Part shown: positions 1 through 64,000 of the stretch, piece by piece
Layout of the letters: each line of letters opens with the position of its first letter
Position numbering within the stretch: position 1 is the first letter of the stretch
Origin: Chlorokybus atmophyticus
Lineage: Eukaryota; Plantae; Mesostigma and Chlorokybus algae
Assembly (NCBI GenBank): GCA_009103225.1
Contig: RHPI01001292.1
Coordinates: 1 to 64,000 of the forward strand
Direction: 5' to 3'
Length of the DNA: 64,000 nucleotides
Translations under genes and position numbers: made by a program
Notes under the pieces: model-generated
The model's input: the letters and a program-made list of their open reading frames with translations, nothing else
What the model was told of the DNA's origin: nothing
The model's database searches: none

Positions 1-2330
1 CCTCCGGTGGCACTTCATGCATAGGCCACGACCACTGTTCGGTGCTTGCAGGCTTGAGGAGCCAAAAGTGTGCTTCTGGCTCATCTGGAGCAGTGTTGCC
101 CACCACCAGGACTGAGTTGGGGGCTTCTTTATTTCCAACCCAAACTGCGCTGCCGGTCTGTGGCACCCACTCCCCATGCTCGCGCTGAACGGTCACGCAG
201 CCAATCAACAAGCCCAGCTTGTTGGCAAACATGGTCATCTGCAGGTGCTCGACGTACACATCTTTTCTCCGCACGATCTGTCGCACCTTGGCCATGGCTA
301 GGTCAATGTTGCAGTTGATATCAGCCAACATGGTCGCAGGCAGTTTGTCGTAATACTGCGCCATCTCTCCCGCGGCACCAGTGGCTCTGCAGAAGTCTAG
401 GATTCTGCTCGCCACGCCTGCATCGACAGCCTTGGCGGTGATTTTGCGGAGAGTGTGCCCCCTGCCGTCGTCGTCCATGGTGTCCAGCATGGCCCAAAAT
501 CTGCTCGAGCTGGGGCACTTGTGATCATCCAGGACACTTTGCGCTATGGATGGCCTGGCGCGAAATACACAATGGTAGAAGCAGTTACCATCCGTTGGCG
601 CATTGAAGTGGTCTCATGAGGCGAGCTGGCCACCTAGCATGACTGATGTCCGTATGCGGGTTGCGGCCAGCTCCTCTGATGACTCGCTGGCAGTTGGTGA
701 CCCCTGCTGCATGCGCATACAGCACTCACATGGTGTGTCCAACTGTGGACGGCAAGAGTCACAGTGACTGATAAAGTACCTGAGTTTGGGGCAGACTGCC
801 GGCTTCAACTTGCAGCGGGTGGGGTAAGGTAGGTGCAGAAGCCACATCGGTTGTTGCATTGTGCTGTGGTCTCGCCGGTGGCGGCAAGAAGGATTGTTGC
901 CCCGCAATCACCGGTGCTGCTCGTGGAGGAGATGGCAGTGCACGAAGGACTGGTGCCGCGGAAGGTGGTTGCGCTCTGGCTGGGAGGGGAGCAGGAGCTG
1001 CAGGTGAGACCACTTGTGCATGCAGCAAGGGGGGCTGTATACAGGACCCAGGATAAGATGGCTCACAATGTTGCAAAGGACGAATATAAGCTTATGCAGT
1101 GCCTGACGCATTGTTACCAAGGCACGAGCATAAAAGACAGCGACTTACCTCAATGGCCCGTGGGCTGCATGGAGCAGGGGAAGCCATGGGGGCTGACAAG
1201 GTGGTATTGGCTGCACTCTCCCCGCCACCCTCAATGGCAGACTCGTCACGGAGCTCTTGAGCCATGGGCACATCATGCGCCACTGCCCCAATGGACATGT
1301 CGGGATTCAACAGGCCAACATGCATGTTAAACTGATGCCGCATTGCCGCCGCGCCCATCAGCAAGTGGGATTGAAGGACCAGTTGATGGGATTGAATCCA
1401 GGCTTGCATAGGAGCTCCAACAGGACTTAGTGCACTGTGGTGCTGTCAACCAATCACATGTGGGTTAGCTGCATGCTTGCGACACTGCAATTGCAATAGT
1501 CAACTGCGTCACACCGTCATCAGTTGGTTGCTTCGAACAGTCACCTGCGGCATTGCTGGTTGATGCACGAATGATTGCATGGACTGCGTCATTGCTGGTT
1601 GATGCACTATTGGTTGAATGCCGGACGAATGGCCACGCGCTCCTGTGCTCAAACCCAGCCTACTTCGTTCGGCACGCGCGCGCGACTTCGCACGCTCACG
1701 CACATCCTAGCATGGAAAGGTAGGCATGCATTGGAGCCGACATTGCAGTCAACATGCACAGCGAGATTGGCAACAACATACCGCCGCCCAGCTCTGTCTA
1801 TCTGCTCTTGCTTCCGCAATGTCGGCTTGACTGTAGGGTGGGTATGGGTGAATAGTGGAGGCCTGCAGCCACGCTACATATATCACATGGACTGCGCTAA
1901 AAAACAAATTGCTCTTGCAAGGAAATGCATGTGACTGTTGAGCGTACCTCTGCATTCCTTTGTGCTTGTTCCCACAGCCGCAACTGGTCCCGCATGGTTC
2001 TGACAAGGGGCTCCAAGGACTGCAGCTCCTGATCCACTCCCTGTTGCAGAAAGCGAGCCACCAAGCAGCTCTCTGTGTGAAGATGGTCTTTAATGGCTTG
2101 CCTGCTGGTTTGTCCAATGTTGGTGATGCATGTTGGACAGCCCCATTGCTGACGCCTGCCATGATCCATGACGTGGCGACCGGTAGTAGCTGGCTTCGCT
2201 GCTTGAACTCTTACGACCACAACTTCTCGCAAGATGTGCCACGCCGCCGCCGCCGCCGCCGCCTCCTCCGACTCCTGGTCCTCCGCCTCCTAGTCGAACC
2301 CAGGCCCATCAAGCCTGACATTCGACCCGT
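1..2330 (-). pseudogene. Degraded multi-exon gene ending in an OTU-like cysteine protease domain (domain at about 50-613; gene runs off the window start); probably TE-borne
   Basis: The minus frame not reported in the ORF track reads DHFNAPTDGNCFYHCVFRA...YVEHLQMTMFANKLGLLIGCV...WWWATLLQMSQKHTFGLL, i.e. the OTU D-G-N-C motif plus a downstream His. An in-frame TGA lies at 614-616. P/A-rich and acidic exon-like segments continue upstream to about 2330. Confidence 0.7.
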
Positions 2331-2421
2331 CATCGACCTGGTGCCCCTGCGTGCCATCATCCGGCCATCAATGAAGCGTGTTTGGGTGAGTGCATGCTAA
2401 CTCCCATTTGGGCTGATCGAG

Positions 2422-2625
2422 CAATGGCTCTGTCGTACCATGGATGGTACGACAGAGCCATTGTACGGCAATCGCTGGGGTTGGACGAGAGATGCCTCTG
2501 TCGTACCATAAATGTTACGACACAACCATTGGTAACAATGGTTGTACGAAGCATGCATGGCACGAATGCATAAGTCGTACCATCAACCATAGGAGCAAGG
2601 ACGCACTACAAGTGCGACTCTAGTG
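2422..2625. repeat. Palindromic/subterminal motif cluster (GTCGTACCAT in both orientations) ending at a CACTA...TAGTG motif
   Basis: Perfect hairpin with 20-bp arms at 2422-2463. Further GTCGTACCAT copies at about 2500 and 2575. A 10-bp-arm hairpin at about 2522-2545. CACTACAAG at 2604 and TAGTG at 2621-2625. Confidence 0.8.
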
Positions 2626-2765
2626 CGGGACTCTAGACGTTCAAAACCGCCTCATTTTCGTTTTCGCGCCTCATACATTCGGGCGGGCCAACCGGCGGCG
2701 GCAGCGTTGGAGGCGGCAGCGCCACTTACAGCTAAACAGGCGGCACCCGACTATCAGTTGGAGAG

Positions 2766-4593
2766 ATGCCTCGTGGTCCATCCGTAAGTGCACCTCGTCG
2801 TGGAGGTCGGCGCCAGTTGTCCACATTGCCCCCAGTGTTCAACCAGGCAACCGTCGCCAACCAATCGCAGCAAGACCCCGCGCTAACGCCCAGCACATCA
2901 CAACAACTCCACCTGACACCGCAGTCGCAAGGGCAAGCTAGACTGCATGCGTTCTTGATGCACTGTGCACGTTGCTTCTTGCTCAACTTCTAACTTGGAT
3001 GCTTGCTTCTATCATGACTAGCACAGTGACTCACTGCATGCGTTCTGGATACACTGTGCACGTTGTTCTTCTTTTGCAACTGCGAGGGTTGCATCTTTCG
3101 TGGCTGGCAGCATGACTCATGTGGTTGTGCTTGCAGAGGGTCGATTGGAACCCCAAACCCAAACGCATTTGGCCGTGACGTGGCAACCTCGGCCGTCAGC
3201 AACCCTTCCCTAAGTAAGTGGAAGATTGGCAACGAGGTAAGCACTGTGTGACACTGTGACACTGTGTGTATGTGTGTAACGGATTGTTCTTCTGTGGACA
3301 GCATTTACGAGATGCCGCCGTTGAAATCATAAACGGCCACTGGGTAGAGAGCCACGTTTATCCCAAGGAGGACACTATTCGTAACGTCATGTGTCAGGTG
3401 CTGTTAATGCTTCATGACCGCACTGCACCGTGACACTGACCAACCTGCCCGTGATAGGTAGTTGGCTTCGACCATGACGACGAGGCCGATGCGGCCAAGT
3501 TCTATGAGGTGTACTGGACTCCAAAGAAGTGCCCCTTCCACTGGAGTGTCGCCCTGAAGAAAGCTACGCAGGTCCGGTCTGAGAACGTCACCAAGATCAA
3601 GCATGTCCTTGAGAAGGAGTACAAGTGGACACTGTTTAACAGCAACAAGCGCAAGTGAGTTGGGTCCCTCACCACCATGTCTGCTATGCAACACTGCCTT
3701 CTTACTCAGCCTCCATACACACGTACTCATCTCGCCTATTGTAACCGATTCAATCAGGCACATCGACGCCCTAATGGACCCCGAGACCCAAAAAGCCCAG
3801 ATGCGCAACGCGCTCCAAAGTAAGTCACAGGCACTATTCTAGCCTGGTGCAGGCTCAACTTGAACTATCTATTTCGTGACTAATGCCTTGTCGGTATGAC
3901 TGTCGCAGACAAGTCATGGCGGAGATTTGAGGTGACCGACACTGCAGACCCGGAGCGGAGGAGATACATCCATGAATGGGGCAATCCCATAATCTGGCAA
4001 ATGATCGTGCAATGCTGGTCTTACGCCGTCACTACACCTGGTCGCCGGCAGCTGACAGTCAACCACCTCGCATACCTGTTGCTTACGGTGAGCACTCTGA
4101 ACTCCATCATTAGCGATTCAGGAACGCTGTAGCCCCAAACTACAGGCTTGCAGACGCGTTGCAGATCATAGTGGCTTTCGATGCCACTAAGACATGCCTG
4201 TAAACTACGCAGGTGGAGCGCATCCTAAAGGGCAAGGATGGAGACCCTCTCCTAGCTGCCAGCATAGACACACATGAAGAGTACCTCAGCGAAATCAACA
4301 CCATGATCATGTCAATGAAGCGGGAGATGAGGCAACGGTACGCAGCCCTCCAGCCATTCACCCTTGTGAAACGCCGCACTGCATCTTGTGTCGAATACCT
4401 GAAAGATCCCAATCGGCGCCGGCCGCAAGAGACAGCAGCTCGTGACCCACTCGCTGAGGCAGAAGCGGCATTTGATTGGCTGGCACAACCGTTTGAGGAG
4501 GAAGAGCAAGCTCCGGCGTCTCCTCCACAGGCCCCAGCGCGTGGTGCTTTGTTCCGTAATGACGAGACCAGCGATGATGGAGAGGAGCTGTAG
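2766..4593 (+). CDS. Multi-exon gene of unknown function, likely a transposon accessory protein of the adjacent CACTA-like element
   Basis: A chain of protein-like segments bounded by GT/AG: MPRGPS..., LRDAAVEIINGHWVESHVYP, VVGFDHDDEADAAKFYEVYW, DKSWRRFEV...LTVNHLAYLLLT, VERILKG...DGEEL*. Most exon phases were not checked. Confidence 0.6.
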
Positions 4594-4974
4594 CGCAGTT
4601 GGTAGTCCGTTTAGCTGGTAGTGTACATAGCTACAAGGCTCTTGTGACTGAGTGTTGTGCATCTTAAACCAGCTCAGTCAATCGTCATTATGCTCATGCA
4701 CATCAATACTTGCATCCCTATGATATACAACAGAACTGCATTCGAGTCACATAATCGAACTACAAGCCTTGGCAAGTGACTGAGAGACACTGTACACATT
4801 TCAGGTACATGTACACAGCACAGGCACATAACAATGCTGGAAGTCAGTGACAGTCGCGTGTAGTCAAGCTATGCAAATACATATGACGACAGTTAGGCAT
4901 TGGTCACCTTCAGTTGTTAAAGAATGCCTTATTTTGTCGATAATTACCTAGTTGGTGCTTGTGAATTAGGCTTA

Positions 4975-5292
4975 GTCGCCTGCGCTGGACTGGTGTGTAA
5001 CCTGCAGGTGCCTGTCACATAGGCTGAGTCACCTAAGTAAGACTGATGTGTAACTTACAGGTGCCCGTTGATTAGTTGTAGTCACCTAATAAGGCCTGAT
5101 GTGTAACTAACAGTTGCCTGTAAATTACACAAAGTCATTTGTTAAGGCCTGGTGTGTGACTAACAGGTGCCTGTTAATTCTATAAAGTCACCTGATAGAG
5201 CCTGATAGGTAACTAACAGGCGCCTGTTAGTTAGGCAAAGTCAACTGTTAAAGACTAAATTGTAACAACAAAGGGCCTTACAGTAACGAAAG
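4975..5292. repeat. 53-bp tandem repeat, 6 copies plus a degenerate seventh upstream
   Basis: GTC(A/G) unit starts at 4975, 5028, 5081, 5134, 5187 and 5240. Consensus core is GTCACCT..TAAG.CCTGATGTGTAACTAACAGGTGCCTGT. Confidence 0.95.
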
Positions 5293-5357
5293 TTACTATT
5301 AGGTCCCTGTATCAAGATTACAGGTGGCCTGAGCCACGACAGTCTAAATTAGCGTCC

Positions 5358-5582
5358 TCAGGTGCACGGCCGTTGCCAATATTTAGTCGGCCGGCAGGGA
5401 AAACATATTGCGACGTCTTTTTCCCTGAGCTCGCTCTCCTTCTGCAAGTCCTTTTGCAAGATATAGTGGTCTTGTCGCAACGTGACGACAATAGTGGTCA
5501 TTGCGACAATAGCTATAGCCGCAGACCCCACAACTGTCAGCAACGGCGAGTATCGCCGACCCCACTGAGCAGCGTCCTCCAA
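5358..5582 (-). CDS. Small ORF with one hydrophobic helix and a charged coiled segment; possible captured gene fragment
   Basis: 74 aa: LLTVVGSAAIAIVAMTTIVVTL followed by LQKDLQKESELREKD. Confidence 0.3.
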   Translation of the reverse strand: MEDAAQWGRRYSPLLTVVGSAAIAIVAMTTIVVTLRQDHYILQKDLQKESELREKDVAICFPCRPTKYWQRPCT

Positions 5583-5949
5583 GTTGGTACGCAGGACGCC
5601 CTGCGATGAGAGTTAGCTATGCCATGAATTAGAACAATGACATGTGCGTAAAGGCACTCACATTTGGGGCGGGTTCGGTGGACATGTCACGGCGAGATCC
5701 CGGTCGTTGCACCTTGCAAGTCACAAAACGGCAGAAGCGAAGAGCGAACGCCCGCGCTGACGCCGCCATCGCCGCCGCTACTGCTTTAAGCTGGTTTTAG
5801 GTTTTAATGAATATGTTATATACTTATAACCTGGGTAACTATATATGCATATAACGGACGGATCATCACCAGCCGCCCGCCTCCCGCCATGCTTGCGACA
5901 CAATTCAGTGAGTGCTGCACGCATGCAGTGCACGTTTATCCCCCTTAAG

Positions 5950-8900
5950 ATGTGTGTACGAATTCTTCCACACTCCATCCAGACGAGTTGGCATTCTCAA
6001 ATTATGGCATGCTTGGGCTAGTTTCACACACAAGGTATTTTGGGTCAGGGTGCTGGCTGATATCCACCAGCAGTCTACTGGCTGACCAAAGAGATTGTTG
6101 TCGTTGGTAGTAACATACATGTTGGCGTTTACACACGTGGCATTGATTGATTGTTACAGTACAAAATATTTAGACTGCAAGGTCATCGATGCCCAATTTA
6201 TCGGCATACCCTGTGTTCTATTTTATATGGACCCTAGGTGTAGATGGCACAGGACAAGACATCTGACCTCGCAAGACTTGGCCTCCTTTTTATCATATCA
6301 TTGCAGGCTGACATAGCGTTAGGGTTTTCCCTTTTGCGATATGTCAGCATGCATCCTGTGTACAATCGCTTGGCGACACATATGGTGGTAGGAGGTTGAG
6401 ATGGCGGCGGACAGCGGAGCGTGCCATGTGAAGAAAATGTGAATGCACCTTTTCCCTGATCCCTGTTGTTGTCGTTGGTGACTCTGAGGAGTACACAGCC
6501 CCGGCCTTGGCGAATATGAGGTCAATGATGAATTAGCTTATTGTTGCTGAACGAATTAGCAAGCGTGAGCTAATCAGACACATCCCAATTACGGTTGATA
6601 ATTTATATGGTACACGAGAATTGTTGCAAGTCCATTTGAGAGAGGACGGTCTACTTGAGAGAAGACCATTGCAATGTGAGATAGGCCAGTTTGAGATGGA
6701 GGCCTCGTCGCTTTCCGGCGTTGTCTCCTCAAAGCCACTCAGCACCAAGTGCCCCGGCGTGCTGAGCAGGGTGAAGATACTATGGGGACACTTACTGACC
6801 TCTTTAATGTAAAATTCGCTACTTCTGCCGCCATCCCTCAGCAGAGAGAGCAGCAAATGATGTGTATGACCACGTGTGCATACTATCCACTAGTAGTGGA
6901 CTCGCGCGATGGTCGAAACCGAAAAGAAGAATGAATGGAGTGCGGAATCATTGGAAAATCTCCACGCTGGTGGTTGTGGCATTTGTATACTCTAACCCTT
7001 GCCGCGACTTGATCTATGAAACGATGCACCTGTTGCTGGAGGAGCTTTGCAAGAGTTTGGTGCACAATACTCTTGGTGCAAACAGTTCAAAGCATGTCGA
7101 AGACATTGCCAAGGTAGAGCGCAGGCTGTCCCATATACGTATATCACGCCCCATGGACTTGAAGAGCAAACGTTTCCCAAGAGGCATCAGCAAGCACCTG
7201 GCTTGGTTCAAGGCCCAAGATTTGCAAATGTTCGTGCAATATGTCGTGCCGTACGCTGTGTCCGATCCGCTAGACGGATCAACCAGGGACATCAGCTTTG
7301 CAATTCACTTGCTAATTCAAATCTTCCACAACTCTCGCCTATATGGATGGACTGCGGAGCTATTAGATTTTGCTGGCGCTCTTATAAGTTATTGGAAGGT
7401 CTACTCGGAGGACCTGTTTGGCACCAATAAAAGGCCCAACGAGCATGTGGCCGGTGCCGGTCACATTCTAGAGGGCAATGTTTGGCACGGTAGTCATGAT
7501 GTGTACCGGTGTTTTGTGCAAGAGTGCACTGAGTCCAACTACGTCCACACCTTCACCAACGGCAAGCAGTTTGAGATCAGCTACATGCGGCGTACACTAA
7601 GGAGATGGTTTATGAGGACGCTCAACGTCATGCGAGAAGATCAGCGGACTGGAAAGCTTTTGTGCCACCGAGCTAATGATATCATGGCAGACTCTCAGCA
7701 GGTTTACCAGCCTCTAAGTGAAGCATGTAGTGACTGTCATTACCAAGTGCGCACTCAGAAGCATGCAATGGAGCTCTAGACCCTTGTTGAGAAATTCCCA
7801 GACTTGGAGCATGTGCGACTAATCAAAGAAGGGCATCCTTATTTGCAGCACCAGGAAGCCTGTCCCTCTTCAAACATCCTTGGCCTTGAAAATCAAACGC
7901 GTTGAGAACATCACTGGCAACTTGCGCAGAGACATACGCAAGTTCCGCGCACATCTTCGTAACGGGGTCATCTACAGGTGTGGTTTAATCTACAAATTAT
8001 GCATTCCATTGCTGCGACCTGAAGTCTCATAGACACTGTCAAGTGTCTACGACATATGCATCCCATTGCTGAGACTTAAAGACTCATATACACTGGACAG
8101 TGCCTATGAGTTATGCATCTATTGCTGTGACCTCAAGTCTCATATGCACCGTCTTGTGTCTACAACTTATGCATTTCATTGATGTGACCTAAAGACTCAT
8201 CTACACTGAATAATGCCTATGAATTATGCATTCCATTCTTGTAACCTGAAGTCTTATAGGCACTGTCCACCTTTTGGTACACATTGAGTAAGTTGGTATT
8301 GGCACTGGCAGACGCAGATGCATTCATAACGAGAAGATGGCGCACCTGACTGTCGCACCATGCTGGGTGGATAAGATCTACCTTTCCAAGTGACGAAAGT
8401 CAACATCGGTGGAGACCAGCTGCAACGCAAACTCTGGGTGGTACTCAACTGTGATCTAGCAAATCATTGATTGGCGTACGACTATGACAGTGTTGAGAGT
8501 CACTGCCGACAGCCCCTTGCCAGTGTGGCCAGGAAAGGGGGATGTTGTGGAGATGCGGCACAATAGCAAGTCCATTTTAGACTTTAGACTTCCGCACGAG
8601 CCCCCAGATGAAGATTTTAATGACCCACCCCCTTGGGTTGTTGTGGTCATCCAGGTGCGATTCGATGTTAAGTGGTAGTCGACTACCTAAGGTAGTCGAC
8701 TACCATTTAAGAGAAGGCTTGGGGGAGGAGGCAAGGCGTATGGGTGGTTGACACAGCTGCGAGCGACCATGTTGAGGACCCTTTCTCAGCCATAACAAAG
8801 CTCAGCTGGCCAAGGCATGGGAGCAGCAGAAGCAGCTTTGCATGGTGTGAGAGGGGTAGAAGATGATGGACGGTTAGGCGAACGAAATTCAACAACGCAT

Positions 8901-8950
8901 GTATGGGCAACCAGGACAGCAGGCGGCAAGTGAGTATGTTTGCACTTACA
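5950..8950 (+). pseudogene. EnSpm/CACTA (CMC-superfamily) transposase, degraded
   Basis: ORF 6862-7779 contains ETMHLLL (D.MH motif), RFPRGISKHLAWFKAQDLQMFVQYVVP and EDLFGTNKRPNEHV..HI...NVWHG. These match the R.PR..WKA.E..F / LYG..N.H.L.HL..V..GP pattern of EnSpm-type transposases. Flanking parts are broken by stops and frameshifts. Confidence 0.75.
7998..8268. repeat. 57-bp tandem repeat (about 4.8 copies) with alternating A/B subunits, probably intronic
   Basis: TATGCAT starts at 7998, 8055, 8112, 8168 and 8225. Units 1/3/5 carry AAGTCT and units 2/4 carry AAAGACTCAT...TGCCTATGA. Confidence 0.92.
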
Positions 8951-9220
8951 TTCACGTGTTTGTGAAGTGCGTGTGTTTATATCTGCGTTATACTAGTTGG
9001 GAGAATTGCAGCGTGCGATGGCCGAGCAAGCATGGCAAGCAGTGAACATGTAATTGCAATATATAACTAGATATAGGTACGCGCATGTGCTCTGCAGGCT
9101 ATGTACACTGAATGGTTGCCTATAATCCTAGCCTGCAGCTGGACTATGTGCCTAACCTACAACCAGAAGTAAGTACTACTCACTCAGTCTATAAGCCTGC
9201 ATTAAATAGCTGCATATTAG

Positions 9221-9252
9221 GGTGGTGGTGGTGGTGGTGGTGGTGGTGGTGG
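9221..9252. repeat. (GGT)n microsatellite
   Basis: Direct reading of the sequence. Confidence 0.95.
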
Positions 9253-9461
9253 GTGTCTGCTCAAATGGTAGCCGACTAGGTTATGATGAATGGCTTTGGT
9301 GTGGGTTTAGTGTGGGCTCAGGTGCATAACTTCCCGTTGTGCTGCAATGAGGTGTGGATATGATCTGTTTGCCATGTTTTGATCTAATTAAAGTGTGAGG
9401 CCCGGCTGCAGAGCCTCAAACGCCTCCAAAGTGTCGGCGTACAAAGGGAGCCCATTCTCCG

Positions 9462-10370
9462 CTAGCCGTTGATTAATGTCACGGAGGTTATGGTGCGCTG
9501 TGTTTCGGAGCACAACACACAGTGCAGCATGATCACTGTCCCAAGTGTCTTGCATTGCTTAATCGTTCCTCTGCGCCCAAGCATTGCAAGCTTGTGTGCA
9601 GACCGCAAGCTCTGCAGCAATGAGCTGTTGCCAACCGCGCAAGTACTGTTATATATGCGCTGGGTAGTCTGCACTCCTCCTCCTCCACTCACTCTGCACG
9701 CGCGCCGGGACTTTCAGCCGGGAAGTCCTCTACCACAACCCGCATCCACTCATGAACTAGCACGCCTTCCATGTGGAATTGTTGTTTTGCCACTAGTTCC
9801 AAGTCATCTTCTACTAAGTTTGTAACCCGCCTATCAAGTTGATTGCTCTCCCTTTGCTGTTCAATGATTTTCTCCTGCAATTTAGTTTTTGGCGGTAGTG
9901 CGGACGTGGAGGGAGCATCTAGTACAGCCAAGCGCCGCTTTGTATCTTCGAGCTACTTCTGTGTTTGAATGAGCTGTTTATGGATGACATTAACAGCGCC
10001 CGTGTCTGCGATTGGCAGGCAGTTTCGATTTTGCTATGTCGAGCTCATTCTGTGTGTTACTAAAAAGTTCAAGGGTCATAGCACATGTCTTCTTACATTC
10101 GTTGAGTTGAGCTCGTCTTCAACGCCGGGTTCGCTATGGTTGCAGGTATCCTATTATCCGCAATCAGCCGCCGCCTAGCCTCCTTTGTTTTGCTCAACAC
10201 CCTTAGCAAGCGGTCCCTCTCATCACTCAGGAAGTCAATGTCTACTTACAGCTTGCGCCTGGCCTCCTGCTGAGTGACCTGCTTCTTGAGCTGTTCTTTA
10301 AAATCGTCCACTGCTGAACGAAGGCTGTGCCTAGCCTCATCGGATTGGCGCAGGCCGTCACCAATTTAAG
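9462..10370 (-). CDS. Multi-exon coiled-coil-like gene downstream of the Plavaka transposase; probable TE accessory gene
   Basis: Exon-like segments with GT donors: IGDGLRQSDEARHSLRSAVDDFKEQLKKQ, IDFLSDERDRLLRVLSKTKEARRRL, AVLDAPSTSALPPKTKLQEKIIEQQRES. Confidence 0.45.
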
Positions 10371-11088
10371 GGTGCGTGGATTCAACACGGATAACCACAT
10401 TACATCCACACCACCCATGGATTTAATGCGGAGCGATATGCAATTCATAGCAACGCAACATATATTTCATACAACACCACATCAATATAAATAAGTGTCA
10501 AGTAATGCTATAATTTGCATTGCATACTGATTACATATCACATTCGCATAGCATCAAATACCTACAGCATGTGTAGAATTGATATTGATCACTGTTGCTT
10601 GACATGTGCCTTGCAGTATCCGCATTGACTTGTTAAGCATTCAATGCCAATCAATGTGGTCAACTTCATTCAATATAATGCAACTTCTACAATTGACGAC
10701 ATTTACATTGATATCAATGATCGTAACGATATATATATAAATCTTAGATTATGACTGGCGTTGTGCGCTGCGGGTGGTGGCGGCCTGATTTGATCCGGAA
10801 TAGGCTACTGTAAGACCTAGACGGCATTGCCAACTTAGGCATAATGAATGTTGGTTTGAGCAATAATTTGTACGGTGGTCACTGCCGCCTCAGGCTGTAA
10901 TTACATCCAATAATAGGCCCGTGAACTTACATATTGGTACTCAACTAGTACATGGTTAGCATGGTGAATGACAGAGTGAAAATTGCTTGTATACAGAGGA
11001 AGCCGTCAAGCTTTTCATGTGTTTGCAAGCAATATGCTAGCAGCAAACTAAATTAAGGAATATCACTACCTTGCTCTAGCCATTGGAT

Positions 11089-14000
11089 TTAATGGCGGAA
11101 GTTATTCACAAACCACAATTCCTTGGAAGTGTCTGAGTAATCGAGCACCATGTGCACCATCCTTTGAATGTTTTCCAACCCAACCACATCAAACCATGGT
11201 TGCCCTGCTCCCTCAGCCCATGTGTAGCGGCGCTGGCCGAGCAACGGTACTTGAGGGCCATATTCATTATACCATCTGATTAAGGTGCAAGCATGTTCCG
11301 TTTGCTGCACATCCTTCATCAGGAACAAAAATCGCAATTGCGCAACCCATTCGACCACATGGCTGTCAGTACCACCGCTGACAGCAACATCGTCGAAGTG
11401 GTCATAGCCATAGAAGTCAGGGTTGGCTCGCAATAGCTTTGAATTGCTATTGCCTCTGCTTGCAGCTGCAGCTTGTGGAGAGAGATTGATACTGCGCACA
11501 ACATCAACCTGCATACATGCAATAATGTAGTTAAATGCAAAACCCACGTGTAACGATTACTTGTGATGCATATGGTGAAGTAGAGGGGAGCTATCATGCA
11601 TGTGACCAGATGTTTTGACCTTATCCCAATGTATTGCAGGCAAGTTAACCCAGAGCACGGCATCCCCGCACTCTCCACCACGACCTTCATAATCCAGTAG
11701 GTATCGCCGCGCAGCTAGGTGTAGATGTTTCAACTCTGACTGCTCTTCCAAACACTTGATAGCATACACGGAAGTTAGTTGCTCCGTTCGCATGCCTGCC
11801 AGAAACAACGCCGTGCGCCGAGACGGCAAGCGGTGATCGCCGAAATTTGTCACCTGTATAAAGTGTGGCAATCAAGCAATGTAAGCAATCAGTTGAGAGG
11901 TCACCTCTATCACCTGTATCACGGTCATGGATCCATGCATTGACCATGTGCAATAATTATGATTGTGTGGCAGCTGCACATACCTGACCGAGGTGTAAGT
12001 CCTTCCTACTCTTTCTTCTTCTTCTTCTTCTTCTCCTTTTTGCAGGTATCAACGTGTTTATTGCTTTGGCGGCGCGCTTCCACGCTTTGTAGATGTGAGC
12101 TGTCTTCTTGCTAAGAGCCCTTCGCACAGCGACGCGCCTCACCATCTGTTCAAGGCACAGTCAGGCAGGCAAGTAAGTGCATACATTATAAGCGCCAAGT
12201 GTAGCTAGTCACATGTGCAGCAACTGACTGAGCATGCTTGTTGGTATCACTGTATAATTTATGAGAAACATTCTTGTGGTCCTGTTCCCAAGTTTGTGCA
12301 TCAAGTTCATCCAAGCCTCCCAATCGTCAAATGCATGCGTCGTAGTGCATGAGGCTATGGTACTTGACTGTCTTCCAGTCATAAGCTTGGTAGTCTTTGA
12401 ACGTTTTGTGCGCCATAGCATGGAATCTGCACAACAAGATTGGCGTACTAAGAGTGGCAAGAAGTGCTAAATGTGTGTGTAGTGTAGAGCACAATGCAGT
12501 GCTGCACTACCAAAGCAATGTGTCGCATGCACTCACGTTCACATGCACGCGACGCAGCATTCGCACTCAGATTAAACACATTACATACATTGATGCAGAC
12601 AACATGATGTTCTGGCAGGCAAGCGGAGCGCGCACGGGCGTACACGCACGCGCACGCATAGGAAGGTAACGCTCTCACGCACACATGAACGCCGGCTAAG
12701 AAAAGGAGCATGCACAGTACGTGCATGATGCAGATTAACAAGCTCAAAGCTCATCAACACGCGCAGACAGCACCGCTTGGAACAGCAACATCACACACAG
12801 CGCGGCAAGGATGCGCGCATGGTGTTCAAGTTCACTTACTTGTTGATGGCGGCTTTCATTATGCTCAAGGTTGTGTCTGTGTGAGGGCCAGCATGAGGGT
12901 CTTTTGGGTTCAAGATCGTGTAGAGTTCGGAGAATGCCACAAAGATTACCGTTATTGCATCGTGTTGACGCCCCCCTTGTGTTTCTGTGTACACCAAGTG
13001 TGTTGCGTATTGCATTACTTGCATTGCAGCCACGTGCTCTGCAGCAGTGACTGGCACTTCAGTTGTAAGATAGCCAGTAGGGATGCGGAGAGCGGCGCAT
13101 CTCATATCATCCAAGCGCCCTTCAATGGTACGAATAAGATCTCCGGCAGCTCACCAACTGCATGTGGGCAAAGAATGGTAAGTAAGGGCATGTGCCCTAC
13201 ATGTGTGAAAGTGACGGATGCAAGGTGAAGTGCGCACCTTTATCCTTCAGGTAGGCAATTGTAAGAGATGTTAATTGTTTGAACAGGCCAAGGACTACCT
13301 GATGCATGCGTTCAACAGTTACCGCTTGATATGGACTGCCAGCAGGAGTGTCGCCAAATGGCATTCCCCACAATGAGCACTGCAAGTAAGTTAGTGTTGG
13401 GTGCAGCTTGGGATGCGAGGCACGGCCATTATTGGTTACTCACCTTCACAATCTGATTATACGATACTGAGTGCAGCTGGTTAAAAGCTTCTTCCATGGT
13501 GCCACCATCACGTAGAACCTTCGTAGCAGAGTGATACGCTTCTTTCATCGCTGCAACCTTGCGCTCTGGCCATGGGTCATGAATGATGTTTTTTGGCTCA
13601 TCACCAGGACACATGCACCAATGGCAAGGACTCCTGGCTTTGTTGCTATCGTGATGCAGTAGCAACTTGCAACCTTCTGGCCAATCAGTGATCCAGGCCG
13701 CCAATACTGGAAACACAAGGTTGTCTTCATTCTTGGCGGTGACAATCACCTCACCACTGTCAAATATTGCAGAATAAGTACACGTGCGCATGTGTACTGT
13801 TATAAGTGCTGGTTGATGACAACAGAGAAAGCTTGCATACCTTGCCATTAGCTTCAATGGTCTTAACAGAACTTCCACACATCTATGTAAAGCATCCATC
13901 TTAGCCCATTTGTATTGAGCTGAGATTTTGGTAAAGCCTTTTTCTGGCAAAGCGCGTAGGGAAGGAAAGTACCCCACCAACCACTTTGCACCACGAGATC

Positions 14001-15215
14001 TAACATGCAAAGGCAAGAACCATGATGTCTCGGTTGCAGCATGCATGCTCATGCATGCTACAACACGCACAATATCTGAACATACCTGTCGCGCTTCGGT
14101 ATGTTAAACAAGCTAAAAGATTCAGGCCAGCACGAGGTGCCCTTTTTATTAACAGGGGTGCCATTACTGTAAAAGATTAACATGGCCATCACCGCACCAT
14201 TCGGTACCATGTCCTATCAAGTAGTGAGCATCATTGTAATGCAATTGTGTATCAGCCTGACAGCGAGACTGCGTGTGCTACTTTAGGCAATCTTACTTGC
14301 AGTTGGTTCCATAGGTTGGAGGTGTGAGGATGGGAGTATATGCGTCCTTCAGCTCCTATTGCAATGTGTGGTGTTGTGATGAAGCAGTCGGTGTACCGCT
14401 CATCAGACCAGATTTTGCGAAGAACTTCAGCGGTGTCGCGGTGAGTAAAAACAACCTCTTGTCGATATCTGACCTAGTCAAGTTGGTTCGTAACCAGCCC
14501 TATGCACAACAACACAACCACTCAGACAACGCTTGCACGAAGGCATGGTTGCATTAACAATATGGTTTCAACGGTGCTGCATCAAAATGCACGTTGAGTG
14601 CATGCTTGCATCGCACCTCGTCAACATGCGCAGCTGCAAACTCCTTGATTTGTTGCAGTGAGCGCATGAGTAGATGCTCCATCTTGAAGTTGGGATGGAA
14701 TAAGATGGATAGTAATTGGATGCCATCAGCATCGGATTGTCCCCGTCCTCCGCGCGAGTCTATGTACCAGCTCACAAACTCAGAGGTTATGGCAAACGGT
14801 CCCTCGTCGTCGACTTGTGCTTGTACTTGTTCAACGGATTGCCTTTCTCTGACACGAGTCAGCTCTGCTTGCAAGCGTGCAAAAGACCAGACCGGACGTG
14901 GTACTTGCAAGTCGATAAGATTGTGAGTCTTCTACCTTAATGTCATTGCTAGCATGCGGCACATCATCAACCAGGTCAGGTAGTAGATGACTTGTGCGAT
15001 GATGGGATGGTTGATGTGCAAGGTGTATCGGCTCTCACAGCTCGTCGTTTGCTAAGGTAGACATTTTGGGTATCCACCGATTTAGATGCAGAGCATGCCT
15101 TGTTTTTATGATGGTGTGAACTCCTGGCTAAGTTCGAGTCAAAGCTTCTCCCACATTCGCATGTGTAGACCTTCAATGGGAGCATTCTGCTGGCCACAAT
15201 GTGGGGTGATAACAT
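11089..15215 (-). pseudogene. Plavaka-family transposase gene with introns and an N-terminal C2H2-like zinc finger
   Basis: Motifs occur in the expected order: YTCECGRSFDSNLARSSHH (Zn finger); LVFPVLAAWITDWPEGCKLL...CHWCMCP; ERMHQVVLGLFKQL; KTVKYHSLMHYDACI.RLGGLDELDAQTWEQDHK; LLRANPDFYGYDHFDDVAV...LRFLF...LIRWY...IQRMVHMV.DY...WFVNNF. At least one in-frame stop. Confidence 0.85.
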
Positions 15216-15371
15216 TTACCATCAACTACACTGTCTATGTGGCACATAGACGCAGGCAGGCAGGCGCGCGCATGTGCACGCGCACACACATATATGCATG
15301 CAATCATTGTTCAGCTACAGAAGTGCAGGCATGCAAGCGTGCATTCACTGAAGCATGCACAAGTGTATGTG

Positions 15372-15989
<618 letters not shown>

Positions 15990-17040
15990 GCAGTGCAGTG
16001 TGGCGGGGGGCACTTACACCAAGAAGTAGATGCGGTGGAGTAACTCCACGTCTTCACGTCACCAACTTGGGAGTTGAACTCGCATTCCCGCATCGTATGC
16101 GTTGTCAGGGGATGGCCTGTATTGTGTATTCATGTGAGTACGCACCCGGGCAGCCTGCATGCACACACACATTCGCATGCGTAAATGCACATCCGTGCAG
16201 GCATGCATGACCGTCATAGCGCGCACCATAAAGTGACAAACACCCGCATACACTCGTGCATGCACGCACGCGCACGCACAGGCATTGCCTTGCAGGCTGA
16301 TGTCAGTCCACACATAGGCATAAAATGAAATGCGTGCGCAAACATGTGCAATAACTTAGTGCACATCTATGCATGCATAACCGTGTCTGGTGGAGCCTGC
16401 ATTGAATGCAGGCTCCACCAGACACGGTTATGCATACACAGAGCCACGGAAGCGACCACATGACCAGCACACTGACTGCATGCTGAGCCACTTACTGCCT
16501 TCTATGTTTCCAAGAATAGCAGGCAGTAAGTCGCCCAGCATGCAGTGGGTGTGCTTGCTAGGTGAATGCATATCAGCATTGTGGACACAGGCAAGCAAAG
16601 TAGCACAACAAGGCACTACAGTCGCTTACCGACTTGCACTACGGCAGAAGACCGCCTCCAGCCGCTCAATCGAACACTACAGTGCCGCCAACAAACGCCA
16701 GCCAGTGCGTGCTAGGGTTGACAATGTACACAGAAACTTCTGTAGAATTCCTGTACAAGTGTGATTGCGCAGAACAGTGCGTAGTGTACAAAATTTCAAA
16801 TTTGCAACCGCATTTTAAGGCAGGCGGCGGCGGCGGCGGCGGCGGCGCTGGAGGAGGAGGTGGGCGTGTGGGGGGTTGTAGATCCAGGTAGTCATAGTAG
16901 AGGGAGAGCTTCTGGTCATTCGACATGGGCAAGCAGTAATTTCGCCAACCACTGCAAGTGTTGGCCAACATTGTGGCAGGCAAGCGAAAGACCCGTCAGA
17001 CTGCGCCGTGCTTGAAGCCACCAGCCGATTCCCACAAGAG

Positions 17041-19850
17041 CGATAAGTCGGCTCCAGTACTTTAATACACTTGATCTTGCTACAGGTAATGATCAGATCC
17101 GCATCGCACCTGAGGACGTCGAGAAGACAGCGTTCAACACGCGCGCGCGCTATGGGCATTATGAGTGGTTTGTGATGTCGTTTGGGCTTACGAACGCGCC
17201 AGCGACTTTTCACACGTCGATGAACAGCGTTTTCCCTGACTTGCTGGGTAAGGGAGTCCTCGTGTTCCTCGACGACATTCTAGTGTACTCAAAGACGAAG
17301 GACGAGCATGTGAGTCTTCCACGGCGCGTGTTGCAGCATTTACACAAGTTGTACGCTCATCTACAGAAGTGCAAGTTTCTGCTACGCGAGGTGAAGTACC
17401 TGGGCCACATTGTGTCACATGAAGGGATCAAGCCGGACCCCAACAAAGTGCAAGTGGTGCGCGAATGGTCTGCCCCGACCGACGTGAACGAGGTACAGTC
17501 TACCCCCGTTACAAGAATCACGTTTATCCTTCAGCTTTTCATTCCACTAACGGGGTTATTCTCTTGGCGTTGATAAGGATATATATTCTTTTACCGTTTA
17601 AAGAATATATATTCTGTTTATGGGGGTATTGACTGATAACCTTCAGCCACGTCATCATATGCTGACATGGCAAAAATAAAATGTATATTTCTTGTATATA
17701 TTATACAATATCATACATGGCTTCTATTGTTGAAGGTGATGTTGTAACTAATATCAGCGAAATAGCTATGCTGTTAACAACGTGTTCCCCCATTATAAGA
17801 CTGACCCACTTGAAATTTCAAGCCTTCTCTTTAGTCTTATTACGTACAAGACTATTCCACTAACCGAAGATATTTGCCTGTAAAACGGTCGGTCTTTTGC
17901 AAAACGACGATTTTAACGGAATTATTCCCTTAAGGGGAGTCCTTTAACGGGGGTAGACTGTAATGTCGTTCTTGGGTCTGCGGGGTATTACCGCAAGTTT
18001 GTCATGAATTTTCGCGCATTGCGGCCCCTTCGACCACCCTACTCAAGAGGGAAGTCTTGGAGCTAGTCTACAACAAGAGCATGCATTTGCTGCGTTGAAC
18101 AAGGCATTGATTAAGGCACCCGACTTGGCTCAGCCCGACATGGACAAACCCTTCATTTTGGCTTGCGACGCATCCGACACAGCTGTGGGAGCTGTGTTAC
18201 AGCAAGATCAAGGCATGGGTCTTCAACCTGTAGCATTCTTTGATAAGAAACTGAGTGGAGCAGAGCTGAACTACCCTGTGCACGAGAAGGAGGTATTGGT
18301 GCAAGTGATGGCGCTGCGACAATGGCGATGCTTTCTTGAGGGCAAAAGGTTCGTGCTGAAGACGGACCATTCCCCATTGAGGTACTTACCGACACAACCA
18401 CATCTGAGCCGGAGACAAGCGCGGAGGTTGGAGTTCTTCATTTTTTCGATTTTAAGATCAAGTACAAGCTCGGTACGTCCAACAATGTGGCCGATGTGCT
18501 AAGCCGGTTGAATGCGATTGAAGCACTCGCTCAAATGCAACCGGAGTGGGCCGACCAGATCCGACAAGTGCTTTGCGAAGATACAGAAGGTAAAAGAGTC
18601 TTGCGGGACATGGAGAGCACAGCAACGGACACAGGTGGACATTGGACAAACGAGACGGCCTACTACGGCATCATGGCCGCTTGTACATCCCTAATGTTGC
18701 ACATATACGTGTTCAACTTTTAAAGGAAGCTCATGACGTACCCATTGCTGGCCACCAAGGAGTGGAGAGGACGTTGGCAAGCTTGAAACAACACTTTGAC
18801 TGGCGGGAGACGCATCGTGATGTACGCGCCTGTGTGGCGTTGTGCGACGCATGTAAAGGGTAAAAGCAATCAACCAAAAGCCAGGTGGGTTGCTACAACC
18901 TCTTCCCGTGCCATTGTCCAAGTGTGAGTCTTGCGCGGCACGAGAGGCAGCAAGCTTGTTTATGAAGCATGTCTTTTGTTCCCGCAAACTACCATGAAGC
19001 ATTGTGAGCGATCGTGATTCCCGATTCACAAGTAAGTTTTGGGAGGCGCTGCATAGTGCACTGAGTACTACCTTGAAGTTTAGCACGCCTTTCCACCTCA
19101 AACTGATGGCCAAACGGAGCGAGCCAACCGCTTCACCAAAGATATGTTGCGCACCGTGCATGGATGGCAAGACAATTGGGCGGAGTTGCTGGAAGTGGTG
19201 GAATTTGCCATCAACAACCACACCAATGCAAGCACGTGTGTCACCCCCTTTCTTATAAACTACGGCCAACACTCGTTGACACCACTAACGGCATGGATAC
19301 CGTGACAAAGCGACGTTGATGTGGAAGCGGTAACCGATTTTCTTACAACGTGTGCGGACATCAACAAGGCAGCAAGAGAGGCGCAATTGGTGGCACAAAA
19401 TAGGCCAAACCAGTACGCGAACGCGCATCGCCGACATGTCACATTTTGAAAGGCGACATGATATTGCTTTTTGCGAGGAACTTACAGGTGCGTGCAAGAG
19501 TTCGCAAGTTAAGTGAGCGCGGGCTTGGGCCATTACAAGTCATCAAAGTGGTTTCAGACGTGGCATACAAGTTGCAACTGCCTGACTCTATGCACATCCA
19601 CCCTATCTTTTACATATCCCTGCTGAAATTATATTGAGGGGAGCCACCATTGCGTCCACCGCCTAAGTTGGCTACGGAAGGTCATATGGAATATGAAGTG
19701 GAGGACATATTGGGTGATAAGATGGTGCGCAACGTGCGCAAATTTTTAGTGAAGTGGAAAGGCTACCCGATACATGAAGCCACTTGGGAATCGGAGGAGC
19801 ATTTGGCAAATGCACAACATCTCCTGCAACAGTATTTGCGACGACGACCA
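17041..19850 (+). mobile_element. Ty3/gypsy chromovirus pol remnant: RT (5'-truncated), RNase H, integrase, chromodomain
   Basis: YGHYEWFVMSFGLTNAPATF...VFLDDILVYS (RT); PFILACDASDTAVGAVL...TDHSPL (RNase H); HDVPIAGHQG, SDRDSRFTSKFW (integrase); YEVEDILGDK...FLVKWKGYP...TWE (chromodomain). Many frameshifts. Confidence 0.95.
17496..17960. mobile_element. pogo/Tigger-type MITE (465 bp) inserted in the gypsy RT
   Basis: 16-bp TIR CAGTCTACCCCCGTTA / TAACGGGGGTAGACTG with TA duplicated on both sides. Removing it restores DVNEVMSFLGL. Confidence 0.95.
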
Positions 19851-19869
19851 GAGAATCCTCGAGAGCTTG

Positions 19870-20540
19870 ATTTTAGGCACTTTTTTTGCCCATTTATCGA
19901 GCACCACGTTCTCATGACTAATGGCAGATATCGGCGAGTTATAAGTCTGCCGCGGACATCGACCGGGGCTCCAGGACCAGTCCGGAAGGTGCCACAAACG
20001 GAGGGCCAGTCGAGGAGGGCTTGACAACCGGTTTCTGGAAGGGCCTGGCGCCAAGTAGTATAACTTGACCAATATGCAGCACCATGCAGCACCAAATCAG
20101 GAGTTATATAGTGCTTAGGGAAGGTCTAAAAGTGTACTACAAAAGCCTGCAAAAACATATATGCTTCTAGTTTCGTCTAGCGCTAGAATCGTCTAGACAG
20201 TAGCATGTGCAGACTGGTAGGTATAAAAGTGACATTCTACTATGTGCAATACAACCTTTAACTCCCTAGTTTCTGGTGTGCAAGCTTGGTGGTGGTTAGC
20301 AGGGGTTGCTAGCGTGTGTGCACTGGTGTATGCTTGCTTGTGTGGCGATCCAAGGCGCTACACAAGTCGGTGTGTAGCTTCGAGCGCATGCGCGTGCGCA
20401 CGCGAGTGGCGGGGCGCGCGTGTGTGCTTGGCAGAGGGGGCAAGGTTCCGGTGTGAATACCGTGTCTTAGTGAGAGGGTTGTGGATTGGATCAACTCACA
20501 GGTGTTAAGGCACGAGCACCGTCACAACTGGTATTGGAGC
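19870..20540 (+). mobile_element. LTR (ends ...GTCACA at 20526) with a degenerate tRNA-iMet PBS (20529-20540); LTR start not resolved
   Basis: TATAAAAG at about 20222. CACA-AC-TGGTATTGGAGC resembles the canonical TGGTATCAGAGC. A gag ORF follows. Confidence 0.7.
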
Positions 20541-20636
20541 GCGGTTTACAAAAGTGAGAGAGGAAGTGTGTGGGCGTTTACACTTTTCAGTCGGAAGCAG
20601 AGTGTAGTGTGTTAGTGGAGATGGAGGAGGGCTCGC

Positions 20637-21230
20637 ATGGAAGAGCTTCAAGCTGCCATTCTAGCATTAAGGGAAGAGCTTCATCAGACTCAAGCGGCGG
20701 CACAAGCACAACGTGAGGCGTATGAGCATGTGATGGCGCGTGTACAAGTTCCCATGGCATCAAGCTTGCGCGTGCATGTGAAGGTGCCAAAGCCTAAGCC
20801 ATTCAAGGGTCAACGTGATGGAGATGCACTAGACGAATGGATTTTTCAAGTATCGTCTTTGTTGAATCAAAAGAGGTGCCCACGCATCTGCACGTGGAGG
20901 TTGCAGCGACATTGCTTGAAGGTGCAGCACTTGTATGGTGGAGACATCGTTGTACGCGTGTTGCAAGTGGGTTGGCGCTACCATTGACCACCATGGAAGA
21001 GTTGGCTCTGAAGATCAGGCATCAGTTTGTTCCCGTGGAGAGTGTAAAGGCCGCACGCGATAAAATTGCAACCCTTGTGCAAGCGGGGTAGGTGACGGCG
21101 TGCACGGCTACGTTTCAGCATTTGGTGATGTCCATACCCAATACGGCGGAGGAAGTGCAGGTGGACAGGTACACACATGGTTTGAAACTTTTGGGACATA
21201 AAGAAGTGGAGAGCTACAGGACCTTAAAAC
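20637..21230 (+). pseudogene. Ty3/gypsy gag (retrotransposon gag domain), frameshifted and 3'-truncated
   Basis: VKVPKPKPFKGQRD..LDEWIFQV; AATLLEGAALVWW; RHQFVP..SVKAARDKIATL.Q.G.VT. Confidence 0.88.
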
Positions 21231-22014
21231 TTTGGGGCAAGCTAAACCCCCCGCCAATGACACTTTGTGTGTCCCTGATAGCTAGTCCACTCTGAGTAGA
21301 CAAGTTGGGAGAAGCTTCGCTATCCTGCTTAGCTCCCTCCTTGTCACTTTCAGTGAGTTCGTAGCTCTCACTCGTACCCGAGTCTCACTTTATCATCATT
21401 CCATGAATCGTATGATAACGGTGGGTCAGGGACGGCGCGGTACTTGTCACCTTCCTCTTCTTGCTCATCCATCCGCCCAAGGATTCGCGTTAGCAAGTGC
21501 ACAAATACACAGATTGTCCACCGCAAAATTGGTAAATGCTAGTGATTTTGTCTCGTCAAGTCTTGAGGGGTTAACGTGGGGTATACAGCCCAAACAAGAG
21601 CTGCCCACACATTTCTCAACTAAACACTCACTCTGCAATAAACCGCACGCAAATCCATGAGACGGTTCACAAGCTATGGCTGCCTAAAATTTTCACTTTG
21701 TACAACCTAGCTCAACTCACAATTGTAATTGACACACGTGGTGCAAAAATCTTATTAAATCGACCTTATTCGCCGAAATCGGCTAGTTGTAAGTTGTGAG
21801 TTTGATATCGGCCGCTCAAAAATGACTCAGGCGGCTTTAACGCACTTACTGGCGGTTGGAACAGCCGATGTTGACACCGGACTGCCCCCAAGGAAATTGT
21901 ACTTTTTGAATGATATATAACCCTTCACACCACCACGAATCCATGTGGTGGCAAGCACACACAAGTGAAGCAAAATATGTTATAAACAAGGTGATGTGCT
22001 GAGATGCACTGCTT

Positions 22015-22326
22015 GGGGGGGGGGGGGGGGGGGAANNNNNNNNNNNNNNNNNNNNNNNNNNNNNNNNNNNNNNNNNNNNNNNNNNNNNNNNNNNNNNNNN
22101 NNNNNNNNNNNNNNNNNNNNNNNNNNNNNNNNNNNNNNNNNNNNNNNNNNNNNNNNNNNNNNNNNNNNNNNNNNNNNNNNNNNNNNNNNNNNNNNNNNNN
22201 NNNNNNNNNNNNNNNNNNNNNNNNNNNNNNNNNNNNNNNNNNNNNNNNNNNNNNNNNNNNNNNNNNNNNNNNNNNNNNNNNNNNNNNNNNNNNNNNNNNN
22301 NNNNNNNNNNNNNNNNNNNNNNNNNN

Positions 22327-22358
<32 letters not shown>
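22015..22358. other. Assembly gap (N run 22036-22326) bounded by poly-G tracts
   Basis: Direct reading. Confidence 0.99.
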
Positions 22359-22394
22359 AAACTGCCTGTGTGGCCGCCTCCTATAACAGCAAAC

Positions 22395-22465
22395 CAGGCT
22401 AGGCAGGGCAAGGCAAGCTAGGCTAAGCTAGGCAAGGCAAAGCAAACTAGGCTAGGCAAGTTAAG
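22395..22465. repeat. Degenerate pentamer repeat (AGGCT/AGGCA)n
   Basis: ccaggctaggcagggcaaggcaagctaggctaagctaggcaaggc... Confidence 0.7.
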
Positions 22466-22849
22466 CACCAGCAGCAGCGCTAGTTACATCTACAACCATC
22501 TAATAACTACCACGAGTTGCCGCCGCCGCCGCTGCCTGCCGCCTCCCCTCCCACATGCCCCTCGCCGCCTGTGTTCCAATACCAATGCAAGGAGGGGTGC
22601 TACCGCCCCCTCTAATCATTTACCCCAACACCGCCACCAGCCAGGCCGTCGACACCGCCGCCAGGGGCAATTGCCGGAGCAGAAGATTCTTTGGCTACCG
22701 CGGCATTAGCAGTGCCGGCATACAGCTGATATCCACACGAGACTCATGTCTCGTGTCGATATCAATGTTACACATAAGTAACATTACATTAGGGCCTTGA
22801 CACTAGGTTAACGGCCCTGATACAGCTTGATTGGCTGTATTAGGGCGTT

Positions 22850-25150
22850 GGAACCCTTATGTAATCCTCCATAGGTAGCACTCCGTTACACCGTGTCATT
22901 ATGGCGTCCTGAGCGGCCATCTCTTGAAGGCCTTGTCGAATTGCAGTCTCTGCCTTACGCCACACTTTTTGATAGGTTTGTGCGGATTAAAACCACCGGT
23001 TTGAACAAGTTTAACACTTATATTTTATCACCTTTTTAAACACAAACATACCCTCTGTTCGTTCAGTTGTTCTGTTGTGGACTCTATCTGTCTTAACAAT
23101 AGGAATAGTCCTTCTGGCATGCGTGTAAGCTCAGCGCACTTGCTTTCAGCTAGGTTAAATATCAAATAGGTAACCCACCTTGGGTTTCTGCTGCGTATCG
23201 TAGCTAGAATTGAGGAAGCCAGCTATGTTCCCATAGCGAGGGTGGCCATCAATGACTAGGCTCTGGCGGCGTGACACGTCATTAATGACCTGCAGATGGT
23301 ATCGCTGATGGTGCTGGTGCTCCTTTTAAGGGAATGTCTTTTTATTCTCTTGGTAGGAGTACCACTTGCCGTCAAAGACCATGATGCGTTCACCCTTCAT
23401 AATAGGATGGCAGGTGAACAAGCCCAACCCTGCGCCAGGGATGTAGAAAGGCTTGATGACGAACTCTTTGCCAGCGAAATGGAAGAATTCACCTATGGGA
23501 ATTGGACCGTTCATCCACAGCTGCCATGGTTCACCGGTCGCTCTATGTATGGGCTTGCGGTTGGGAAGCAAATTGTCACTCTACAAACAACAAGTGACGG
23601 TAACTTGGTGTGAGTTGTCATAGGCTGCAGCTGAGCAGTCCATGCAGCTTGGCGCCCATGGCATGTGATCAGCCTGCATGATACCATGCGAACAAAGACG
23701 CACCCGCAAATGTTCTTGTAGCGTTCTGATGGCGGTGGCAACTCCACAGTATTAATCCTCGTCTTGGTGAATTGATTGACCTCGGCTGCAGCATTGATCA
23801 CAGCCTTTCGGGCCTGCGCTGATCGGTGTTGCCTTGACGTACTTGGCTTAACAGCTTGTGGGGCATCGACTACAGGTTGGTTCACCCCGCCACCATGTGT
23901 GTAACGAAAATGGTAAGGATATCATATACATTTAACGACTCACAGACCGTCTCAACGTATGACATAAGGCGACGCGCAACATGTCCTAATCAGAGCACTC
24001 AAAGAGTATTTGCATGGTTACTTACAGGTGTTTGGGGAGTTTTGAAAGATCCGGTTGCCGATGACGTTTTTATTTTCATGCCTCGCCAGCTGGCATGCCT
24101 CGGCTTCTTTGCAGGTGGCCTCACCTCTTCCTCCTCAGATTGCTCTGCCAATTCCAACACCTCTTCCGCAGCCTTCTGCGCCGACTCCTCCGACCCCTCC
24201 AACATCACATCCTCGAGTTGTTCCTCGAGCTCCTGTGGCTCCCTAGTGACTGCCGCAGCAAAGCCGAACTCGATTTCCTCCGCTGTTGACGCTGCTGACG
24301 CTCAACTTGCAGCGGCAACACCTAAACCTTGCTACCGCTGACGCTTTGTCCGTTTTGGTGTGGCTTGCTCGTTCGGGTAAATGGGGATGTTATTGTAATC
24401 GTGCTCAGCGTCATCCCAGAATTTCTTGTTGTGTGTAACAAGCGACAAGGTTAGCAACGAAGGAGTTGTAATGGCAGTTTTTGCTAACATCTGCATGTGC
24501 TTACAAATGCAAAGGCTCCAGTGTGATGCTTTTGCAGGTACTTTTCGGTGGCTCTCCACACGTTGTAGATGGAAACCGTGCGCTGTTTTGGATGTTTTAG
24601 GGTCCGCACCCTAACATATGCTTCACGTAAGTAACTTTTTATACAGTCTTTTGCCTACATATCACTTCACTAGCATGTATACAACCATGCTTCTCTAAAC
24701 TGTGCGCACTTGTAGACCACAAACATCACGTAATTTTTTGCGCGTCTTTGAGTCTATAAGAACAAACGCATGTTCACAACATCACACGCACCCGCACTGC
24801 TTTGGAGAAATCATCCCCCATCCCTTCAGCTCATCTGCTATCTCCCTGTCGCCCTGGTTGGTGCGTCTGCGCATGTACCTGCAATATCTGATGTGCAGGT
24901 GCTGCGCGATCTTTGCAGTTTTAATGTGGGTGATTTCAGGATTACCGTTGGGCTGTTGAAGGCCCGCCTTCATGTTTTGCAGCAGTAGGGACAGTGCCGA
25001 TAGAAAGTCCGCTGGTGTGAAGGCTGCCTCCGAGTCTCCTGTGAAGTCGACAATGCCACAGACACGGTAAGATTGTCATTATCCATGGTGTTTCTTAGCT
25101 TGCTGATTTCTGCAACAAGTTGCTCTGGACTACACTCTTATGCAACACAA
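22850..25150 (-). pseudogene. Multi-exon gene with a C-terminal SET domain, embedded among TEs; intactness uncertain
   Basis: FVIKPFYIPGAGLGLFTCHPIMKGERIMVFDGKWY (SET motif I) at about 23350-23460. SLVIDGHPRYGNIAGFLNSS (counterpart of IDA..GN.ARFINHS) at about 23195-23260. Upstream exons are acidic or carry an NLS-like segment (EEEEVRPPAKKPR). Confidence 0.7.
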
Positions 25151-26479
25151 GCCAGCACTTCGCTACCACACCTCCGCTATCACCGCCAAAACTACCTTAC
25201 GCACACCAACCATCATGACCTACAGGCCGTCGGCGGCGGCACAGGCGATCGCATAGACCGCTCCGACAAACCCTAGGTCACAGGTATAAAAATTAAATTC
25301 ATTTGGATGTTTCTTTCGTTGTCAGACTCCGACAGTGTTTTGGTTGTTCGTTGTGTGTTGTGTTCGTTGTTTTGGTATGTGCGTTGTGCGCATGCGCTGT
25401 GCAATGTGCGCAGTGTAACTTCGGCATTGGTTATGGCAGCAGCATTAAGTTGCGTGCTGTAGGCTGATGTATGAGCCTTTTGCTAGCTGGAAGCTTAAGT
25501 GCGTTGTGCATAGTGTAGCAATGGCGACATCAGTGCCTTCTGCCGATCAAGCCTTCAACCTTAGGATAGAGGGCTAGAAAACCGGTGACAGACTTCTGCG
25601 GGAGAACTTTTCCTCTGCACCCCACCCATGTGCGAAACATGGACAAGTTCACCAACGAGATCAAGCAGTGGGCCAACATACCTGGTCATAGTTGGAAGGA
25701 GGTGAATTTTGGATAGGCGAAGCAAGTATCCTGCACAGCAGGCCAGCATTGCTAAGCTAGAGAGGTTTTGTGAGGAGTTAGAGCTGGAGCCGGCTAAAGC
25801 CTCGAGTGTTTGGTGAGGGCGTAGAGCTCCGCATGTCAAGAAGTCAGTTGAATCCTATGACGGTTTGCTTTGAATGCCTTGTGTAGATTGGTAACTTTTT
25901 AGTTGAAACCCGCCAGCCTTCATGCATATAGCAAGCTTTGCTAGCCCTCAAGCTGTTGCTGCTAGCCGATGTCGCCATTGTGGCAAGTCAGTTGATATCA
26001 CGCTGTTTGCCGAATTGTTATGCTATTTGACATAGATGGCTTGCTGTTTGGCTGAACTTAGCTAGTCTGCATGCATATGCAGCTCCTTTTGCTATTGATT
26101 TGTGTTGTTGTAAGTCGGCTGCCACTGTGGCAAGTTGGTTGCTATCACGCTGTTTGCCGAGTCGTCAAGTACTGCTTGTCAAGCTGTAACACTATCTAGT
26201 GCCTTTGGGTCAGCAGTGAATTGCATAACCCGTATACATTGGATCGATGCTATGAGGCTGCAGGTCTTAGCAATGTATAATTTGCTGTCTCTCTTGGTGG
26301 TGGTGCAATGCGTTCCATAACTCATAGGCCTTGCGCAGTGTCTATGAGATCTTGGGTCACAACAACGACACACAGGCATGACAGTCCGGGACAATGCGGG
26401 TTTTGAGACTAAAGCAGCTTGTTGGACATGTCGCTAACAACAATTGCTTGACAGTGCACATTAGAGCGCATTTTTTAAA

Positions 26480-27680
26480 ATGCTAATGAACATTGGAGGG
26501 GTGTTAAACAACGAGAACGCCAAGGCAAGACTAGAGAACAGCGGGTCCAATTCTGGGCGGATGTTTCTAAAGCAGAGCAAACAGCCAGACATGCCACAGC
26601 TGCTCGTTGCCATTTTTTAAGGTGGGGCAGAGTTTTCGTCCCTAACCATTATAGCCCTGCGCAGATCGTTATGCTGTGGTGCCCCTTGAGCGACGGCCCC
26701 CTTTCAGATGACGTGCTGCGGGCTACATGACTTCAATTCAGGTGCGGTCTATGTGTGAATGCAACACTATCACATTTGAACGGCTTAGCAAGCTGAACTT
26801 GCAGATGCTGTGTTGTGTTGTCTTACATACTCCCTGTACATACAGTGTTGACATGAAGACGCTTACGACCAAGGCAAAGTGTTTGACGATATAGAGCACT
26901 TTTCAAGAAAGCAACCATGTGTGCCCGTGGCCATTGCCACCATTCTTGAAATTGCTAAGGTGGATAAGCCTTGCCGCACGTACAGCGTGCAGATCATCAA
27001 CTGGCTGTCAATATTTTGCGAGGAAGACGACATATTGTCACTTGGTGCACGGTCTATGGTTTTGTCACTGCATGTCAACAAGTGCATAGCGTGTAGTTAG
27101 CACAAGTATGCACAAGTGAATCGCCTATGACCGTGACAACCGCTGGAGTGCATGTGCAGAGCGTGACGGTTGAGTGGCCACTTATGTTCATGAGCCAGAT
27201 GGGCACCTGCGTCTGTGAAAACGGGGAATGCAGCTTGAATAGGCACGTTGGGATGGGGGAATGCCAGGCGAGAGTACTTGAAGACATGGATGCGCAGCAA
27301 GAACAAGGCAATCAGTTTTGTTTGCTATGTGCTAGCAAGTTTATCAATTTAATTCATTACTGGTTGTGATCATGGTGTGCCCATGCAGGGCTCCGTCCGC
27401 GAGGTTACAGTGGATACTGAGCAGCTGGAGCAGCTGGCGGCTGTGTGACGTGGCATTGAGCAACCACTACAAGGGCGCAGGTTGGCCGGCAATGGGATTT
27501 TGGCGGAAAAAGGAGGTGGCGCTGATGGAGAGTTTGGCACCTCTTCCCTTTGGCGACCACGCCCGATGGGTAGCATCCAAAGCAGGCGCATCATGCAAGT
27601 GGTTGTGCTGTTTGCAATCAAGAAGAAGTGGCTTGGTGAAGACCCAATGTAGGATGGTCAACTCGGCTTGATACATACGA
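26480..27680 (+). pseudogene. Degraded multi-exon gene of unknown function, divergent from the SET gene
   Basis: Protein-like segments: NANEHWRGVKQRERQGKTREQRVQFW, DDQGKVFDDIEHFSRKQPCVPVAIATILEIAK, LSNHYKGAGWPAMGFWRKKE. Internal stops. Confidence 0.35.
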
Positions 27681-28439
27681 GGAAACGGCCATGTATGTTA
27701 TGCTTACAGACCACTCAAAGGTCCGCTCATAGGCTTGGCAGCTGTGATCAGTGCCATACTGCACTCTATAGGGTATGGTCATAAGCTGCTCGCCTGTAAG
27801 CGATTGTGCGGTGTACGAGCTGTCTGGCCTTTGTGTATGTGATTGTACACATTCGCCACTCATTGTCAATGCAGGCATGCCGGTTGAAAGTGACCACCTG
27901 CGCCCAAGAGGTTCCGCTTCATGGGGCGATGGGGAGCCAAGCAAGACGGCATCCTCAAAATCATTGATATCAAACATGTGCAAAGTTACTACGGTTACAT
28001 GTTGCGACTGTTACGTTACGTGTAACTTACGTGTCTATTCTTCAAGCATTGTACATTGCGTTCTACAGTTGCCGTGTTGCTCATATGCGGTGTGCGCGCG
28101 CAGTGTCTGCGACAACAGATGTTGGCGCACGCGGCGTGCACTTGTTCATTGAAAAGGCCGTCTACAATTGCAAGTGTAGAGCGATCAGAAGGAGCGTGTG
28201 AAGTGCCGAAATCACATGGTGTGCGCAGCGTGCGCTTAGTCTCATTATTGGCAGTTTATGAGCGCTGGTGACCTTAGTAGTAGCTAAGAGACCTTGCTGC
28301 AAATAGGATAGCTTTTTAACATTTTGCATGGCAAGCTGATTGATTCAAAAGTGCGCCATAAATCTGCATGAGACAACGCTTGGTCACACATGAACTTACA
28401 ATCACACATGTGGACTGACAGTTTGCGCAAACCGACTTC

Positions 28440-29781
28440 AAGTTGCCAACTAGCAATAGTGCCGAACACCTGCCCTCAGCAATCATCCAAGCCTTCTTGT
28501 TGTTCTCGTACTCCACACCGATGGGGATGGGAGTCCGTGTGCTCCCAAAAGACCTAGGTCTTTGAGACGTACCAATCAGCAAAAGGGGATATTTTTCGAA
28601 GCCGTCGGCATTCACACACAATGCTATTGTGAATCCTTCTCTCTCTTCCCCCCTCTCGCTTCTTCACTTGCAGTGACCAATGTGCAGCGTGGAAGAGCCC
28701 GGTGGAATACCCCACTCTCATCTATGTAGAAGGTGTTGGTAGCGCCGTACTCTTTAATAATCTCTGGCAAGTCAGCTCGGGCCATGTCGATCCCTTCTTC
28801 ATCTGCATCGTTGCTTCCCCGTGCAGTGGTTTAGCGGAGATGCCATGACAATTCTTCTTGAACCGATTTACCCACCCGTGTGATGCATTGAAGTCCTCTA
28901 TGTTCGACTTGCTAGCAAAGTCTTTGCCCTTCTCTATCAGTATCGTGTCTGTGATGATGGCATTGCGAGCTTGAGCTTGTTCAAACCATGCATACAGTGC
29001 ATGCATCCTCCAACTGAGGAGGTGCTGCAAGCCGCATGCGCTTGGTACTTGCAACAAAATTACCCCCCTGAGCTAGCGTCTCAACTGCCTTATCACGGTC
29101 AGTCAGCAACTTGGACAATGCACTCTGTTTTATAACCAATTTCAACTTGGATTTAATGCTAGCAATGAAATCCGCTTGCCTAACGTTGGCGTTTTCGCAC
29201 AATTCGTCGTACAACTCTAATATGCGCTTCTTGTCCTTCAGAGTGACGTTGCTACGCTTGGCGGGCTATGGTGCAGACATGATGAGCTACAAAACGCATA
29301 CAATGGCTTTGTGTTCACGGTAATAGTCACAATGCACACATACACACGAGCATGTGCACAATACACACCTTAGCACAAGCCCTTTGGAGCTTGAAGCAGC
29401 TGTTCCCACCGTCAAGGCGTCTACTGCTACCTAACTACACCTTTGACCGCGCCGTCGCCAACCGCCGCCGCCGCCGCCGCCGCATCTTACCGCGCTTTTA
29501 TGGGATAACCATTGCCTCTGTAACTAACGTAGCGGCTTAAGGCACCAAAGCACTCGCATGTGCACAAGGGCACAAGGGCAAATGCTTGCTTGCGCACAGC
29601 ACTGCTACCCCAATAAGAGCATATCACCACTAGAATTTTCATGCAGCAACATTTGTCTTATTACGTACAACATTATTCCACCAAGCGAAGGTATTTGCCA
29701 GTCAAACCATTGATGTTTTTATGATCTATCATCGTAGCGGGGTTGTTCCACTACAGCAAAGTCTTTTAACGGGGTAGACTG
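28440..29781 (-). mobile_element. pogo/Tigger DNA transposon, 3'-truncated: psq-like HTH, CENP-B HTH and start of the DDE_1 domain; one TIR retained
   Basis: LYAWFEQAQARNAIITDTILIEKGKDFA...FNASHGWVNRFK; FTIALCVNADGFEKYPLLLIGTSQRPRSF...YENNKKAWM. TIR TAACGGGGTAGACTG followed by TA at 29767-29783. Confidence 0.92.
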
Positions 29782-31327
29782 TATGTCAACGGGTGTGGTG
29801 CTTACCCTTTGGGGCAGGAGACGACTGCAATCATTGATGCTTTGCCGTCCATTCCTGCATGCACCAGCAGTTGGTGACTGACTGCAACAGCACGCAATGT
29901 ATAGGATATGCTGTCAGTAGTTGTAAACATGCATGACATCACTCACAGCATACCAACCAGCAAGCACCTTGTAACACAACCACCGAGCTATACACACTGT
30001 TGGTTCCAACCTCACTACACTACACTAGTCTGGACCTCCCCGTTAGGCATGCATACATGTGTTAGTAGTGCATTACCTGCCCACGCGGGCTCTGTTTGTT
30101 GGTGTTAGCCAAGGCAGCAGTAGCAGCAGCAAAGCACGACAACTCCCTCCCACCCGCCTGCTCTCCCTCTCCCCCGCCACCAGCTCTGCCATGCAGTTTC
30201 CGCTGCTGCGTTTTTCGCTACCCCAACGCTTGTACGCAAGAATGGCCCATCACACAACATCACAGTCATCGCTGTCAGCGCAATCTTACGATGTAGGCAC
30301 TGACTGCAGTGCTTAGTACTGAGAGTGATGGTCCGGTCTCAAGGAAGCAGCACTAACCGGCACAATGCTGTCAATGTTCTTGTAAACACAACAGGGTGGG
30401 GTAGTGGTAGTTAGCATAGTTGAGCCCGGTGGTCGTGTTGAAAGTGTGTGATGATGATGTTGGTGTGTGGCGCTGGCTGGTGGGATGCAGCTGCTGGCGG
30501 TGCTGTATGCTGTGTGTGTGGGCATCCGTTGCACGCTATCAAACTCCTCCCGGTTCTTTTGTACAACAGAGAGCTGCCAATGCAACTGTGAACCCATTCG
30601 TTTTGAAGGATGCACCTTGTGGAACCCAATGAGGTTACCAATACGTGAATGTAACACTTGCGTCAACAGATTGTTTGACTCAAGATCCTTCCAAAGGGGG
30701 AACCCAACCAACGGTTCCTATGTTACACAATAAGTCGCTACCTGCAGATACATGACAGACTACCTTCCACACAACTTTCAGACACTGAGTGTAGCGGCAC
30801 AACTGTCTCGTCATCTGCCAATGAAGGAGAGGAAGAGCCAGCCTTCAAGTAGCCACCTTGAGTAACCACACTCTTCAGACTTGCAAGCATTGCAACCACA
30901 TCCTCGTAGCCCGGGTGGGCACAACCCGAATGGTCGCTCTCAGACTGTTGGCCTAAATGAGAGCAGCCGCAAAACTGTTGCTCAGCCGCAAATCGCCCAT
31001 GCAGCCATGCCTGCACCTGCCAGGAATAGAGGCCATGCAGTGATAAGCAGCATGCTATGAATACAGAACAGCAGAGCACGTCATCAATAGACTGCATGTA
31101 CCTGCATGTACCTCTATGCATGCTGTTCATACTGCCAGCCACAATATGCTTACCTGCAGCACGGTTTAGCGCAGACTGCTTGCCCAAGTACCAGGCAATG
31201 AACATCGTCCAGCGTAGTCGAATGCAATTCTCCGCAAGCATCACGCACAAGCATACCGCAATCGTATCTTGATGCAAGCAGCGAACCAATATCCAAAAAT
31301 ACGGGCGCTTGTTCAGCTGGCAAGCCC

Positions 31328-32231
31328 CTACTCCTCATCCTTTGCCAAAGCAGTTTCATCGACTTCGAAGCCTTTGCGAACGCGTTTCAGCTCCTCATAC
31401 ATCCTGAGCAGCTCCTGTGCGCGCTTGTATTTGCGCAGGTCCTGCACAACAGGTATAAGCAAGCAGACAGGACTTTTGCAACAACTCGCATGGTTTTGCC
31501 CCATGTGTCACATGCGTACGGGAAGGTGTAGCATGCAATACCTTTCGAATGAGGAAGATGATGTCTTCTGTTTGCAGACGCCCACGGCGCGAGGATACAT
31601 CCAAGGCTTTATGCATCTGCACATGCATACGTGATGACAACTGGGAGCTCGGGCGCATCCGACATCAATTACACGAGGCTGATGAGCACGCACATGTTTT
31701 CTGACAGCAGCCAGATCAGCACCTCAGGCGTGCTCCCGACCCGGCTCATTATTCAGAATGAGACCAAAAGACTGCAAGACTATTGCAAAAACTAAGCTGC
31801 ATGTGACTGCAGGAAGCCTACCATGTCAGTCAGGTAGTCAACCACGAGCTCTTCAACAAGATCCACGGACTCCTGCAACGGCTGAGGATCGTCGCCAAAA
31901 CCATACATCATCAACCTGACTGCAAAAGGCAAAAGCAAGCTCGGTCCTTCTGCAAAGGCAGCAGCAGCAAGCCAGGCAGGACAAGTTACACACGCTAACA
32001 GACGCACGGCGCATGCCAACCGACAACACGGTTCAAAGCCTTCTGTCACTGAAACATATCTACGCTCCAACGCAACCGAGCTGGCAGCCCAGCAGTGCAC
32101 AACCAGCTCTGACTACTTCAGCAGCCGTTGACTGGTAGCTAGGATATAAGCGTACGTTCTTTGGAAAAAAGCCCCCGCTTTCTCTTGACCCCTCCACCAG
32201 CGCCACCCCCGCCATCGCCGCCCTTGCCCAT
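31328..32231 (-). CDS. TAF13: TFIID subunit 13, 120 aa, 4 exons (32231-32156, 31919-31822, 31616-31542, 31441-31328)
   Basis: Spliced product MGKGG...KRKRGLFSKELRLMMYGFGDDPQPLQESVDLVEELVVDYLTDMMHKALDVSSRRGRLQTEDIIFLIRKDLRKYKRAQELL. All introns are GT-AG and in phase (363 nt). Confidence 0.97.
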
Positions 32232-32578
32232 GCCGCCAAGCACAACACTCTACACCTCCGACCTGTAGGGCTCCAATAAGAAACAGTCACTGCCATGCAC
32301 ACGTTAGCTTATACACGTGCGTTACGTAGATAACTGATTGTTAGCTAGCTTTCCTTTGTCAGCTAACGGTGCCAGCAACGGGACGCCCGTTATGCTGCAC
32401 AACGTCAGCGTCAACCATCACCGTCATCTCTCACCAATCCAACCATTTGTGCAAACTGTGCGGCCATCGCTCACGCTGTGGCTCACACGCGGTTCACGCC
32501 AATGACGGTAGTTAAAGTCTTGGCTGGCCGGACACTCTCAGCCGTTTGTGTACCGATTAGGGTCTGGTTTTTAATGGT

Positions 32579-32586
32579 TAGGGTTT
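32579..32586 (-). promoter_or_regulatory. Telo-box (AAACCCTA) in the TAF13/trihelix bidirectional promoter
   Basis: TAGGGTTT on the + strand. Further copies at 36563-36570 (PHD gene intron 1) and about 25268 (upstream of the SET gene). Confidence 0.45.
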
Positions 32587-32620
32587 AGTTTTAGCGCCGG
32601 GCGTCAGTGTGGCTAGGAGC

Positions 32621-34603
32621 ATGGCTGAGGGCGTGGGCGTCGTTGGGGGCGGGGCATGGGGGCCGGCAATGGAGCCGGCTGTGGGAATGGGTGCCATGGT
32701 GGCTGGCGTGTCGGGGTCTGCTGGCGGAGCTGAGTACCGGGGCGCTGGCGGGGCGGCGGAGGGGCCTGCCAGCGTTGCTGGAGGTAGCGCTGCTGGCAGC
32801 GGCCGGGGAGCGCCTGATAGCTCGCCTGTTGGCGTCGCGAACGTTCAGCGCATGCCTGGCAACGAGTTGTTCGACTACCAGGTACGCTATTCAGATTGCA
32901 TCAGCGGTCGTAGCATCTCCTTCCAAGCGGCCGTAGCATTATCTGCATTTACTTGACAATGCTTCAAAACGCTAACAAGTTTCAAGCCGCTTATTCACAA
33001 GTACAGTCTGCTTGCTGCTTGACGGTATCATTTCTTGCGTGGCACGGCGTGAGAAATGATGCAAGCAAGTTCTTGGAGAAGAGCATAGCCTAAGCAATGC
33101 ACTGCTTTGCTGGGGTCTGCGCCAGTGACAGCCTTGTGTTGCTGTTAAGTGCGTGGTTTGCAATACTTAGAAGCACTCCGTGACGCGTTCAAACAAGTCT
33201 TGCAATGCATTGCTGTGCGTCTAGGAGTGTTGCAGCTGATGAACAGCACATAGCTGTGCATGACGCCAATGTTGCCAGCAAGTATGCGCAGTACTGCGTA
33301 GCGATTGATTTATGCAAGGCCTGCTGAATGGTGCGCGTTATGTGCCTCGTAGCAATGTTGCTCGATGTGTTCGTATGCACCAACAGCATGAAAGTCTTTG
33401 CGCTCAAGAAGTTGCCTTCTGTGCAGAACGTAGGTAAAACACCAGTCGGCACGCCACTTGGTGGAGGCAGGGGTACGGATACCCTCAGAGGAGGCAGAGG
33501 GCGAGGTCGCGGCAGGGGCCGGGGAAGGGGCGTTGTGAACGGTGATGGTGGTGGTTGGGGAAATGAAGCTGAAGAGGAGGAATTTGGTATGTTAGTACAC
33601 ACAGTGGCTTGATCAGTGAACTGGTTCTGAGCGGAGACTTGCAATTGCTACTTGCCTTATGACGTACTGTACCAGTAGATGGAGTGCGAATACGAGGTCG
33701 CCGGTGGCAGGTTGATGAAACACTGTTGCTTATACAAGCAAAGCGGGAAGAGCACATGCGCAAGCGAGCTGGAGACCCGCAGCAGGCGTCGCTAACTGCC
33801 AATCAAAAGTGGGCCCAGCTTGCAGCAGCCATGGATATCGGCAGGTCGGCCAAGCAATGCAAGCACAGGTGCGGCGGACCAGACTGGTTTCATGTCACTA
33901 CCACCAGCTGTGTTGTCCTACCCATGCCTGGCTTCAATCTTCTCCCCAAGCTTGTGTCCGAGTTTGTTTATGCATTGCTGATTTCATGATACTTCTTGCC
34001 AAGTTGTTTGCTTTGGGCGCAGACCTGTTACTAACAATTGCCACAACCTGCAGGTGGGAAAATATACTACCAGAGTATAAGGCTATCTACGAGCACAATA
34101 CACGTGCTGGCAACAAGGACTACTGGTCCATGTCGCCAGATGAACGAGAGGAGTACAGAGGAGCACTGGCACTTCCACGTCACTTTGACCGCACGGTGTA
34201 CGACGCCATTCACTCGTGGTTCACTGGACGCAACTCCGATAACTCCGCACAGGATATGTCTGGGCCACCTCAGGCAGAAGACGACGACATTGAACAAGAT
34301 CCGCAAGCAGGTGGACTATCCAGTAGGAAAACCAAGAAAAGACCAATAGCATCTTCACCCCTGAACAATTTGTCCAAAACCTTGCTGCTGCTTGAGGAAA
34401 GGCGGGAAAAACGTCGGGCAGCTGAGGCTGCTGAAGAAAGACAAATCAAGCAAAGTAAGATGCTGCTAACACTACTTACTACTTTCTGCCGTTGCCATGC
34501 TGCTGCACAGGCAGCAGTTCTGACTCCCTGTTTGTTGACAGCGCAAAATGCTGTGCTTGGAGGAATGGTCAACGTTCTCGAGAAACTAGTCAACAAACTG
34601 TAG
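32621..34603 (+). CDS. Trihelix (Myb/SANT-like) transcription factor, ASR3/SH4-like; 5 exons
   Basis: Exons 32621-32881, 33427-33586, 33679-33868, 34054-about 34455 and about 34543-34603 splice in phase. RRWQVDETLLLIQAKR...NQKWAQLAA...RSAKQCKHRWENILPEYKAI...YWSMSPDERE...LPRHFD. C-terminus LGGMVNVLEKLVNKL*. Confidence 0.85.
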
Positions 34604-35016
34604 TTGTGAACTATCTACACTAGAGCCAGCTGGTATGGTTTTCGTATAACAAAGTATAACTCTTATATATGTCTCAGGTTGCATGCTTGTGGTCACATGC
34701 AGGTAGTGGTTGTTGCGCTGGAGACTTGGCACATTGCGCCTTCGTTTAGCACAACAAGGTTGCTGTCTCGCAGGTGTACCGGCCGCACATTGAGCACCAA
34801 CCAGAAAGTACTAGTGCTCTATTCTGCATATAATTGCAATGTGCCTAGATAGTGCCATGTCCGCCAGACACAAGATGCCTGCCCTTATTGATCGCACGCA
34901 GCAGTCTTTCGGGATGTTTTGCGGGCTATGTGGGAACCAAATCTCTAATCCACGCAAAACCCATTGTATGAAATGACAACCTTTGCGCGGCATTGGATAC
35001 ACAGTACTCATACAGC

Positions 35017-35970
35017 TTAGGAGACGTCTTGGTGATAAGGTACCACAGCTGGATCATTGATTTGGACTTGCGCCCCAGCACCTGCTAAGGCGACTGTGGC
35101 CTGTGCAGCATTGGCAGCTTCTTGCTGCAGCTTCTGTCTCTGCTTTTCCTGCAGGTAGTCGTCCATCGCGCTTGCGCATGCCAGCGTTTCAAGAAAGTCG
35201 TCTTCTTCGTCCTCTTCTCGTCTCCGCTTCCGCCTCCCCTGGTCTTCCTTCATCCACATGGTGATTACTGTGATGAAGGCCATCACCAAAACCGTCAGGA
35301 GCCGCAGCCGCTTCTTCCATGCATCTGTACACAACGCAACTGGCTGTCAACTACACCTCACCATCAGTCAACTACGTCTGCACCTCAAACACTGGTTGTA
35401 AACCCTACGTAATGTGCGCAGGCAGGGATGTTATAGAATGACACACTGGAAGGAAACCTACCGTTACGTTGTTGAAGATCCGCTTCGACCTCCTCCTCTG
35501 CGAAACCTGAACCTCCATTTGAAGATGCTGCGAGCTGTTCAGCTTGGATGGAACCTGTGTACAACATGGCACTGTGAGCCTCGCAAAACGCGTTAGCACC
35601 ACATTCCTTTATCAATGGTATAGCGGTTTTGAGCTAAGGGAGGTGGGTTTGACAACCACGCTATTTTTTCACCACACAAGTGCAACATAAATGACTAATC
35701 ATACCACTCCAGGCTTATTAAGAACATTGAGAAGCATGTCTTATGCACTAGGCCTGCGAAACAGAGACGCTCCACCTCACCTTCAACAGCTTCAGCTGCC
35801 CTCTCCACCGCAGCCGCTGCCTGCACGAGCCCAGAGCTGGTGGCGGCAGCGGCTTCTGCTCCCTGTTGCGTCACCCCATCTAAACCCGCCTCCGCCTCCA
35901 ACGAGGCCGCAGTAGCCTCCGCCATCGCCGCCGACACCGCCGCCGCAGCGGCGGCGAGATCGCCCGCCAT
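35017..35970 (-). CDS. Uncharacterised multi-exon gene (Ala-rich N-terminus, hydrophobic stretch, basic/acidic C-terminal exon)
   Basis: MAGDLAAAAAAVSAAMAEA...; last exon AWKKRLRLLTVLVMAFITVITMWMKEDQGRRKRRREEDEEDDF...DVS*. Head-to-head with the PHD gene. Confidence 0.5.
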
Positions 35971-36315
35971 ATAGCAATAATCCACTATACTGAAACGCCT
36001 TGTGGTGTAAGTGAAGTTCAAATCCTAAATGAACCCAACGATTGCTCTATCCGGCATTCAACAAGGTACCGTTTGAGCTGGTGGCTGATGCCAAACCGGT
36101 TGCCATGGCATAACGGTAAACGGTGAGGGCTGTTTGCGTCGTCTTTGTTGGCCTTCAACTATTGACTGTAACTACGACTCACTCAGAACGGTGAGGCCGC
36201 CGCGAACGTTCGAGAAAGCCAACGTAATGTCAAGGCTAGGATATGCGAAGACCCTAACGTTGGCGGTGTAGTGAGCGGCGGCAGCCTTGGCGGATGAGAG
36301 GGACACACAGGCGGC

Positions 36316-39300
36316 ATGGCGTTTCACGTAAAGTGCCCTTTCACATGGTAAAGATGTACAGCACACTTGCATTGCAGTGTCATAGTTTTGTATCACTGCA
36401 ATGCAATTTCTTTCTGATGCTCTCTTGCTGTTACTGTTTGTAAAAGTGACACCAGGCTTGCAATCAGAGGCTCTTTGGCATGCGTGTAACGCGAGTTCAC
36501 TTACATCGTCGCAAAATGGTTTGAGCTGAACTTGCCTTCTCAAGTCTGCATGTCAAGCAGCTTAGGGTTTAGGTCTCTGTTGAGATTCAGTAGTCAGCAG
36601 CCAGCTTGTGATCACGTAGAGCTGGGGCAGGATATTAATCGCATTTCGTGCACCTGCATTGCTAAATTACCCAGCACCTATGCTCAAGGGATTTGCATGG
36701 AGTGCTAGCATGCCGCATCAGCATCTGGTAAAGTAGCTGGCCTGGGTTGAGTCAGTCAGGCTGTCTCTCAAGTCTTTTTGAAACTGACTTAGGGACTCTG
36801 TTGACACATTGACTGCGCATAGTATGCAAAAGTTGTGTCCACATTGTTCGACTGGCACATTGCATGTGTTGGTGAGTGTCACCTCCTGTGGCAGATTGTT
36901 GGTTGTGCAACTGCTACTGTTTATAGCAGTAGCCGCTCGTGAACGTTAAAGAAGTTGCGTGTGTACCATAGAGGTTGGTTTTATATCCTGCCTGTTGACC
37001 ATTGTTTGTAGTCTGCTTGTACGCTCATCCGTCTGCATGTCATGCTTGCAGCCAGGCCATATGCTACTGTGTACCCGGGATGCCGCCTGCAGCGCGCACC
37101 GCGGCTGGTAGCGCACTAATTGCGGAGCAGGCCAGGAAGCTGCTGGCGCTGTGGAAGCAGCCGCACCTAGTCGTGCAAGAGGACCCCGGCGGAGGCGTCG
37201 ATGTGCTGGTCCCGAGGCTGGCCGTGAAGAAACGCAGGAACCGCGATGCGCCGGAGACCAGAAGCTCCAGACGCGCAGCAGGCGTCTCGCCCGACAGCAG
37301 CAGACCCAAGTCACAGAGAGAAATGGTGAGTTGCTCAATTGTCGACTTTGTTTGTGGCTTGAGCATGATCCTGTGTGCGTGCCCCATCAAATCACGTATA
37401 TATGAGAAGAAGTATGCCCTTGATGGGAGGGATGCTTGCATGGGTTTCTGGTTGCAAGATGCAATGGCAAAACTTGCTCAGCATGCTTCTGTCCATTCGC
37501 TGGCTTTTGTTTGTTAATCTGTTTGCATCTGCAGGTGGAGGAAGTTAAGGAGAAGTTGGCAGCAGCGCGAATCGCAGCCAAGCAGGCCGAGCGAAAGCGT
37601 GCAATGCAAGCTGAGACATCTGGAAGGGAAGAATCGCAGCCCGCAGGTTCTGTTCCAGTACCAACTGTGGACGCAGGCAATGCAACAGAACCTTCGCAAG
37701 TGCCGAGGCTGAAGATCAAGGTGCGCCCGCCTGAGCCATCACTGGTGCCAGTCATCAGCAGGGAGAGCGCAGATGCGGCGACTCCCGGCAGCGCATTGGA
37801 AGCGGATGCTTCGAGCCCTCCTGGCAGGGGGAAGCAAGGTGTACAAACGACACAAGCCGATGCAGATTCAGCTGGCGAGGGTGGTGAGCCCGTATCAGAT
37901 GCAGAGAATGCAGATGGCTTGACACAAGACGATTTGGCAGCACTGGCGAAAAGGAAGAAGAAGAAACATCGGCAACGCCAGCTGCGCAAAGATGAAGAGG
38001 CCTTGCAGCGCGCGGTTATTGAGTCGGCACAGTTGGCAAGTGAGACACCAAACCATGTTATTGAGTGTTTGCGCTGCAAGTCATCAGCCAACACGTGTTG
38101 GGCACGGACAGGCTCACATCATGTGCGCACCTTTGCAGCAGAGTTGTTGCGTAGCATACTGACAGGCCTGCTGTCATGTGCAGGCCAGGGTCCAGAAGGT
38201 CCAGTGGATCCGCTTGCATGCGAGGTACTTGCTGACTAGCTGCATGATGAGGTTTGTGTGTCTGAACAAACCTATGGGTCCCCAGGTCTGCCACCGTGGC
38301 ACAGAGAAAGAGAAGATGGTGGCCTGCCACACCTGCAAAGCTCGCCGTCACATGATATGCGAAACGCCACCGCTACGGGTTGGTTTGTGCTACAAGGCAA
38401 TGCTGGTCGGATGCCTGTGCCAGTTGAGTGTGTTACATGGCTCACTTGTGCTGCAGGTTATGCCGCAAAGGTATCTGTGCCCTCAGCATGTGAGGTGCCG
38501 CTGCTGCAATACGTCTGTACCCGGCAGCGGATCCACTTCAAGGCGAGTGACATAGCGTAAAGTATAGGCAGCCAGCTGTCAGCCATACATGCCACAACAT
38601 CAACCACAACATCAATTCAGCAAATCGCGTGCAGGTGGATGTTCGGCTACACACTTTGCGATGCTTGCGGTCGGCTGTTCAAGAAGGGCAACTACTGTCC
38701 AATCTGTCTTAAGGTAGGTCTGATGGTTTGGCAATCCTGCTTGCTGTGTTACTTGGGAGACTGCAGACTGCACGCTTGAGTGAGCTGTTACGCTGTGTCT
38801 GAGATACAACTCCAGGTGTATCGCAACAATGAAGCAGCACCGATGATCTGTTGCGACAGTTGTCAGCAGTGGCTGCATTTGCCCTGTGCGAAACTGACGT
38901 GAGTCATTTCTTGCTTTGTATATGTGGCCAGCTGCACATATGGCTTGCGCAAACTCTTAACACTCTTAACCCATGCGTTGTCTTGTAGTGACAAGCAGTA
39001 CAAGAAGTACAGTGACTCTCCAGAGCTCAAGTTTCAATGTGATGTCTGCAAAGGAAAAGCACCAAAGGTAGGCAGGCATGCATTGACCGGGACAGGACAA
39101 GCGCACTGTTGCCCCATCTTGGACATCGAGGTTATGTGCGTATGTAGTTTTTGCTTGCTCAATCAGAGTTCTGAGTCTATCCATCTGATGTTGCCAGGTG
39201 CCAGAAAGCCTCGAGCTAGCAGCAGAGATGATGATGAAAATGGATGGCATTCCAGTGCCCAAGACTGCTGCCGCGTTTCCTGAAGAGGACGACTCTCAAC

Positions 39301-41091
39301 CAGAAGCTCCTTCAACTGAGCCTCTGGCAGATGAAAAGCCTTCAGCTGAACACGAACGCGAAAAACCATCCTCTCCTACGCGTCCAAGCACGGCAGCAGC
39401 AGAGGCTGCTGTCGAAGACACTGTCAATGCCCCTGGTGAACACAAGCGCAAAAGGAAGCACATGAAGCACCCAGCAGAAGAGAGCACAGCAGTTATACAA
39501 GATGTAGCAGAAGCAGCAGAGGTTGCGGTTGGAGACACTACCAACGTGCCGCCTGGTGAACACAAGCGCAAGAAGAAGCACTTGAAGCATCAAGCAGAAG
39601 AGAGCACAGCAGTTAAACATGTTGGAGCAGAAGCTGCTGCAGCCAAATCCGGTGCACAAGGCGCTGCTGCTGAACTGCCAGTTGCCGGTGGCATGGATGG
39701 TGCCAACAAGGAAACCAAGATGGAGACACAGACACCGTTCCCCAAGACTGTCAAAGGGAAGCGTACCACCAACCGACCAGCGTCCGGAGGCAACATGAGT
39801 GTTAAAGCTGAACCCGCAGGCATTGAGCCGAGCACAGCTGCTCAAGCGTCTGTGTCTGAGGAGAAGGTTATAGACATCAAGAAAGGTAAGCACTTGTCTT
39901 GTAAAGTCAAGAAACCTGCATGTTATCGCGGCCTTTGGCTAGGTTGAAGTCCAGTTAGTCATCTGCAATGAGCTTTCCTGTGCTGCTGGGTACAGAAGCA
40001 GCAGCGCCAACAGAGGAGCCAGTGAAGTCAAAGGGGCGTCGCACAGTCAGCAATACACGTGATACACCCGCAGTAGTAAAGCCCAAGACTGTGACCCTAC
40101 CATCATCTGTTGTGGAAGGTTGGTCTCTTGTCCATGCCGCAGCTTGTACTGTAACTGCATACGTCTGCATTCAGTCGATCAAAGACCCCGGCTGTTGATG
40201 CGTCTGTGCAGGCGAACATACTCCCTCAGATACCGGCACTCCCACTGGCAGCATCAGCATGAAGTTGAAGTTCAAAATGCCCAAAGCGGCCGCCGCATCT
40301 GCAGCTGCGACGGCAACAACACCGCGACATCAGGCTCGCGATGCCACCACATCACAGGAAATGCACGCTACAGAACCGAGAACTCGCCAGAGCAGGGCAG
40401 GGCAGGTGAAGGAGGAGGAGAAAGAACACTCGCCGACTGTCAAGGCAGCCGGCACTGCAGACAAGAAGGGTAAGGCAGCGACCGCGAGAGACCCGGGGTT
40501 GAAACAGCTGCCCACTGGCAGTTCGCCATTGAAGGAAAGGGATTTCGAGCATGAAGATGACATGATGGGTAGACGGGTTGCTGTGTTCTGGCCGTTGGAC
40601 AATGTCCACTATCTTGGACGCGTTACTGGAGTGAACACAAGACGCAGGACGGTTAGGGTGGTGTATGATGACGGCGATCATCAAGAGGTATCACAGAGCT
40701 GTGTCTTTTCTTCTCATGTGTGAAGCATGCTTGTCAAGCGGCATGACTTTACAATGAATGCCCATGTGTAAAGACCATGTGTTGACCACTCACTGGTGTG
40801 TATTTATGCAGGTGGCGTTGGGGGGTGAAGAGCAATTGGTATGGTTGCCAGATGAGGACTCCCCGTCTGCTGCTCACTTGAAGCCTGCTGCAAAAGGATC
40901 AGGTGGCGCGAGCAAACAGGCACGCTCTGCTCGTCGACCTCGTAGTGACGCGGTCGACGCTGTTGATGAACCTCAGGTAGTGCTTAATGCAGCACTGTGT
41001 GTGACGCACTGACTGTCTGCGCCCAACTGACTTGAGTGTGTGCCAGTTGCAGTCCCCAGAGCTGCACCGGCGCAAGCGCACAAGACCTTGA
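36316..41091 (+). CDS. Multi-PHD-finger protein with a C-terminal Tudor-like domain (At3g08020/At3g52100 family)
   Basis: Exon 1 (36316-36347) MAFHVKCPFTC splices to QAICYCVPG, matching the conserved MAFHVACPITCRRIC start. WMFGYTLCDACGRLFKKGNYCPICLKVYRNNEAAPMICCDSCQQWLHLPCAKLT...FQCDVCKG. GRRVAVFWPLDNVHYLGRV...VVYDDGD. Stop at 41089-41091. Confidence 0.9.
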
Positions 41092-42148
41092 TTGGCGGTT
41101 TGGACACCAGTGTACATATATCCGTCTGGGTACTCTATGTAGATTATAGAATAGCTAGCAGATGGCGCTGAGGTAAGCTTGGTTGAATGCTCTGTGTATG
41201 AAACGTATTACGGGTGCTGATGCCGTACACGACTGCAATCTGCGTGGCGTTTTACTTGTTGTGGAGCACGCATTCTCCGGAGCACCCAGTACAATCAAGA
41301 ACATCACGATACTGTCAGGTATACGCGTATGTGGAATGTGCGATTCAATCATTGTTGACTGTGCGGCTGTAAGCGAACGCTTGCACCTGTTTTCCCAAGA
41401 GGCGGTTGTTTGATTGTGGCTCAATCATTGGCAAACGCTGTACGCCTGTACCATCCACTGAGCATAGTCAGAAAATTGCATGCTTAGCCTGTTACATCAG
41501 CATGCCAGGGCAAGTTGTTCACTGTCACATCAAAGTTAAAGATGGGAGATTGTAAGCCACCGGTGTGTCAAGGACACCAAGACCAACGGTGACACGTTGC
41601 TGGTGACGCATGCAGCGGTGAGCATATAGTAGTGCTGCGTTCTATCTCTTGCCAAAATTACCCACCACCGCAGCCAATGTACGCACATACCCCAACACCA
41701 TTACAAGCAGCCGCCCTTTGGTCAAGGACGTTAGAGCATCTTCCGTCCTTGCACGGACACAACAACAATTCTGTGTTTGTGGTTAATACTGGACACATTC
41801 CAAGAAAGCTTGGATGCATGACATGAGAATAGGTTTGCAGAGCGACAGACACATTGGCCTTCTGTATCCTCCATAGCGCACCATAAAAAGTAGCTCACTG
41901 CTGTAGTGGGCCTGTAAAGCATCGCATGCATAAGTGAAGGCGCACAGCAGGCAGTGCAACTTCATGGTTTAGCTATAGGTGGGTATGCAGGTTTACAGAC
42001 AGAGAAGCCAAGTGCTTGGTCACAAGATGTGACTTCAACTCATACAGGGTGTACAATGCAAGCGTGCACCTACGCAAATGCTGTCACACACCTACGCTCA
42101 TGCAAAGCGTGAGATATAGTACAAGGCCGGCGCCTGTGCTTCACTGTA

Positions 42149-44088
42149 TTACTTCACAATGCTCTGAGCCTTTTTCTCACTCTCGTGTATGTAGGAGTCT
42201 TCCACGACAAACTCCGACTGCATGAACGCGGCATTTGGAACGTAAAGGCGCTTCTTGCCATCGCGCAGTACTGTATACCGCAAATCAACTGACTCGCAAA
42301 CTCCCTGAAACCACGCTGATGTTCCCACTCCAGTCAAACCAGGAGCTGAAGTGGCAATGGTAATCTTGTCGCCGGAGCGGAAAGGCTCTGCCACTATCAA
42401 GAAGAAGCCTGCTATGAGGTTGTTGCACACATCCTGCACGGCAGTTAACGCTGTTAGTGTGGAACGAGGACAAATGCTGTACTGTTGATTACATAGCATG
42501 GTAGTGCTATGCCTACCTTGCTACCAAGTGCGAGAGCCACTGCAGCGGGCAGAAGCAGACTGTACACATTCACACCAAACCTGCACAGACAACCAGTGGT
42601 GTCAAACCACAAGGGCGTCACTTTGTAAAGGGCGTATGCACGTGCACATTGATTACATGGCACTTACGTGGACAGGACTGTGCCGATCGCAACAGCCAGT
42701 GCTGCAACCCTGAGACAACAGCAAGCATGCATAAGTCAACTGCAAGATCGCCTTGCTGCCTGCTGTGCTTCCCACGGAATACTGTACTTACTCGGCGCCT
42801 ATGCGCATGCCCTGAGCTACATGTGGCGAGAGGACGTGCCCTTGGGCCATCGTGGCGATCCACTTCTTGGCCAAGGTGTTCAGAAACCAGAGAATCCACA
42901 GTATGCATGTTGAGCTCCTGCAAACAAGTCAGCACAGTCAGCAGTTGTACATGACGAGCGAACAAACCAGGGTGATGCAAGAGCATGCAATCAAGTTGCA
43001 CACACACACATGCAAGAGGCTAAGCTTACCCAAGGCGAGGCAGGATGACAGACGCGTTCGTCTGAAGGGTACGCAGCGCAATACCCACTGTGAAGACCAA
43101 AGGTGCTATGAGAGGAAGCGACACCTGTGACATGCAGCAGCATCAGCAAGCAAATACGTACGTACGCGCACAAGTACGTTCAGAACAGCGGTTTAAATAA
43201 TGCTTAAGCAATGTACATCAAGTTACTTACCGACTGTGCAGAAAAGAACGCCATCAAGGTTGCGACAGCTTGCGAGATGCGATATGTGATGTTGGCGACA
43301 GAGAAGGACAGCATGATGCGCTTCACCCAGGGCTGCTCAGTTATTGATTGTATTCTTGACCATCTGCAATGGACGGACATGAAGTCAGTTTCTCGAGGAC
43401 AGCATGCTACTCAGACTCGGTAAGCGTGTCACTGATGTGACATGCTTAACATGCAACGTATGCAGTGTATAACCCTCGCATATGACAATCTCTTTCATAC
43501 GACTGTGACATGACTCCTTTGCTTGCGCGCCAGGTGTTGTCAAGCAATCTACACATGTGAAACTTGGACAGGCCTGTGTTCTAAAGCATGCATTGAACTA
43601 CTTACTCTCTACTACGTAAACAACAAGCTGCACACTCCCAAGAACGACACTTACGGGTCATTTTTGCGGCGTTCTTCTTGCGCTTCAGCAGCATAGTGCG
43701 AGTTTTCTTTTTGCGCCTCCTTCTCTTGCCACGCCTTGAGACTGTCAATATCAGCGGGGTCGGCTTCGTGATGACTGTGCGCGCTGTTAGTGTGGTTGCT
43801 GCCGCCGTAGTCCGCGGCAGCATCATGCATGACCAGGTACGCCAGCCTGTGCCTCCGCCGCTGCTGCCTAGACCCCCTCAGCGACAACCTGCAAGCCCCA
43901 AAACCCTTCCCCCGCTGCTGCTGACCAGGCTGAAACCCTACCAGGCCATGCTGCTGCTTCCCGCTGGTGCCTGCGGCGCACGCCGGCGGCACACTCCTCT
44001 GCAAGGGACTGCGCAACTCTACGGCTGCCCTTCCACCACCCAACCACGCACACTCATACTCCATGGACGACGCCGACGCCGCCGCCAT
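42149..44088 (-). CDS. MscS-like mechanosensitive channel protein with a probable plastid transit peptide
   Basis: DVCNNLIAGFFLIVAEPFRSGDKI...VCESVDLRYTVLRDGKKRLYVPNAAF (MscS TM3/beta-domain motif), upstream TM exons and an Ala/Ser-rich N-terminus. Internal exon boundaries only partly resolved. Confidence 0.8.
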
Positions 44089-45286
44089 CCCCGCCGCCGT
44101 CCCCGCCAACGACGCCAACGACAAACACTACAATGCACACAACTTTCTTCTGTTTGGATTTTTTGCTTCCCGCGTCCCTGAGACAAAAGTGCCCGCCCGC
44201 TCGTCGCAGTTGGGGAGTCGCAGCGTGCGTCGCTGGTTGAGAGCACGGAGACGCGCTAGACAACGATCAACAAATTACCCATCCTTTTTATTTTGTTTGC
44301 GGAAGCCCGCGCGTGCCAGCTGGACTAGTACGAGCTGCGTTGGCGCCACAAAGTTAAACCGTACCTGGGGAAACTCTAGCCAAGTGTACGGCTGTACACG
44401 GACCCTACTTGTACCGCAGCTAGGACCTATCCAAGACCACATATAAGCCTTTCCTGCCTATTTGCTTCTTTATAAATCCAGCCCGTACTTTTTAATACGT
44501 GTACATTCAAAAAGCAGTAGGTTCAAAATGGACATTTAAGTGCAACCGCACAATTTACGAAGTCTGCAAAGACAATGTATTGCAAAACCTTCCCTGGTCA
44601 TGCCGAAAGTTTCGACATGTCCAGGGAAGGTTAGGGTAAATCGCCCTAACTTCGTAGTTGCCCCTAACTTCGTGACTACGTAGTTAACAGGCGCTGTAGG
44701 CCGCATCTGTGCTCCGATTGGCTTGAGACTTATAGGGTAGGTACTAGGCATGTGTAGGCTTCTGCTGACCCCGGAATGTAAACGGATAAGAGTGGCGGTT
44801 TGTACAGATATTTGTACATGGGGCATAGCACACAATTTGCGTGTGCATGATGCATAGACTTTGCTTGATTATGGCTTTGGCATTTGTTGCTCAAATACAA
44901 TGAAACCAAGCGCAAACGACTCCTCTCATAATGTTTGATTTGTATCTGAAGTTTTATTTTAATTAACGCGGTATTATAAAAGTCAGGTGGTTAGGTTGAG
45001 GGGGGTAATGCGTAACGTTTTGAGTAAAGTGTGAAAGTATTATAGGTTGGTGGTTGGCTATGAATTTTGGCTTGGCGCCTTGTCCTAACATGCTAGGCCG
45101 TTTCAAATGTGTAGGGCTATTTGCCAATTGTGCTATTGCTCGTAGTGTGCTCAATGTTAAGGTGAGGGTGCGGGGTGGTAGAAGTTCGCATGGCACATTT
45201 AGTGGATGCAAGTGAGCGCATGCAAATGTGTTGAGGCACAAGCTGTGTGTTGCACGGTTTGTTTAAGAATACAAGTCCTACCTACC

Positions 45287-45812
45287 TGTAACAGCACCAC
45301 CGTCGCCGGTGATGCCCCTTCAATCCTCTACCCCAACTCCCACACCGCCTATGACAAGCCTTTCAACGGCGTGGCCGCCACTGAGCAGAGAACTGCAAAG
45401 TCCTTCACATCAGTTTGATGTGACCTTTTATATCAAGAGTATAAAAAAAATATACCTTTCGATAATTAACTCACAACTAGACATCGACCCTACAGATTGG
45501 GTAGTTAGGAAATCTAGCGTGAGCCAATCACAGCTCAGATAAAATACCTATCGATAAGGTACCTATCGAAAGATACCTATCGTACGGTACCCAACGAGAT
45601 AGTGACCACATTTTATCAAATGTGACACTAAATAGGCTTGAATAAGCGGTTCTACACCCATTGGGACTTATTTACGCTATGATAAAGCATCATAGCCTTA
45701 TAAGCGAGGTCCCGTAGAAAAGAGGTATAAATAAGCATATTCAGATACTTATTCTTGCAAAATGTGTTATTTGGGTAGCAATAATATCCCTATTATTATT
45801 GCTCCCGTTACA
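45287..45812 (-). mobile_element. 3' LTR (526 bp) of a chromovirus
   Basis: In element orientation it runs TGTAACGGGAGC...GCTGTTACA, immediately preceded by PPT GGGGGGGAA (45813-45821) and followed by CTACC target sequence. Confidence 0.92.
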
Positions 45813-45899
45813 TTCCCCCCCATTTAGGTTTTCAACGTCCTCGTTGAACTCAAGTTGATCAGGCTTGATTTTAAGTAGTTGTAACCAGTGAGATAGCAG

Positions 45900-47803
45900 G
45901 ATATGACAAGGTGGTAATGAAACTGCGCTGCCAGTCTGTCATAAAACCAAGCCCACAGTGTACGGAACAGGACGTGAATCCCAATAAGCTCGAAGCAACT
46001 CGCGGCAGTGCGTAGAATGCCTGTCGAGCTTCCAACTGTTATGTTCTGGGCCATACCCTTTCCATTTCACCAAATAGCGAGTCGCGCTTTTATTTAGCTT
46101 ATGGTTTAATATAGCTTCCACCTCGTATTTGAGCTCGCTGTCCACCTCAACTGGCAGTGGTGGAGGCTGTGTTCTACCGTCTGAGCGGTAAGGTTTCAAC
46201 AAGTTCACATGGAACACGTTGTGTATACGCACATTTGGGGGCAATTGCAGTCGATAAAGATGCATACCAACTCTATGAGTGATAGAGAAAGGACCTAACA
46301 ATCGGGGCAGCAACTTGCGAGCACCCGTACCTTTGATGGTTATGTTCTTTGCGTTAAGCAAAACTTTATCGCCGACATCGAAAGTGGCCATTCTTTGATG
46401 TGTATTGGCATAAGCTTTTTGCCTGTCCTGTGCTTCTGACAGACATAGCTTGGCTCGAGCCAAATTTTCTTACATATCAGTGGCAAATTCCTTTGCCGCT
46501 GGTACAGTCAGGGCATTGCGAGGTACACGCAATGACGCTGGTGTGTTTAGGCGAATCCTATAATTCAAGAAAAATGGGGTTTCCTTTACACTTTCTTGCC
46601 ACGCGTTGTTCACAGCGAACTCTGCCATTGGCAAGTACCTGTCCCAATCAGCATGGTTAGGAGCCACATAGTGGCGAAGCATTTCTTCCAGTATTAGATT
46701 TGCTTATTATTATTATTATTATTTATTATTTAATTTGCTCGCTCTGTTTGTCCGTCCGTTTGCGGGTGGAAAGCAGTCGACATGCTTTGTTTTACCCCCA
46801 ACAATTCACAAACTTCTCTCCAAAACATGGAGACAAATCGAGGATCACGATCTGTGATAAGCTCAAGCGGTACACCGTGAACTCGAATGACCGTGGACAC
46901 AAATAAATGTGCCAAATCCCGCACTCACGGTTGTGGAACACGGGGCAAAATGCACCATTTTTGCCAAACGGTCGACAAAAACCACAATAGCAGTGTATTT
47001 AGCTGCTGTTTCAGACAGGTCAATAATCAAATTCATACCAACATTATCCCACTTTTGCTCTTGAATTACTAACGGTTTAAGCAATCCCGCTTGTTTTTGT
47101 CGTAGTGGCTTATTACGCTGACACACGTCACATGTGCGAATATATTCATCTCCATAAGCTGACATTGACGGCCATCAGTATAACTGTTGCGCAGCTTTAA
47201 GTGTTTTGTGTTTCCCCAAATGCCCAGCATACGGCGGGTCATGCACTGAATGTAAGCATTGCTTACGCAAGTCGCCCGAGTTGGGAATTGCCAACTGCTC
47301 CCCTTTATACCACAGATTGCTAACAGCACTAAGCTGTTGCAAGTTGGTTTGATTGCTAAACCAATCATCTGAGTTATAGCCTGTAGACACTTCCTTTGTG
47401 AAAGGATCTTCAGGCTGTTGCACATTACGTGTACTTCGAAAGCGCGTAAGTGCCAAAAGAGCAGGGCTACGACTTGGTAGATCCCCCACATGGGTGCAAC
47501 CTGGACGGTATTGCCAAGTGAAAGTGAAACGAGAAATGAATTCAATCCACCTAGCTTGCCGCCTCGACAGGTTCTGTTGCGTATGAAAGAATGTGAGCGG
47601 GTTGTGATCAGTAATCACTGAAAACTCCACACCTTCCAAGTAGCAACGCCATGTGCGCAGCGCGTGCACCACCCCAAGCAATTCCTGCTCAGTGGTTGTG
47701 TAATTACGTTCAGCAGGAATGAACTTTCTGCTTTCATATGCACATGGTCTGTCATCCTGTAGAAAGACTGCCCCACACCCAATGGTGGAAGCATCACTGA
47801 TCA
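45900..47803 (-). mobile_element. Ty3/gypsy chromovirus pol 3' half: RNase H, integrase, chromodomain
   Basis: FVVISDASTIGCGAV...AYESRKF...EQELLGVVHALRTW...TDHNPL; HDPPYAGHLG; CDVCQRNK; ITDRDPRF; STAFHPQTDGQTERAN; YEVEAILNHK...YLVKWKGYGPEHNSW. Confidence 0.96.
46698..46739 (-). repeat. (TAA)n tract flanked by a 7-bp duplication (ATTTGCT) interrupting the integrase
   Basis: ATTTGCT at 46698-46704 and 46733-46739. Removing the insert restores QTERANLILEEMLRHYV. Confidence 0.85.
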
Positions 47804-48317
47804 CCACAAAAGACTTGGTGCTTTTATGGTCGATTTGTGGTAATTTAATGTACCTTCCCGTTACATTCCCCCCCACTTAAGAACGCTGACGTCCTCGGCA
47901 GCTGGCGCCCATCAGCTGGGGAATTTTGCCAAGGGTCTGATTTAGGGTTGGTCACCGGCCCCACCATTCAAGGACCGGCCAATTTAGGCCCATACCGGTC
48001 AACGTGCAGATAGCGCACCGCTGCTGGCCCCACAGGTCGCATCGCAACAGGCAGGTCGCGTCCTGCCGCGCCAACTAAACTGATCAGTCCGACGTGACTG
48101 CCATTAGACAAGTCGCGACCTATTGCTGATGGCACTCATGAAGTGACCATTTACAATGTTATTGGATCGAGAAACAACGACCGCGGAATTCGTGTGCAAG
48201 GCAAGAATCGAACCCGGGTCTCAAGCTCCGATGACCAATGTCACAACCCACTCGACCACAACAGACTTGGTGCTTTTATGGTCAATTTGTGGTAATCTAG
48301 TATACCTTCCCGTTACA
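47803..48317 (-). mobile_element. Non-autonomous TRIM-like LTR element: LTR start, about 390 bp non-coding, PPT, first 63 bp of a second LTR
   Basis: A 63-bp direct repeat (48255-48317 vs 47803-47865, 5 mismatches) starts TGTAACGGGAAGG. PPT GGGGGGGAA lies at 47866-47874. No coding capacity. Confidence 0.85.
48193..48265 (-). ncRNA. Degenerate tRNA-like sequence (Pol III A and B boxes) inside the TRIM; not a functional tRNA
   Basis: A box TGGTCGAGTGG (48258-48248) and B box GGTTCGATTC (48214-48205) at canonical T8-T54 spacing. The D-stem GTCG/TGAC pairs, but the acceptor and anticodon stems do not. Confidence 0.7.
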
Positions 48318-48779
48318 CTACCTCTACCTCTACATTTACACTATACAAGCCAACTACATATGCGAGGCAGCAAAAGAGCACGCGTGGGTGATGTATGCTC
48401 TTGCACAGCATTATCATCCCTGTGGCATTCATCCCACTCAGACCACCCATGTCTCTCATATTGCTGCTCGTGTGTACAGGGCAGCAAGCGCGTGAGAGCC
48501 AAGGCCCCACACAACAAATGACTCTGAAGCAACTATATGAGGCATCAGGAAAAGCTGGGAGACATATCATGTGTTGTAAGTGCTGTGAATGCAGGGTGCA
48601 TGACGGTTGGCGCTGCAACTGCAGAGCTGAACATACTGCACTCTGCGTGGCTACTGCATGCTGCAAGGTTGTGCAACCAGGGTGAACAACTGCGTGCAAA
48701 TAGTTTGCACCTGCCAATGAACTATGTTACTGCATGCTGTTATCATTCTGTTGTGCATGCAAAATGCAACTGATAGCAT

Positions 48780-49170
48780 GCTGCTGCTAACGATCAAAGA
48801 GGTCCAGGTGCTTCACCTCTGTTTACTAAAGTAGAGGAGTTGGATCTGGCAGCGTACGTGCAAGCAAAGAATTAAGTTGGATGTGCGATGGCATGGACAG
48901 AGATATGCATTGAGGTTGGAAAGCGCCTTGCAAATGACGCTAGAAGTCTGCAGTATAAAAGTGGTGTACCTGGATGCAAGTGGTGCAATGCATTCCAGGC
49001 AAAAAGCTCTCCTCGCGCGAAGCTAAAGCCCTGAACTGCTCCAGGAGGGTGGGCTTGTCCAGACCCGTGGTGGAGCACTACTTTAATCTGCTAGAGGAGG
49101 TGGTGATGGACTTGGGTGTGGGTCCAGATAGAATCATCTCCGCGGACGAGATTGGGGTGGAACTGTACCT
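48780..49170 (+). pseudogene. pogo/Fot1-like transposase fragment (CENP-B HTH to first catalytic Asp)
   Basis: LFTKVEELDLAAYV...SGVPGCKWCNAF; LSSREAKALNCSRRVGLSRPVVEHYFNLLEEV...PDRIISADEIGVEL. Confidence 0.8.
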
Positions 49171-50156
49171 CATAGTTGCAAGGAGCGTGTATGTCTGCAA
49201 AAGCCTGCCATACATACAGGCTTTTCAACACCCCTAAACACGCCTCAAACCCCTTACAGTGGTAGAGGCGCCATTAGCTCATTGGCTGGCACAAAGGCAA
49301 CTCACGAAATAAGGCGCACTGACTAGTTTTGGGCTTATACCAAAGTCACTTTTGGAATAAGCCCAAAAATGGCCTACATTTGGCGCGCTTCCTACACCGC
49401 TTTCTTGCACCATAAATGCTGAAAATAATACCAGTGTGTAGGTAACTTTTTATCTACAAGAAACACATATACTTCACCGCCGCCACATGAGCACAGCTCC
49501 CACAAAAAGCTTAGAACTCCAAACAGTCACGAAGTTGGGGCGATTTACCCTATGACGGTTTCGACTCGAAACAGCTATAACAACATTTGCAATATATTGT
49601 CAATGATGCACAGTCTTAGTTAAGTACACTACAAAATACATACAAGTTATATGCTTTCGTTATGGTTGTTTAGTTGTTACATGTTATATCAGAGACATGT
49701 CGAAGTGCACTTCAAGCTTTGTGGCATTGCAAAGTCTCAAGCTTACGACACCTTTCTTGCATTATAAGACATTTTCTCATACTAATTGAGTTTAGTTTTT
49801 GGTTGCTAATACCCCACCTATTCACCCAGTAATGCTCACGATCACTGGAGTGGTATTGATCACAACCAAGCATGTACCGCATGTTGCCACTACATCAATG
49901 AATATCAATGTGATCTCAATACGAGCTGCAGTTTATTGAATCGCATCACTAATATGGCACAGCGTGTGCTAACATTGCATAATTTATTTGATTTTTTCAA
50001 TCAATGATTGAATCATGGTATATCAATATGATGCGGTTAGTGTTCACAAATAACTGCCAAATGAAATGTTATCAAAGCTATTATGTTGTAATAGATCTAA
50101 CCTGAATGCAACTCTTGTGTGTTATACTGTGTCCCATGATGGATCACTGTCACATG

Positions 50157-51600
50157 CTAAAACGACGTGCACATAAGGTGAAGGCTTGAGATCAAGCGTG
50201 CGATATCTTGCGGCCTTGATAATCGGTGATCACCATCCTGATTGCATATGGAGTTGCATGATAAGTGTCTTGAGTCGTCATGCACAACCCAAGTCGGTAT
50301 CTTTCTGAACATGCATGCCACATCAGGATTTTGATGGAAAGCCACTCACCTTGACAAGGGTGAGCAACAAAGATGGTGCTTCGATCACTTTCGCAAGCTG
50401 CATGCTATACTTATATGGCACATCCTGCACCATGTGCATAGAGCATGTCATCAACCCCACAACTGCCAACAAATACAAAGCATTACAAGTGACAGAAAGT
50501 CATCTCATCTTGCATTCCGTGCAGCAAGTGGACAGCGCATGCAAGTGATATCGTGCTGAAAACGGAGTTGAGACTCTCCCTGTTGGCCTGTAATAAGAGA
50601 TGTTGCTTGGCATCTTGTAACAGTTGCCAGGAGTACGTGTAAGGCTCCGCACTGAACCGCGAAGACACCCGCACCACTCCTTGCCTCTGGATAATGCTGG
50701 CGCAAGAATGTCGTATACGAACGTGTGTCAATATCAGTATCACGCTTAGGTGCAGTAAGCACACAACACAAGAAGAAAACCAACGCACCTCTTGTCGGAG
50801 TCACTCAAACTGTGCCACAGCAGTTCGGTGAAGTCAGGTGCAGAACCAACGCCAACAATGCCTCGTATACAAAATTGCTGTTGCTGTTGTTGTTGCCACT
50901 GCCTCGCCAGCAGCACTGCCAGCCATGTGCCCATGCTTGCGGCAACAATCACAACGTCCCGCGACATTGGGTGTGAAGCCAGCGCATGTTTGAGGAGGTT
51001 GGACGAATCTAATAGCCACCGACTAACTGTACCTGGGGACCAAAGTGCACGTTTTATTGCATCAAAAGCACAAACACGTATGCATGTTGGCACACACAAA
51101 TGTGCACAGGCACAGAGGTGCGCACACATGCACGCTTATATGCGAAAATGTGCATACGCAAACACGCGTGCATGCGCACATGCACACATAAGCATAGGAG
51201 CGCACCCGCATAGATGTACACGCACATGCCCACCATCTGTCAGTCGCCCGTCAGACTCTCCATGTCCGAAATGATCAAACAGAAGGCACGCTTTCCCCGT
51301 GCGAACCGCCCAAGCAGCAACAGCCTGCGCCTGTGCATAAAGCAAACAACTCCATTACCACACTGTGCCACACAATGCTCATGTGTATTACTTTCTGTCA
51401 CGCACCTTTGTAGAACTCATGTCCGAGTTGTAACCGGGAAAGTAAGCCACTGCAGGTTGTATTGTGGACTTGTGTGTAGCAATATTCTCTTGGTGAGGAC
51501 TGTAAAGGCGGTATGCTAGTCGTGCGCCATCCGCGCATGAAAAGTATTGCAAAGGAGGAGTGGAAGAGGTGCACGCCATGTGCACATACATATGTCCGTA
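50157..51600 (-). CDS. Alpha/beta hydrolase, ABHD10-like esterase; 5' end uncertain (may extend to about 52150)
   Basis: DGARLAYR...VAYFPGYNSDMSSTK; LLFDHFGHGESDG; VVIVAASMGTWLAVL; GIVGVGSAPDFTELLW; VHLLHGMQDE; DGDHRLSRPQDI. Confidence 0.88.
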
Positions 51601-52879
51601 TCACACCTCATACATATGGCACCACCATCAGTGCATGCGTGCGTGTACCTGCAAGTGCATGACATTCTTTCTTAACACTAGCACATACACTCTCAATCTA
51701 CCTGATGTCAAACGTAAGAAGTTGATCCCATTGTCTGAACTGCGTGCTGCCCGTGACAAAAATGCCAACTGGTCTTGAGGACAAGGTGTTAGCGTCACAG
51801 CTAACGTGTGTATGCACACCTGTGTGTGTGTGCACACCTGCAGTGTGTCGTTTGAAACTGAGGCTGAGCTGAGGTAAACTAAACTAAGGCTAAGCCGAGC
51901 TGTTTGCCGGACTGTGCTGGACTGTGCAGAGTGCTGAGCTTAGGTGCCTAATTCCCTGTCCACGCAAACTATCACCCTCTCCGGCAACAGTCTCGGCGTC
52001 GACAACACCTTGTCCGCCGCCTCCTCTGCCCCCGCCTTCACCGCCGCTGGTGCCGCCGCTGGTGCGTGGCTTAGCAGAGTGGGGCTTTGTGTGTAGTAGT
52101 TGAAATGCGTCAGTGTCGATCTGATGTGAGGGGTTGCTTGACATGATAGTTTGGAAGGTAGAAAATGAGGCCCTCAAGTGAAAGGAAGGAAGCGCTCCCT
52201 TCTGTTGCTCCCTTGCATGCGATCATGTCAAGGTGGTATGTCGTGACTTGCGAGGTTGTCTTGGGACAACATCATCTCCCCGGTGCGCACACTGCAGCAT
52301 CGCATCAACCCTTGCCATGCATCCATACATGCATGTCGTGTGTGACACGCACGCAATCACGCACACCACTGTTCGTGCTTGTTGACGACTGGCAGGTGAA
52401 TCTCATTGGGTATATGCAGAAAATTCCTTCTGTGCAGGTGCAAAAGTGCGCGAGCACAACATAAGGAGAAAGTCATCTGTACGGCACTTTGTGTGATGTT
52501 TGACCGGGGCCTATGTCACTGCCTGCGTGTTTGTTCGCTTACTCACGTGAATGTTTGATGCACACATGATGTGGCTAAGCCTCACCTGTTACCAGACGTT
52601 AGCTTTCTGTCGCTGTCCACAAGCTCACACCTGCAAGAGCACGGGCGCAACATGACCACCACCACAAATACAGGCGTGGACACGCAAACATGCACACACG
52701 CGCACAAACAACTACATACACATATCTTGTCTCGTTCTCGCTTGTTCTCTCCATCATCTGTTTCACGGCCTGCTGGCCGGCTCATACCCTTCTTTGAGGC
52801 TCTTCACTTTAGCCAGCCAGCCTAGCCACCCTGTGGTGGGTGGTTCCCCCCTCCCTCAAACGGCGAGGCAGGCACACTA

Positions 52880-54600
52880 CTGTTCCCCCCCAACACACCG
52901 TTTCCCCTTCCCCGCAGCGTCGCTGTGCCTCTGGTTGAGATGGGCGTCGACGGTGTTGGGGTTGTTGGCCTCCCTGTTGTTGAGGATGTTGTTGAGGGGG
53001 GGGTGGACCCCTTCCCCCAGAGCGGAGCTGCCGTGCCCCTCGGCAGCTCCGCCCTGGGGGAAGGGCTTGCTGCCATGCCATGGAATCCAAGTGGGTGCTG
53101 GTGGTTGTTGATGTGCACCCCATGGGGTTTGACTTGCCTCCATCGCGGCGTTGGAGGACAGGAGCTCGAACTTCAGACGCTCCTCCAACTCTTGTAACCT
53201 AGGAGGAAAGGGAAGGGAGGTGCGACTTATGTAATTGGAAATGTTGGATAATTCTTCCATAACGTCGCACTCATGTGCGCGTGCATGCATGCGCAGGCAT
53301 ATGCGCACACCGTACTGGCATGTTTTGAACACGTAACGAGACACACGAGCGCACGCACACGCGCGCACATGCGTGCACCCTTGTTACATGCGCATGCACA
53401 TGCACACATACAAATGGTATAGCAGTCGGGGCCATTAGCACGAGCATCACACACGAGATCAACACCTTCATTAAGCAACGCAGCAAACAGCAAGGCTCAG
53501 CAACCTAGCACAGCTACGGGGTGCTGGACTATGTGCGTGCAACAGCAAGCAGCAACCGAGGGTGGGGAGGAACAGTACAGCGACTGGCAGCTACCTGCAC
53601 AGCACGGGACAGGAGCAGGGAGAGAGGGGAACAGGTTAGGCCTTGACCGACCCTGACCACAAGACAGTGCTCAACCAGCCCCCAGCCGCCACAGTGCACG
53701 GCCAGTAGCCTTATACCCCTGCTAAGAGCACTGGTAAAACGGCTGCAGGCAATGCCCGTGCAAACATAGCCGTTAGTGAGTCCGACAGGGCTAATGAGTC
53801 CGTTAGTGTCAATCACAGCATGCACAAGAACAAATACGGCGGGCATATGAAGTAATACTCCCCACTGTTCATGAGTTATGTGTAACCGTTATGTGTAACC
53901 GGATACATGTGCACATAGGCACACGCCTGCACGCGCACACAGGCACATGCTTAGATGTGAATGCGCGCTTGCCCACCCACACACACGCGCCTACCGCGAC
54001 ACACTCACCCATGCACAGCGGCCAAGCAGTTGCCAAACATCATTGTTGTCATCGTCATGCAAGCTGCTCCCGCCACTGGGATGGCATTATCATTGCCTTC
54101 AGCCTCTTTCACCTCCTCCTTCTTGACAGGTTTTCCTTGCCAACTGTTGCTGCCTGCATTCACACTGCTAGGTCTTCGCCCGAGGGTCTCACCTAATGTG
54201 CTACAGTAATTTTCACTGTGTTTTGATCGACTTCACCGTTGCCCGCGAACTGATTTGCTCATGCTGTTTCACATGCGCTGGGATTCTCAGCTTGTTTTAT
54301 GAAGCTTTTCTGTGAGTATTACTCCTACAAATGCTGTCATGTCAGGCTGCGGGTTTCCAACAGCAAGCGCAAGGGCACATGAAAATTGGCGGCGGCCGCC
54401 ACAGCTATTCTATTTGCAGCGCAGCGCAGCGCAGCGCAGCACGAACACCGCCTGCTTCCCCCCCTTAACCAGCTTGCTGCTGCAACATTACGGCTACGCC
54501 AAGCCATAGGCCTAACTCTCGCCTCTGTGGCTACAGATCGGTTATTGGTGTCGCTGTACTGCCTATCTGCCTTGCTCACCCCCGATGTACTGCGTGCACT
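52880..54600 (-). CDS. Probable uncharacterised multi-exon gene
   Basis: Exon-like segments with splice signals: GKPVKKEEVKEAEG, VLISCVMLVLMAPTAIPF, RLQELEERLKFELLSS. Model not resolved. Confidence 0.3.
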
Positions 54601-54859
54601 TGTTGGATAGAGCATGAAGTTAAGCCCTGCCCCTGCCTTCGTGCTGCTGTTGATAAATTTGTGTGCCTGCGTGCTTGTGCTTGTGCTCTGTGTGTGTAGG
54701 CAGAAGATGTGTGTGCTTGGCTTTACATCGGTACCATTGACGGAACGCATGTATGTGCCGTAGGATTTTATGGTGCTGAAACACTAACTCGAGAAGCACA
54801 ACCATGGAACGCAAATGCACCACCACCCCGGCTTTTAACAGCATGCAATGCCGAAACAG

Positions 54860-55376
54860 CTACCCTGCTCCGTCGGTGTGCGGGTTACTGGGTTCATAGA
54901 GGCCAACCATATGCCCATCCGGTGCCCTAAGAGCCGCCAGCTGCCATACACACACACAGACACACAACACAAAGCATCATGCACGCATGCCTTGCAAAGC
55001 GTGCAAACACCAACACCATGCAGAAAGCTTGTCTCACCCTCACCTTGCCATGGGGGAGATGCTGGAGGGGTCCGTCCATGGCGGCGCCCATGGCGAGGGC
55101 GCGAGTGAGGGCGGCGTCGAGGTCAACCACGCGGAACTCCAGCAGAGGAGAGTAGCCAGCACTACACTGCGCCTCGCACTCTCCTCTCAGCAGCGCCACC
55201 CTTACCCCCACCCCATCTGAAGGGGCGGCCACGCTTCCACTGCCTCCGCTGCCCAGCTCGGCGTAGCGCTCTCCGCACACCAGCAGCGGCGCTCCCAAGG
55301 CCTCGCAGTAGAACCGCGCAGCAGCCGCCACGTCACGCACCACCAGCGTCACACCGCGCACCGCCGCACCCGCCAT
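54860..55376 (-). CDS. Glyoxalase/VOC family protein (plant At5g41650-like), 137 aa, exons 55376-55044 and 54940-54860
   Basis: MAGAAVRGVTLVVRDVAAAARFYCEALG...GYSPLLEFRVVDLD...ALAMGAAMDGPLQHLPHGK|LAALRAPDGHMVGLYEP. The intron is GT-AG and in phase. Confidence 0.92.
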
Positions 55377-55553
55377 CGCCTTCGCCGCCGTCCTGCGCCA
55401 CCACCACCAAGGTATACGTTCAACCAAACGGTGCAGCTGTGAGTTGAACCGTTCAACTGCTAGAATGTGCACCGACAGTCGACTAAGGTCTTGAGCCGTT
55501 TGAACTAACAGTCGACGTGGTTTGTCGGCATAGTGGCAGTCAGGCGGGAAAGC

Positions 55554-56975
55554 ATGTGGCGAGGCGGCGGCATTGGGGGCGGCGGGAGGGGCCGGGGTGT
55601 GGCTGGGCCCCTCGGCCAGCTCACTCCCGTGCGTATTGATCTCGAGCTTGAAGGCCGTCGCCTAAAAGACTCCTTTTTGTGGAACACCGACGGTAAGCAT
55701 GCTGGGGGTTGTTCAGTAGGAAGAGGGGAAGGAGGAGGAGGAGGAGCTGGAGAAGGTTGCTGACATGCACATATAAACAGAGCCAGAGACGTCGTACGTG
55801 CCATTTGCTCGGCAGCTGTGCGCTGAGAAGGACCTGCCGAAGCCGTTCGTGCACGCGGTGGCTGCGGCGATCCAGGCCCAGGTGGGGGAGTACCAGGCGG
55901 TGCAGGCGGCGGGCAGCAGCGGCGCCAACCTGCATTATGACACCAACCTGCACGTCATCAAGCTGGACGTCAGGGTGGGCAACCTCCACCTCACCGACCA
56001 GTTCGTCTGGGACATCTCCAACAGGGAGCTCTCGCCCGAGGCCTTCGCAGAGCAGCTGTGCAGAGACGTACATGTTGACCACAACAGAGAAATGCCTGTA
56101 CGTGCCTACTGTGTTAAAGTTCTGTGTCTGTTATAAGCATAAACCAGCAACATGCAAATGGCAAGTCGTTGATGTCATGCCAATGTTGTCAGCAGCACAG
56201 TGTCAAGTTATTCATGTCATGTTTTGTACACAGATCGCTGTTGCAACTGCGATTAGGGAGGAAGTGTTTCAGGTGCGTGGATGCCAGGGTGCTTTGTACG
56301 TCCGCGTTTTGTGCCTTTACATTGTGTATGTGCTGAGAGATCTGTGGACTCATCAGGTTGATTAGAATTAATGCATGCATGCCTATGGGCATACTCACTA
56401 TGTGTTGCAGATTATGAAGAAGCATCAACGAGACCGTGCGGCAAAGCGTTCGGGTTCGCGACGTGACCCCGCAATTGCAGCTACCAACACTGGGTGAGTG
56501 TCAGTAGATCACATTATCTGTGCAGTCTGGGTGTTCACGTAGCATGCACATGGTTAAGGATTGCAACCCTTAGGTCAGTGCCAATATCGCAGCGGGAGTT
56601 GAGAAAGCAGATCCAGAAGAATGGTCCGATCAGGCGGCGGGCGGATATCGAGACGTGGGAGCCTGTCCTGCAAATGCTCACTGACAAAGAGGTGGAGGCT
56701 CTGGATGCAAAAGAGGAGAGAGAGGCGCGGTGCGTGCGCATGGCCTCGTGTTTTGTTGTGTGCTGTGTGCCAGTGCTTACAGAACCTGCTTGTACAGGTA
56801 TAAGCGGCGGCAAGAAGAGCGGGAAAATGAGCAGCAGTTGGGGTCAGGGCGCCGAGCCAAGCGAGGTACAGTGTATGGTACCTTGTTGTACTAAAACAGT
56901 CTGGTCAGCGAATGGTTGACATGTATATGTTTGCCAGGTGCGGCTGCTGTGGACTTGATGGGGCAACCAATCTGA
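55554..56975 (+). CDS. BSH: SWI/SNF subunit SNF5/INI1 homologue (BUSHY)
   Basis: LTPVRIDLELEGRRLKDSFLWN; PFARQLCAEKDLP..FVHAVAAAIQAQV; IKLDVRVGNLHLTDQFVWDI...SPEAFAEQLCRD; IETWEPVLQMLTDKEVEALDAKEEREARYKRRQ. Confidence 0.92.
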
Positions 56976-57689
56976 GGAGAGCTTCTGCTGGTTGTCGTCC
57001 GGGGCGTACGCGCGGCAGCAGGATGGCATGTGTGGGCACGTGTGCAATGCTGGACGGGCGCTCACAACGTTCGCTGCTGGTCTACACTGCACGTGAGCTA
57101 CATCATGAGCTATGTCAATTTCGGGCTTGCAGCCGTGGCTCCAACAACAGCAGCAGCAGCGACACAGGCCTTGATCAAACATCCTCAAAAGGGCTGGTGG
57201 GTCGTTGTTGTCCTCAGTTGCAGGCTTCTGGGCGCGCACGCACCTACGCACGCACGCACCCATCCCAAAGCAGTGAACGGCTACACGTGTTGGACGTGAT
57301 TTAAGGGCAGCCTTGCGCCCTCCACAAATGGCAGCCTGCTAAAAGGATGCCAGAAGCAGGACAGAAACCTGGGCTTATACAGCTTTCAAATGCCTGGACA
57401 GTATCAGAAGGCTGCACAGGATGGCTATGCAAGGCACAGCGCGCATACAGCAAGACAGGCAGCCATGGAAGTGGGCTCGATAGACTTTGGTGACTTGTGA
57501 GAGAACGGCACAACCTATGCCAAATAGGCTAGCAATGTGTACGCTCTACATACAGTAGTAGCTCTATTCTACCACATAATTATCTAATCACAAAACTTCT
57601 ACCACACAAGTACCACGTGCGCATTACCAGCTGCAGCTCCCTGCCATCCGTTAGCTCCGTACCAAGGTGACAGGCCTCTGGCCAGATGC

Positions 57690-59374
57690 ACCTGCTCTCA
57701 ATTCTTGCAGCGATGATCATGTCATCTATGCTACCTATTCTTTGACTGGCAGTATGAGCATGTATGTTGGACTAACGAAATGCACAGCATTTGAGCGTTT
57801 TAAGCAGCATTCTCAAGCTGGTTTCGGCCCAATGCAACACCATTAGAGCTGCGTATGGTCAGAGAAGGATTGCAGAGTTGGGGGCCGTATGCCATGACTG
57901 ATGCTGACAGTGACAATAAGTTGAAGGACTTGCATCAGTGCATGGTGACGACGCAGGTCGACAAGTGCGCAGGCACTTTGCTGGTGGTATGCAAAGCATA
58001 CTACTTACAGTGTTTGCGTGCAGAGCCGGAGACAGCGACGTATGCTCTCTGTCACCAAACAGTACAGCAGGTCATCACGCAACACCAAGCCTACAATCAA
58101 GTGCAAGGGTTCTTGACAAAGAAACAGGGAGCAGTTGCACGCTTGCCGCACTTGTATATGACAGTCTCGCTGCATAAAACCCCACCTAAACCACGCTTTA
58201 TTGTTGCTGCCAATGCTACAACCCTCTCGGATGTTTCTGATTGGCTAGACGTTATACTAGACGTTATAAGGGCATGACAGAGGTAGCGGATCAATTGTAG
58301 AGTGACGCATTGGGCGAGCAAGCGCACGACTGGATCCTCATAAATTCATTCGGGTTTGCGCAGCTGCAGTAACACATCAACAACAGCCGCACTCCTTTGC
58401 ATAAGCGTGAGCACTTGTGGTTGCAGTCTTTTTGCTTCACCGCGTTGTATACTAACCTAGCACATGCTGATTTATTGCAACGCATGAGGGCCTTTGTGGA
58501 TAGAATCTTTGCGTGATTGCTGAGAATTGATCGCAAGCCACACCTGCATATCAATGTGCAAGCAGGGGTGGTGACCATACCTGGGTGCGAGGCACCACCA
58601 TCACGAGAGAGGGTGTAATCCAGCTGTATTCACTACTGATGCGTTGCATGCTATGCTGCAGTTCCTCATTGACAACTTGTTTGTACAAACGGCAGCGGAT
58701 CAGCTGCATAAACAAGTCATAGGGATCCCAATGGGCAATCCAGCCGGTGTATATATTGCCAACTATGATCTATTGACTTATGAGTTGGACTTTGTGGACA
58801 GGTTGGTAGCAAGTGGCCAACGTCCGTTGGCGCTGAGGTTTGCACGCCACGTCTTGCGCTTTGTTGATGACCTCTTGGTTGTGGCATTGCCGGAGTATTA
58901 GTCTTGCATGTACTTGAACCCGGAGGCTCCGGGTGGGGGGATATACCCTCAGCACATGCTCACGCTCACCAAATCAGCACAGGGGGTCAGCATCCCGTTC
59001 CTGGACCTGTTAATCTTTCAGTCCCCGACGGTGGGCTTGGCTACGAGGGTCTACAACAAGTTCAACACCCCCCCCTTCAGACACATTCCGCGCAGGCGAG
59101 CTCCTCACCCCCAGAGCAACATAGCAAAGTCGGCTAAGCTAGGGGTGGTGGTGTCACAGTTTATAACATTCACACGCAGTTGCACATTGCGTGCGCATTT
59201 GCCTTGATGCCATGGTTCAGTTTGTTGCGAGATATGCAGGCTGACGGCTATATCATGAGCGCGCTGCTGTCCAAGTTGCGGGCGAAGATGTACAACATGC
59301 AAGGTGACGTATATGACACCACCTACCAACGGCTCTACCTGCAAGTGGCGCGCAGATACAGTCTCACGGCATAG
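57690..59374 (+). mobile_element. Penelope-like retroelement of the Naiad/Chlamys type (N-terminal GIY-YIG, then RT); internally deleted and frameshifted
   Basis: SCSDDHVIYATYSLTGSMSMYVGLTKCTAFERFKQH (GIY-YIG, 57706-57810). LKDLH..VTTQVDKC..LLVVCKAYY; LPHLYMTVSLHKTPPKPRFIVAA; KQVIGIPMG; RFVDDL; GIYP..L.L...PFLDL; SNIAKSAKLGVVVSQF. No C-terminal endonuclease. Confidence 0.85.
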
Positions 59375-59444
59375 GTAAGTGAGGTAAGTTAACATGCATT
59401 GTGCGGGGAGCACTTGTCACTGCCCGCACATTATCTATATTGGC

Positions 59445-59625
59445 TCACATGACTGTGCATGACTGTGCATGCTCTATGTTGGCTCGCAGGACTGTGCATG
59501 AATGCATGACTATGCATGCCTACATGACTGTGCATAACTGTGCGTGACTGTGCATGTGCATGCTGCATGTGCATGTGCATGCTGGCTCACATGACTTTAC
59601 ATGCCTGCATGACGGTGCATGACTG
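59445..59625. repeat. Degenerate (CATGACTGTG)n minisatellite just downstream of the PLE ORF
   Basis: Repeated catgactgtgcatgactgtg units. Confidence 0.8.
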
Positions 59626-60879
59626 AGTGCCAACACCCCTCATTCTGTCGTGCACTCAGTTCTGTCGTAATCTAACCGTTGCAGTTCTTGTGAGTCCTGT
59701 GACATCCTGCAGCCGATTGCGAACTGTGGGTCTTACACGGCAAGACCAGGACCGGCCGAGCAGCAAAGTGGCGGCGCCATCCACCATTCAGCAGCACAGC
59801 ATCACATTGCACACCCGCCCTCGCCCTGCTCCTACCTTTGCTGCCAGTTGCTGCTGTGCTACCTCCACATCCTCCACGCTCGCATCGTAGGCCTCTGGCG
59901 TCTGTGCCCAGGTCTGCTTGCCCAACAACTCTGCCTGCTCCTCACCACCCCGTTGCATTCACTTAGTTACAGCACTTGGTTACGCGCCCCTATGGTAATA
60001 GATCGCCTTGTGCTGCTTCTGGGCATGCTTGTGTGCTTGTGTGCATGCTGGTGGACTGTGTGCTTGAGTGTGCTTGAGTGTGCGTCTTGTATCAGATTCA
60101 TGGACAGTCTAAACAACGCTTGTACATGGTTTGCATTGTTGTTTCGTGCTTGATAAAATGCGTGCAGTGGTTGCATTGATCTGTATCCTGGTGTATGCTG
60201 CCTAACTTGTAGCACGGGCCCCAAGCATTTGGGCACTTAATATGCATTACGGTTTGGGGGATAAGAAAGAGAGACGGGTGCAACACCCAGCACGAGCATC
60301 TGTACAACAAGATCGGGCAGCGTTTTGGCAATCGCGTTAGCGGGGGTAGTTGAATCTTTGCAGTTGCCCTGCTTGCTTTCTACCCCTTCCCCCTTTCGGT
60401 GTAGCTAGTGCACATAGCTAGAGTAGTTGGCCCCCCACCCGGTTGGTTGCTTGTATATGTCGATCTTATCTTATTGAGCCCGTCTTCTTGCTTGAAATGT
60501 TGATTGCCATGTCCTACCGATTGGCCCCTGCTGTTTATCAGCCATTTGTATGGCTGAAGAATGCATAAGTGTTTTTACTCTACATTGCCGACAGTTAACG
60601 ACAATTGCCACCTGCTGCAGCTATATGAGCGATGAATCCAAGCAACCACTTCTTGTATCAGTGACACACAAGCGTTTAATAAACTCAAGCCGCAATGTAA
60701 GCCGCACATGACCGCACCACACATTGGTTATATCAGCAGCTGCGAGTGTACGTGATAAGGCTGATCGAGTTGTGCTGGCATGCGCGTGCTTGCACTAGCC
60801 GATCAACCTCAATGTTGATGTCAGCAGAGCACATTATATGAATATCACCTAAACATGGTGCTTGAACACAAACCACATA

Positions 60880-61719
60880 TGTATTGGGTGCTGCATGTTG
60901 TGCAAGTATTGTGTATGTTGCCCACCTTGCATGCTGCTGATCTAGCCTATGATCTCTTATACACACCACGCCCTGGTGCTTCGGCGTCCCATGCCAGAGG
61001 CAAGTCGTGGCGCTGGCCCTGGTGGGGTAGCACCCGGCTAACCTATGTTACAGCATAGGTGTGCCCGTGTGATGGATGACCATGTTTGCGTATGAGCACG
61101 GGGGTGGGGATGACTGCATGTGTGTGGCATGTTGTGGTTAGGGGTGCTGGACTGGGAGCACCTTGCACGCATAGGTAGTGTAGATGTTAGAGCCCACCCC
61201 TAGATTCATGACAACGCAAAGAGCGCAAGCGGAGTTCAAGCACGTGGAGAGCACAACCGTCTGCCCATGTTGGAGAGGCACACACAACGACGACTGCAAC
61301 TGCACAAGCTGCGTTATGGCCCAGGGAGTGATGCATGCATGCTACGCGCCAGTAGGCGCAACGCTAATGCACAGCGACGGAGGTTGCGCCAGGGTGGTGA
61401 CCAGTCGGATGGCGGCGGCGGTGGAGGGGATGGAGGCGAGGGGAGCGGGCGTCCACGTTCGCTGTTGGTTGTGAAGATGCTGTGAAGATGCTGGCCGCTG
61501 ACCAAAGGCGCATGCGCAGGCGATTGCTGGACATGCATGTGTTGGTTTGACCAATGGGGTAGGGGCTTAATGTGTTATGTAGAGTAGCTAGCCCGGTGGT
61601 GAATTGCTGGTGTAGAATGTAAGCATGAGATGCCATGTGTTGGGTGCTGCATGTTGTGCGAGTATTGTGTAAGTTGCCCACCTTGCGTGCTGCACATTTA
61701 ACATATGATCTCTATACAC
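60880..61719. repeat. Pair of about 85-bp direct repeats (60880-60964 and 61636-61719)
   Basis: TTGGGTGCTGCATGTTGTGC(A/G)AGTATTGTGTA(T/A)GTTGCCCACCTTGC(A/G)TGCTGC...TATGATCTC..ATACAC in both copies. Confidence 0.85.
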
Positions 61720-61781
61720 TTTAGCTGTGGCTTGGCGGGCTGCCCAATCACGCGATACAGAGAGAACCCCTACTCTGTGTA

Positions 61782-64000
61782 CAGTCAAGCGCCGTCATAA
61801 GTATACCGTCCATGCCGAGCAGTCGTATGCCACTACCAGTAAAATGCAACTACCGACATAAGCATAACTATGACAATAACGGTGCACAGCTACCAATACA
61901 AGCACATATTATGCCGTTATCGGTGCAAGCAGCAAAAGTATGCATTCAACACAAGTTGTGTTGTGTTCGACATTGTCTATGTGTTTTGCACTGCATGTTT
62001 GGGGATGCTGTACGAGAAGATGATACCATTATTCAATGCAGACAAACATGCATCTCATCTATGCACCCACATCCATCTCGTCTTCATCACCACTAGCTAC
62101 ACCATTATTAACTACCAAAAAACTGTCCAAAGTGGTTTGCTACCGTGCACCGCATGATCCGAACATTTGAATGTGGAGGAGCTTGAAGCGCAACTTGCGC
62201 AGCGCCATCTGCTCGACTTTTGTGAAGTTCTCCGCATTTGCAATCACATAAGCCTCCATATGATCAAGCGCATACATGGCCTGACTAAAAGAAACACCTT
62301 TTGGTGCTACATTGTCAAAATCTTCATCATCTGCAACAATGCACATAATGAGCACGACAAATTACGTACTCATGTGAGGTTTAATTGTATTCACCTTCTG
62401 TAATGACCACATCATCATCTATGATGCTGTCCGGCTCGAGCTCCACCCCTACACTAGCAAGGATGGCCTCATCAGTGTCTTCCGGCTCTGTGGGCACATA
62501 AGCATCAGTCTCTACGTACTCTTGCGGTGTTTGCAAGTCATCAGCCGGTATATTAAGCCTGCTCATCAGCTCCCCAAGCTCGTCAAACTCCTGTAGTAAT
62601 CATGCATGGGTGCGTTAGTAACAAGCATTGTGGCGCATGCGCGCATCAGTGCTGCCTCTCATGCATGCTTGTACCAGTGATGGTGCAATTGACGTAGGTC
62701 CTTGCTCATTGGCAGCACGCGCCTCAGCTGCCCATGCTGAAGGGATAATGCGTGTGTGGCGCCAGCAGTTGCGTATGGTTGAGGCAGTAATGTCACCTCA
62801 CGCCTCCCTGCTCCACATGATTGCATCGCGGGCATTGACTAGCACCTTCCTCAAGTCCATTGTAGGGTCTAACTCAAGGTGCTGCAGAATGTGTGATAGC
62901 AGCTTGCGCTTATACCTGTAAACAAGATTGCATAAGCTTCTACTAGGTTTGCGCATAGCTATGTACCACATCTTCGCACTGACTTCACTTTAAAAGCGGC
63001 AATAATGCCCGCATCAAGAGGTTGAACTTTGGAAGTTGTGTTTGCTGGTAGGAACAAATAAGTCAGATGAGAAAGTTCAACTTCAAGGTCTTGAATCCAC
63101 TCTTCGTGCCCGCCACGGCCTTCGCACATTGATGTGTTGATGAGTTGTCTAATAGCAACAGCACTTTGCGCTTTGCTTGCTCCATCTCAAGGTTGAAACC
63201 AATCAACCATGATGTAAACACCTGCCAACAAGCATGGAATATTGCATGCAATGCATGAATGCATAGTGCAGCACCCATGCCAGTACTTGATATAAACACA
63301 CACCTTGCTGTTCATCCACGCTGAGCTATTGTGTGTGTAGTTAACGCCTTTCTGAATGGGCCGCCATGCCATCCAAAGCATTGTGGCTTTGTCGTTGTCC
63401 CCATCAGCAGCAAAGGCCGCTTATCTTCACCTGCAGCATCGCAGCAAAATAGCATTGTAAAGCGAGTGCGCGCCTTTTTCAAGCCTTTCACCTTGTTGCC
63501 AATCTTGGCAAGTGTCTTGCTTGGGCGCAACCGAATGAACAAAGCCGCCTCATCAGTGTTATAGACGTCTTTGGGGTCATACTCGGCCAAAACTGCCATA
63601 ACAAAGCATCAACACATGCCGCACGCATGAGGACTGTGCGTGTGTACTTTGCACTTTACCTTGAGGCAGATCCGTCGATGCTTGCTGCACTCCCTCTTGA
63701 TCAGCATCCCCGTTTTCTCCATGAGGGGTGAAAGACTTAATACTAAAGCGATGCTTCCACCTCCGCAACCAACCGCTTGATACCCCTAATGAATGTGGCA
63801 GCTTCATGAGGCTTGCAAGCACACGCGCTTTCTCCATCACAACCAAGTCTGACATGCGTGCATTACTGCCCATGGCACGCTCAAACCACACATTCATGGC
63901 ATTGTCTAGCTGTGGGTAAAGCCCTAATGCATACGCTTGCATGTGTTTGCTGTGTGCCCTGCTGCGTTTGCACGTTCTATGAGGGCATCACCTGCCTCAA
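61782..64000 (-). mobile_element. pogo/Tigger transposon, near full-length transposase pseudogene with introns; 5' end beyond the window
   Basis: YPQLDNAMNVWFER...SSGWLRRWKHRF; VYNTDEAALF; RFTMLFCCDAAG; LLLLDNSSTH; VQPLDAGIIAAFK; ITASTIRNCWRH. Candidate TIR TA|CAGTCAAGCGCCGTCATAAG at 61782. Confidence 0.93.

Follow-up and report, generated by a model that had tools for sequence, protein, structure and literature searches.

How can a single retrotransposon insertion look like a TRIM at one end and a chromovirus at the other, with one target-site duplication (TSD) around the whole? An insert in a contig of Chlorokybus atmophyticus raises this question. Most TRIM families lack a known helper. 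Of the 289 TRIM subfamilies in the largest survey of plants, 278 were without a related coding element (PMC4717578), and how the dependence of TRIMs is maintained is not known, according to Kojima (PMC10886601). A hybrid with one TSD would tie a TRIM to a chromovirus through a shared integration event, beyond resemblance. If true, the evidence that a chromovirus mobilises a TRIM would be physical, rather than mere sequence similarity, and would come from one of the earliest-diverging streptophyte algae. The locus would also exemplify heterologous outer LTRs inside one TSD, an arrangement that does not arise by plain template switching. Since there is one decayed copy and an ordinary rival explanation is viable, we regard the locus as a lead for a genome-wide look and not as a result.

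Two parts of one insert

The insert, 3,031 bp at positions 45287-48317 of the window (the whole 64-kb stretch of DNA that we analysed), lies on the minus strand and is flanked at both ends by GGTAG in that orientation. The window also contains a glyoxalase-domain ORF with 99% identity to a Chlorokybus protein of EukProt. The insert is a decayed retrotransposon insertion of about 3 kb in which a miniature non-coding element occupies one end and the 3' half of a chromovirus the other. On the minus strand, a non-coding unit of 452 bp (the T unit) is followed by a 63-nt stump of a T LTR, by RNase H, integrase and chromodomain sequences, by a polypurine tract and by an LTR of 526 bp (LTR-C). We refer to the chromovirus part as C. 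Our reading of the minus strand bears out the anatomy and coordinates of a first-pass annotation. The TRIM-like part and its border with C comprise the following features.

48317-47866, minus strand: T unit, 452 bp, consisting of LTR-T, a non-coding internal region and a polypurine tract; starts TGTAACGGGA
48317-48255, minus strand: first 63 nt of LTR-T, 5' copy; starts TGTAACGGGA
48258-48204, minus strand: Pol III motif pair inside T, box-A-like (48248-48258) and box-B-like (48204-48214)
47897-47889, minus strand: CGAGGACGT box of T, 14 nt upstream of the T polypurine tract
47874-47866, minus strand: polypurine tract of T, GGGGGGGAA, directly 5' of the TGTAAC at 47865
47865-47803, minus strand: stump of the 3' LTR of T, which repeats the first 63 nt of LTR-T (58/63 identical to the 5' copy)
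47822-47803, minus strand: junction interval; T homology ends at 47803, and homology to the Pfam RNase H profile and to related proteins begins at 47822-47811

Comparison of the window with itself by BLAST gave only the 63-nt pair (E ~1e-18), whose second copy lies 452 bp downstream of the first, and no further copy of T or C within the 64 kb. By TG..CA logic, LTR-T might end at 48239, 48157 or 48081. The 452-bp unit implies a whole T element of approximately 0.53-0.69 kb. T resembles a TRIM in that its polypurine tract abuts the 3' LTR, it has no coding capacity and it is shorter than 1 kb; its ORFs had no Pfam match. It contains several CA...TGG candidate primer-binding sites, and the window holds no tRNA gene with which to match them. 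Given the tract and the 63 nt of a second LTR upstream of the junction, the T part represents an element whose copying reached its 3' LTR.

A T-specific 21-mer had no match in the genome and viral contig collections. A 19-nt pattern spanning the tract and LTR start matched three metagenome contigs; in these, the shared stretch is only 19-23 nt long and there is no similarity to chromovirus proteins, and we attribute them to chance. We also rejected a pol origin for T's 63-nt start, to which a weak 'LP' match in some BLAST extensions had pointed, because the Pfam profiles stop short of this region.

The features of C are as follows; domain names are those of Pfam.

47822-45939, minus strand: chromovirus pol remnant, one broken gene recognised by its Pfam domains; gag, protease and reverse transcriptase (RT) absent
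47822-47526, minus strand: RNase H domain (RT_RNaseH)
47273-47106, minus strand: integrase zinc-binding domain (Integrase_H2C2)
46900-46763, minus strand: C-terminal half of the integrase core (rve)
46373-46185, minus strand: SH3_Tf2-1 domain
46127-45978, minus strand: chromodomain (Chromo)
45843-45835, minus strand: CGAGGACGT box of C, 13 nt upstream of the C polypurine tract
45821-45813, minus strand: polypurine tract of C, GGGGGGGAA, directly 5' of 45812
45812-45287, minus strand: LTR-C, 526 bp, TGTAAC...GTTACA, unrelated to LTR-T past the first 10 nt

The domains stand in the order RT_RNaseH, Integrase_H2C2, rve, SH3_Tf2-1, Chromo, which is that of chromoviruses, with RT lost by truncation. 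At this locus, C is an incomplete chromovirus: there is one LTR-C only, there is nothing upstream of RNase H, and gag and protease are absent. The pol remnant has also accumulated about 11 stops in the main frame (six of them in one 33-nt repeat block of only A and T), at least two frameshifts and one large 5' truncation. LTR-C holds a 14-15-nt tandem repeat in three copies (45538-45591). In protein searches, the closest matches to the RNase H piece were 49-65% identical, the named ones being from Volvox, Gonium, Closterium and Haematococcus, and none of the matches was a copy of the same family. The locus of the best match, in Haematococcus, is not similar to the window at the nucleotide level.

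The common ground of T and C is confined to the first 10 nt of the LTR, the polypurine tract and the CGAGGACGT box, which precedes the tract by 13-14 nt. On reading the sequence, all three of these signals, which the first-pass annotation had claimed for both partners, are present. At the tract and LTR start, the two parts share TAAnTGGGGGGGAATGTAACGGGA, with 23 of 24 nucleotides identical. The window contains exactly three copies of TGTAACGGGA, starting at 48317, 47865 and 45812 on the minus strand. The CGAGGACGT box occurs twice, against 0.13 expected, each time 13-14 nt upstream of a polypurine tract. The claim that the two outer LTRs are unrelated also holds: the local alignment of LTR-T with LTR-C scores 21, and shuffled sequences give a mean of 19 (sd 2). 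At this level, we rejected a shared R/U5 region.

The target site and the host element

The flanks of the insert comprise the following features.

48322-48318, no strand: 5-bp direct repeat, CTACC on the plus strand, left of the element in element orientation
45286-45282, no strand: 5-bp direct repeat, CTACC on the plus strand, right of the element in element orientation
44632-49552, no strand: host element, ~1.88 kb without the insert, recognised by terminal inverted repeats (TIRs) and TA flanks

As had been claimed, both CTACC repeats are present and abut the outer termini exactly. When the flanks are joined without the insert, they make up a coherent CTAC/CTCTAC patch within a single host element bounded by TIRs. 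The TIRs of this element are 22 nt long (44634-44655 and 49529-49550), complementary at 21 of 22 positions, with TA beside each. The host had been called a pogo element: the TIRs with TA flanks agree with this, but Pfam lends pogo no support, as six ORF fragments of the host element had no match to a DDE/pogo transposase domain at E<=1. Judging by its TIRs and TA flanks only, the host may be of a Tc1/mariner/pogo-like class, and it is probably a short deletion derivative.

The caution that the target is rich in CTACCT was justified. The left repeat falls within a tandem patch of 2.7 CTACCT units (48318-48333), and the argument from the TSD is weaker because the target is of low complexity. CTACC occurs at about 1 per 1,000 positions; if both breakpoints lay inside the CTACCT patch, the chance of a matching TSD would be roughly 0.1-0.2. 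It is conceivable that two independent insertions or a rearrangement produced the insert and that its outer flanks match by chance, since CTACC is present twice in each flank within 10 nt, in addition to the tandem units. We consider this very improbable. CTACC abuts each terminus exactly, the flanks together restore a continuous patch within a single host element with paired TIRs, and two insertions a few bases apart with loss of everything between them are unlikely a priori.

An assembly artefact, i.e., a chimeric contig path or a gap-fill in a short-read scaffolded assembly, has in our judgement only a slight chance of explaining the locus. The window does contain a scaffold gap of 291 Ns (22036-22326), and the published Chlorokybus assembly is Illumina-only (PMC7027972), although it may not be the assembly from which the window comes. 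Against an artefact, there are no Ns near the insert, the ~14 nt at the junction are too short for a k-mer path switch, and the matching TSD and paired host TIRs bind both flanks to one locus.

Routes to two unrelated outer LTRs

The explanation that we favour, at about even odds of being correct, is a single integration event with the left end of T and the right end of C. Points in its favour are the perfect 5-bp repeat at both termini, the coherent rebuilt target, the unrelated outer LTRs and the shared cis motifs. Against it stand the lone copy in the 64-kb window, the age and broken state of the insert, the scaffolded assembly and the low-complexity target. It also needs an extra rare step, because ordinary reverse transcription yields identical LTRs, and the 10 identical nucleotides at the LTR starts are a ready direct repeat by which deletion could lead to the same picture.

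Under a single event, one integrase-mediated insertion at CTACC would have had the U3 end of T on its left and the U5 end of C on its right. The cDNAs of T and C would have been present together and joined at about position 63 of T's 3' LTR and at the start of RNase H in C pol, at the imperfect microhomology of ~14 nt. Such joining might have occurred if a plus-strand DNA begun on the minus strand of T was continued on that of C. Alternatively, cDNA ends might have been joined, either before integration or later, once a single integrase complex held one end of each molecule. Integrase could have accepted both ends because both families have termini of the TGTAAC.../...GTTACA type. With mismatched LTRs, the hybrid would have been incapable of copying itself, and later decay would account for the 5 differences in 63 nt between the T copies and for the stops and frameshifts in pol.

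A junction at microhomology had been proposed, and a short, imperfect overlap is indeed there. It measures about 14 nt and differs from the 5' copy of T at one position; homology to the pol of relatives sets in at about 47816-47822, so that pol starts inside the final 12-20 nt of the T stump. That the junction runs in frame, as had also been pointed out, carries no weight: a stop just upstream of the tract closes the frame, and there is no homology before approximately residue 20.

In the established model of reverse transcription, outer LTRs come out identical when synthesis simply switches between co-packaged RNAs. Identical outer LTRs are stated for such complexes in PMC1950507, where complexes with a TSD are taken as products of single integrations. 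Identical outer LTRs would also be the outcome of plain copy-choice during minus-strand synthesis; a single event thus requires the joining of two cDNAs or the capture of two ends. The first-pass annotation had attributed the insert to recombination of co-packaged templates. The two unrelated LTRs, the TRIM-like left and chromovirus right parts, the one 5-bp repeat and the short overlap fit that proposal, but simple RNA template switching would have given identical LTRs.

The main rival history, which we consider viable though less likely, is that T was nested in a full-length C and that two microhomology deletions followed, in which case the TSD belongs to C. C would have inserted at CTACC, and T later into its pol in the same orientation. 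One deletion, between the 10-nt starts of the 5' LTR-C and the 5' LTR-T, would have removed LTR, gag, protease and RT. Another, at a short homology, would have removed the rest of T's 3' LTR and the adjoining pol. The 10-nt identity at both LTR starts is precisely the exact repeat required, leaving no scar, and the internal junction likewise lies in microhomology. The differences between the T copies and the many breaks indicate sufficient age for decay, and loss of the sequence between short repeats is a known mode of decay (cited in PMC13570524). Nesting is plausible given chromodomain-guided integration into silent chromatin, and the insert itself sits inside a TIR element. Nevertheless, this history requires four events, and in two of these the end points must have been very specific; the locus retains no trace of T's own TSD, of gag or RT, or of a 5' LTR-C.

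If a single integration is the correct reading, the locus would be the fossil of one integrase complex that acted on an end of a TRIM and an end of a chromovirus at once. The two might already have been united in a hybrid cDNA, or they might have been separate molecules that microhomology joining sealed afterwards. The locus would then be physical evidence of a chromovirus lineage mobilising a TRIM, which may be of the Pol III-box (Helenus-like) kind. We advance this fuller interpretation tentatively, at somewhat under even odds. A helper link from chromovirus to TRIM is suggested rather than shown. The earlier statement that the insert directly identifies the helper was too strong, given the viability of nested insertion with deletion. 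The shared signal is partly lineage-wide: a Haematococcus chromovirus also has a G-run tract and a TGTAAY LTR start.

Comparison with known elements

Non-autonomous elements that share signals with a coding partner have precedents. In rice, Dasheng and its gypsy partner RIRE2 reportedly have common termini and priming signals, and chimeras have been reported. The complexes of Sabot and Schulman 2007 (PMC1950507) are, like our insert, two-element composites with one 5-bp TSD, read as one integration, for which co-packaging of different RNAs was invoked. In theirs, the outer LTRs are nearly identical and the middle LTR and both cores are complete, whereas the Chlorokybus insert has unrelated outer LTRs, a middle LTR stump of 63 nt and a partner without gag, protease and RT. 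Among the characteristics of template-switch complexes, the flanking TSD is therefore present and the high similarity of the outer LTRs is not.

Chimeras between non-autonomous families are known (PMC13570524). In these sugar beet LTR elements, LTRs were likewise donated by another family, and recombination or template switching was blamed; they combine TRIM with TRIM in a flowering plant, whereas here a TRIM-like unit is combined with a coding chromovirus in a streptophyte alga. The TRIMs with putative autonomous partners of Gao et al. 2016 (PMC4717578) resemble T as small, non-coding LTR elements with a polypurine tract and 5-bp TSD, and their partners too were inferred from shared sequence. 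However, those pairs share LTR and internal similarity, in contrast to the ~24 nt at the tract and LTR start plus a 9-nt box in T and C, and T has an incomplete second LTR. Green-algal chromoviruses have the same order of RNase H, integrase, SH3 and chromodomain, and the Haematococcus copy the tract and LTR start noted above, whereas C of Chlorokybus is a broken 3' half only.

Finally, T recalls Helenus and TRIMp3 (Kojima 2024, PMC10886601), in which tRNA-type boxes A and B lie in the LTR region of a TRIM. Unlike these, T yielded no tRNA or RNA family with ARAGORN defaults or Rfam at E<=10, its box B would fall outside the LTR under one candidate LTR end, and it is a single copy. An ARAGORN call in T at a relaxed threshold was discarded as uninformative, as that threshold gave 40 calls across the window. 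T nonetheless has GGTTC, YGG and four of the five positions of TRGCY, and its box-A/B-like pair is the only one in the window, against an expectation of 0.035 per 64-kb strand.

Anatomy and decay of the insert

The order and coordinates of the parts proposed in the first-pass annotation are borne out when 45282-48322 is read on the minus strand. The 3,031-bp insert joins T, a TRIM-like non-coding unit whose terminal repeat we call LTR-T, to C, the 3' half of a chromovirus with its own terminal repeat, LTR-C.

Features of the insert, in element orientation
48322-48318: outer flank GGTAG (CTACC on the plus strand), left end
48317, minus: start of T, TGTAACGGGA, directly after GGTAG
From 48317, minus: T unit, 452 bp, closing with GGGGGGGAA at 47874-47866
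47865-47803, minus: repeat of the first 63 nt of T (58/63 identical, E about 1e-18)
From about 47822, minus: pol remnant, Pfam RT_RNaseH, profile positions 2-105
45821-45813, minus: second GGGGGGGAA, adjoining LTR-C
45812-45287, minus: LTR-C, 526 bp, with TGTAACGGGA at its start and GTTACA at its end
45286-45282: second copy of outer flank GGTAG, after LTR-C

Downstream of RNase H, Pfam matches follow in the order integrase zinc-binding domain, integrase core, SH3_Tf2-1 and chromodomain; the ORFs of the T unit have no Pfam match. The closest proteins are 49-65% identical and come from other green algae. The 64-kb window contains no further copy of T or C, and scans of sequence collections yielded nothing, or chance matches only.

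The insertion is old and dead. Gag, protease and RT are missing from the pol remnant (45939-47822) as one large 5' truncation, and its main frame is interrupted by about 11 stops, 6 of these in one 33-nt block, and by at least two frameshifts, one of which leaves the frame and later returns to it. Over the 63 positions compared, there are 5 differences between the two T copies. Because its LTRs are mismatched, the hybrid is incapable of copying itself. The 33-nt block, an A/T-only trinucleotide repeat in the integrase region, has grown there and holds about half of the in-frame stops. Within LTR-C, a 14-15-nt unit occurs about three times (45538-45591), possibly as a repeated regulatory motif.

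Shared signals and the junction

Three copies of the TGTAACGGGA decamer, exactly, occur in the window (48317, 47865 and 45812), which is above chance. CGAGGACGT occurs twice, versus 0.13 expected, 14 nt (T) and 13 nt (C) upstream of the tracts. Otherwise LTR-T is not related to LTR-C (score 21, where shuffles average 19 with an sd of 2). The best evidence for a relationship between T and C is the cis block that they have in common, namely 23/24 nt over the tract and LTR start, plus a 9-nt box whose spacing matches between the two.

At its end, a Haematococcus lacustris chromovirus (locus L004, 25020-25060, minus) likewise has a G-run polypurine tract and, at the LTR start, TGTAAT; it carries a PHD finger after the chromodomain, and its terminus and tract are close to the Chlorokybus ones. 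Such tract and LTR-start signals seem to be conserved across green-algal chromoviruses, and thus part of the likeness between T and C is lineage-wide. Green algae have TRIMs, and the majority of TRIMs are without a known partner (PMC4717578). T was probably served by a chromovirus of C's lineage; that this helper was C's own particular family is only suggested.

Within T, box-A-like and box-B-like Pol III motifs lie at tRNA-type spacing (48204-48258, minus), the sole such pair in the window versus 0.035 expected per strand. The scan used two short consensus motifs, which the description in PMC10886601 backs only in part. The pair makes T a candidate Helenus-like 'TRIMp3'. Neither ARAGORN at its defaults nor Rfam finds a tRNA in T.

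At the internal junction, the Pfam RT_RNaseH_2 match does not begin before profile position 26, which places the cut in pol within the linker between RT and RNase H. Across 150 representative relatives and 120 word-indexed matches, homology to pol sets in around ORF residue 19-23, and the relatives' K-x-F-x-V...DAS motif lines up with window residues 21-25 in an ungapped comparison. Since homology to T extends into residue 25, about 14 nt can be assigned to both T and pol; one base in this overlap, which opens the conserved F codon, differs from the 5' T copy. The junction is compatible with a microhomology join, whose exact crossover is not fixable without a native C copy. The run 'in frame' into RNase H, previously remarked upon, carries no meaning: the frame is closed by a stop that lies shortly before the tract.

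Possible routes to the hybrid

In the established model of LTR reverse transcription, both LTRs are regenerated from one U3 and one R-U5. According to Sabot and Schulman, outer LTRs are identical even in heterodimer template-switch complexes (PMC1950507). From the reverse-transcription model we infer that a minus-strand switch from C pol to T U3 would leave either two outer copies of LTR-C or a duplicated super-LTR; neither product matches the observed T...C arrangement.

As the product of a single event, the observed structure needs a complete left end of T DNA and a right end of C DNA, brought together in the same molecule or the same integration complex. Plus-strand DNA might have jumped from the minus strand of T to that of C where the two share microhomology, or two cDNAs might have been end-joined, either ahead of integration or once a single integrase complex had captured an end of each. 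By either route, one integrase would have accepted both the T U3 end and the C U5 end. We put the chances of such an origin, by plus-strand switch or end joining, at about even.

Alternatively, C inserted first, leaving its own target-site duplication (TSD), T nested in pol, and two deletions followed: one between the identical 10-nt starts of the 5' LTR-C and LTR-T, the other by microhomology at the internal junction. This history needs four events, none of them exotic. The shared decamer supplies precisely the repeat required for the first deletion, decay via short-repeat deletion is recognised (cited in PMC13570524), and chromodomain-guided insertion makes nesting plausible. No feature in the window discriminates between these accounts; we regard the nested one as the main rival, possible but less likely than the single event.

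Recombinant and chimeric LTR elements are already known (PMC1950507, PMC13570524, PMC6894440, PMC5668417). Among them, a hybrid of TRIM and chromovirus whose unrelated outer LTRs lie within one TSD would be a new variety; the lead is neat, but it is based on a single decayed locus.

Host element, target and neighbourhood

The insert lies inside a host element of roughly 1.88 kb with 22-nt TIRs (44634-44655 and 49529-49550) and TA beside each. A pogo transposase, as its proposed identity implies, is not confirmed by Pfam. The target sequence is of low complexity, a CTAC/CTCTAC patch (CTACCT x2.7 at 48318-48333), and joining the flanks through a single CTACC restores a continuous patch. A chance match of the TSD is very improbable, as the host TIRs tie the flanks together. 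An assembly artefact is the most doubtful explanation, given that a k-mer path switch would need a longer overlap than the junction offers and that the same TIRs link the flanks. Both are less likely than nesting followed by deletions. One run of 291 N (22036-22326), far from the insert, marks the source as a scaffolded assembly; the published Chlorokybus assembly, not necessarily the source of the window, is Illumina-only (PMC7027972).

Directly outside the host element's left TIR is a near-perfect 23-nt hairpin with a 1-nt loop (44586-44632). Its only Rfam match, a sub-threshold miRNA precursor (30.9 bits versus a gathering score of 90), probably merely reflects the hairpin shape. An ORF weakly matching Plavaka transposase (13429-14070, minus, E 1.3e-6) points to a further DNA-transposon remnant. 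Strand skew is strong at 14001-16000 (GC skew -0.29, AT skew +0.29), and long ORFs overlap on both strands at 15086-16210, a pattern that simple-repeat blocks typically show. The window belongs to Chlorokybus, an early-diverging streptophyte alga, since the protein of a glyoxalase-domain ORF (54927-55472, minus) has a 99% identical counterpart from that alga in EukProt.
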